The translations under genes were made by a program, and so were the position numbers. A stretch of 32,000 nt of DNA from Thermoproteus tenax Kra 1 (GTDB taxonomy: Archaea > Thermoproteota > Thermoprotei > Thermoproteales > Thermoproteaceae): the NCBI RefSeq assembly GCF_000253055.1, contig NC_016070.1, positions 1,809,543 to 1,841,542 of the forward strand. The letters run 5' to 3'. The notes beneath the pieces were generated by a model. The model was not told the origin of the DNA. It saw nothing but the letters and a program-made list of their open reading frames with translations, and did not search any database. Shown here piece after piece: positions 1 to 32,000 of the stretch (the stretch's first letter is position 1; the number at the start of each line of letters is the position of its first letter).

Positions 1-1605
1 AACGAAGTCGTACTCAAGATATCGGATCCCTACAGATATCCGGCCCAGATATCTATAAACGGAGAGTCTGCCGCCGTCATAGCTCCTGCCCGTCCCTTCG
101 TCGTAAATAAGACCGCCGATCTGTCTGTAGTGGTGGTGCCTTATTCGCAACAAGCAGCGTTGATTGTGGATGTTGAAAGCGCCGACTATCTGGGGAACCC
201 CGTCTCATACTCGTTCACAGTACCTCTGTCTGTGGCCCAGCCGCCGCCAGCCACTCTGAGCATGGTTCCGTCGACTTTGTATATAGGCCGGGCCAACAAT
301 GTGACCATAGAAATCTCCGTGCCCTTCAGAGCCAACGGCACCGCCGTCGTCACGCTGTCCGGCGCCTCCTCGGCCGAGTCCCCCCTCGTAGTGCCCATAG
401 CGGGCGGAGTCGGCATAGCACACGCGCAGATCACGCCGTTGCAGTCGCCTGTGGTTCTTCAGGCCGTAGTCTATTATTCGGTCATGGGCTTTCAACAGAG
501 CGCGCAGATTTCGGCCGAGGTGAACGCGATTCAACCGCAGACGCCGCTCGCCTCGCTCTACATCGCGCCGCAGATGCTAGTGGAGAATTCGCCGAACAAT
601 TTGACTATAGTAATCAGAGCCGATGGGCCTTTCAACTCCTCGGTCACGATCTCCGGAGCCTCCGCCGAGGTACCCATGCCCATATATATCTCGGGCGTGG
701 GCTATGCCGCATATTCACTAGTGGTCTACCCGACGTCGCCGCAAGTTGTTGTCACAGCCACAATACAGACGCGCGGCGGCACTCAACAATACACGGCGTA
801 TCTGCCCGCATCGTCGTCGAACGCGTTGTTGGTAGTGCCGACGCCCAGTCTAATCCCTGCGGGCGGCAACAGGACTGTATACATCAAGCTGATAAATCAG
901 GGGAACATCCCGGTGGAGCGCGGCGTTTTAGTCGTGGGGCCCGCCGCCGGCTCTCCGGCCCTGGGCAAGGTGGGCGTCTTCAGCTTCGGAGAGCTGGCGC
1001 CGGGCGAGTACTTAGACGTGCCTCTATCGTTTCTGGCGCCGGCTACCGCAAGCGGGCCTCTGCCGTTCCAATACACCATCTACTACTATACGCCCGCCGG
1101 CTCTGGCGTTGAACAAGGCAGCTTCTTCGTGCAAGTCTACCAACGCCCCTCAGTCCAAGTTCTGACCACCTCGGTCGTGCCCCAGACTCCTCAAGCCGGC
1201 TCGCCGCTCTTTATATCGCTCACTTTAGTGAACAACGGATACGAGACCGTTAACAACCTTGAGGTCGCGGCAGTGGCGCCAGAAGGGCTGACTCCGATGA
1301 CTCCTACGTTGAACTACGTCGGAAGCCTATCCCCCCAGCAGACTCAAGCCGTCACCTTTTCATTCAACGCCACGAGGCCCGGCGTCTACAACTTGAGCTT
1401 GGTGGTCGCCTATCAAGATCAATACGGGGCCTCCTACAACCTGACGGTGCCGCTCCACATCATCGTCGCCAGTGGCGCCGTAGCAACTACACAACAGTCT
1501 GGACAGCCCCACGGCGGCGCCGCCCTCGCCCCCATCTCGCTTGTCCTCGTCGTTGTCGTTGCCGCGGCCCTAATGGCCATAGGGATATGGCGGAGGAGGA
1601 GATAA
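1..1605 (+). CDS. Cell-surface glycoprotein (S-layer/CARDB-like repeats), 5'-partial, with C-terminal TM anchor
   Basis: Frame 1 has no stop from nt 1, so the gene starts upstream of the window and the listed GTG at 130 is probably internal. It has internally duplicated ~105-aa modules (NNVTIEISVP...TLSGASSAESP versus NNLTIVIRAD...TISGASAEVP). CARDB-like strands are present (YIKLINQGNIPVERGVLVV; ISLTLVNNGYETVNNLEV), along with many N-x-S/T sequons. The C-terminus is a hydrophobic helix followed by WRRRR. Confidence 0.6.
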   Translation, partial: NEVVLKISDPYRYPAQISINGESAAVIAPARPFVVNKTADLSVVVVPYSQQAALIVDVESADYLGNPVSYSFTVPLSVAQPPPATLSMVPSTLYIGRANNVTIEISVPFRANGTAVVTLSGASSAESPLVVPIAGGVGIAHAQITPLQSPVVLQAVVYYSVMGFQQSAQISAEVNAIQPQTPLASLYIAPQMLVENSPNNLTIVIRADGPFNSSVTISGASAEVPMPIYISGVGYAAYSLVVYPTSPQVVVTATIQTRGGTQQYTAYLPASSSNALLVVPTPSLIPAGGNRTVYIKLINQGNIPVERGVLVVGPAAGSPALGKVGVFSFGELAPGEYLDVPLSFLAPATASGPLPFQYTIYYYTPAGSGVEQGSFFVQVYQRPSVQVLTTSVVPQTPQAGSPLFISLTLVNNGYETVNNLEVAAVAPEGLTPMTPTLNYVGSLSPQQTQAVTFSFNATRPGVYNLSLVVAYQDQYGASYNLTVPLHIIVASGAVATTQQSGQPHGGAALAPISLVLVVVVAAALMAIGIWRRRR

Positions 1606-2255
1606 GAGTTGTCGATGTATACAAGAACTATGGACCATACCCGGCGTTGAGAGGCATCACCTACTCGATACCCAAGGGCATTTTTCAATGCATAGTGGGC
1701 CCCTCGGGCAGCGGGAAGACCACGTTGCTCCACATCATTGGGGGCATTGACAGACCGACCAAGGGGGAGGTCTGGGTGGCTGGGACTAGGCTGAACGATC
1801 TAAGCGATGACGAGCTGGCTGAGTTCAGAAACAGGAATGTGGGCTTCGTATTTCAATTATTTTATCTCGTCCCGCGCATGAGCGTGTTGGAGAACGTTGA
1901 ACTGCCCTTGGTGCTCCGCCGCATTCCCAAGGAGGAAAGGCGGAGGATGGCCCTCGAGGCGCTCAAGTTGGTGGGACTGGACGGAGTGGATCCCCGCAAG
2001 AGGCCGACTCAGTTATCAGGCGGCGAGCAACAGCGCGTGGCGATAGCGCGCGCCATAGTGGCCAGGCCCAGAGTGCTTCTTGCCGATGAGCCTACCGGCA
2101 ATCTAGATAGCGAGACGGCCGCCCGGATAATGGAGACCTTCCTCTCCCTCAAGAGGGAGCTCGGGGTAACCATAGTCATGGTGACGCACAATTTAGAGCT
2201 GTTGAAGTACTGCGATAGAACCGTGAGAATAAGAGATGGAAAGATAGTGGAATAG
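1587..2255 (+). CDS. ABC transporter ATP-binding protein (MacB/LolD-like)
   Basis: Walker A GPSGSGKTT, Q-loop, ABC signature LSGGEQQRVAIARA, Walker B LLADEPTGNLD, and an H-loop (VTHN). It overlaps the upstream gene by 19 nt. Confidence 0.9.
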   Translation: MAEEEIRVVDVYKNYGPYPALRGITYSIPKGIFQCIVGPSGSGKTTLLHIIGGIDRPTKGEVWVAGTRLNDLSDDELAEFRNRNVGFVFQLFYLVPRMSVLENVELPLVLRRIPKEERRRMALEALKLVGLDGVDPRKRPTQLSGGEQQRVAIARAIVARPRVLLADEPTGNLDSETAARIMETFLSLKRELGVTIVMVTHNLELLKYCDRTVRIRDGKIVE

Positions 2256-2310
2256 TCAGCACTCGGCAAAACTCTTCACGCCTCCGAGAGGTTCCCACTC
2301 ATCATACTCG
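2251..2310 (-). ncRNA. Candidate C/D box sRNA
   Basis: The minus strand reads cgagt-ATGATGA-GTGGGAACCTCT-CGGA-GGC-GTGAAGA-GTTTTGCCGAGTG-CTGA. This gives a perfect C box, a 12-nt guide, D' with one mismatch, a 3-nt spacer, C' with one mismatch, a 13-nt guide, and a perfect D box. A TATA-like TTAATATA (plus 2324-2331) lies about 20 nt upstream. The D box abuts the ABC gene stop codon on the opposite strand. Confidence 0.55.
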
Positions 2311-2386
2311 GCCGTTGGCCGACTATATTAAGCTTGTCGGCGGCCTCACGACATGCTTAATAGCGTTTAAATAGATCGATCTAGAT

Positions 2387-3127
2387 ATGACAGTGTTTCG
2401 TATCCTCGATAGATATAGCAGACAGATAGCGGTGATAGGGGAGGAGGGCCAACGCAAGATAAGGAGCACGTCTGTTGTGGTCTTCGGAGTAGGCGGCCTC
2501 GGCTCCCATGTGTCCTACTATCTGGCCGCCGGCGGCTTCCGGAGGCTGTATTTAGTAGACTCAGATAGAGTGGCGGTTTCAGACCTACATAGACAAGTCC
2601 TATACTCAACCAAGGACGTGGGCGTGGAGAAGGCAGTCGCCGCAGCCTCCAGGCTTGAGCAAGTGAACCCTGAGGTTGATGTGGTACCCATATCTGAGGA
2701 AATAACCCCGAGCCTTGCCGAAGAGCTCGTAAAGAAGTCCGATATAGCCGTGGACGCGTTGGACAACTGGCCGAGCAGACACGTCGTCAACAAGGCCGCC
2801 GTGAGTGCGAGGAAGCCCCTCGTGCACGGCGCCGTGCAGGAGTGGTATGGGCATATCACAACCATAGTGCCTGGCATCACGCCGTGTCTTGAGGAGCTCT
2901 TCGGGAGGTTCAAATCCTTGCCGGCGTGTGCGCAGGCAGGATGCCCTGTGTTGGGGCCCGTGGTGGGGACCGTCGCCGCGATCATGGCGGTAGAGGTCTT
3001 CCGTGCGGCGTTGGGCGCACCATCTCTGGCAGGTAAACTGTTGATTGTAGATCTGAAGCATATGGCCTTCGACATGATACAACTGCAAAGGGACGAGAAT
3101 TGCCCTGTCTGCCGCTATGTCCGTTGA
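2387..3127 (+). CDS. ThiF/MoeB/UbaA-type E1-like adenylyltransferase
   Basis: Rossmann motif VVVFGVGGLGSHVSYYLAAGG, followed by LVDSDRVAVSDLHRQ, which is typical of ThiF/MoeB. C-terminal CPVC. Length 246 aa. Confidence 0.8.
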   Translation: MTVFRILDRYSRQIAVIGEEGQRKIRSTSVVVFGVGGLGSHVSYYLAAGGFRRLYLVDSDRVAVSDLHRQVLYSTKDVGVEKAVAAASRLEQVNPEVDVVPISEEITPSLAEELVKKSDIAVDALDNWPSRHVVNKAAVSARKPLVHGAVQEWYGHITTIVPGITPCLEELFGRFKSLPACAQAGCPVLGPVVGTVAAIMAVEVFRAALGAPSLAGKLLIVDLKHMAFDMIQLQRDENCPVCRYVR

Positions 3128-3848
3128 CAGATTAACTCCGGCGCAGAGGCTGGTGCTCTACTACATGGCCTTCGAGGCGTTGTACAACGGAAGAGTCTGG
3201 CTGACTTTCGACGATATCAAGCAGGGCACTGGGCTGTCAGCGCGGGCTCTGAGGAGCGCGTTAGTCAAACTCAGGGAGATGGGCTATATAAACAGCGTTA
3301 TCGATCCCCTCAGAGGAAGGAGGCACCTCCACAAAGTACTCCTAGATAGGCTGTATCCCATGCCTGAGCTCAAAGGAGTTTTCTTGATAGACGGCAGCGC
3401 GGATCTGACGCCGGAGGCCATAAAAATTTTGTCGAACGCGGACATTGTCTTATACACAGACTCAGTGGATCCGAAAAGGTTGGAGGGATACGCTAGAGCG
3501 CTGAAGCGGTTCGACGGCAGAGTGCCCGAGGCCGGCCTAGTCGCCATAGTCTTCAATCCGTTGTTAGACCTCGAGCGGCTCCGCGACGTTGTCGGTAGGG
3601 CTAGGTACATATGTGCCTCCAATTCGGTCGACAAAGCTCTAGGCTCATGTTTGGCTTGCGGCATCGTCGACGTTGACTACGGGAAGTTTAGAATTAAGAC
3701 GATCGCCGACGAGAGGGAACTAGACGAGTTGGTCAAACGCTACGACGTAAGAGGCACTATCATGCTGCAGACGTGCGACGGAAAGAGGTACGAGCTTGTG
3801 GTTCTCTCAAGGCGCGATAAAGCGGCCGGAGCTCCACCTCGGAGTTAA
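3117..3848 (+). CDS. Hypothetical protein: N-terminal winged-helix domain plus C-terminal domain of unknown function
   Basis: It overlaps the ThiF-like gene by 11 nt, so the two are probably translationally coupled. A wHTH-like segment is present ([25 protein letters not shown]). The segment [28 protein letters not shown] loosely resembles the N-terminal motif of tetrapyrrole-type methylases but lacks the glycine-rich loop. Confidence 0.5.
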
Positions 3849-3851
3849 AAG

Positions 3852-3861
3852 AATTTAAAAA
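3852..3861 (+). promoter_or_regulatory. TATA box for aIF5A
   Basis: AATTTAAAAA is centred about 24 nt upstream of the ATG at 3881, consistent with a leaderless transcript. Confidence 0.5.
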
Positions 3862-3880
3862 CCGGGTTGTCTCCCTCCCT

Positions 3881-4279
3881 ATGAGCACGAAGTATGTAGA
3901 GGTGGGCGATCTCAAGGAGGGATCCTACATAGTCATCGACGGCGAGCCCTGTAGAGTCGTTGAGATAGAGAAGTCGAAGACGGGTAAACACGGCTCTGCT
4001 AAAGCCCGAGTAGTCGCCGTGGGGCTCTTCGATAACGTGAAGAGGACTCTCAGCGTCCCTGTGGATACACAAGTCGAGGTGCCGATAATAGAGAAGTTCA
4101 CAGCCCAAGTCCTCGCTATATCTGGCGATGTGATACAACTCATGGATATGCGCGACTACAAGACGTTCGAGGTTCCGATGAAATACGTTGAGGACGAGGC
4201 CAAGGGCAAATTGACCGCCGGGGTCGAAGTGGAGGTCTGGCAGATATTGGACCGGTATAAGATAACGAGGGTCAAATAG
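3881..4279 (+). CDS. eif5a: Translation initiation factor 5A (aIF5A)
   Basis: Hypusine-site motif [14 protein letters not shown], 132 aa, OB-fold C-terminal half. Confidence 0.95.
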
Positions 4280-4856
4280 TCTCTTGGGGCGGAGGCGAGG
4301 CGAAGAGGTAATACGGATCTTTCTCTTGGATCTCGGAGAGTATTCTGTTTACTACCAGTTCGATTGGATCAACGCCTAACCTCTGCCTTATATCCTCGAA
4401 GCTTTGGAAGGGCCTCTTCTTTCTTTCGGCCAATATCTCCTGTAGCTTCTTCTTGCCTATCCCGTGGAGCAGCTCGAAGGAGTGCATCTTAAGCGTGATG
4501 GGACCTGCCTTATTGAACCAATCGACGAACTTCTGCTCGCGGCTCGCCACTATCTGTCTAACCAACTGTGGAAGGAGCTCTCTCGCCGGCGGCTGTAGAT
4601 CCTCATATCTGATCCTTCTTACTATCTTGTCGACTTTATCCCTCTGGCCTGCGCCTACATAGACTCTCTCCCCCAGCTCGACCTTAACCCCCGGCTTAAG
4701 AGTCACCTCCAACAGAGTGAAGTACTCCTCGCCCAACAGATGGGCGAAAGTGGAATCCCTTGGGAACTCCCTCCTCACTTTGGCCGGCAACTTATATGCG
4801 GCTAGCTCGGGGGGCAGTACGTCTAATACATAGGCATACTCCTCCCTCCTCCTCAT
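4272..4856 (-). CDS. DUF655/COG1491-type predicted RNA-binding protein (HhH)
   Basis: It sits in the conserved archaeal neighbourhood downstream of Rpo4/F with a 4-nt overlap. A helix-hairpin-helix-like segment is present ([18 protein letters not shown]). Confidence 0.65.
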
Positions 4857-5194
4857 GACTTGATAATCTTCAACATCTCCTTGATTTCGTCGTCGGAGAA
4901 CTCCCTCCGCTCCAACATCTGAAGCAACATTTTGAGTTCCTCTACGTCCTCGGGCAGTATGTTGACCAACTGGATGGCTGTCACTCTGGCGAAGCCGAAC
5001 CTGGATATAAGCTCCTCCACCTTAGACTCGGCGGCGTTTGCGTCTATTGCAGTGACTTTCTCGAGGAAGTCTATAGTCTTTCGTTGCACCTCGGTCGTCT
5101 CATAGGACTGGGAGAAGGCGCGGAGTATGTCGAGAGCTTTGGCGTTGGTTATGTCCTCAGATTTACGTATCTTCTTAACGCTCACGTATAGCAA
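4853..5194 (-). CDS. rpoF: RNA polymerase subunit Rpo4 (RpoF)
   Basis: About 110-aa helical acidic protein in the classic L21e / RpoF / DUF655 neighbourhood. The listed TTG start at 5194 is only ~16 nt from the TATA box, so the GTG at 5185 may be the real start. Confidence 0.6.
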   Translation of the reverse strand: MLYVSVKKIRKSEDITNAKALDILRAFSQSYETTEVQRKTIDFLEKVTAIDANAAESKVEELISRFGFARVTAIQLVNILPEDVEELKMLLQMLERREFSDDEIKEMLKIIKS

Positions 5195-5204
5195 CTAATG
5201 GGGG

Positions 5205-5214
5205 AATTTAAATA
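5205..5214 (-). promoter_or_regulatory. TATA box for the rpoF operon
   Basis: AATTTAAATA lies in the 88-nt divergent intergenic region. Confidence 0.45.
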
Positions 5215-5255
5215 TCGCCTTGATGCCCTCGGCATAGCCCCCGGTCGGGGCAAAA

Positions 5256-5267
5256 CTTAAATAAAGG
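5256..5267 (+). promoter_or_regulatory. TATA box for rpl21e
   Basis: CTTAAATAAAGG is centred about 22 nt upstream of the ATG at 5283. Confidence 0.45.
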
Positions 5268-5282
5268 CGTCACCGAGGGGCC

Positions 5283-5579
5283 ATGCCCAAGCGCACTCAC
5301 GGATATAGGTACAAGAGCAGAAAGTTGCTGTCGAAGGGGCCTAGGGAGAGGGGTCCTGGCGGACTATCTAGGTTGATGTATGAATACAAGGAGGGAGATA
5401 GAGTGGTGATAGATATAGACCCTACCTATATAACAAATGCTCCCCACAGAAGATATCAGGGACGCGTGGGGCTCGTCGTTGGAAGACAGGGGGCGGCCTA
5501 CATAGTTTTAGTCGAGGTGGGATCCAAGGTCAAGAAGTTGGTGGTCCCGCCCGAGCATCTAGTGCCCTTTAGGGGCTAG
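5283..5579 (+). CDS. rpl21e: 50S ribosomal protein L21e
   Basis: N-terminus MPKRTHGYRYKSRKLL and an SH3-like body, 98 aa. Confidence 0.9.
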   Translation: MPKRTHGYRYKSRKLLSKGPRERGPGGLSRLMYEYKEGDRVVIDIDPTYITNAPHRRYQGRVGLVVGRQGAAYIVLVEVGSKVKKLVVPPEHLVPFRG

Positions 5580-6325
5580 GGAGGGAGCTGTTGATCCTCT
5601 CCGCCTGTATAGTGGAGTTGTATGGCATAGTAGAGCCTATCGATGCCCGTGCCACTGAGCGCCGACACAAACACTGCGTCTCCGAGGCCCCCCGCTGCCG
5701 AGACCGCCTTGATGATATCTCGTTCCAACGAGCCCAACTGTAGAGAGTCTGCCAACATCTCAGCATCGCTGATCCAGTCGTTTATCCTCTCTATTTGTTC
5801 CTCGCCCAATAAATCCATTTTATTGACTGCGAATATCTGCGGTAACTTGAACCTTATCCTCGCCGATATGGCCAACAGCGCAGTGCTTGCAAAGCCCTCT
5901 GGCGTCTGCATGTATGTTCCATCGCCTACGTACACGACCACATTGTGGGTGTCGGAGAGCCTCCTCACGAGGTAGGGGCCGCTCTCTCTAAAGGCGAACA
6001 GCTCCATTTGGCCTGGAGTATCCACTAATACCACCGGGGCGCCTACCGCGTTTATCTCCTCCTTTATTCTCTCGCCCTCGGCCACAGCCATGTCGATCGA
6101 GGCGATGATGGAGGCGTTGGGGCCCAACTTGAACTGTCTCATAATCTTCCGGGCGTTTATCTTGTCGCGTATATCTACGTCGGGCACATATGGGAGATAC
6201 TCGGCTGCTGGGTCTAGATTTACCACAGCTACATCGTACCCTTGTTCGTCCATCCAGTTATAGAGCGCCGATACTAATGTCGACTTTCCGCTCCCCGCGG
6301 TCCCTATAAAGAAGACCATTAACAT
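5576..6325 (-). CDS. GPN-loop GTPase
   Basis: P-loop GTAGSGKST, the diagnostic GPN motif (KLGPNASI), DTPGQMELF switch II, and NKMD. Confidence 0.9.
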   Translation of the reverse strand: MLMVFFIGTAGSGKSTLVSALYNWMDEQGYDVAVVNLDPAAEYLPYVPDVDIRDKINARKIMRQFKLGPNASIIASIDMAVAEGERIKEEINAVGAPVVLVDTPGQMELFAFRESGPYLVRRLSDTHNVVVYVGDGTYMQTPEGFASTALLAISARIRFKLPQIFAVNKMDLLGEEQIERINDWISDAEMLADSLQLGSLERDIIKAVSAAGGLGDAVFVSALSGTGIDRLYYAIQLHYTGGEDQQLPP

Positions 6326-6612
6326 TACCTCCTCAGATTCGCGATCTCTCTGGCAACTCTTCTAGCTAGCTCCCTTATATCCTCGGCGTAGACGACGAAG
6401 TAGCCCTGACCTCTCTCGTCGTACCACAAGGCGGGGTATTTCTTGTCTTTGTACGCCTCAAATTTTACGTTCAAGCGCTCTAGAGCTTTGGCCACCTCCT
6501 CGAACGTAGGTCGCGGCACGGCAGAGTCCCTTGGGATTATTCTACCGAGCGAGCGAGGGACCGTTGAGTCTATATATACGAGCCAGAATATCCTCCCCTC
6601 CTTTCTCCTCAT
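6325..6612 (-). CDS. srp19: Signal recognition particle protein SRP19
   Basis: 95 aa. The pattern IFWLVYIDSTVPRSLGRIIPRDSAV...KKYP is typical of archaeal SRP19. Its stop overlaps the GPN gene start as TAATG. Confidence 0.8.
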   Translation of the reverse strand: MRRKEGRIFWLVYIDSTVPRSLGRIIPRDSAVPRPTFEEVAKALERLNVKFEAYKDKKYPALWYDERGQGYFVVYAEDIRELARRVAREIANLRR

Positions 6613-7007
6613 TCAACGAGTACTGCGTTGATAACTCCGTGTTGGCCCGGTCTCGAGACTACTACGGCTCTGCCCACCTCCGTCTGAATTATAGCGCCCT
6701 TAACTATCTGGTTCTTCTTGGCGAAGTCAGGGTTGGCGGGAGTTGAGACGACAGAGACTATCTTGGCTTTGACCATCCTCTTCTCCTTAGGTATATAGAC
6801 GTTGGCATACTGGGCCGACTTAAGTCTGATCTTCATATTGCCCCCGGCGACTCTCTCCACTTGGATCTGCTGGGGACCCACCTCTGGCACTTTCGGCGGG
6901 CCGCCACAGAGGGCCTTGCGCTTCACCTTGGCCACTCTCCCCTTGACGCCGCCGCTGGGCTTTCTTAGATCATTGCCCTGATAGTAAGCCGCCGATTTCA
7001 CAAGCAC
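6609..7007 (-). CDS. rps8e: 30S ribosomal protein S8e
   Basis: YQGNDLRKPSGGVKGR...KRK motif, 132 aa. A TATA-like AAAATTTTTAAC lies ~30 nt upstream. Confidence 0.85.
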   Translation of the reverse strand: MLVKSAAYYQGNDLRKPSGGVKGRVAKVKRKALCGGPPKVPEVGPQQIQVERVAGGNMKIRLKSAQYANVYIPKEKRMVKAKIVSVVSTPANPDFAKKNQIVKGAIIQTEVGRAVVVSRPGQHGVINAVLVE

Positions 7008-7056
7008 CCGATAAGACCAAGTTAAAAATTTTGAGCCAATGCGTCCGATAAAGACG

Positions 7057-7959
7057 CTATATCGAGATCTCTATATAGAGTCTCTTGCCCAACTCATTTA
7101 AAAGCTCTCTGATAGGAGTCTCCGTGGACTCCGCCGCCCTTGCCACATCCTTCTGAGTCACTTCCAGACCGGCTATGAAACAGGCATAATAGACGGCTAC
7201 GGCCGCCAAGGCCTGCGGCTTCCTGCCGTTCCTTATACGCGGCGACGACATGATATATTTCAAGAGATCCGAGGCTATCTTCTGGACCTGCGCAGCGATC
7301 TCTCCGTCGAGTTTCAACGCCGAGACTATGCGCGGCAAGTAGACTCTCGGGTCAACTCTGGGAACTTTCTCTCCAAGTTTGGACATATATTTTAGAAACT
7401 CCATGTAGGCCGACATAAACCGGCTTCTGTCCAGACCCGCCTTCTCTATCAGAGATCTGTAGGTCACTGCGCCCAGCCCATGGCGCTTCACTGCGAAGTA
7501 GAGCGCTGCGGCATATCCCTCCCTCCTCGACGCTTTATAGCCGGCGTCGTACGCCTTTCTATATAGCGCAATGGCCTCGTCTACAAGCGCCCTCGGTATT
7601 CCCAAAATATGTCTCAGCGATTCGTAGAACTCCCTCATCTCCGCCTCCAACCTCTCCGAGGGAGAGGGGATAGGCTTGACTGCCTCCCTGAGCTTAATGG
7701 CGCGGAGTTTGTCGCTCAGCTTGGGCTTGCCCACTTTAATATCGCCTAGCTCGGTGCCAGATGTGCCAACGAAGGCGCGGGACGACTCAGGCCTCCTCCA
7801 CTCAGGGCCTAGATCCACTACGTTCTCCCTAATTACGGCGCCGCACTCTGTACAGACTATAGAGCCTCTCTCGTCATCTATCTTTACCTTATTTACGGCG
7901 CCGCACACCGGGCATATTAGATCCTGCTCTGCCAAATCGGCTAGTATTCGCCTAGTCAT
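7057..7959 (-). CDS. tfb: Transcription initiation factor TFB
   Basis: N-terminal Zn ribbon CPVCG...CTECG, a B-reader/linker, and two cyclin-fold repeats. 300 aa. Confidence 0.95.
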   Translation of the reverse strand: MTRRILADLAEQDLICPVCGAVNKVKIDDERGSIVCTECGAVIRENVVDLGPEWRRPESSRAFVGTSGTELGDIKVGKPKLSDKLRAIKLREAVKPIPSPSERLEAEMREFYESLRHILGIPRALVDEAIALYRKAYDAGYKASRREGYAAALYFAVKRHGLGAVTYRSLIEKAGLDRSRFMSAYMEFLKYMSKLGEKVPRVDPRVYLPRIVSALKLDGEIAAQVQKIASDLLKYIMSSPRIRNGRKPQALAAVAVYYACFIAGLEVTQKDVARAAESTETPIRELLNELGKRLYIEISI

Positions 7960-8105
7960 TTTCTCCTACCTCTTTTGGCTACGTCGCTCTCCTTTACATA
8001 TATACTTTGTCCCAACAGCGATTGGTCTATTGAGACCGGCCTCACTAGGCCGTAAGGGCTGTCTACTCTCCCGATTACGTCATAGATTGTGCCGACCCTC
8101 TTCAT
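7956..8105 (-). CDS. gar1: H/ACA RNP component Gar1 (short form; internal start preferred over the listed ORF start at 8210)
   Basis: MKRVGTIYDVIGRVDSPYGLVRP matches the Gar1 core pattern. It sits in the conserved Gar1-TFB position with a 4-nt overlap. A TATA box TTATATATTCC (plus 8122-8132) lies ~22 nt upstream of the ATG at 8105. The 35 codons upstream of that look non-coding. Confidence 0.65.
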   Translation of the reverse strand: MKRVGTIYDVIGRVDSPYGLVRPVSIDQSLLGQSIYVKESDVAKRGRRK

Positions 8106-8396
8106 AGAGTAAGTGTATACTGGAATATATAATGGGGGGACTGTAGATAATTTTACAACCAGATTCTTTAGATTAGTATAATGGTGAGCAATACCAATAC
8201 GTCTGAGCATAGTGTCTATAGCCGCGCGTTTATTAAAGGTTCCCCCCTAATTGTGATATCTTCTGTGTTATCCATCCTCCGCAGAACCACGACGTACGCC
8301 CTCCTTTATAACCGAAGGCCTCGCCCTTAGGGCGGGGAGTGCGGGTCATGCCGCTAGGATCCCCTTAGATATTTTTATTAATGGTCAATTGACTCC

Positions 8397-8846
8397 GTGG
8401 GCGAGGAAGTCGCTAATGAGGACGAGACTCTGACGGAGATTGAAATACAGATACTCCAGGGCATCGAACGCCTCGGCGGAAGCTATCAACAGAGGAATCT
8501 ATGGAAGTACATAGGCATTGATAGTAAGACAGGTTTGCCCATATTGAGCAGGCTTGAGAAGAGAGGTTTGATAAAAAAGGAGAGAGTTGGAGGCGAGAGG
8601 AGGGGGGTCTACGTGATCAAGCTCACGGAGAAAGCGTATAAACTGCTGTCTGAGCTAAGGGAGAAGGCCGAGGAGGGCGGTGGTCCCGCCGTTGAGAGAC
8701 TCAGCGAGGAGCTCAGAATTCTCCTCTCGATACCGTGTACCGTCTGTCCCTATATAGATCGGTGTGGCTTCGGCTTCATAGACCCCTTACATTGTGACCT
8801 ATTAACAAGGTGGTCTCTGTCGCTACAAAATGAGCGAGCCTATTAG
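8397..8846 (+). CDS. Winged-helix protein with C-terminal 4-Cys cluster (TFE-beta/RPC34-like candidate)
   Basis: A wH segment (ILSRLEKRGLIKKERVGGERRGVYVIKLTEKA), then a charged linker, then C-x2-C-x5-C-x10-C (CTVCPYIDRCGFGFIDPLHC). A TATA box ATTTTTATTAAT at 8371-8382 precedes the GTG start. Confidence 0.5.
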   Translation: MGEEVANEDETLTEIEIQILQGIERLGGSYQQRNLWKYIGIDSKTGLPILSRLEKRGLIKKERVGGERRGVYVIKLTEKAYKLLSELREKAEEGGGPAVERLSEELRILLSIPCTVCPYIDRCGFGFIDPLHCDLLTRWSLSLQNERAY

Positions 8847-9393
8847 ATCTTTTATAGCAGTCGACGTAACCGCCAAGGCCGTTATAGAGGCCGTATCGAG
8901 GCTACAGAGAGAGCTTTTGAGCACGGGGGCCGATCTGAAGCCAGTGGAGCTCCACAACCTTCATTTGACTCTCATCTTCTTGGGGGAACAGCCCAAGCGG
9001 ACATTAGACGAAGTAGCGAAAAAGTTGGAGCAATTAAACTTTAGGAGGTTCGAGGTAGAGTTCAGAGGCGTCGGAGCGTTCCCTAACTCGTCGAGCCCGC
9101 GCGTGATATGGGTGGACGTAGGCAGAGGCCGCCGGGAGCTCGTCGACTTGGCGCACGCGGTGAGAGAGCTTGTGAGAGATATAGCGAGGGAGGACGAGGA
9201 ATTCACGCCGCATTTAACCATCGCTAGGGTTAAGGGGCCGAGAAACAAGGAGAAACTGGCCGAGATGATAGGTAGACACAGCTCGGACGTATTCGGAGCT
9301 GTCGAGGTCTCTGAGGTCAAGCTCAAGAGATCCATCTTAACGCCGCGGGGTCCCATCTATAGCGATCTATACGTGAAAAGGCTGTCCGCGTGA
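8830..9393 (+). CDS. ligT: RNA 2',3'-cyclic phosphodiesterase / 2'-5' RNA ligase (2H family)
   Basis: Two H-x-T-x motifs (HLTLIFLG and HLTIARV), 187 aa. Confidence 0.9.
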   Translation: MSEPIRSFIAVDVTAKAVIEAVSRLQRELLSTGADLKPVELHNLHLTLIFLGEQPKRTLDEVAKKLEQLNFRRFEVEFRGVGAFPNSSSPRVIWVDVGRGRRELVDLAHAVRELVRDIAREDEEFTPHLTIARVKGPRNKEKLAEMIGRHSSDVFGAVEVSEVKLKRSILTPRGPIYSDLYVKRLSA

Positions 9394-10682
9394 TGACTAT
9401 AGAGGAAGTCCTCAGAGAGGCGTCTGCGCTTGTGACGCCCGGGCCCGAGTTGGCCAAGGAGGCTAGGGAGATCTCGACTCGCTTCACAGAGTACGTGGAG
9501 AGCTTGTTGTTGAGACTCGGCATTGAGGGAGAGGTGAAGCCCCTGGGCTCCTCCGCTAGGGACACATGGCTACCTGAGAGCGCCGATGTTGATATATTTA
9601 TAATTCTACCCAGGAGGTACGAGAGAGGGCTCATAGACGCCTTGGTTGAAAAAATAAAGGCTGAGATGCTCAGAGACGGCATAGTCGCTGAGACAAGATA
9701 TGCAGAACATCCCTATGTTGTCGTCCGCGAGGGCAGATGGGAAGTCGACGTAGTCCCATGCTTTCAGATCTCGCCCGGCGAGAGGCCTCTCACAGCTGCG
9801 GACAGATCCCCGCTCCATCACGCATATCTCTCCGCGAGGCTCGACGAACGGCTGAGGCTGGAGGTAAGGCTGTTGAAGAGGTTCTTAAAGACCATTGGCG
9901 TCTACGGAGCCGAGGTGAAAGTGGAGGGATTCTCCGGCTATCTGGCTGAGCTCTTGACTGTACACTTCGGGTCCTTCATTTCAGTTTTGAAGAACGCCGC
10001 GACTTGGAGGCCCTACCGAACGGTGATAGATCCAGCGGGCCACTACGGGGATCCCCGCGAGCTTCGGAGAAAGTTCAAGAGTCCCCTCGTCGTAGTAGAT
10101 CCAGTAGATCCCAATAGGAATGTGGCCGCGGCGGTTTCCTTGACATCGTTTTCCACCTTCGTGCTTGCCGCCAGAAGGTTCCTCAAGAGCCCCTCTCTGT
10201 CCTATTTTGTCCCAAGGCGTAGCGACAGCTACGTGCCAGTGCCAGCCTTGGTGATCAGGTTTGAATATCCGCATAAATCGCCTGACGTCGTCTGGGGCAT
10301 GTTTAAACGGTATGCAAGAGCGCTCGCCAACAAGCTAGAGGAGTGCGGATTCAAAGTGATGAGGGTTGGCGTTGATAGCGATGAGAGGACGTACGTGGAC
10401 GTGGCTTTACTCCTCGAGTCGCTTCGCTTGCCGGAGTTCGAGCTACATAGAGGCCCTCCGGCGTACAGCGAGTCGGCGGATAAATTCGTGGAGAAATATC
10501 TGGGCCAAGACGTGGTGGGTCCCTTCGTTGAGGGCACGCGCGTGTACGTTATACGTCGCAGGAAGGTGCAAGATGCCGAGATGTGTATAAAGAAGGCGCT
10601 GAAAGAGCTGGGTCTCTCGCCCACTGAGATAAAACTCGGCGTATACCCGCCCCTCTCTGGAGGGAACCCCTGGATAACTTAA
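9390..10682 (+). CDS. cca: CCA-adding tRNA nucleotidyltransferase (archaeal class I)
   Basis: GSSARDTWLPESADVDIFI nucleotidyltransferase motif, 430 aa, 4-nt overlap with ligT. Confidence 0.9.
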   Translation: MMTIEEVLREASALVTPGPELAKEAREISTRFTEYVESLLLRLGIEGEVKPLGSSARDTWLPESADVDIFIILPRRYERGLIDALVEKIKAEMLRDGIVAETRYAEHPYVVVREGRWEVDVVPCFQISPGERPLTAADRSPLHHAYLSARLDERLRLEVRLLKRFLKTIGVYGAEVKVEGFSGYLAELLTVHFGSFISVLKNAATWRPYRTVIDPAGHYGDPRELRRKFKSPLVVVDPVDPNRNVAAAVSLTSFSTFVLAARRFLKSPSLSYFVPRRSDSYVPVPALVIRFEYPHKSPDVVWGMFKRYARALANKLEECGFKVMRVGVDSDERTYVDVALLLESLRLPEFELHRGPPAYSESADKFVEKYLGQDVVGPFVEGTRVYVIRRRKVQDAEMCIKKALKELGLSPTEIKLGVYPPLSGGNPWIT

Positions 10683-10717
10683 AGATTTTGAGGCATGAAT
10701 TTAAATTTCGAAGAAAA

Positions 10718-11140
10718 ATGAATGCCATGGATGTATACACTTTGAAGTTCTACAAGAGGGCATCGGACTTCCTCGCGGAGTTAGATAGAGAAATAGCAGA
10801 TCTGGAGAACTCCACGAGGGCTCTCGGCGCCGAGGTTGAGCAATTGAAATCCGCCGCCGATAAGTATATGAAGATCCAGAACCTAGTGAAGAAGTTCGGA
10901 GGGGGAGAGACGGAGCACCCGCCTGTCGAGGTAACGGGTCTAGGCATATATATAGAGCCGAGCCCGTCCACGAAGTACAATATCTACGTCCAGTCCTATT
11001 CCCATATGCTCGACCTACTCTCTGTACTAAAGAAGGTGAGGGAGGTGGCAGGGGCCGTGATAAAGGAGGGAGATCTGTCGGAGGCTCCTGTGGCGGTTCA
11101 GTTTAAACAGGGAGTGCCCGTCAAGCTAATTATTCTGTAA
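10718..11140 (+). CDS. Hypothetical protein with N-terminal coiled coil
   Basis: Long ORF with coding-like composition. The ATG at 10718 is preferred over the listed upstream start at 10688. No family was recognised. Confidence 0.5.
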   Translation: MNAMDVYTLKFYKRASDFLAELDREIADLENSTRALGAEVEQLKSAADKYMKIQNLVKKFGGGETEHPPVEVTGLGIYIEPSPSTKYNIYVQSYSHMLDLLSVLKKVREVAGAVIKEGDLSEAPVAVQFKQGVPVKLIIL

Positions 11141-11927
11141 GAATTAAACGTCGGAAGGTTACCCCTCCGACTATTATAGGTGCATTCTTCTCAACGCCTA
11201 ACCTACGCGCCAATACATCGCATTTTGCGCGGAACAGCAAAAGCGCAGGCTTCCCGAGGCCCCACTCAAGGTACGCCTCGGCGTTTGCTATGCCCTTGGC
11301 TATCAAGAAGCCGCCCTCAAGCCACCTAATAGGCGATATATTGCCGGGCGTCCTCAGCTGGCTTCCCAGCGGGAGCGAGTCCCCCATTGTGTCTATCTCA
11401 TACGGCTCAGACCTCACAACGGATGTCACCGATATTCCGTTCCTCTCCAGGGCTTGTATAACGACGTAGTCGATCTGAGCCTCGCCCTCGTTGTCAAGGA
11501 CGTAGAGGACTCTCTCCGGTATCCTCTCCGGTATCTCCTCTATCGCTGGCTCGTCCCAGATAGCCAGCTCTAGCTTCTTAGGCTTATAACCTAAGACGTT
11601 TGAGTCGATTATATTGGCGGCTGCGGCGATGCGCAGAGCCATCTTGAGGTCCCATCCGCTTGCCTCTAACTTCCTCTCTACGATAGACGCGACCTCCCTC
11701 CCTATTTCAACGAGCCTCTTCTTATATTCTGCGTATGGATCTTGTGAGCTCAACAGCCTGGCCACCTCCCTGAAGCTCTCCGCGAAGGCCTCGCTCCTGC
11801 TCCCCTTTTGTATCGCCTCAGAGAGATACGAAAGTAGCTTGGGCAGATTGTGGACGCCCCCCAGCTTTATTAGATCAGAGGTTCTGGACTGAATAAGGCA
11901 GAGCTTGCATTCATTCTCAAGCCACAT
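11130..11927 (-). CDS. DUF89 family damage-control phosphatase (ARMT1-like)
   Basis: N-terminal C-x2-C (CKLCLIQSR) and the metal-site motif LDNEGEAQIDYV (DN-x-GE...D). Confidence 0.65.
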   Translation of the reverse strand: MWLENECKLCLIQSRTSDLIKLGGVHNLPKLLSYLSEAIQKGSRSEAFAESFREVARLLSSQDPYAEYKKRLVEIGREVASIVERKLEASGWDLKMALRIAAAANIIDSNVLGYKPKKLELAIWDEPAIEEIPERIPERVLYVLDNEGEAQIDYVVIQALERNGISVTSVVRSEPYEIDTMGDSLPLGSQLRTPGNISPIRWLEGGFLIAKGIANAEAYLEWGLGKPALLLFRAKCDVLARRLGVEKNAPIIVGGVTFRRLILTE

Positions 11928-12930
11928 TGTTTAGGACTTCGGCGACTTTTAATATATCCTCCCTTGTGACATCGCCCATAACGCCGACTCTGACGACTTT
12001 GTCCTTGTAGGGCCCCATGCCGGCGCTTGCCACATAGCCGGCATCCCTCAGAGACTTAAGGGCGCTCTTCACATCGTTGACGAAGAACGCGGCAACCGTG
12101 TTGCTCCTGAAGCGAGGCTCTGGCACAGGCTTAAGCTTTACAGATCCATAAAGCAGATCCATGCGTTCCCTGTGCATTTCGACGTATCTTTCGAGCCCGA
12201 GCCCCAAGATGTACTCCAGAGATGCCTCAAGTGCGTAGATCACAGATATGGGGGGCGTATAGGGGGTATCTAGAGTTGAGGGGACCTTTAAGTACCCCTT
12301 GAGGTCCATGGCCGGAGGGACCCCGCTTCTCGCGGCCGGCTCGGCGTTGAGGAAAAGGATCGCCGCGCCGGGGGGCGCCATGAAGGCCTTGTGCGACGCA
12401 GTCGCCACCACGTCTATACCCGGGGGCAGAGGCTCCGCAGGCATGCCCGAGACGCTGTCCACCAACAACAGAGCCCCGTGGCTTTTCACTACGTCGGCCA
12501 CCTTAGCTAACTGTTTATATGCTATCCCCATGCTGGTCTCGTTGTGGACTAGGGCGACAGCCTTAACTTCTCCCATTTTTCTTATCTTGTCGTCGACTTC
12601 CTCAGGCTCAGGCGGTCTCTGCACCTCCCACTCATACACCTCGGCGCCTCGAGACCTCAGAGACGCGGTTAGCCTCTTGCCGAACTCGCCGAATACTATG
12701 GACAACACTCTGTCACCTGGATTTACGTAGTTATAGACCATTGTATCAACCGCCAGAGTGCCTGTGCCGGGCATTATAACCGGGGTGCCCGAATACACCT
12801 TCGATATTCTGTCAAGAACGGACTTGAGGCTCTGTTTAAACTCCTCAGATCTGTGGAACGCCGGCTGTCTGTACATCGCCTTGATGACGAAGTCGGGGAG
12901 CTGTATCGGGCCCGGTGTTAAGTACTTCAT
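11917..12930 (-). CDS. Class V aminotransferase (serine-pyruvate / phosphoserine aminotransferase-like)
   Basis: PLP lysine context TASHKAFMAPPG and a glycine-rich PGTGT loop. It overlaps the serA-like gene by 4 nt. Confidence 0.8.
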   Translation of the reverse strand: MKYLTPGPIQLPDFVIKAMYRQPAFHRSEEFKQSLKSVLDRISKVYSGTPVIMPGTGTLAVDTMVYNYVNPGDRVLSIVFGEFGKRLTASLRSRGAEVYEWEVQRPPEPEEVDDKIRKMGEVKAVALVHNETSMGIAYKQLAKVADVVKSHGALLLVDSVSGMPAEPLPPGIDVVATASHKAFMAPPGAAILFLNAEPAARSGVPPAMDLKGYLKVPSTLDTPYTPPISVIYALEASLEYILGLGLERYVEMHRERMDLLYGSVKLKPVPEPRFRSNTVAAFFVNDVKSALKSLRDAGYVASAGMGPYKDKVVRVGVMGDVTREDILKVAEVLNNVA

Positions 12931-13844
12931 AGCCTCTTAACTGCCTCAAGTATATTTAGAGCCAGCTCCTCAGCCAGCCTATCATAGGCCTCGTATGTCT
13001 CAGAGCCTACGTGTGGCGTCACCACTATTTTCTCGCTTGCCAACAGCTTGCGTACCGTCTCGCTCTTTGGGGGCTCCTCCGGCAGTACGTCCAAGCCGAC
13101 TCCCCACAACCTATCTATATGTTTAGCCAAGGCGTCTATATCGATGACCTCGCCTCTGCTCGTGTTCACTAGTATAGCCCCGTCTTTGATCAACGACAGC
13201 TTCTCGTTGTCGAGGAGTTTATACGTGGCGGGCGTCAACGGGACGTGGACCGAGATCACGTCGCTCTCCCTTAATAGCCTCTCCAGAGGGACTTGGGCGG
13301 CGCCCATCTTGGCCGCCTCTGCCGACACATCGATAATATCCGACGTCACCACCTTCATTCCGAGCGCTAGCCCATATTGGGCGACCGTGCGTCCTATTCT
13401 GCCGAACCCTATGACTCCCAGAGTCTTTCCGAAGAGCTCTTTACCTATATACTTCCCCTTGGGCCAACCGCCGGCTTTTACCTCCTTATCCAACAGAGGT
13501 ATCCTCCTAGCTACTGCCAGGATAAGGCCGAGAGTCAGCTCGGCGGCGCTCCTAGTGGGTGCATTGGGCGCGTTGATCACTGCGATGCCGCGCTTGATGG
13601 CGTAGTCCACAGCTATGTTATCGAGGCCTACCCCATATCGCGCCACTATCTTGAGCCTTGTGCCGCGGTCGATGACCTCCTTATCGACCTTGGTCCTGCT
13701 CCTCACGACAAGTATTTCGTACCCCTCAATGAGTTTGAGAAGGTCCTCGCGCGAGATGCCCGGCCTATAGTCCACCTCGATATTCCCCCTCCTGAGGTGT
13801 TCCACGAGCTTGTCGCTCGTCTGATCCGCTATCAGGACCCTCAT
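12927..13844 (-). CDS. serA: D-3-phosphoglycerate dehydrogenase / D-isomer 2-hydroxyacid dehydrogenase
   Basis: NAD-binding motif GVIGFGRIGRTVA and catalytic-domain motifs (NTSRG, PHVGS). The second ATG at 13844 is preferred because the TATA box at 13865-13876 is only ~10 nt from the listed ATG at 13856. Confidence 0.85.
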   Translation of the reverse strand: MRVLIADQTSDKLVEHLRRGNIEVDYRPGISREDLLKLIEGYEILVVRSRTKVDKEVIDRGTRLKIVARYGVGLDNIAVDYAIKRGIAVINAPNAPTRSAAELTLGLILAVARRIPLLDKEVKAGGWPKGKYIGKELFGKTLGVIGFGRIGRTVAQYGLALGMKVVTSDIIDVSAEAAKMGAAQVPLERLLRESDVISVHVPLTPATYKLLDNEKLSLIKDGAILVNTSRGEVIDIDALAKHIDRLWGVGLDVLPEEPPKSETVRKLLASEKIVVTPHVGSETYEAYDRLAEELALNILEAVKRL

Positions 13845-13925
13845 TGGCCCCCTCATGAGGGGGGTTTTTAAAAATACGCCGGACTAATGTACAAGTCATT
13901 TTTAAAATGGTGTGCATTAATTCAT

Positions 13926-13982
13926 TAAATGTGATGATATTACGGTCTACTTAACGATGACGACGAGACCGACTACTGAGTT
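13926..13982 (+). ncRNA. Weak C/D box sRNA candidate
   Basis: GTGATGA (13931-13937), a 12-nt guide, CTTA as a degenerate D', ACGATGA as a degenerate C', a 15-nt guide, then CTGA (13976-13979). There is no D'-C' spacer and the D guide is over-long, which weakens the call. Confidence 0.3.
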
Positions 13983-14014
13983 AAAATATTTTAATGAGTT
14001 GAACTATTTCACCG

Positions 14015-14872
14015 ATGGGAGTCTCAGACTCTATTTACAATGTCCTCAAAACCTTAGTAGAGATATACAATCGACAAAATACTCCTGTTAAATCTAAGGA
14101 GATCGCGGAGGAGCTCAAAGTCCACGAGGGGTATATACGCAATATAATGTCAGTCTTAAAATCGATGGGCCTCGTCTTGAGCAAAGCGGGACCCCACGGA
14201 GGCTATGTGCCGACATCCAAGGCCTACGATATAATCAGCAAACAGACCATGTCCGTGCCTGTGTATCACAACAACAACGTGATAGGCTATGCGCTTGATA
14301 TAACGCTGATAGGGCTGTTGACTGAGAAGCCTCTGGCGTCCGTGAGAGTCTTGGGCGATCTCTCGCCGTATTTAAACAAGGAGGTCAGAGTGGGGCCTCT
14401 GCCGAGCGGCATCGTTATATTGGGCAAACTCGTTAAGGCGGACCTCGAGTCCCTAATCGAGGTGGGCTCCGTGGTCTCAATACCGCACGTGCCTGTGAGC
14501 GAAATAATGACCAGAAAGCCCTTGACCGCCAGGCCGGACGACCCTCTGGAGAAGTATCTCGACGTGTTGTCCAAGAGAAGATATAGAGGAATCCCCGTCG
14601 TGGACGACCAAGGGAGGCCCATCGGGCTGTTAATGACGTCGAAAGTCATCGAGGCGTTGGCCCGTTGCAATCAGAACGTAAAGGTGGGCGATATAATGAC
14701 GACGAACCCGCCAGTGATAAACGCCTCCGACGACATCTATGAGGCGATAGGCTCCATGATATCGAACAACATAGGCAGACTGCTGGTCGTAGACGACGAG
14801 GGCAAGCTGGTCGGTATCGTTACTAGGACAGATATATTGAGTAGAATAGCGTCCCTAGAGCTCATAGGGTGA
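14015..14872 (+). CDS. Transcriptional regulator: N-terminal wHTH (Rrf2-like) plus C-terminal CBS pair
   Basis: The N-terminal EIAEELKVHEGYIRNIMSVLKSMGLV...GPHGGY resembles Rrf2-type HTH. The C-terminus carries two CBS motifs (IPVVDDQGRPIGLL; LLVVDDEGKLVGIVTRTDIL). A TATA box lies at 13981-13994. Confidence 0.7.
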   Translation: MGVSDSIYNVLKTLVEIYNRQNTPVKSKEIAEELKVHEGYIRNIMSVLKSMGLVLSKAGPHGGYVPTSKAYDIISKQTMSVPVYHNNNVIGYALDITLIGLLTEKPLASVRVLGDLSPYLNKEVRVGPLPSGIVILGKLVKADLESLIEVGSVVSIPHVPVSEIMTRKPLTARPDDPLEKYLDVLSKRRYRGIPVVDDQGRPIGLLMTSKVIEALARCNQNVKVGDIMTTNPPVINASDDIYEAIGSMISNNIGRLLVVDDEGKLVGIVTRTDILSRIASLELIG

Positions 14873-15655
14873 GATATTGCAATCAAACTCGGCCTGTTCA
14901 ACCCTTTTGAAGGCCAGATAGCCGGCCACGCGCCTTACGGCCTCGCAGAGGGCCTCCGCAGGGTCTCCCTTCCTCAACATCACCGCGGCGAAGACCGCCA
15001 AAAAAATATCGCCGCTACCCGTGGTATCCTCCACGTCTATGCTGGCGCTGTGCGCATAAAAGATCCGTTTGTTGACTGCCATGTACGCACCCAGAGCGCC
15101 TCTGGTATACAGGACTATACGCCATTTGTCGTTGAACTTAAGTATATCGCGCGGCTCTAGGGCCACATCGTCGTCTGAGAAGTGGAGTATATCTGCCTCA
15201 AGCGGCTCTGTCCTAGAGCGGATGAAGCCTTGTAGATCGACGGCCGAAATGTCTGCGTAGAAATCCACACGCCCGATCTCGTCATAGACGGGGTTTATGA
15301 TGATCAAGGGCGCCTCGAATGTCCCTGATATCTTGACGGTGGGTCTCCTCAAGGCTCTGCTAGCTCTGGGCCTAACTCTGTAGTCAAGCTCGAAGACCGT
15401 GGTCGCGTCGCCCTCGATAAGCTTGGGCCTAACTCCTATCCTCGAGAGCTCCTCCTCTATAAACTTTCTATCTTCGGGTCCCACGACGCCCACAGCCTCG
15501 ACGTCATAGCCCAACGCCGTAAGGGCCATGCCCATGAAATAAGGAGGTCCGCCCATCCTCCTGGCAACTCCCTCGCTCGTTATCACGTAGTCTATAGTGG
15601 GGTTGGCTATCACTATGCTTCTCATCGGGGGCAAATCAATAATTACTTTAAACAT
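14855..15655 (-). CDS. PfkB-family carbohydrate/nucleoside kinase
   Basis: C-terminal PfkB signature DTTGSGDIFLAVFA and an N-terminal GGPP motif. Confidence 0.75.
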   Translation of the reverse strand: MFKVIIDLPPMRSIVIANPTIDYVITSEGVARRMGGPPYFMGMALTALGYDVEAVGVVGPEDRKFIEEELSRIGVRPKLIEGDATTVFELDYRVRPRASRALRRPTVKISGTFEAPLIIINPVYDEIGRVDFYADISAVDLQGFIRSRTEPLEADILHFSDDDVALEPRDILKFNDKWRIVLYTRGALGAYMAVNKRIFYAHSASIDVEDTTGSGDIFLAVFAAVMLRKGDPAEALCEAVRRVAGYLAFKRVEQAEFDCNISPYEL

Positions 15656-15663
15656 CTTCCACT

Positions 15664-16815
15664 ATGCGGCGCAAGACCTTAGCTGTTAGAGGGCATGGAT
15701 GGAGAGATCAGTTCGGCTCCCCTCTGCCCCCTATATACACGACGGCCATCTTTGAGCAAGTGGGGGAGGCGCGCAAGAGCGACAGAGGGGCGGACCTAAA
15801 GTACGCCCGTGAAGAGAACCCAACAGTCAGAGCCTTCGAGAGGGCTGTGGCCCAGTTGGAGCTCGGAGAGGACGCCCTCGCCTTCAACAGCGGAATGGCC
15901 TCAATAACCACTCTCTCTTTCTATCTGCTTAGCTCTGGGGACCTGCTCCTGACGACTAAGGAGGCGTATGGCGCCACTCTGAAGTTCTTTTCTTTTCTGG
16001 AGGGCAAATACGGGGTGAAGGCCGTAAAGGTTTTCCCAGAGACAGACGCTGTGGTCGAGGCAGTCAAGGGGAGGCCCAAAGTGGTCTTCCTGGAGACTAT
16101 TACTAACCCCACTTTGAGAGTCTTGGACGTACCTGAGGTCATCAAGGCTGCGAGAGATATAGGCGCCACCGTGGTGGTCGACAACACCTTTGCAACGCCA
16201 GTGTTGGCCAATCCCCTGGGATGGGGTGCCGACTACGTAGTTCATTCAGCCACAAAGTACATAGCAGGACACAACGATGTAGTAGGGGGAGTTGTAGTGG
16301 GCAAACGGATTGAGTTGGAGTTGTGGAGCCATCGGGCGATGCTCGGAAGCATTATGCAGCCGTTTGAGGCCTTCCTCTGCCTAAGAGGCATGAAGACGTT
16401 GTTCCAGCGCGTTGAGGCCCAGAGCAAGAGCGCCATGGCCATAGCCGAGTTCCTCTCGGAGCACAGCAAAGTCAAGGAAGTCCTATACCCAGGCCTTCCC
16501 ACGCATCCCAACCACGATGTAGCAAGAAGGCTGTTCGGAGGACTTTACGGCGGGGTGCTCTCCTTCAGAGTGAGGGGAGGCAGAAGAGAGGTGGAGAGGG
16601 TCTTGTCGTCCCTAAAGCTTATAACACCGAGCCCCAGCCTTGGCGGCACAGAGACTATAGCCACCTATCCTATCTTAAGCGCCGCCTCGCCGATACCTGA
16701 GGAGGACAGAAGGGAGTTAGGCATAACCGAGGACTTGATAAGGCTCTCGGTGGGTCTTGAGGACGTAGAGGACTTGATAGAGGATCTAGATCAAGCGCTA
16801 AAGTCCATCAACTGA
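15664..16815 (+). CDS. Cys/Met-metabolism PLP enzyme (cystathionine gamma-synthase / beta-lyase family)
   Basis: PLP-lysine motif HSATKYIAGHNDV and C-terminal SLGGTETI...RLSVGLED. Confidence 0.9.
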   Translation: MRRKTLAVRGHGWRDQFGSPLPPIYTTAIFEQVGEARKSDRGADLKYAREENPTVRAFERAVAQLELGEDALAFNSGMASITTLSFYLLSSGDLLLTTKEAYGATLKFFSFLEGKYGVKAVKVFPETDAVVEAVKGRPKVVFLETITNPTLRVLDVPEVIKAARDIGATVVVDNTFATPVLANPLGWGADYVVHSATKYIAGHNDVVGGVVVGKRIELELWSHRAMLGSIMQPFEAFLCLRGMKTLFQRVEAQSKSAMAIAEFLSEHSKVKEVLYPGLPTHPNHDVARRLFGGLYGGVLSFRVRGGRREVERVLSSLKLITPSPSLGGTETIATYPILSAASPIPEEDRRELGITEDLIRLSVGLEDVEDLIEDLDQALKSIN

Positions 16816-16840
16816 TTTAAGTAGAGGCCAACAAGCTCAT

Positions 16841-17257
16841 ATGAGAGTCGTCAGAACGGGTCTGCCGGTGACCGAGCTCCTAAACGAGCTCAGATCGGAC
16901 CTACAGAGGGACGACTTGGAGGCGATGCAGAGGATACCTGCGCCGAAGGCTGGCGAGAGGTATAGAGACATAATAGCCGAGCTGTTCACCAAGTTCGGCG
17001 CTGCGGCTGTATATATCTACGTCAAAACCTCAAGGGGGGAGAAGCGGTATACAGTGCTCGCGCGTTATGACTGGTCGCTCGGAGGCTTCGCCGAGGGCTG
17101 GATTATTGAGGGCGACCAAGTCAGAATTTTCGAGCCAATTGGGATCAGCCTCAGCCAATTCGGCGCCACGTTGGAGGAGTTCGGCGACTTGTTCTGGAGG
17201 ACGGAGAATGCGCTGGCGGCTAGAAAAGTTGAGGCCGCTGGAAGGGAGACCCTCTAG
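16841..17257 (+). CDS. Hypothetical protein
   Basis: 138-aa ORF with normal composition. No family was recognised. Confidence 0.45.
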   Translation: MRVVRTGLPVTELLNELRSDLQRDDLEAMQRIPAPKAGERYRDIIAELFTKFGAAAVYIYVKTSRGEKRYTVLARYDWSLGGFAEGWIIEGDQVRIFEPIGISLSQFGATLEEFGDLFWRTENALAARKVEAAGRETL

Positions 17258-17961
17258 CTTATTTTTATCGACGCCTCTCCTACGGGCATAACGTAGTCGA
17301 TAATGGTCCTTCTGACCTCGTCGCCGCTCTTCAACGCCACCGTCGAGAGCTTGCGTTTGAGCGTCCAGTTTATCTCCACCAACTGCCCGAAGAAGCCTGT
17401 GTTGCCTCCGTCGAATATTAGCGCGTTGACGCCCAACTTAAATGGCACATGTTGCTTGATCCTTCGCTCAGAGAGCGAATATACGACGGAGTCGAAGGTC
17501 TTATACCTTAGACCCTCGTCTGGGCTCAATATGAGATTCCTGCCGTCGTGGAAATGCAGTTGTATCCTATTGCCGGACACGTAGTTCTTCCCCTCTACTC
17601 GGAGAAGCTTGAGGTCGGCTTCGCCACTGGATATAGCCACCGGCCTTATGTACTTCACGGGGTCCGGCACTATCCTGTAGACTTCGCCAGTGGGCACTAT
17701 CTCCACTATGTCCATGACCCCTACAGGGAATTTATACTCCCTCCGCACTCTGCCGTCAACTTTTATATAGCCTCGCGAGATTATATACCTTGCCTCTCTC
17801 AGAGTTTTGGCGTATCGTAACAAGTCTCTGACAAAGATGGCAAGGGGCATGGACCTATGGAGCTTATGCGGTCCCGTGACAGGCCTTACGGTCCATACGC
17901 CGCCCTCCTTCCTTGCTATTGGCCACCACGCCGGGGATGCCGCGCGTCGAAGATGGGGCAT
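17254..17961 (-). CDS. rps4e: 30S ribosomal protein S4e
   Basis: N-terminus HLRRAASPAWWPI...GPHK, an S4 domain, and KOW-like segments. 235 aa. Confidence 0.9.
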   Translation of the reverse strand: MPHLRRAASPAWWPIARKEGGVWTVRPVTGPHKLHRSMPLAIFVRDLLRYAKTLREARYIISRGYIKVDGRVRREYKFPVGVMDIVEIVPTGEVYRIVPDPVKYIRPVAISSGEADLKLLRVEGKNYVSGNRIQLHFHDGRNLILSPDEGLRYKTFDSVVYSLSERRIKQHVPFKLGVNALIFDGGNTGFFGQLVEINWTLKRKLSTVALKSGDEVRRTIIDYVMPVGEASIKIS

Positions 17962-17983
17962 GCCCCACCCTTCAGGAGGCTTT

Positions 17984-18193
17984 TTAAGACTTTTCCTCGG
18001 CAGAGGAGTACTTCCGGTAGAGTATAGGCGCTATTATCCCTACGGCTATCCCCAAACCTCCTAGAGCAACGTCGCGGATGACTATGTCGTTTGATAACAC
18101 ATTAGCTAGAGATATGTCGTTAATGATTATGATAAGGCCCGTAAGCGCGGCCACTGCGCTTAATACATAGACTAGCACTGAACGCGCGCTCAT
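17984..18193 (-). CDS. Small membrane protein (2 TM)
   Basis: Two hydrophobic helices and an ATG start, with a TATA box ~23 nt upstream. Confidence 0.45.
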   Translation of the reverse strand: MSARSVLVYVLSAVAALTGLIIIINDISLANVLSNDIVIRDVALGGLGIAVGIIAPILYRKYSSAEEKS

Positions 18194-18210
18194 GCTATCA
18201 GAAGCAACCC

Positions 18211-18220
18211 CTTTATTTAA
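18211..18220. promoter_or_regulatory. Single AT-rich TATA-like box shared by divergent genes
   Basis: CTTTATTTAA is the only AT-rich box in the 44-nt intergenic region. It is centred ~23 nt from the ATG at 18193 (minus) and ~22 nt from the GTG at 18238 (plus). Confidence 0.4.
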
Positions 18221-18237
18221 CGTATTGTCTTACGTGC

Positions 18238-18981
18238 GTGTATTTGGGAAAAGGAGCGGCGAGCATCATACTTCAGGCGCTACATGGGGCAAGGGAAAGA
18301 ATAGTTCTATCGTCGCCTTGGATCGGCAAACGCTACGTTGAGCTATTAGTGGAAAAGGCGCTGTCAGGCGTGTCGGTGACCGTCATAACGATGGACTTAT
18401 CTGACAACGACGGAAGACTCCTCGCCAACGCCGCCGATACTTACGGCGAAGAGGAGGTCTCTAAGAGGAGCAGAGAAGTGGCCCGACTGAGAGCTGAATT
18501 GAGGCGCGCAAGGACGGCTGTAGTCAGAGACCTTGCGCTCGCTCTTTTCGCTTCATCTATTTTTATTTTATTAACAAAGATATATAATTCATATTTTTTT
18601 ATTGGCTCTATATTATTTATCATTATTGGAATTATTATGATATTTATAAGGCGGAGGGCCGTGTCGGACGTTAGGGCGAGACTGGAGGAGGCCGAGGCCG
18701 AGTTGGAGAGGGCCGTTGCAAACACCGAGGTGCTTCGTGAGAAGCTGAGGCGCAACTTAAGGGCGATCGTGGTGCCGCTTAATCGGGGGTTCATCCACGC
18801 CAAGGTCTACATAGTTGATAACAAGGCGTGGGCATCGTCAGCAAATCTGACCGACAGCGGGCTATATAACAACGTCGAGTTCGTGATAGAGGTTGATCCA
18901 AAGGTCGCTGAGGACGCCCTGAGGAGGCTGTTGGCCGAGCTAATCGGCCAGTCTGATGAAGATGCCGGGATAATCAACTGA
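18238..18981 (+). CDS. PLD-superfamily (single HKD) protein interrupted by a coiled-coil / 2-TM insertion
   Basis: HKD motif FIHAKVYIVDNKAWASSANLTDSG in the C-terminal part. The N-terminal part has PLD-like strands (ERIVLSSPWIGKRYVELL). About 110 aa between them contain charged helices and two TM helices encoded by an AT-rich patch (about 18545-18650). Confidence 0.7.
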   Translation: MYLGKGAASIILQALHGARERIVLSSPWIGKRYVELLVEKALSGVSVTVITMDLSDNDGRLLANAADTYGEEEVSKRSREVARLRAELRRARTAVVRDLALALFASSIFILLTKIYNSYFFIGSILFIIIGIIMIFIRRRAVSDVRARLEEAEAELERAVANTEVLREKLRRNLRAIVVPLNRGFIHAKVYIVDNKAWASSANLTDSGLYNNVEFVIEVDPKVAEDALRRLLAELIGQSDEDAGIIN

Positions 18982-20193
18982 CATCTTGCCAGCTGAGACC
19001 AAGATGGTCTTGTGCCTTGACGCCAACTCTCTGAACAGCCTCTTTGTCTCACCGGTTTCTGCGAGCTCGAAGTCGCTCAGGACTATAACGACGGACTTGC
19101 GCCTGGCTTTAGAGAGCACGTACCGCAGCGCCTCGTCTGGTATCGTCCCCCCTCCCCCTCTCAGCCCCCTCCTCACTTTCTCCACGTCTGCCTCCCTCTT
19201 TAGCTCGATGGGCTCGTACGCTCTGACGTCCCACGGAACCAGCGTGATCTTTGTAGCGCCCGCCCTCAATACTCCGTATACCTCGGACATAAACCTTCTG
19301 AGCTTCTCGTCGTCGATCGACGCAGAGGTGTCTATCAAGATATATACATCGATGGGATTTGAACCCAAGCCGATCTTGGAGGGATACCATTCGCTCTTCC
19401 TTGAGGGCCTTGACCACCGCTTTCTCACATCCCGAAGGTTGGCGAGCGCCTCCTCCAACTCCGCCTTCAATAGCTTTCTCCAATCGAGGGTGGGCCTCTC
19501 CAGCTGGCCCACGATCCTCAACTGGCCTCCGGGCGAGGTGCCGGGATCCTTGTACGTCTGAAGCCTTCTAATGCCGCGCTCCAAGGCCCTTCTCACAGAG
19601 CCGGCGTCCTTCGCCCTCCGCACCTCCTCGGATCCTTGATTTATTAGACGGTAATCGGAGACCTCCTTGTCTCCTTCGGCTAGCCGCGATGACTGTTTGT
19701 ACAGCCGAAATAGTTGCCTCCTGGACAGTTGCGAGAGCTTGGACGCTAGCTCTTCGGCGGACATCTTCAGTGCCGCAACCCTTGAGACGCCCACGTGGCC
19801 CGCCCTCAACATATCCCAGGGCACCTCGAAGCCGCTTGCCTCAAGCCTCTCGTTTATGACCACGTCCGCTGCTACGTTGAAGGAGTAGGCTTCCTCGATC
19901 TTTCCCATCTTCATCAGATCCTTGGCCCTCTCCAAGTGGCCAAGATACGCGTGGAGAACCTCGTGCATAAGGATGGCCGCTCTGTGTTCTGTGGACAGGG
20001 ACTGTGAGAAGAACCTATCGCCGACCAAGATTGTGTTGCCGGTGAACATCGCATAGGCGTTCTTCGGGACATCCTTGGAATAGCCTATGGGAAACGACAT
20101 GACTAAGAAGTAGTACGTGGGGTCCCTCATCATTAGGTACTCCTTGACCTTCTGGAACTCGTTTAAAACGCGTTGGTCGTCCATCAGCTCCAC
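18940..20193 (-). CDS. Metallopeptidase-like (HExxH) plus VWA domain protein (COG3864/DUF2201-like)
   Basis: MHEVLHAYLGH zinc-binding motif in the N-terminal half. MIDAS motif ILIDTSASID in the C-terminal VWA half. It lies downstream of a MoxR-type ATPase. Confidence 0.75.
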   Translation of the reverse strand: MELMDDQRVLNEFQKVKEYLMMRDPTYYFLVMSFPIGYSKDVPKNAYAMFTGNTILVGDRFFSQSLSTEHRAAILMHEVLHAYLGHLERAKDLMKMGKIEEAYSFNVAADVVINERLEASGFEVPWDMLRAGHVGVSRVAALKMSAEELASKLSQLSRRQLFRLYKQSSRLAEGDKEVSDYRLINQGSEEVRRAKDAGSVRRALERGIRRLQTYKDPGTSPGGQLRIVGQLERPTLDWRKLLKAELEEALANLRDVRKRWSRPSRKSEWYPSKIGLGSNPIDVYILIDTSASIDDEKLRRFMSEVYGVLRAGATKITLVPWDVRAYEPIELKREADVEKVRRGLRGGGGTIPDEALRYVLSKARRKSVVIVLSDFELAETGETKRLFRELASRHKTILVSAGKMSVDYPGIFIRLAD

Positions 20194-20423
20194 AGAGCCG
20201 ACGCAACTTTTCTGACCTTCAGCGGCAGCTGCGCCACAAACTCCTCGAGCACGTCGCGCCGCATGCCCACCCTCTCCTTGAAGAGTCTCACGGCCGTCGA
20301 GAGTATATATGCATAGAACTCCCGCTCCTCTTCAGCCAATTTTTCCAGTAGCCCCAAGTCTATCGATCTCCCCGACAAATACCTATCTACTAGCGCCTTA
20401 GCGTAAAGAGAGGCGGCTATCAA
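20184..20423 (-). CDS. Small helical hypothetical protein within the MoxR/VWA operon
   Basis: 79-aa ORF that starts 8 nt after the ATPase stop and overlaps the VWA gene start by 10 nt. Confidence 0.45.
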   Translation of the reverse strand: MIAASLYAKALVDRYLSGRSIDLGLLEKLAEEEREFYAYILSTAVRLFKERVGMRRDVLEEFVAQLPLKVRKVASALWS

Positions 20424-20430
20424 CTTCTGC

Positions 20431-21348
20431 TCAAGATCGAACTTTTTCCAATGCTCTAGCGGTCTTTCGAAAAAAGTCTTTGGGCACCTTCGACATATAG
20501 AAATTTAAGAACTTGGAGCCCACAGACCTCCCCACGTTGCCGTATATTATTTCGGCAACGGTGTCCTCATCCGCGTTACCGCCGATTATGTGTAGCTGAA
20601 GGGCCAGGCGGGTCCAAGATCTGGGCGTCGGGTAGGGCTCCAGCCCCTCGGGCTCTTTTGGCACCTCGAAAAGGAACGAGGGGCCCTCTCTCAAGAACTC
20701 GCAGACGGCCCTCTCCCACGCGCTCCCATATCTATTGTCCATGTATGTGCACCATTCGTCGACTGTGGGAGGTTCAACGTTGAGCACGGTGAGCCTATTG
20801 AGGAGGGGGGCCGGCAGAGGCTCGGCGTCGGCGCTCATAGAGGGCGGGTTTCCCGCGAGTACTATTATCACATCCGGCGAGATGCGCCAGCTCCACCCAG
20901 CCTTGCCCTCCTGCACGAGACTATAGAAGAATACTCTCTGGTCAGCTCTCTTTACATTGGTCATCTCGTCGATGAAGAACAAGCCTCTGCACTTAGATAG
21001 TATCATCAGCCTCACAGGCGTCAAGAAGTCTACGACGTCACCTGAGGTCAACGGCTTCGGTATCGATACGTCCTCGGGGAATATGTGGGGAGCCGCCACT
21101 CTGAAGTACACAAAGTAGTCTCTACAGTTGTCTACAAGCTTGCGGGCGGTTTCGTTGTCGACTATATCCAGATCGACGAATATCCTGCCCTCCTTCCTCG
21201 CGAGCTCCCTCGCGTACTGTTCAGTCACCTCGGTTTTCCCGATGCCGGGCCCTCCCAACAATAGGGTTCTGTTGAGGGTCTCTGGAGGAAGATTAAGTAT
21301 CTGAGTGATTCTGACCACATGGCATACCTCTTTCCAATATAAAACCAT
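20431..21348 (-). CDS. MoxR/AAA_5-type AAA+ ATPase
   Basis: Walker A GGPGIGKTE, Walker B LFFIDEMTN, sensor-1 region VLAGNP, and the PLLNRL arginine motif. Confidence 0.8.
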   Translation of the reverse strand: MVLYWKEVCHVVRITQILNLPPETLNRTLLLGGPGIGKTEVTEQYARELARKEGRIFVDLDIVDNETARKLVDNCRDYFVYFRVAAPHIFPEDVSIPKPLTSGDVVDFLTPVRLMILSKCRGLFFIDEMTNVKRADQRVFFYSLVQEGKAGWSWRISPDVIIVLAGNPPSMSADAEPLPAPLLNRLTVLNVEPPTVDEWCTYMDNRYGSAWERAVCEFLREGPSFLFEVPKEPEGLEPYPTPRSWTRLALQLHIIGGNADEDTVAEIIYGNVGRSVGSKFLNFYMSKVPKDFFRKTARALEKVRS

Positions 21349-21372
21349 TTGGAGACGATATAGCTAGCGAGG

Positions 21373-22125
21373 CTAGGAGAACAACAATTTGTAGAGCGCC
21401 AGGCACTCCTTATACGTGAGCCCCTCACAAGCCTTACCGGGCTTGCAGAACTCAGCCAAGTTGTTTACAAAAGCTACGGCGTCCTCTAGACGTCTAAAGA
21501 AGGCCGATGCATAGATGGCGCCGCTGAAGGCCCTCTTTATTATCGTTGCGCCTAAATCCTCAAGTATCTTCGGAGCCGCCATTATCACTGGGCAACCTCC
21601 TCTGATGGAGAGCCCTATATCGAAGCCGCCCTCGCATATATAGAGGTCCATGTCTCTGTTGTTGCTCACTATATACGCATAGATACATGCGCCTCTGAGG
21701 TCGACGTCTATGAACTTGGGCTCGATGAACTTGTAAACTACGTCTAAGAGCGCCGGGGCCTTGCGGTTCGCGCACTCGAGCGCCGACATGAAGTTCTCGA
21801 GCCCCTTAGTCGAGAAGGTCGAGTTGCCGTATCTGAGGACCACAGAGGCTCCGTGGACGCTTATGTGGCTGAGCCTTCTTCCCCCTATGTTGCAGTAGAC
21901 CGATCTCAACGAAGTTAAGCGCCACGTTGAAAGCCACGAGACGACGAAGGCCAGCGCCAGCGCCGTGGCTGCGACGTGGAGGCCTCTGATCCACAGAAAG
22001 GCGGACAGAAATAGGAATACGAGGAAGCCCCCACGCTCGAGGAAGAAGCGGTAGTAGCCAAGAAATAGCAACACCAATATTCCGTCTTCCAGATTAAAAT
22101 TTCTTTTTCGAATGAAGTTCTGCAT
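21373..22125 (-). CDS. Membrane-anchored hypothetical protein (first gene of the MoxR/VWA operon)
   Basis: N-terminal hydrophobic helices (ILVLLFLGYY; FLVFLFLSAFLWI; AATALALAFVVSWL), then a Cys-containing soluble domain. There is a 24-nt gap to the ATPase gene. Confidence 0.5.
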   Translation of the reverse strand: MQNFIRKRNFNLEDGILVLLFLGYYRFFLERGGFLVFLFLSAFLWIRGLHVAATALALAFVVSWLSTWRLTSLRSVYCNIGGRRLSHISVHGASVVLRYGNSTFSTKGLENFMSALECANRKAPALLDVVYKFIEPKFIDVDLRGACIYAYIVSNNRDMDLYICEGGFDIGLSIRGGCPVIMAAPKILEDLGATIIKRAFSGAIYASAFFRRLEDAVAFVNNLAEFCKPGKACEGLTYKECLALYKLLFS

Positions 22126-22473
22126 TTGGCGCAGAGCCGTTGAACACCTAGCCGAAAACTACCCAATTTGCGAGAGGCTTGTTCCATTTTGGATCGGCCA
22201 TCGGAAATGCCTCTAGGGGCTTTCTCCTCGCCTTAAGGGGCATCCACGATGCCTCAGCCGAGGAGTCTTGGGTTGTGACCCCCTCCTCGCCCTGATGGGT
22301 GAGGCTTTCTATTGTAACAGCGTAGTCCCCTCTTGATGTCTACGATGGCTACGGCGTCGCGCCCTCTTCCGACCACAGTGAAGGAAGGCGAGAGGGCTCT
22401 GGGCAGATCTGCCGCGGGCCTGAACGCCTCTACAGATCGGAAGAGTTAAATCCCAGGCGAGTATTTCTAGCGC

Positions 22474-23136
22474 GTGTCCCATAAAGTCATCACGGCCAGC
22501 GGCTCATTGGTGGGCGCCGTCGCGAAGAGCCGTAGGCTAGACCATCTTGCGATAGGCTATCTGGTCGCTCTGGCTGTATACGATATATTAGCCGACGTAT
22601 TTGCGCCTTATCTGCCACCCGAAGCCCTCGTCTATCTCTTCATCATAATAGAGGCCGCGTTTTTGATGGGCTTGCGGTGGATACAGCCCAGGTTCTCGAG
22701 GAGGGGGCTCTACGATGGACTCTTCTGGTTTGTTCTGTGGTTCGTGGCCCTTATGTACATTTCAGCTCTAATACCCTCGGGAGATGTCGTTTCCGATATA
22801 AAGTCGTTATACTACGAGGGTCTGTTGCCCTTAATGATAGTGGCGTATCTATTGATCGAGCCGGTGGTCTCGGAGCTCTACTTCCGTGCCGTGATTTTCC
22901 AGAGACTCGTGGGGCGGAGCCGGCCGGCCGCATACCTTGCATCATCGCTCCTCTGGTCGTTTCTGCTCACAGCGCCGGAGGACTTGGGCGGTCTCGCCAC
23001 AGCTCTTGTTATGTCGTTGTTGGGCATCATATTGGCGTATGCCTACGAGAGGGGAGGGTTTACCTCTTCGCTCATAATTCACGCCATATTCTCAGCTTTA
23101 TACACTGTGAACCTCGTGATTATAGCCTTAGGATAA
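22474..23136 (+). CDS. CPBP-family intramembrane metalloprotease (CAAX protease-like)
   Basis: Polytopic membrane protein with SELYFRAVIF (E-x3-R motif) and C-terminal HAIFSALY (H-x3 motif). The GTG start has a TATA box at 22444-22452. Confidence 0.55.
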   Translation: MSHKVITASGSLVGAVAKSRRLDHLAIGYLVALAVYDILADVFAPYLPPEALVYLFIIIEAAFLMGLRWIQPRFSRRGLYDGLFWFVLWFVALMYISALIPSGDVVSDIKSLYYEGLLPLMIVAYLLIEPVVSELYFRAVIFQRLVGRSRPAAYLASSLLWSFLLTAPEDLGGLATALVMSLLGIILAYAYERGGFTSSLIIHAIFSALYTVNLVIIALG

Positions 23137-23218
23137 CGTTTTGCTCGCCCCTTTGCGTCTCCCGGTCCCCTCTGGGGCTCCGCGTCTGTCCAACTCGTTA
23201 AGGCGCCACTAATGGGAG

Positions 23219-23746
23219 CTAGCCTACTTCAACGATTCCTCTCGGCGCTGTGGAGCTACAGACGGCTTTAGCCATATCGCGGGGGTCGGAGAAATAGCGC
23301 ACTGAGGAGCTACGCCTCTCATCTATGTAATCGGAGAAGGCCTTCGGCAAATTGTCTGTGGCCAGACCTGTTCCTGTTAACACAAAGACAGGCTTCCCCA
23401 TAGCGTAGCCCATTAAGATCTCGATGATTGTACCAGCCGCTCCGCCGAACGCGACGACGACGTCGGAGGATCTGACTAACATGACGCTCCTACAACGGTA
23501 TTCGCAACCGGTCCTCACACCGATGGCCTCCTCGGGCAACTCGACATCCTCTCGCTCTATTGGGAGAAAGACCACCACGGGGAGGGCTCTCTTTAACGCC
23601 TCATCAACCACATGCCTCATGAGGCCCCAGTAGCCTCCGACCATTACGACGGGTCTCGCGCACCTCGTAAGCTCATCGAAAAACTCGGCTATCTTCTCTG
23701 CCACCTCGGCTGAATCTGTGCTGTGCGCTGCTACGGCCAACTTCAT
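23219..23746 (-). CDS. LOG/TIGR00725-like Rossmann-fold nucleotide-binding protein
   Basis: GGYWGLM and FGGAAGTIIE motifs, 175 aa, 4-nt overlap with moaB. Confidence 0.65.
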   Translation of the reverse strand: MKLAVAAHSTDSAEVAEKIAEFFDELTRCARPVVMVGGYWGLMRHVVDEALKRALPVVVFLPIEREDVELPEEAIGVRTGCEYRCRSVMLVRSSDVVVAFGGAAGTIIEILMGYAMGKPVFVLTGTGLATDNLPKAFSDYIDERRSSSVRYFSDPRDMAKAVCSSTAPRGIVEVG

Positions 23747-24267
23747 AGGCGCGCCAAATACAATATGTGCGGGACCTCAGGCAGGATGATTCTCAGCCCA
23801 ACCTCAACGGCGTTAGGCGAGCCGGGCAGCGCCACTACCAACTTACCGTTTATGATGCCGGCGAGCGCCCTCGACATTATTGCGGCGGTTCCCACCTCCC
23901 TATAGCTCTCCAAACGAAAAATATCGCCAAAACCATCTATTTCTTTGTCCAATAGGGGCCTCACGGCCTCCACAGTGACGTCGCTCCTCGCTATGCCTGT
24001 GCCGCCTGTGAACACCACGGCGTCTACGTCGTCCCTCTTCAACAGATCCATCAGGACGCTCCTTATCATAACTACGTCGTCTTTAATCAGACTCCTCCCA
24101 GCGACTCTGTGCCCGGCGGCCTCTATCATGCGGACGGCCACATCGCCTGACTCATCGGTGTAGCTATGGCCAGACTTGGCCGCCTCAAATCTAGACGTGC
24201 TCACTGTGACAACCCAGAAGGAGGCCCTCTGAGGGCCCTTGGCCTTGTGCTCCTCGTGCGGCCTCAT
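23743..24267 (-). CDS. moaB: Molybdenum cofactor biosynthesis protein MoaB/MogA family
   Basis: FTGGTGIARSDVT motif and C-terminal ALPGSP, 174 aa. Confidence 0.85.
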   Translation of the reverse strand: MRPHEEHKAKGPQRASFWVVTVSTSRFEAAKSGHSYTDESGDVAVRMIEAAGHRVAGRSLIKDDVVMIRSVLMDLLKRDDVDAVVFTGGTGIARSDVTVEAVRPLLDKEIDGFGDIFRLESYREVGTAAIMSRALAGIINGKLVVALPGSPNAVEVGLRIILPEVPHILYLARL

Positions 24268-24289
24268 GGGCGCTCAGACGGTGAGCCTT

Positions 24290-25162
24290 TTAAGAATTAG
24301 CCGGCTGGAGGACGATCTCTCTGCTTTTGCCGACGATTAGATCGATATATATCTCCGCCGCGTTGATTAAGTAGTCGATTATTCTATCCGCATGCAACAT
24401 CGTGAGCTCATCCTCAGCGTACTGTCTGAGCACAAAGCGCATTTTGTTCAAAGAATCTATTAAGTCGAAGACTGCCGCCAGATCGCCAGTCGAGGACTTA
24501 CGAGAGAACTCATCTACGGCGCCTTTGAGGGCTCCGACGAGCTCCCTCTTTGGCTCCAAGGCCGCCAACTCGACCAAATGGTCGGCCGCTCTCTCTATAT
24601 AGCGGGCCAGCTGGACGTGTCTGACGCACGAACCTGTGGGATATTTGTAGCAGAGTCTCTCTATCATGTGCCTATATCTGTCTACCTCGTCGTCCACGCT
24701 TTCCATGAGGGCAGGATCGGCCTTGGGCGCAGTCATGACGTGGTCCATCATAAAGGACAGTGTTGAGATCATCCTTGCTATGAGCTTCTCTCTATCTATC
24801 TTGACGTCTTCAACTCTGAATACTATGTAGTCGGGCCCCTCCTCCACAGGTAGCATATAGAGCCCTCTGGCCGACGACATTATCTTATGTCTAAACTGCA
24901 AATCCATGCCCTTTACCTCGAGCTTCACCTCGTCGTACCCGGTCACGAGCGCGGCTACGAGCAATTTAACCACTGTATCTTGCCTAGGCTCAGACACCTT
25001 GATGGCCACGGCCCTCATATGTGCCGGCTTGATGGCCACTACGTCCTCCTCCCATATCACGCTAACTTCGCTCCTCTCGTTGACTGAGTTCCTCTCGCAC
25101 CAAGGCTTGGGGAGAAAGACTGCGTAGGACTCCCTTATTTTGAATATCTTCCTAGTCTCCAC
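24290..25162 (-). CDS. AbrB/SpoVT-like N-terminal domain plus PhoU-like helical domain regulator
   Basis: The N-terminus (IFKIRESYAVFLPKPWCE...VSVIWEEDVVAIKP) resembles the AbrB swapped-hairpin. The rest is helical repeats with D/E-x-x-D pairs, as in PhoU. Confidence 0.55.
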   Translation of the reverse strand: METRKIFKIRESYAVFLPKPWCERNSVNERSEVSVIWEEDVVAIKPAHMRAVAIKVSEPRQDTVVKLLVAALVTGYDEVKLEVKGMDLQFRHKIMSSARGLYMLPVEEGPDYIVFRVEDVKIDREKLIARMISTLSFMMDHVMTAPKADPALMESVDDEVDRYRHMIERLCYKYPTGSCVRHVQLARYIERAADHLVELAALEPKRELVGALKGAVDEFSRKSSTGDLAAVFDLIDSLNKMRFVLRQYAEDELTMLHADRIIDYLINAAEIYIDLIVGKSREIVLQPANS

Positions 25163-25191
25163 AAGCTTGTTTAAATTAACTTAATATAGTT

Positions 25192-25566
25192 TTAACTTCG
25201 ATTGGTGAGGGCGTTTATGAGCATTCTGAGGGCCAAGTGCGTTCTCTCAACGCTTTTCTCAATGGACGCAATAACCTCTAGCTCGAGCGGCGTTTTTGCC
25301 GCGTTTCTCAATGAGCGTATCATGCTTAAATGGGCCTCATAGTGTTTACACATCTCGTTGAGCCTCTCAACTACGTCGGTCTCCTCGCGGGGGCCCTCAA
25401 TGGGCGGCAGATCTTTGACGTTCAATATCTCGAGGAGGCGGAGCCTCAAATAGGTCTCGCGAATTGCGCTGTCAATAAATTCCGATAGATATTCGTCCTT
25501 TATGGAGCCCCTTAGCCTGAGCAGCTCCGATATGTGATCCATCTCATCCCTAATTATCTGCTCCAT
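25192..25566 (-). CDS. Hypothetical helical protein (internal start preferred)
   Basis: The listed ORF start at 25746 would overlap the divergent CBS gene by ~100 nt. The ATG at 25566 has an AT-rich box (25584-25594) ~23 nt upstream. Confidence 0.45.
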   Translation of the reverse strand: MEQIIRDEMDHISELLRLRGSIKDEYLSEFIDSAIRETYLRLRLLEILNVKDLPPIEGPREETDVVERLNEMCKHYEAHLSMIRSLRNAAKTPLELEVIASIEKSVERTHLALRMLINALTNRS

Positions 25567-25651
25567 AGCTATCCTGAGTTGCACATTAAAATTGTTTTGC
25601 AATGTTCTATAATTACTAAAAAAAGATAAAAGTCTCCTCTCACTATTGGGT

Positions 25652-26080
25652 ATGTCGGTCGCCCAGTTCGCTTCTACGGACGTGGTAAAAACTACGCCCA
25701 ACTTGTCCATACGCGATGCCGCGAAGTTGATGAGGAAGCATAACATAGGCCTCCTCGTGTTGGTGGATCACAGCGATCCCTATAAGGTCGTCGGCGTAGT
25801 CTCGGAGAGGGACATTGTCCACGCTATAGCAGAGGGGATTGACCCAGAGAGGCCCGTCGAGGCGATTGCCACGAAAAGCGTGATCACCGTGGAGGCGGAG
25901 GACCCACTGAGCAAGGCGGCCGAGTTGATGAGGAGACACAACATAAGGCATCTGGTGGTAGTTAAAGACGGCAGACTATACGGCGTGTTGTCGATAAAGG
26001 ACTTAGTCTACGAGGAGAATGCGCTTAAGGCTATATCGGGCTACGAGGAGTGGACTTTCGAGAGAGGGATGAGTGCGTGA
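25652..26080 (+). CDS. CBS-pair domain protein
   Basis: Two CBS motifs (HNIGLLVLVD...VVGVVSERDIV; HNIRHLVVVKDGRLYGVLSIKDLV). The ATG at 25652 has a TATA box at 25615-25632. Confidence 0.8.
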   Translation: MSVAQFASTDVVKTTPNLSIRDAAKLMRKHNIGLLVLVDHSDPYKVVGVVSERDIVHAIAEGIDPERPVEAIATKSVITVEAEDPLSKAAELMRRHNIRHLVVVKDGRLYGVLSIKDLVYEENALKAISGYEEWTFERGMSA

Positions 26081-26083
26081 AAT

Positions 26084-26260
26084 GCCCCCTTAGCGGCGCC
26101 CGGCCCTCTCCCGGGGGCCGGGGCCCGCCCCGGAGCCGCCTTTCGGCAACCCCAGGGCGAGGGGGACGCGACCGTGCCCCGGCGCACGGGCGCGACGTTC
26201 GGCCGCGTCCCCAGAGCCGGGAATGTGGTTCATGCGAGAGGAAAACTTACGAGGTTAAAA
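26084..26260 (-). ncRNA. Candidate TnpB guide-scaffold RNA (omega/reRNA) and right end of the IS element
   Basis: A very GC-rich, stem-dense stretch lies immediately 3' of, and overlapping, the tnpB stop codon (26247-26249). Stems visible by eye are:
- 26162-26170 with 26204-26212 (9 bp);
- 26172-26177 with 26184-26189 (6 bp);
- 26101-26106 with 26115-26120 (6 bp);
- 26246-26250 with 26261-26265 (5 bp).
It has no credible ORF. Boundaries are approximate. Confidence 0.5.
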
Positions 26261-27503
26261 GTAAGATGGCCGCCGGGACGGAGGAAAAAGCGGGTTGTTT
26301 TATCTTTTCTATCAATTCCCAGTACCTCCTCTTGGCCCACAACAACGGGATGTTGTCGCGCGCATCGCTGAAGCCACAGACGGGACAGCGCATTATACGT
26401 TTCTTCTCCTCCTCCATTTTCGCACCACAGTGGGGGCATACAGTTGAGTATAGTCGCTCTTCAAGGTACGGTAGCCCATACCACTCTGCCAAGTGTTGTA
26501 GGCGCCTCCTCAGCCGGCCGAGACCGTCGTAGAGGTGCTTCTTGTCGCCTTTCTCGCCGCTCTGTTTCCGCTCTAGATACGTCTCGTAGTCCATCACGTC
26601 TACTACAATGGCGGCGTTGTTCTGTCTGGCGAGCTCGATTATCTCCTTTGCGATCCGTGTCACGACGTCGCGGATTTTCCTAAACCGCTTGGACTTGAGA
26701 CGACGGACCCTCTCCTCAAGGAGCATCCTTCTGGCGGGATCCGCCTCCCTCGCGGCCCGTTCCTCGAGGCGGCTTATCTCCTCGTGGAGTCTCCTCAACT
26801 CCCTAATTACACCATCTTCAGGGAGTCTCAACGTCCTTCTCAACTTACCATCCCTTATAATGCCTATCACGGCCCCGTTATCGAGACGGTTCACGTCAAC
26901 AGCGACGAGCGTCCTGGGCTCCACCGGCGTCACCTCTCTGGCGAAGACAAGCGCTACGTAGAGCTTTCCGTAGGTCGGCTCCTTTCCCCTACGTCTTTCT
27001 ATGCCCAAAAACGCCAACTTGAGTCTGGCGCCCTCCTCAAGTCTCTTTTTGATCCAAGTGACGTTGTTGCGCCCCAATCTAACGACGAAGGTCTTTAGTC
27101 TCCGCACCTTGAGGATCTCGCTTCTGAGATCAATAAAGATAGGAGCACCAAAATCTCTTTCGTTTTCCACTCTTAGTTGAGCCTTTAATGGAACCATCTT
27201 GAAGAATACGATATCGTGCCAGAACACCTTGGCTTGGTCTATGAAGTACTTCTTGAGGTTATACTTGGGAAACACCTCCTCGATTATTTTATGCGCCAGC
27301 TCCCGCCTGTCGGGAGTGAGAAGTCTGCCCAGCTCCTCCGGCGTCAGTTTCGGCTCCTCTTGTCCTGTGATTTCTTTGAGCAACCTTCTGACATACTCTT
27401 CTGTGGCCAGATGTATGCGCGTCACTAGATCCAGAACGTCTGGCCGCTCCTCGACGAGACGCCAGGGAATTTCGATCTTCAGCACTCTATAGACCTGGCC
27501 CAT
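26247..27503 (-). CDS. tnpB: TnpB (IS200/IS605-family OrfB, RuvC-like RNA-guided nuclease family)
   Basis: RuvC-I-like VAVDVN. C-terminal zinc finger CPHCG-x14-CPVCG followed by DARDN (RuvC-III-like). The usual RuvC-II Glu position reads IVVDVMDYE. The ATG at 27503 (MGQVYRVLKIEIPW) is preferred; the listed 35-codon extension covers the structured 5' module. Confidence 0.8.
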   Translation of the reverse strand: MGQVYRVLKIEIPWRLVEERPDVLDLVTRIHLATEEYVRRLLKEITGQEEPKLTPEELGRLLTPDRRELAHKIIEEVFPKYNLKKYFIDQAKVFWHDIVFFKMVPLKAQLRVENERDFGAPIFIDLRSEILKVRRLKTFVVRLGRNNVTWIKKRLEEGARLKLAFLGIERRRGKEPTYGKLYVALVFAREVTPVEPRTLVAVDVNRLDNGAVIGIIRDGKLRRTLRLPEDGVIRELRRLHEEISRLEERAAREADPARRMLLEERVRRLKSKRFRKIRDVVTRIAKEIIELARQNNAAIVVDVMDYETYLERKQSGEKGDKKHLYDGLGRLRRRLQHLAEWYGLPYLEERLYSTVCPHCGAKMEEEKKRIMRCPVCGFSDARDNIPLLWAKRRYWELIEKIKQPAFSSVPAAILLLTS

Positions 27504-27565
27504 ATGCGTACAAGGCGTAGGGGAGAAAAAGTAGTTGAAGAGACTCTCTTTCAACTCCAACGACC

Positions 27566-27598
27566 CACCTGACTTACGGCGCCGCTGTAAGTCAGGTG
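27566..27598. repeat. Perfect 12-bp hairpin (subterminal palindrome)
   Basis: CACCTGACTTAC - GGCGCCGCT - GTAAGTCAGGTG. Related copies occur at 31843-31877 and, degenerate, at 31772-31802. Confidence 0.9.
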
Positions 27599-27600
27599 AA

Positions 27601-27629
27601 CGTTTCAATTACTCTGGGATTTCTACTCC
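27601..27629 (-). repeat. CRISPR-repeat-like motif at the element terminus
   Basis: The minus strand reads GGAGTAGAAATCCCAGAGTAATTGAAACG. Its 3' end ATTGAAAC resembles the 8-nt crRNA 5' tag of crenarchaeal type I/III repeats. Related copies lie at 31744-31768 (plus) and 31810-31834 (inverted). Confidence 0.5.
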
Positions 27630-27993
27630 TTCGACTTACCAACCGGCCCACGTCGCCGGCCGCCTCAGCAATGGGCGCAACCTCCTCCAGAAGCGCCTCC
27701 GGCGCGTCTCCTCGATGTATGCTAACACTGAGAGGAGGGAAAGCAGATACACGACCATGAGCTAGAGAGACCAGAACATAAAAAACGAGACGTTTCACAT
27801 CAGTTCAACTTTATAACGCTTCTCGCGAGCCCGACCGTCCGTCGAACAGTCGTTGACGATGAGGACCTCTTTGATCCCGACGGCAGAAGAGCTCGGGCAT
27901 GTTCTCAGCCTCGTTGAGAGTGGGGACTATGATCGACACGTAGCCCCAAGGATGAATGAGAAAAAATGGATGATGAAAAAGATTCTGTTTCAA
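27630..27993 (-). pseudogene. Family-2 glycosyltransferase fragment, frameshifted and truncated
   Basis: VSIIVPTLNEAENMPELF is the GT2 N-terminal motif. After ELF the homologous continuation (AVGIKEVLIVNDCSTDG) is in another frame and stops at KVELM. A third frame carries further GT2-like sequence (GDAPEALLEEV...GDVGRLVSR), which ends where the IS-end motif begins. Confidence 0.65.
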
Positions 27994-27996
27994 AAA

Positions 27997-28377
27997 CTAT
28001 TTGGCCGCGAAGACGAGCAACGAGCTCCCCATCGGCTCGACCACACAGTTCCCCACTAGGTACATCTGCCCGTTCTGCAACGGCACCATGGCCGCGTTCA
28101 TATATCCGTATTCATCATCGCCTCCCGAGGACATGCTACTGTAGCTCGACATAGAGACGCCGCTTCCGCCCGAGAGCTTGACGGCGGAGATGTAGTATTT
28201 GCCATTATTCTGATATATAGGCAGATTCGCACACTGCTGGGCTATTGCCACCTCCCGTGTGCCATATTCCGCTGTGTTCTGCTGCGCTTGTTGCATCATG
28301 GCGCCTGTCGTGTATATAGTGACGATTATGACCATGGCCATTGCTATTATCAGTGCTGCTGTCACCGCCCAGTACAT
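27997..28377 (-). CDS. Small secreted/membrane-anchored hypothetical protein
   Basis: N-terminal TM helix (AVTAALIIAMAMVIIVTIY), then a Q-, S- and G-rich extracellular part. Confidence 0.5.
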   Translation of the reverse strand: MYWAVTAALIIAMAMVIIVTIYTTGAMMQQAQQNTAEYGTREVAIAQQCANLPIYQNNGKYYISAVKLSGGSGVSMSSYSSMSSGGDDEYGYMNAAMVPLQNGQMYLVGNCVVEPMGSSLLVFAAK

Positions 28378-28404
28378 GGGAGAGAGGAATTACGAAGAAA
28401 AAAG

Positions 28405-28839
28405 TTAGAGGTATTGTCTGGTGGCGTACCAGGCCAGAACCGATGACGGTATAGAGAGCGCGAACAAATATCTATTGACGACCGCAAGGAACAACCATAT
28501 GATCAGCGAAACGGCGTAGAGGGCGGCCGAGACCGCCAGCATCCACGACCGCTCCCGCCATGCGAGATAGGCGGTGAAGCCCACGAGCGGGGCGGCGTAT
28601 GCGGCTACAAACAACGCCAATGCGACCGCGGGCACCGAATAGCCCGCCCCTAGGAGCACAAAGAAGAGTACCGCCGTGATTACGGCGATCCGCTCCCTCG
28701 ACTCGAACGCGATTAGGACTATTCCAGCGAACTGAAGACCAAAGGAGACAGTGCCGAGCGCGAGGTTTAGACCATGAACAGGGATCCATCTGACTGCCAA
28801 CAACGCGCTTGCTATTGCGATGAGCAGATAGCCCAACAT
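28405..28839 (-). CDS. Polytopic membrane protein (about 5 TM), hypothetical
   Basis: The internal ATG at 28839 (MLGYLLIAIASALL) is preferred because the listed start at 28947 would overlap the upstream gene by 82 nt. The protein is hydrophobic throughout. Confidence 0.5.
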   Translation of the reverse strand: MLGYLLIAIASALLAVRWIPVHGLNLALGTVSFGLQFAGIVLIAFESRERIAVITAVLFFVLLGAGYSVPAVALALFVAAYAAPLVGFTAYLAWRERSWMLAVSAALYAVSLIIWLFLAVVNRYLFALSIPSSVLAWYATRQYL

Positions 28840-28865
28840 GACAAGAGGTTCGTGGGGACGAAAAG

Positions 28866-29936
28866 CTAGCTGACCTCGATTGTATAGGTGTCCAGGGGAC
28901 ACTCCTCTCTCTCGGAGCTCTCCCTCTCTCCCGGCCTCGGCTCCCATATAATGTTCTTTTCGTAGTAGCCCAATATGACGAAGGTGTAGAGGCCGGGCCT
29001 CTGCGCTTTGAACGGCACGTCGACGTCGATGAGCCAGAAGGCCCCGTTCTTCCCCTCAGGATAGATCGTAAACGTCGCAATCGGCGTGCCCCAATCGTAG
29101 TGGTGTAATTTCACGTAGCTGCTGTTGGGCGCGTAGTAGAATACAACGACATAGTAGGTGGATCCAAAGGTGTCGTTGACGTAGCCCTCGGCGGTGAAGC
29201 GGCTTCCGTTGTAGGTCGGCGGCTTTATCCAGCGGACCCATTTGGACACCATGTAGATCGTCAGAAAGACCTTCGAGCTGTTGTACGCAAGGCCGATGGA
29301 GACGTAGTTGTTGCAGGGGTTCAACAGGGAGATACGGTGCCCCCAATGTGATCCAGAGTCGTTGTAGACCATCGCGTTTATCGCCCAACTGATGAAGCCC
29401 GTGACGTTGATGTGGCATCCGTAACGTTGGAGGAGATAGATGGATCCCCCGCATCCCATCGCGGCAATGTTTTCCCCTACGGCGTACTTTCCGCCGTCAA
29501 GCAATGTGTAGTAGTAGGTGGGCTCTCTGCCCTCTGCGTCGTAGTGGCTGTATATGCCGGTCTTCAACATATACTCGGCGCGGAACTGCGGAGTCTTCAG
29601 AGGCATCCACTGGACGGGCGGGACGCCCTCCCTCTCCCTGACCTCGTTGAGGTAGTCCAGGGCGAACTTCTGTAACGGAGTGAGGGTCACGTTGTAGGTC
29701 TCCTCGGGAGGCACGGGCGGCAGAGTACGGATGTGAATGGACGAAAGAGTGGCGTTGAGGTACGTGAAGAGGCGTTGGAGCGCGCTCTGGACTGCCCCCT
29801 CCAGTTGGGTTGCGTTGACGCGGATCGCGTTAAGCCCCTCCTGGGCGACCTCCCAGGCTGTGTGCAACGCCGGCCTTGCGTAGAGGAGGAGAAGGACGGC
29901 GAGTAAGGCCGTGAGGGCCAACGCGAGCCGTCTCAC
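28866..29936 (-). CDS. Secreted CAP/SCP (PR-1-like) domain protein with extra C-terminal beta-rich domain
   Basis: Signal/anchor MRRLALALTALLAVLLLLY. CAP-like pattern LDYLNEVREREGVPPVQW...YSHY...GENIA...WGHRISLLNP...VSIGLAY. TATA box at 29955-29964, ~24 nt upstream of the GTG start. Confidence 0.6.
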   Translation of the reverse strand: MRRLALALTALLAVLLLLYARPALHTAWEVAQEGLNAIRVNATQLEGAVQSALQRLFTYLNATLSSIHIRTLPPVPPEETYNVTLTPLQKFALDYLNEVREREGVPPVQWMPLKTPQFRAEYMLKTGIYSHYDAEGREPTYYYTLLDGGKYAVGENIAAMGCGGSIYLLQRYGCHINVTGFISWAINAMVYNDSGSHWGHRISLLNPCNNYVSIGLAYNSSKVFLTIYMVSKWVRWIKPPTYNGSRFTAEGYVNDTFGSTYYVVVFYYAPNSSYVKLHHYDWGTPIATFTIYPEGKNGAFWLIDVDVPFKAQRPGLYTFVILGYYEKNIIWEPRPGERESSEREECPLDTYTIEVS

Positions 29937-30105
29937 ATATATAGAAAGGAGGGGATTTAAAAACTGAGAAAAAAGGGGGAGTTTTTACTACCGTTTACCT
30001 AGGAAATACTCTGCCCCTAAAACCGCCGCCACCTCCACCTCCGCTACTGCCACCGCCGCCGTTGGATCCAGTTCCGCCAGATGATGTAGATCCGCCACTT
30101 CCACT

Positions 30106-30603
30106 TCAGCCTGGTCCATATGTACTTTGAGAGGACCAACTAACATATACCACATTGTATCCACTCCATTCTGTTGGAGGCGTTATAGAACATTCCAGAG
30201 TGGGCGGACATGAAACGTATGTCGTTATCGCGCTAATGCTTGACGCCTCTATCGTCACGGAATACGCATTTGGCGGTGGCCATGGAGTGAGCTCGCTCCC
30301 CGTTCCCGAAACGCATTGCGACGCATCCGAACATATTTTCCATGTGACCTCATCGCCGTAGGGAAGTGGATTACCATCGGGGGGATATTGTACGACATAT
30401 ATGGTATACGTGTTATAGGTAATCTGTGACGTCTGTTGTGTACACGTTATTGTGAACGTATAGATATTGCCCACACTCACCTGTTGTGTACTCGGCGATA
30501 TCGTACACGAGTAACCTGACGGCTCGCCCGTTATTTTCGCATAGAGCGTATCTTGGGATCCGCCGATTTGAAGCTGATACTGTCCGGAGCCGGTGCCCGG
30601 CAA
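30106..30603 (-). CDS. Surface-protein segment (repeat b remainder plus Cys-rich C-terminal domain); likely part of a larger interrupted gene
   Basis: The ORF as listed starts at a TTG inside a repeat unit. It is in frame with ORF 30625..31506 and separated from it by a single TAA. Confidence 0.45.
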   Translation of the reverse strand: MPGTGSGQYQLQIGGSQDTLYAKITGEPSGYSCTISPSTQQVSVGNIYTFTITCTQQTSQITYNTYTIYVVQYPPDGNPLPYGDEVTWKICSDASQCVSGTGSELTPWPPPNAYSVTIEASSISAITTYVSCPPTLECSITPPTEWSGYNVVYVSWSSQSTYGPG

Positions 30604-30984
30604 CGTCTGAACACTGGATTGAATTTACCAGCTCACTTGCGAGATCACGCTCTGACTCACAGGATCGTTGTTGGGGACTACGTTGATGGTCACGTAGTAG
30701 TTATTACCGCCGCTTTGTTGTGTGCACGTTATTGTAAACGTATAGCTGTTGCCTGCGGTCACCTGTTGTTGAGTCGGCGATATTTGACACGAGTAGCCGG
30801 ACGGAGGTAGAACTATTGACGCTTTCAGAGTGTCCGTTTGTCCATTAATCTGTATTTGACCAGTATATGGGCCGGTGCCCGTTAATGCTTGAACGCCGGA
30901 TTGAACACTCCAACCTACTTGGCCGGCGACGCTCTGGGTTGTAGGATTATTATTGGGCACTATGTTGATGGTTATGTAGTATTT
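30421..30984 (-). repeat. Tandem 282-nt (94-aa) coding repeat, two units
   Basis: Unit a (30703-30984) encodes KYYITINIVPNN...SGYSCQISPTQQQVTAGNSYTFTITCTQQ. Unit b (30421-30702) encodes NYYVTINVVPNN...SGYSCTISPSTQQVSVGNIYTFTITCTQQ. Unit b contains the TAA. Confidence 0.85.
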
Positions 30985-31506
30985 CTGAGTAGGCGGCGGA
31001 TTGCTGCCATTGTTCGATCCGGTCGAAGAACCTCCGCCGTTGTTGTTCACACCTCCACCATTGTTGTTACTACCGACGTTGCCACCATTATTATTACTTC
31101 CTCCACTACCAGTGTTAGAGCCGCCGCTTGGCGCAAACTGCGCCAAGCTCACCGTGTAGAACTCAACGCGTTCCTCGATTATCTTCTCCACAACGTTCGG
31201 ATCCGTCGCAAAGTTCTTGTCGTTGGGGACGTAGTTGTCTATGATAGTGTAAACCCTCTGGACGTCGGCCGGGACGTAGCAATTGATCACAACGTACTCG
31301 TTGGGTTTCAATAACCTACCGGGATCGAAGTAGTAGTTGGGAGTCGCGTTGAGGCAGTAGACCTGCCCCGATGGGCCTTCGAGGATCACAGACTTGAGCA
31401 CTATCGGTACATCGCCTGTATTCAACACTACTACCTCGTTCTGCCCGCTCACGACGACGTACGCTTGCGCCCACTCCATCGACCATATGAGCTGTCTGTG
31501 CGCCAT
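30625..31506 (-). CDS. Surface-protein segment (pilin-like globular domain, N/G/S linker, repeat a and part of repeat b); likely part of a larger interrupted gene
   Basis: The ORF as listed has no signal peptide of its own. The matching class III signal peptide is encoded in the same frame just upstream, beyond a TAA. Confidence 0.5.
   Translation of the reverse strand: MAHRQLIWSMEWAQAYVVVSGQNEVVVLNTGDVPIVLKSVILEGPSGQVYCLNATPNYYFDPGRLLKPNEYVVINCYVPADVQRVYTIIDNYVPNDKNFATDPNVVEKIIEERVEFYTVSLAQFAPSGGSNTGSGGSNNNGGNVGSNNNGGGVNNNGGGSSTGSNNGSNPPPTQKYYITINIVPNNNPTTQSVAGQVGWSVQSGVQALTGTGPYTGQIQINGQTDTLKASIVLPPSGYSCQISPTQQQVTAGNSYTFTITCTQQSGGNNYYVTINVVPNNDPVSQSVISQVSW
30994..31131 (-). repeat. Low-complexity N/G/S-rich linker
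   Basis: Encodes SGGSNTGSGGSNNNGGNVGSNNNGGGVNNNGGGSSTGSNNGSN. Confidence 0.85.
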
Positions 31507-31743
31507 GATCTGTTACGACCACCATATTGCCCCAGCTAGGAGGGCGCCCGCCAACGCGAGAAGCAACAACGTGGCGATGGTCGACTCCACCGCGACGCTT
31601 ATCCCGCGTACGCGGGGTTTGGGCATGCCATTGCCGACTTACGAAAAGAAATGTGAGCAGCCTCAGTCGTCCCTTCCAGGGAAGGAACGGTCAGTGTTCC
31701 GACATCATGGCGAACAGCGGGCGTGTGGCGGAGAGAAACGAAA

Positions 31744-31895
31744 CGGAAATTTCCTTGGAGAGTTGAAACGTTCACCTGACTTTCAGCGATGCGTAAAAGT
31801 CAGATTAACGATTCAACTCCTTGGGATTTCTACTCTAACGACACACCTGACTTTCGGGCGCCGCCGTAAGTCAGGTGAGGCGTGGGAGTTGAAAG
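31744..31895 (+). repeat. Hairpin-rich 5' module of the second tnpB element
   Basis: In order, the module contains:
- GGAAATTTCCTTGGAGAGTTGAAAC (31744-31768);
- a degenerate hairpin (31775-31782 with 31795-31802);
- an inverted repeat-like copy ATTCAACTCCTTGGGATTTCTACTC (31810-31834);
- a hairpin (31843-31877);
- GGAGTTGAAAG (31885-31895).
It is homologous to 27534-27629 read on the minus strand. Confidence 0.8.
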
Positions 31896-31960
31896 TGTAT
31901 CTCCTTAACCAGCTTTTCTTTTCCCGCGCTATATATGTTTATAAGCTAAGTCTATGGGCA

Positions 31961-32000
31961 TTGAAGATGTTAATCCCGTGGCATCTTGTGGAGGAGCGCC
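31961..32000 (+). CDS. tnpB: Second TnpB paralogue, N-terminal fragment (runs off the window)
   Basis: The frame reads (L)KMLIPWHLVEER, matching VLKIEIPWRLVEER at the start of the first TnpB. Nucleotide homology also extends upstream. The start codon is uncertain (TTG at 31961 or ATG at 31967). Confidence 0.6.
   Translation, partial: MKMLIPWHLVEER

Follow-up and report, generated by a model that had tools for sequence, protein, structure and literature searches.

A candidate TnpB guide-RNA scaffold lies behind a stand-alone tnpB gene of Thermoproteus tenax Kra 1 and is kept with its Pyrobaculum relatives

We propose that an extremely GC-rich block lying directly after the stop codon of a tnpB gene in Thermoproteus tenax Kra 1 is the gene for a TnpB guide-RNA (omega RNA, or reRNA) scaffold, and we would put the probability of this reading at roughly 85%. 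The block was first picked out as such a candidate in a preliminary description of the window, by which we mean the whole 32-kb stretch of DNA that was analysed, and that claim is now supported by the position of the block, its strand, conservation, covariation and right end, and by the TnpB/Cas12f fold of the neighbouring protein. A guide-RNA scaffold at the 3' end of tnpB is what established TnpB biology leads one to expect, and for TnpB biology in general the result is a confirmation and not a surprise; what our analysis adds, for a TnpB family of hyperthermophiles, is a scaffold model supported by covariation, a right end placed to the base and a candidate for the guide. This candidate guide-RNA family is new to Rfam and to the literature searched, in which we found no paper on TnpB RNAs of Pyrobaculum or Thermoproteus, and the earlier guess that the structure might be undescribed was in this sense a good one. 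The locus is laid out as follows:

25646-26080, plus strand: CBS-domain gene, intact; the element sits 2 nt past its stop codon
26083-26246, minus strand: candidate omega/reRNA scaffold, filling the stretch between the tnpB stop and the right end of the transposon
26247-27503, minus strand: tnpB, intact, 418 aa, with its ATG at residue 36 of a 453-aa open reading frame

The stop codons of the CBS gene (26078-26080, plus strand) and of tnpB (26247-26249, minus strand) are located where the preliminary description had put them, with 166 nt between them, and the block described there as GC-rich and dense in stems is indeed present, only its start has to be moved from 26084 to 26083, one base to the left. 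On the tnpB strand 26083-26246 is 80% G+C against 54 +/- 5% window-wide. Over 26084-26230 the G+C fraction is 0.803 against a window mean of 0.539 (sd 0.054, 147-nt windows; z = 4.85), the highest value outside the block in windows of this size being 0.721, within a long ORF; in 100-nt windows the peak, 83%, falls between the CBS and tnpB stops. As to the stems, 26162-26170 (GGGGACGCG) is the exact reverse complement of 26204-26212 (CGCGTCCCC), and 26172-26177 (CCGTGC) that of 26184-26189 (GCACGG). The minus (tnpB) strand folds at -118 kcal/mol, with z = -3.36 against shuffles (2 of 200 shuffles did as well), and the plus strand does not fold better than its shuffles (z = -1.30). This single-sequence score is modest since shuffled sequence of 80% G+C also folds strongly, and the real evidence for structure is comparative and not drawn from the folding of one sequence.

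The partner protein of the block is a TnpB with the Cas12f/TnpB fold, and nuclease activity is predicted for it. The product is 100% identical to a T. tenax protein, its sole Pfam match is the Cas12f1-like TNB domain (1.2e-7), and the profile of its family (27 members), when run against PDB, matched TnpB-like nucleases, Cas12g and ISDra2 TnpB. The best Foldseek matches to its AlphaFold model (pLDDT 84.3, pTM 0.76) are Cas12f, Cas12g, the ISFba1 TnpB-reRNA complex and Fanzor2, at E of about 1e-11. An acidic triad, D203, D302 and D383, is invariant in the 27 family members, and a CxxC...CxxC motif (zinc finger) is present. D203 and D383 occupy canonical RuvC positions, and D302 (codon 26598-26600) aligns with the RuvC-II glutamate of other TnpBs, IVVD being found throughout the family; rearranged catalytic sites in archaeal TnpB clades have been discussed (PMC10691335). 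In a protein search the family members of at least 58% identity were all named from three species, more than 20 from P. islandicum, 3 from P. neutrophilum and 2 from T. tenax. We found no tnpA (Y1 transposase) gene: tnpB is the sole gene from the left-end hairpin to the right end, and no transposase family is among the listed neighbours of eight other copies, which makes the element IS1341-like and non-autonomous. It belongs to a stand-alone IS1341-like tnpB family confined, in the data searched, to Thermoproteus and Pyrobaculum, some members of which carry the annotation PaREP12.

The block accompanies tnpB from copy to copy. Eight close copies with 58-72% protein identity were taken, five from P. 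islandicum (L009, L011, L012, L015, L016) and three from P. neutrophilum (L010, L013, L014), and all eight have a homologous GC-rich block of 165-180 nt right after the stop on the tnpB strand; other tnpB copies devoid of a 3' block, which had been named as a possible observation against the scaffold, did not turn up among them. The block-bearing copies sit in unrelated gene neighbourhoods, and similarity among the nine copies, T. tenax included, breaks sharply after ...GCCGC-AAGGGG(G)C, the flanks beyond being unrelated. With T. tenax as its only input sequence, a covariance model recovered the block on the tnpB strand of all nine copies, the E values lying between 3.8e-51 and 1.6e-7. The elements of the fold, in 5' to 3' order on the tnpB strand, are:

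26213-26221, minus strand: P2 5' arm, CCCGGCUCU, which pairs with 26099-26107 and closes a three-hairpin junction
26162-26212, minus strand: hairpin HA, holding the stems 26162-26170/26204-26212 and 26172-26177/26184-26189
26124-26161, minus strand: hairpin HB, 17 bp with a GAAA loop, kept across the wider family
26108-26123, minus strand: hairpin HC, short, with a loop GCCCCC (26118-26113) complementary to the guide-proximal tail
26099-26107, minus strand: P2 3' arm, AGGGCCGGG
26083-26091, minus strand: 3' tail, AAGGGGGCA, with GGGGGC at 26089-26084; the element ends with base 26083

The same plan, P2 closing three hairpins, is seen in eight of the nine copies when each is folded singly, and in T. 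tenax it lies only 1.1 kcal/mol above the minimum-energy fold of its own sequence. Plain MAFFT alignment followed by RNAalifold gave a poor consensus (-19 kcal/mol), as hairpin lengths differ among the copies, and was replaced by a covariance-model alignment. In the nine-sequence alignment 93.0% of cells are paired, against 44.5-56.6% with slid partners, and there are 29 compensatory pairs against 7-11 in the slid controls; none of 500 shuffles reaches the observed values, which is not to be read as a probability, since the covariance model aligned the sequences to the structure, and these are related and very GC-rich. With distant relatives included (26 sequences) 92.2% of cells are paired against 41-56% slid, and compensatory change is seen in 42 of 56 pairs against 17-22 in slid controls. 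The covariance analysis across tnpB copies that had been suggested as a check on the scaffold therefore comes out at 92-93% paired against 41-57%, the latter a high baseline from which the gap to the observed values is still large, and the exact right end, looked for in the same check, has been defined as well. RNAalifold independently recovers P2, HA, HB and HC, with 22 of 41 pairs compensatory. Compensatory changes touch 16 of the 17 pairs of HB, and the stem of HC covaries through CCCG/CGGG, CUCC/GGAG, CGAG/CUCG and CGCG/CGCG.

HA is specific to the clade of T. tenax, P. islandicum and P. neutrophilum. A scan of genome contigs gave only distant relatives (33-44% identity), none of them from these three species. 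With relatives from one Thermoproteaceae genome bin and from hot-spring metagenome contigs, at 32-44% protein identity, a second covariance model produced matches of 75-105 nt located 100-190 nt past the tnpB stop on the same strand. Their shorter core consists of P2, HB, HC and a tail GAAAGGGGGC, and, as HA is missing from it, we take these parts, about 100 nt together, to be the core of the family.

Next to the guide we propose, from comparison of the sequences, a pseudoknot between the HC loop and the GGGGGC of the tail. Its 6 bp are intact in 27 of 29 elements, as counted by hand and without a tool alignment; independent double compensatory changes occur in two P. islandicum copies, L015 (GCUCCC/GGGAGC) and L016 (GUCCCC/GGGGAC), wobble changes in four elements, and one mismatch each in two. 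An outer helix, P1 (26237-26242 with 26085-26090), is backed by the covariance-model alignments and was not recovered by RNAalifold. We treat it as doubtful, since it lies within a variable spacer and competes for the tail with the better-supported pseudoknot.

The direction of the wobble pairs tells the strand. There are 55 G.U cells against 11 A.C cells, and 93.0% of cells are paired on the tnpB strand against 83.4% on the other, which indicates that the structure belongs to the tnpB strand, as RNA or as single-stranded top-strand DNA. Conservation on the plus strand independent of tnpB, mentioned in the preliminary description as a sign of some unrelated RNA, is the opposite of what these pairs favour.

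The right end could be placed to the base with the help of an empty site. A 1981-nt contig of another strain (L098), whose CBS protein is 98% identical, lacks the element; 1781 nt of it, at 99.4% identity, correspond to window positions 24302-26082, and from 26083 on the two sequences part. The junction on this side is clean, and the empty site sets the right end of the element at 26083, so that the minus strand reads ...AAGGGGGCA|UUUCACGC. From the sequence, the guide would be the flanking DNA from 26082 downward. Guides of other TnpBs are about 16-20 nt long, and with this length assumed the element end at 26083 gives:

26063-26082, minus strand: candidate guide, UUUCACGCACUCAUCCCUCU, antisense to the last CBS codons and stop

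The guide had been expected to come from the 3' end of the CBS gene, and this agrees with a block that stops exactly at the right end and has the CBS 3' end as its flank. In L098 the empty site reads 5'-...GCUAUGCAGAC|UUUCACGC, and this one site suggests a TAM ending ...CAGAC. In other copies RRAC closes the left flank ahead of the left-end hairpin module, and homology apparently continues outward. Two further observations concern the insertion sites. In L098 an ORF follows the CBS gene (1775-1981), its GTG start overlapping the CBS stop (GTGA), and the Kra 1 element (26081-26083) sits after the second codon of that ORF; this partial ORF had no match in Pfam. In the P. islandicum copy L012 the right end is immediately followed by the start codon (ATG) of a radical SAM gene (3433-3437), which a candidate guide would therefore cover.

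A homing model is established for bacterial IS200/IS605 elements, and it would be logical to suggest the same for the T. tenax element, for which we infer transcription, RNA ends, TnpB binding, TAM and cleavage. An RNA of the tnpB strand, made through or from the end of tnpB, would run across the right end into the flank, and about 165 nt of it would fold with P2 closing HA, HB and HC, the GGGGGC just before the guide pairing with the HC loop into the pseudoknot. TnpB would bind this scaffold and use the next 16-20 nt (UUUCACGCACUCAUCC...) as guide. Excision would restore an empty site in which the guide sequence stands beside the motif formerly left of the element; this site would be cut, and its repair from the sister copy would bring the element back.

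One could also take the block for a structured 3' UTR that stabilises the tnpB mRNA, or terminates it, at high temperature and has no part in guiding, for it follows the stop directly on the coding strand and reaches -106 kcal/mol for 167 nt. A stabiliser, however, needs no exact end at the transposon boundary, and in 29 elements an invariant tail and the pseudoknot abut the flank; the multi-helix architecture is kept at 32-44% protein identity, and no run of T is present after the block. We consider a UTR function of this kind quite improbable as the whole explanation.

It has also to be asked whether the T. tenax copy is a relic, immobilised, with its RNA unused or serving elsewhere, for instance in RNA-guided binding near the CBS gene. 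Such a suspicion comes in part from the other side of the element, where one feature is common to other copies:

27566-27598, minus strand: left-end subterminal hairpin, CACCUGACUUAC ... GUAAGUCAGGUG

The left end of the T. tenax copy nevertheless differs from those of other copies, and the continuation of L098 (GTCTGCATAGCCACTTCGAAC), which is the left flank to be expected, was not found in the 32-kb window by pattern search, blastn or tblastn. These two facts together indicate that the left side, in the region 27600-27760, has been rearranged or deleted, and the Kra 1 copy may no longer be mobile. One could add that in the protein search only two full-length family proteins named T. tenax stand against more than 20 of P. 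islandicum, and that RuvC-II has D in place of E. Yet tnpB is full length with all family-invariant residues present, the scaffold scores full-length with every helix intact, and the E-to-D change, being family-wide, is no sign of decay in this copy, all of which makes a relic a very unlikely account of the block. The left-end region itself is modular (27566-27660 in the window, upstream of tnpB in L009-L016), with a long palindrome CACCUG...CAGGUG and two flanking modules, whose order and orientation relative to tnpB vary among copies, as if the palindrome promoted inversions. Pfam gave no match for the window ORFs 27997-28377 and 28405-28947, to the right of the element.

Elements of the IS200/IS605 group move as single-stranded DNA and carry subterminal hairpins, and the known right-end recognition hairpins of this family are about 20-30 nt long. 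From that side one might take the block for the single-stranded DNA right end only, its hairpins serving a TnpA-type transposase in trans and having no RNA role. The subterminal hairpin of the left end would be in line with it, as would the strand asymmetry, given that G.T wobble is tolerated in DNA too, but a fold of 165 nt with four helices and a pseudoknot, in which compensatory changes are seen in 42 of 56 pairs, goes far past such recognition hairpins, no tnpA was found in or beside any copy examined, and the guide-proximal pseudoknot matches a conserved feature of TnpB and Cas12 guide RNAs (PMC10097598). An exclusive role as DNA end seems to us highly improbable; the role of DNA end and that of guide RNA are not mutually exclusive. 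In its lack of tnpA the T. tenax element differs from the autonomous, IS605-type members of IS200/IS605. As to the subterminal hairpins and the insertion without target duplication expected in this group, a left-end hairpin conserved among copies and a clean right junction were observed, and the left junction of the T. tenax copy was not found.

That the block is an unrelated ncRNA or small protein gene on either strand, merely neighbouring tnpB, can practically be dismissed, for although long open frames span it on both strands and an ATG (26233-26231) is invariant, the block stands after every close tnpB copy taken, in unrelated neighbourhoods, has no Rfam match up to E 10 and no tRNA, contains no conserved ORF from the invariant ATG and pairs more poorly on the plus strand. 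Rfam 15 at the curated gathering score had no match in the whole window, the best local matches when E up to 10 was allowed having E 1.6-2.9, far under gathering, and a tRNA search found none. A small ORF from the invariant ATG was considered and rejected, its length being 20-58 aa with different frames and different ends among the copies. The ORF at 26050-26532 (160 aa, plus strand, antisense to tnpB), Arg/Pro/Gly-rich over the block, was rightly called an artefact from the beginning: it is an expected by-product of 80% G+C and not a gene. Annotation is to be corrected in the same way wherever ORFs run across such blocks, this one and a P. islandicum dehydrogenase reading into the block being examples. 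The latter, annotated in L009 as a short-chain dehydrogenase gene of 265 aa, ends 4 nt from the tnpB stop, its frame crossing the right end and the entire scaffold on the opposite strand (3743-3920); either an insertion has replaced its C-terminus or this end is an annotation artefact.

A guide-RNA scaffold behind the T. tenax tnpB can be set beside several known systems. In ISDra2 of Deinococcus radiodurans (PMC8612924, PMC10097598) the omega RNA is encoded on the same strand as tnpB and at its 3' end, the scaffold ends at the transposon right end with the flanking DNA as guide, as would be the case in T. tenax, and several stems are combined with a pseudoknot made from bases just 5' of the guide. 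In the ISDra2 omega RNA bases -5 to -3 pair with -103 to -105, a pseudoknot that its authors describe as conserved in every Cas12 guide RNA (PMC10097598). The scaffold core is about 100 nt family-wide here and 116 nt in ISDra2. Unlike ISDra2, the T. tenax scaffold lies almost wholly after the stop codon, is 80% G+C and has the extra clade-specific hairpin HA; its element is without tnpA, the family profile matches ISDra2 TnpB at only E = 1e-3, and Rfam, with or without an omega-RNA model among its families, gave no match to the block. From the usual TnpB the T. tenax family differs by the aspartate in the RuvC-II position.

Closer by habitat is TnpB7 of Sulfolobus islandicus REY15A, whose sense-overlapping reRNA runs from the coding region to the right end and has the flank as guide, with cleavage shown experimentally (PMC11043419). 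It has in common with T. tenax a thermophilic crenarchaeal host, the same-strand 3' position and, as we would expect for T. tenax, the use of the flank as guide. TnpB7 belongs to an IS605-type element whose right end has 38/39 conserved nt, the last of them UUCAC, and whose TAM is TTTAA (PMC11043419), whereas the T. tenax element is stand-alone and its tail is AAGGGGGCA. In S. islandicus a sense-overlapping 3' transcript was found with the IS605-type tnpB and not with the IS1341-type (PMC11043419), which means that a stand-alone archaeal tnpB does not always express such RNA. Sense-overlapping transcripts of an IS1341-type tnpB were detected experimentally in Halobacterium salinarum (PMC4615843), together with circular isoforms (PMC12558985), and the same two papers cite related RNAs from Sulfolobus, Thermococcus and Pyrococcus, with Pyrobaculum and Thermoproteus unmentioned. 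The likeness to Halobacterium consists in a same-strand ncRNA at the 3' end of a stand-alone archaeal tnpB, the T. tenax RNA being a predicted one. The sgRNA (tracrRNA:crRNA) of Cas12f is comparable too: Cas12f complexes are the best structural matches of the predicted TnpB model, and a guide-proximal pseudoknot is common to TnpB and Cas12 guide RNAs (PMC10097598). Unlike with Cas12f, there is no CRISPR array or repeat here, and the guide would be fixed by the insertion site.

The hosts are described as hyperthermophiles in the Pyrobaculum small-RNA paper, and the published P. islandicum small-RNA libraries cover only 16-70 nt, with about 43,000 reads. A scaffold of 80% G+C together with a predicted nuclease of 418 aa may be a possible starting point for heat-stable RNA-guided tools.

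The 5' side of the scaffold allows a more speculative suggestion. Its start may lie further upstream than the base after the stop, within the final tnpB codons, and two possible signals can be read from the sequence there:

26254-26261, minus strand: possible archaeal TATA box, CUUUUAAC, overlapping the last tnpB codons
26227-26234, minus strand: possible transcription start, CAUGAACC, with the invariant AUG

A stretch spanning the last tnpB codons and the stop, CUUUUAACCUCGUAA, is conserved in eight of the nine copies, and the distance from the TATA-like motif to the invariant AUG is fixed, within 1 nt, in eight of nine, the sequence of the spacer varying freely, as would be expected of an archaeal promoter with its start site. 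Synonymous third positions of tnpB are best conserved in the last ~25 codons (0.71-0.83 against mostly 0.45-0.70 elsewhere, where two isolated peaks reach 0.80 and 0.82). The final 15 residues of TnpB are predicted by AlphaFold to be disordered, and conserved synonymous sites in a disordered C-terminus argue for a constraint on the nucleotides themselves in this 3' part of the ORF. Either an archaeal promoter inside the gene or a constraint on the RNA would fit this conservation. We may tentatively suggest, as a possibility which we find rather doubtful at present, that the guide RNA is its own transcription unit and not a processed tail of the tnpB mRNA, and, if this is true, the scaffold lies wholly outside the tnpB ORF.

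Seven metagenomic relatives show another arrangement, in which the scaffold core with its GAAAGGGGGC tail lies upstream of tnpB at a distance of 110-600 nt, on the other strand and directed away from the gene:

L046 803-898, minus strand: inverted scaffold core
L087 79-176, minus strand: inverted scaffold core
L079 136-218, minus strand: inverted scaffold core
L085 117-212, minus strand: inverted scaffold core
L080 930-1004, minus strand: inverted scaffold core
L054 631-729, minus strand: inverted scaffold core
L091 351-448, minus strand: inverted scaffold core

No same-strand scaffold was found downstream of tnpB in these seven. The inverted copy may represent either a guide-RNA gene in divergent orientation or a neighbouring derivative that has no tnpB, and such cores are in line with a separable RNA module. 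Symmetric ends were considered for these distant loci and rejected, as no terminal repeats were found.

The window itself holds a further tnpB-type element at 31763-32000 on the plus strand, in the opposite orientation and running off the window. It has two hairpins resembling those of the left end (31763-31816 and 31840-31880), followed by a tnpB-like frame with ATA for ATG, TAA at codon 3 and a 1-nt deletion, which by its sequence looks like a pseudogene.

Follow-up and report, generated by a model that had tools for sequence, protein, structure and literature searches.

The region from 29995 to 31626 of the window (the whole 32,000 nucleotide stretch of the Thermoproteus tenax Kra 1 genome that was analysed) is best explained as a recently inactivated pseudogene and not as a case of recoding, and we put the probability of this reading at roughly 0.8. 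It represents a single gene on which purifying selection acted during most of its history, its stops are not ancestral, and it lies in a locus remodelled by an insertion sequence (IS). We infer in addition that the inactivation is recent, that function has been lost and that the protein had a role as an adhesin.

The coding frame is on the minus strand and runs from the ATG at 31626 to a final TAA at 29995-29997, a total of 543 codons with no frameshift. Recounting confirmed the positions given in the original prediction for the in-frame stops, which are TAA at 31513-31515 (stop 1), TAA at 30625-30627 (stop 2) and TGA at 30106-30108 (stop 3). These three compare with 34 and 22 internal stops in the remaining minus-strand frames. 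The translation of 29980-31626 (minus strand) was identical to the earlier one, and bears out the layout read from it, namely a class III signal, a beta domain, an N/G/S linker, two repeats, a Cys domain and a G/S tail (Table 1). The pieces had been proposed to belong to one gene, and this holds: the intact orthologue P0001 is homologous to segments 1, 2 and 3, and because its homology covers all of them the region is one former gene and not a chance run of open reading frames (ORFs). A reading as independent genes was rejected as stop 2 falls within a domain. The pilin-like gene is also the only site in the window where a homology-backed pair of long open stretches shares one frame with a single stop between them. 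Apart from the stops the sequence looks well preserved, with conserved repeat motifs and all of the Cys residues intact.

Table 1. Features of the pilin-like gene and its surroundings (positions are those of the window).
Feature	Position	Strand	Evidence or remark
Partial copies of the IS 5'-end palindromic module (CACCTGACTT...AAGTCAGGTG)	31763..31919	both orientations	non-coding DNA
Promoter-proximal motif ACATTTCTTTTCGTAAG, 12-28 nt upstream of ATG	31638..31654	-	side-by-side sequence reading
Segment 1, 37 codons and TAA (stop 1)	31513..31626	-	aligns to residues 1-35 of intact P0001
N-terminal all-beta globular domain, aa 39-166	31129..31512	-	P0001 homology; weak UpsA profile match
Low-complexity Asn/Gly/Ser linker, aa 167-214	30985..31128	-	translation
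Repeat unit a, 94 aa, intact beta-sandwich domain	30703..30984	-	repeat alignment; model pLDDT 70-89
Repeat unit b, 94 aa, broken by stop 2	30421..30702	-	repeat alignment, nine homologous units
C-terminal domain, four conserved Cys	30109..30420	-	homologous to P0001 residues ~676-745
Stop 3, 36 in-frame Gly/Ser-rich codons and final TAA	29995..30108	-	translation, P0001 tail
CAP/SCP-like secreted protein gene, intact, syntenic downstream	28866..29936	-	58% identity to L001 4146-5168
Two small membrane-protein genes, syntenic	28405-28947, 27997-28377	-	match to L001 neighbours
GT2 glycosyltransferase N-terminus remnant	27815..27938	-	VSIIVPTLNEAENMPELF / frameshift / IKEVLIVNDCSTDGR, cut off after ~50 codons
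TnpB-only IS200/IS605-like element	26083..27650	-	right boundary where the L002 match stops

P0001 is an intact, uncharacterised protein of 907 aa encoded on Logan contig DRR667334_131 (locus L001), and is the only true relative that was found. It shares the N-terminus (MPKPRG/I..ESTIATLL..WWS) and the head domain, with an overall identity of 64% across the signal peptide and head, a level that holds to either side of stop 1. A single unit homologous to the repeats, the 4-Cys domain and a tail rich in G/S are also shared; P0001 differs in being intact and in its greater length, having Thr-rich linkers and additional domains. Downstream, L001 has counterparts of the CAP-like gene and of both small membrane-protein genes, but it adjoins a PMT_2 glycosyltransferase, a T2SSE/TadA-type ATPase (2 kb downstream) and a polytopic membrane protein, none of which is in the Kra 1 window. 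The linkage to a pilus ATPase is thus absent from the window, where that side is occupied by the GT2 remnant and the TnpB IS, and no T. tenax orthologue of the L001 ATPase was present among the best five matches when the 8000 candidates sharing most words were scored.

Segment 1 opens with a short basic N-region, which is followed by a cleavage-type motif (RG/IS) and a hydrophobic helix of ~27 residues, reading MPKPRVRG/ISVAVESTIATLLLLALAGALLAGAIWWS and then TAA. It resembles a class III (type IV pilin-like) signal, MPKPRVRG/ISVAVESTIATLLLLALAGALLAGAIWW, the arrangement of which is the same in P0001 and P0003 as judged by reading the sequences. Stop 1 separates this signal from its mature domain, as originally described. 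At this point L001 reads TCG TAC AAC CAA CAG ATT ATG and Kra 1 TCG TAA CAG ATC ATG, so that the codon opposite stop 1 is CAA (Gln). The earlier statement that there are no indels is accurate for the frame, but the length differs from that of the orthologue by 6 nt directly beside stop 1. The dN/dS relative to L001 was 0.26 before stop 1 and 0.20 after it, with dS saturated (>1) and the comparison thus blind to recent relaxation, and that of the intact CAP neighbour was 0.245. These values reflect a long functional history.

The two repeats (aa 215-308 and 309-402; repeat families D1/D2, spacing 282) align without gaps at 65% nt identity and, with an omega of 0.30, are old duplicates kept under selection. 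Stop 2 does lie inside unit b as proposed. It is the 26th codon of the unit and immediately follows the domain's invariant Trp; in nine of nine homologous units this position is occupied by Q, E, A, V or S, most often Q. The Cys domain that follows has the pattern YNTYTI..W.ICSD..CV.GTG..SCP..CS. In P0001 this domain is succeeded by ~170 further G/S-rich residues, and the TGA of stop 3 is therefore probably premature too, the codons beyond it probably being the cut-off remnant of a G/S tail. These 36 codons were indeed found and are G/S-rich, but their likeness to the internal linker is one of composition only and they are also open in one other frame; stop 3 is for these reasons the least certain of the internal stops.

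Matches to known pilins are weak. No Pfam family matched the N-terminal 169 aa at E<=1, and the NCBIfam UpsA profile was matched over its whole length at 17.8 bits (E=0.0027), below its cut-off of 130. The basic N-region, RG/I motif, hydrophobic helix and beta-rich domain are shared with archaeal type IV pilins (Sulfolobus UpsA and Pyrobaculum calidifontis 8fk7), but the protein is far larger, with ~370 extra residues of adhesin-like domains, has stops in its frame, lacks a Pfam pilin match, and all of its matches are below curated cut-offs. An AlphaFold model built from five aligned sequences was weak (pLDDT 55.7), and its Foldseek matches were generic Ig-like structures and a weak match to 8fk7_A (E=0.037); a PDB sequence search returned chance matches only. 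According to the T. tenax genome paper there are three T4P operons elsewhere in the genome, and TTX_0979 is a candidate for the prepilin peptidase PibD. Three further proteins from JGI metagenomes, P0002-P0004, which match Pfam DUF5979 weakly, share the ~85-aa unit YYVxV..W..SS....LQIGG.TDTL....GY.C.I.P....G..YTFTV.C. The N-terminus of P0003 is likewise a class III-type signal (RTRG/ISSV). P0002-P0004 lack the head and Cys domains of T. tenax and P0001 and carry three to four units rather than two.

The promoter-proximal motif is kept at the orthologous locus, there as ACATTTCGCTTCGTAAC, and because it is conserved the pilin-like gene may still be transcribed; its promoter role is inferred from the side-by-side reading. 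An ATG at 31506, 6 nt past stop 1, opens a 293-aa ORF which was annotated as an ordinary hypothetical protein by both the genome authors and RefSeq (CCC82729.1 / WP_014127982.1). Together with the conserved motif, the placing of this start and the annotation would suit a gene that now yields several useful products: a 37-aa pilin-helix peptide, the 293-aa protein, possibly through termination-reinitiation, and a C-terminal fragment. The 293-aa protein would however lack the signal peptide needed by its extracellular-type domains and would end mid-repeat, 25 residues in, after the invariant Trp. Furthermore, the only start available to the third piece is a TTG inside the broken repeat domain, and this piece is absent from the protein collection. 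The orthologue and the relatives from the repeat family are each one polypeptide. We regard this explanation as very unlikely.

The locus itself looks degraded, with a TnpB IS and a truncated and frameshifted GT2 gene downstream and IS-end repeats upstream. The IS 5'-end copies lie just upstream of the pilin-like gene, and the frameshift in the neighbouring GT2 gene (~27815-27938, minus strand) was reported earlier and is real. The CAP-like gene is preceded by a separate TTTTTAAA box, ~20 nt before the GTG start codon. A contig of a different strain (L002), reached via the PhoU neighbour and 99.6% identical, lacks the IS-plus-cluster stretch at the one junction that was checked. Ordinary prokaryotic pseudogenes likewise have an orthologue without the stops, an accessory locus disrupted by IS and no flag in the annotation; they differ from this gene in that two or three nonsense codons without a frameshift are somewhat rarer than mixed lesions.

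The Kra 1 assembly rests on plasmid clones read by Sanger sequencing at 8x, and pseudogenes with internal stops are often assembly artefacts at low coverage (PMC11017572). With a sequence that otherwise looks intact, the stops could have arisen in sequencing or cloning, for instance if the region was thinly covered and toxic in E. coli, so that mutant clones were selected there, in which case the gene would be intact in the living strain. However, the stated error rate of <0.4e-4 corresponds to ~0.07 expected errors in 1.6 kb, and three stop-making errors in one gene would be extremely unlikely if more than one or two clones covered the site, while the adjacent GT2 remnant and IS represent real decay at the locus. 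We judge an artefact to be a shade less likely again than several products.

The original prediction had offered three readings, of which very recent inactivation fits the data, while recoding or readthrough and phase variation are unsupported. Codon reassignment was ruled out, as the same stops end ordinary genes nearby: such genes in the window terminate with TGA (10), TAG (9) or TAA (8), and TAA and TGA do so in the same +1 contexts (including TGA-AGT, TAA-A and TAA-C) and in housekeeping genes. Sec/Pyl insertion was rejected because two of the stops are UAA, no structure was found downstream of them and Thermoproteales are not known to have the Sec/Pyl insertion machinery. Phase variation was rejected because the stops are in unique sequence (TCG TAA CAG; TGG TAA ATT; GGC TGA AGT) free of homopolymers and short tandem repeats. 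The stops are base changes and not length changes. None of the stops is conserved, as the orthologue has CAA at stop 1 and its frame continues at stop 3, and the homologous units have sense codons at stop 2.

Readthrough, programmed or by leaky near-cognate decoding, would allow some full-length surface protein to be made. Preservation of the frame over 543 codons without a frameshift and conservation of the upstream motif speak in its favour, and one study reportedly found that stop-containing pseudogenes in Salmonella are translated at a low level (PMC9122581). The tests nevertheless came out against recoding: the orthologue carries CAA, the repeats carry sense codons, the contexts are ordinary and there is no structure. 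Suppression would have to act on two kinds of stop codon and in three unrelated contexts, identical codons and contexts terminate normal genes in the window, and three leaky events in succession would give a vanishing yield. No stable RNA structure was detected 3' of the stops (folding z = -0.46, +0.82 and +0.12), and there were no tRNA or Rfam matches within the window. The genome paper lists 46 tRNAs, a full and standard complement, and one tRNA pseudogene, with no suppressor tRNA reported, and a review states that archaeal readthrough has been demonstrated only for Sec and Pyl, with no UAA readthrough known (PMC8211752). The evidence gives no positive support for readthrough, and it is the least probable of the explanations considered. 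Were it true, with the stops confirmed and peptides found that span them, this would be the first archaeal UAA/UGA readthrough outside Sec/Pyl.

The main argument for something other than decay had been that three nonsense codons with no frameshift are anomalous. This proved weaker than it looks, and the pattern is only mildly unusual (p roughly 0.01-0.3). The gene has 39 CAA/CAG codons, and stop-creating changes make up 4-7% of point mutations; assuming an indel:substitution ratio of 0.05-0.2, the chance that all disruptions are nonsense is then roughly 0.01-0.14 if there were three events, and 0.05-0.27 if there were two. Under neutral decay the pattern is mildly unexpected, to an extent which depends on the indel rate and on whether stop 3 is counted. 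Stops that are tolerated, either through leaky UAA/UAA/UGA readthrough at ~86 degrees C or through serial fixation by selection, would explain lesions that are nonsense-only and without a frameshift, but we consider this highly improbable. Such readthrough would yield small amounts of full-length or nearly full-length pilin-anchored adhesin; examples of selection for serial stops would be escape from a pilus-binding virus and removal of a toxic product without a signal.

Relatives are scarce, and none close enough to date the stops was found. Word-indexed protein searches returned only P0001-P0004 and the gene's own fragment, and as these searches each missed the other's match, absence from them is weak evidence. 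An exhaustive HMMER search found the own fragment and P0001, its other matches being multi-stretch ones in giant repetitive proteins, and in all two members with the head domain were found among 1.84 billion cluster representatives. Scanning contigs of the genome collection with the head-domain alignment confirmed no locus and did not return the source genome itself, and the region may therefore be masked or missing there; a metagenome contig scan gave no match. An exact-sequence look-up of the 293-aa ORF, aimed at independent assemblies of the same strain, returned no contig, and relatives of at least 90% identity from other assemblies were found for none of four products (the 293-aa segment, the CAP-like protein and the two small membrane proteins). 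A literature search found no mention of TTX_2115-2118.

Under the preferred reading, inactivation in Kra 1, the ancestral product would have been a surface protein of ~540 aa that began with a pilin-like class III signal and an N-terminal helix. These would have been followed by a small head of all-beta type, a flexible linker, a pair of Ig-like repeats, a disulfide-type Cys domain and a Gly/Ser tail, and the protein may have served as a pilus-associated or pilin-anchored adhesin. The frame would then have gained two or three premature stops in Kra 1: stop 1 probably by CAA -> TAA, or by a 6-nt in-frame deletion creating TAA, and stop 2 probably by CAA -> TAA. Translation would be expected to end 37 codons in, at stop 1. 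Anything reinitiated at the ATG beyond it would be without a signal peptide, and no full-length protein would be expected.

This analysis corrects an annotation, in that the 293-aa 'hypothetical protein' is a piece of a broken gene for a ~540-aa pilin-like surface protein. It also reveals a Thermoproteaceae protein family that is very rare, its members being putative adhesins of several domains with a pilin anchor, and links this family to a Tad/FlaI-type ATPase through the intact relative, the gene of which clusters with a TadA/VirB11/FlaI-type secretion ATPase.

The pilin-like gene of Thermoproteus tenax Kra 1 is best read as a young pseudogene that once encoded a rare surface protein of pilin-like type and lies in an accessory locus remodelled by an insertion sequence (IS); to this reading we give a probability of about 0.8. 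Our translation of 29980-31626 on the minus strand matched exactly the protein described in the original prediction, and its claim of one frame with three internal stops was borne out; the other two frames of this strand hold 34 and 22. The alignment of the two repeats, a and b, is gapless, with 65% of nucleotides identical (omega = 0.30). Stop 3 is less secure as an internal stop than stops 1 and 2, because a second frame runs open through the tail behind the TGA as well, and the tail resembles anything only in composition. Elsewhere in the window a single stop divides two open stretches of at least 100 codons each in only two cases; both are alternative frames across the CAP-like gene and the gene downstream of it, and neither is supported by homology. 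In a second frame that spans the CAP-like gene and the membrane-protein gene after it, open stretches of 110, 146 and 216 codons are separated by single TGA codons, also without homology support; these are most likely GC-driven chance ORFs, indicating that chance can yield stop-separated long ORFs in this genome.

Features of the pilin-like gene and its surroundings, with counterparts on contig L001 (Logan run DRR667334, 8729 bp)
Feature	Position	Strand	Detail
N-terminus, 37 codons	up to stop 1	minus	MPKPRVRGISVAVESTIATLLLLALAGALLAGAIWWS; translation
Stop 1, TAA	31513-15	minus	translation
Beta-rich (head) domain	between stop 1 and linker	minus	translation
Asn/Gly/Ser linker	between beta-rich domain and repeats	minus	translation
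Two 94-aa repeats		minus	second broken by stop 2, TAA 30625-27; translation
Domain with four conserved Cys	between repeats and stop 3	minus	translation
Stop 3, TGA	30106-08	minus	translation
36 Gly/Ser-rich codons, then last TAA	TAA 29995-97	minus	translation
Alternative-frame open stretches	28408-29829	minus	
CAP/SCP-like protein	28866-29936	minus	
GT2 glycosyltransferase N-terminal remnant	27815-27938	minus	VSIIVPTLNEAENMPELF, then other-frame IKEVLIVNDCSTDGR
TnpB-only IS200/IS605-like element	about 26083-27650	minus	ORF 26247-27608 matches Pfam Cas12f1-like TNB
Partial IS-end copies, two or three, direct and inverted	31763-31919		CACCTGACTTnCGG...CCGTAAGTCAGGTG
17-nt motif	31638-31654; L001 1344-1360		ACATTTC(TT/GC)TTCGTAA(G/C)
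Intact cluster	L001 223-8686		

With the complete conceptual protein as query, a word-indexed search gave one full-length relative, P0001 (907 aa, encoded on L001), and three metagenomic proteins sharing the repeat unit alone. P0001 is uninterrupted at stop 1, reading WWSYNQQIMAERQL against WWS*QIMAHRQL in Kra 1, and the DNA is TCG TAC AAC CAA CAG ATT ATG in L001 versus TCG TAA CAG ATC ATG in Kra 1, so that the stop matches a Gln codon (CAA). It may have arisen by a C-to-T change plus a two-codon deletion or, as the alignment suggests it could, in a single step by loss of the six bases C-AAC-CA, joining TA to A; in the latter case an indel did happen, simply in frame. The signal peptide and head domain together are 64% identical to P0001, and dN/dS against L001 is 0.26 before stop 1 and 0.20 after it, with 0.245 for the intact neighbouring CAP-like gene.

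In the repeat domain, stop 2 comes directly after the invariant Trp, where 25 residues of the ~85-residue unit have been read, and the nine alignable homologous units all have sense residues there (Q in three, E in two, A in two, otherwise V or S). As termination at this point would cut a folded domain in two, three independent genes are excluded, and it is very unlikely that the gene now yields functional fragments. Stop 3 comes after the Cys domain, which shares with P0001 its four Cys and the motifs around them; since P0001 continues there for ~170 Gly/Ser-rich residues, the in-frame Gly/Ser tail in Kra 1 was probably once translated. Judged by these homologues, the stops are not ancestral.

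The original prediction had also raised recoding and phase variation. No sign of recoding was seen. Ordinary, mostly housekeeping genes in the window end in TGA (10), TAG (9) and TAA (8), and the stop-plus-next-codon contexts of the three stops also end ordinary genes (TGA-AGT twice, TAA-A, TAA-C). RNA folding of the 100 nt beginning at each stop was no better than that of shuffled sequence (z = -0.46, +0.82, +0.12), and no tRNA genes or Rfam matches were found in the window; the genome paper lists 46 tRNAs, termed a full complement, and one tRNA pseudogene. The only archaeal readthrough that a review of recoding in Archaea counts as demonstrated is that for Sec (UGA) and Pyl (UAG) (PMC8211752). 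With sense codons in the homologues, readthrough of these stops is highly improbable. Because each stop lies in unique sequence and has no repeat tract, phase variation by strand slippage is not applicable.

The lack of frameshifts is mildly unusual and demands no special mechanism, which tempers its earlier treatment as an anomaly. With 39 CAA/CAG and 10 TGG codons in the reconstructed gene, a single-base change makes a stop in 4.3% of cases overall and in 6.9% of cases when it is C>T/G>A. Under assumed rather than measured values (indel:substitution ratio 0.05-0.2, ~80% of indels frame-shifting), a disrupting event is nonsense with a chance of ~0.2-0.5, giving all-nonsense probabilities of ~0.01-0.14 for three of three and ~0.05-0.27 for two of two. 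Internal-stop pseudogenes are a known assembly artefact (PMC11017572), and this genome was built from plasmid clones read by Sanger sequencing at 8x; however, the stated error rate below 0.4e-4 predicts ~0.07 errors in the gene, and three stop-making base errors are implausible unless local coverage was very thin. A sequencing artefact is thus very unlikely.

The encoded product is read as a pilin-anchored, multi-domain, adhesin-like protein. Its N-terminus is arranged like an archaeal class III signal (basic stretch, RG/I, long hydrophobic helix), as are those of P0001 and of P0003, a protein of the repeat family. The first 169 aa, as reconstructed, weakly match the whole NCBIfam UpsA pilin profile (E = 0.0027, far below cut-off); no Pfam pilin match was found. 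The AlphaFold model is all-beta and of low confidence (mean pLDDT 55.7), the sandwich of repeat a being better defined, and Foldseek returned generic Ig-like and adhesin folds and a weak likeness to the Pyrobaculum calidifontis type IV pilin 8fk7 (E = 0.037).

The contig of a 99.6%-identical strain (L002, SRR31758307) matches the window only to 26082, switching to unrelated genes exactly at the boundary of the TnpB element, which has a GC-rich right end and a palindromic 5' end. The genome paper's five transposase ORFs (TTX_0813, 0867, 1864, 1903, 1904) include no tag near TTX_2115, so this element is probably missing from that list. The GT2 pseudogene remarked on earlier was confirmed: it is frameshifted, ends after ~50 codons and adjoins the IS. 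The partial IS-end copies, which derive from the palindromic 5'-end module of the element, are 80-96% identical to 27524-27608. They sit in non-coding DNA immediately before the pilin-like gene and could represent solo IS ends, or else MITE-like remnants, that flank the four-gene cluster. No relatives of at least 90% identity were found in other assemblies for the four annotated cluster products looked up; the flanking PhoU and MoxR genes have them. With the L002 breakpoint, this makes the cluster an accessory one in Kra 1, flanked by IS sequence; in such a setting genes are expected to decay.

On L001 the cluster is intact, running PMT_2 glycosyltransferase, pilin-like gene, CAP-like (CAP/SCP-like secreted) gene, two small membrane proteins, a T2SSE/TadA/VirB11/FlaI-type ATPase and a 364-aa protein that matches no family, and may represent a Thermoproteaceae type IV pilus-like system so far undescribed. 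Downstream of the pilin-like gene, Kra 1 retains the CAP-like gene (58% identity) and both small genes (48% and 37%), whereas beyond them the GT2 remnant and TnpB element stand in place of the ATPase side. The Kra 1 CAP/SCP-like protein scores 20.8 bits, just under the Pfam CAP cut-off of 21.1, and weakly matches a SEC10/PgrA surface-exclusion domain (E=3.8e-6, below cut-off). The 17-nt motif, which lies 12-28 nt upstream of the start codon at both loci although their DNA is only ~68% identical overall, is a candidate promoter element of the pilin-like gene family, and its conservation would count against complete silencing.

An exhaustive HMMER search of 1.84 billion cluster representatives returned for the head domain only its own fragment and P0001, and no relatives were confirmed in species-representative genomes or JGI metagenomes; by these searches the family is extremely narrow. 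The 293-aa middle ORF was identified by exact-sequence look-up as CCC82729.1 / WP_014127982.1, two genes upstream of TTX_2115 and labelled 'hypothetical protein', an annotation to be corrected to the middle piece of a broken gene. The locus points to a family of putative pilin-adhesins that is very rare and, in its intact form, lies inside a Tad/FlaI-type cluster.
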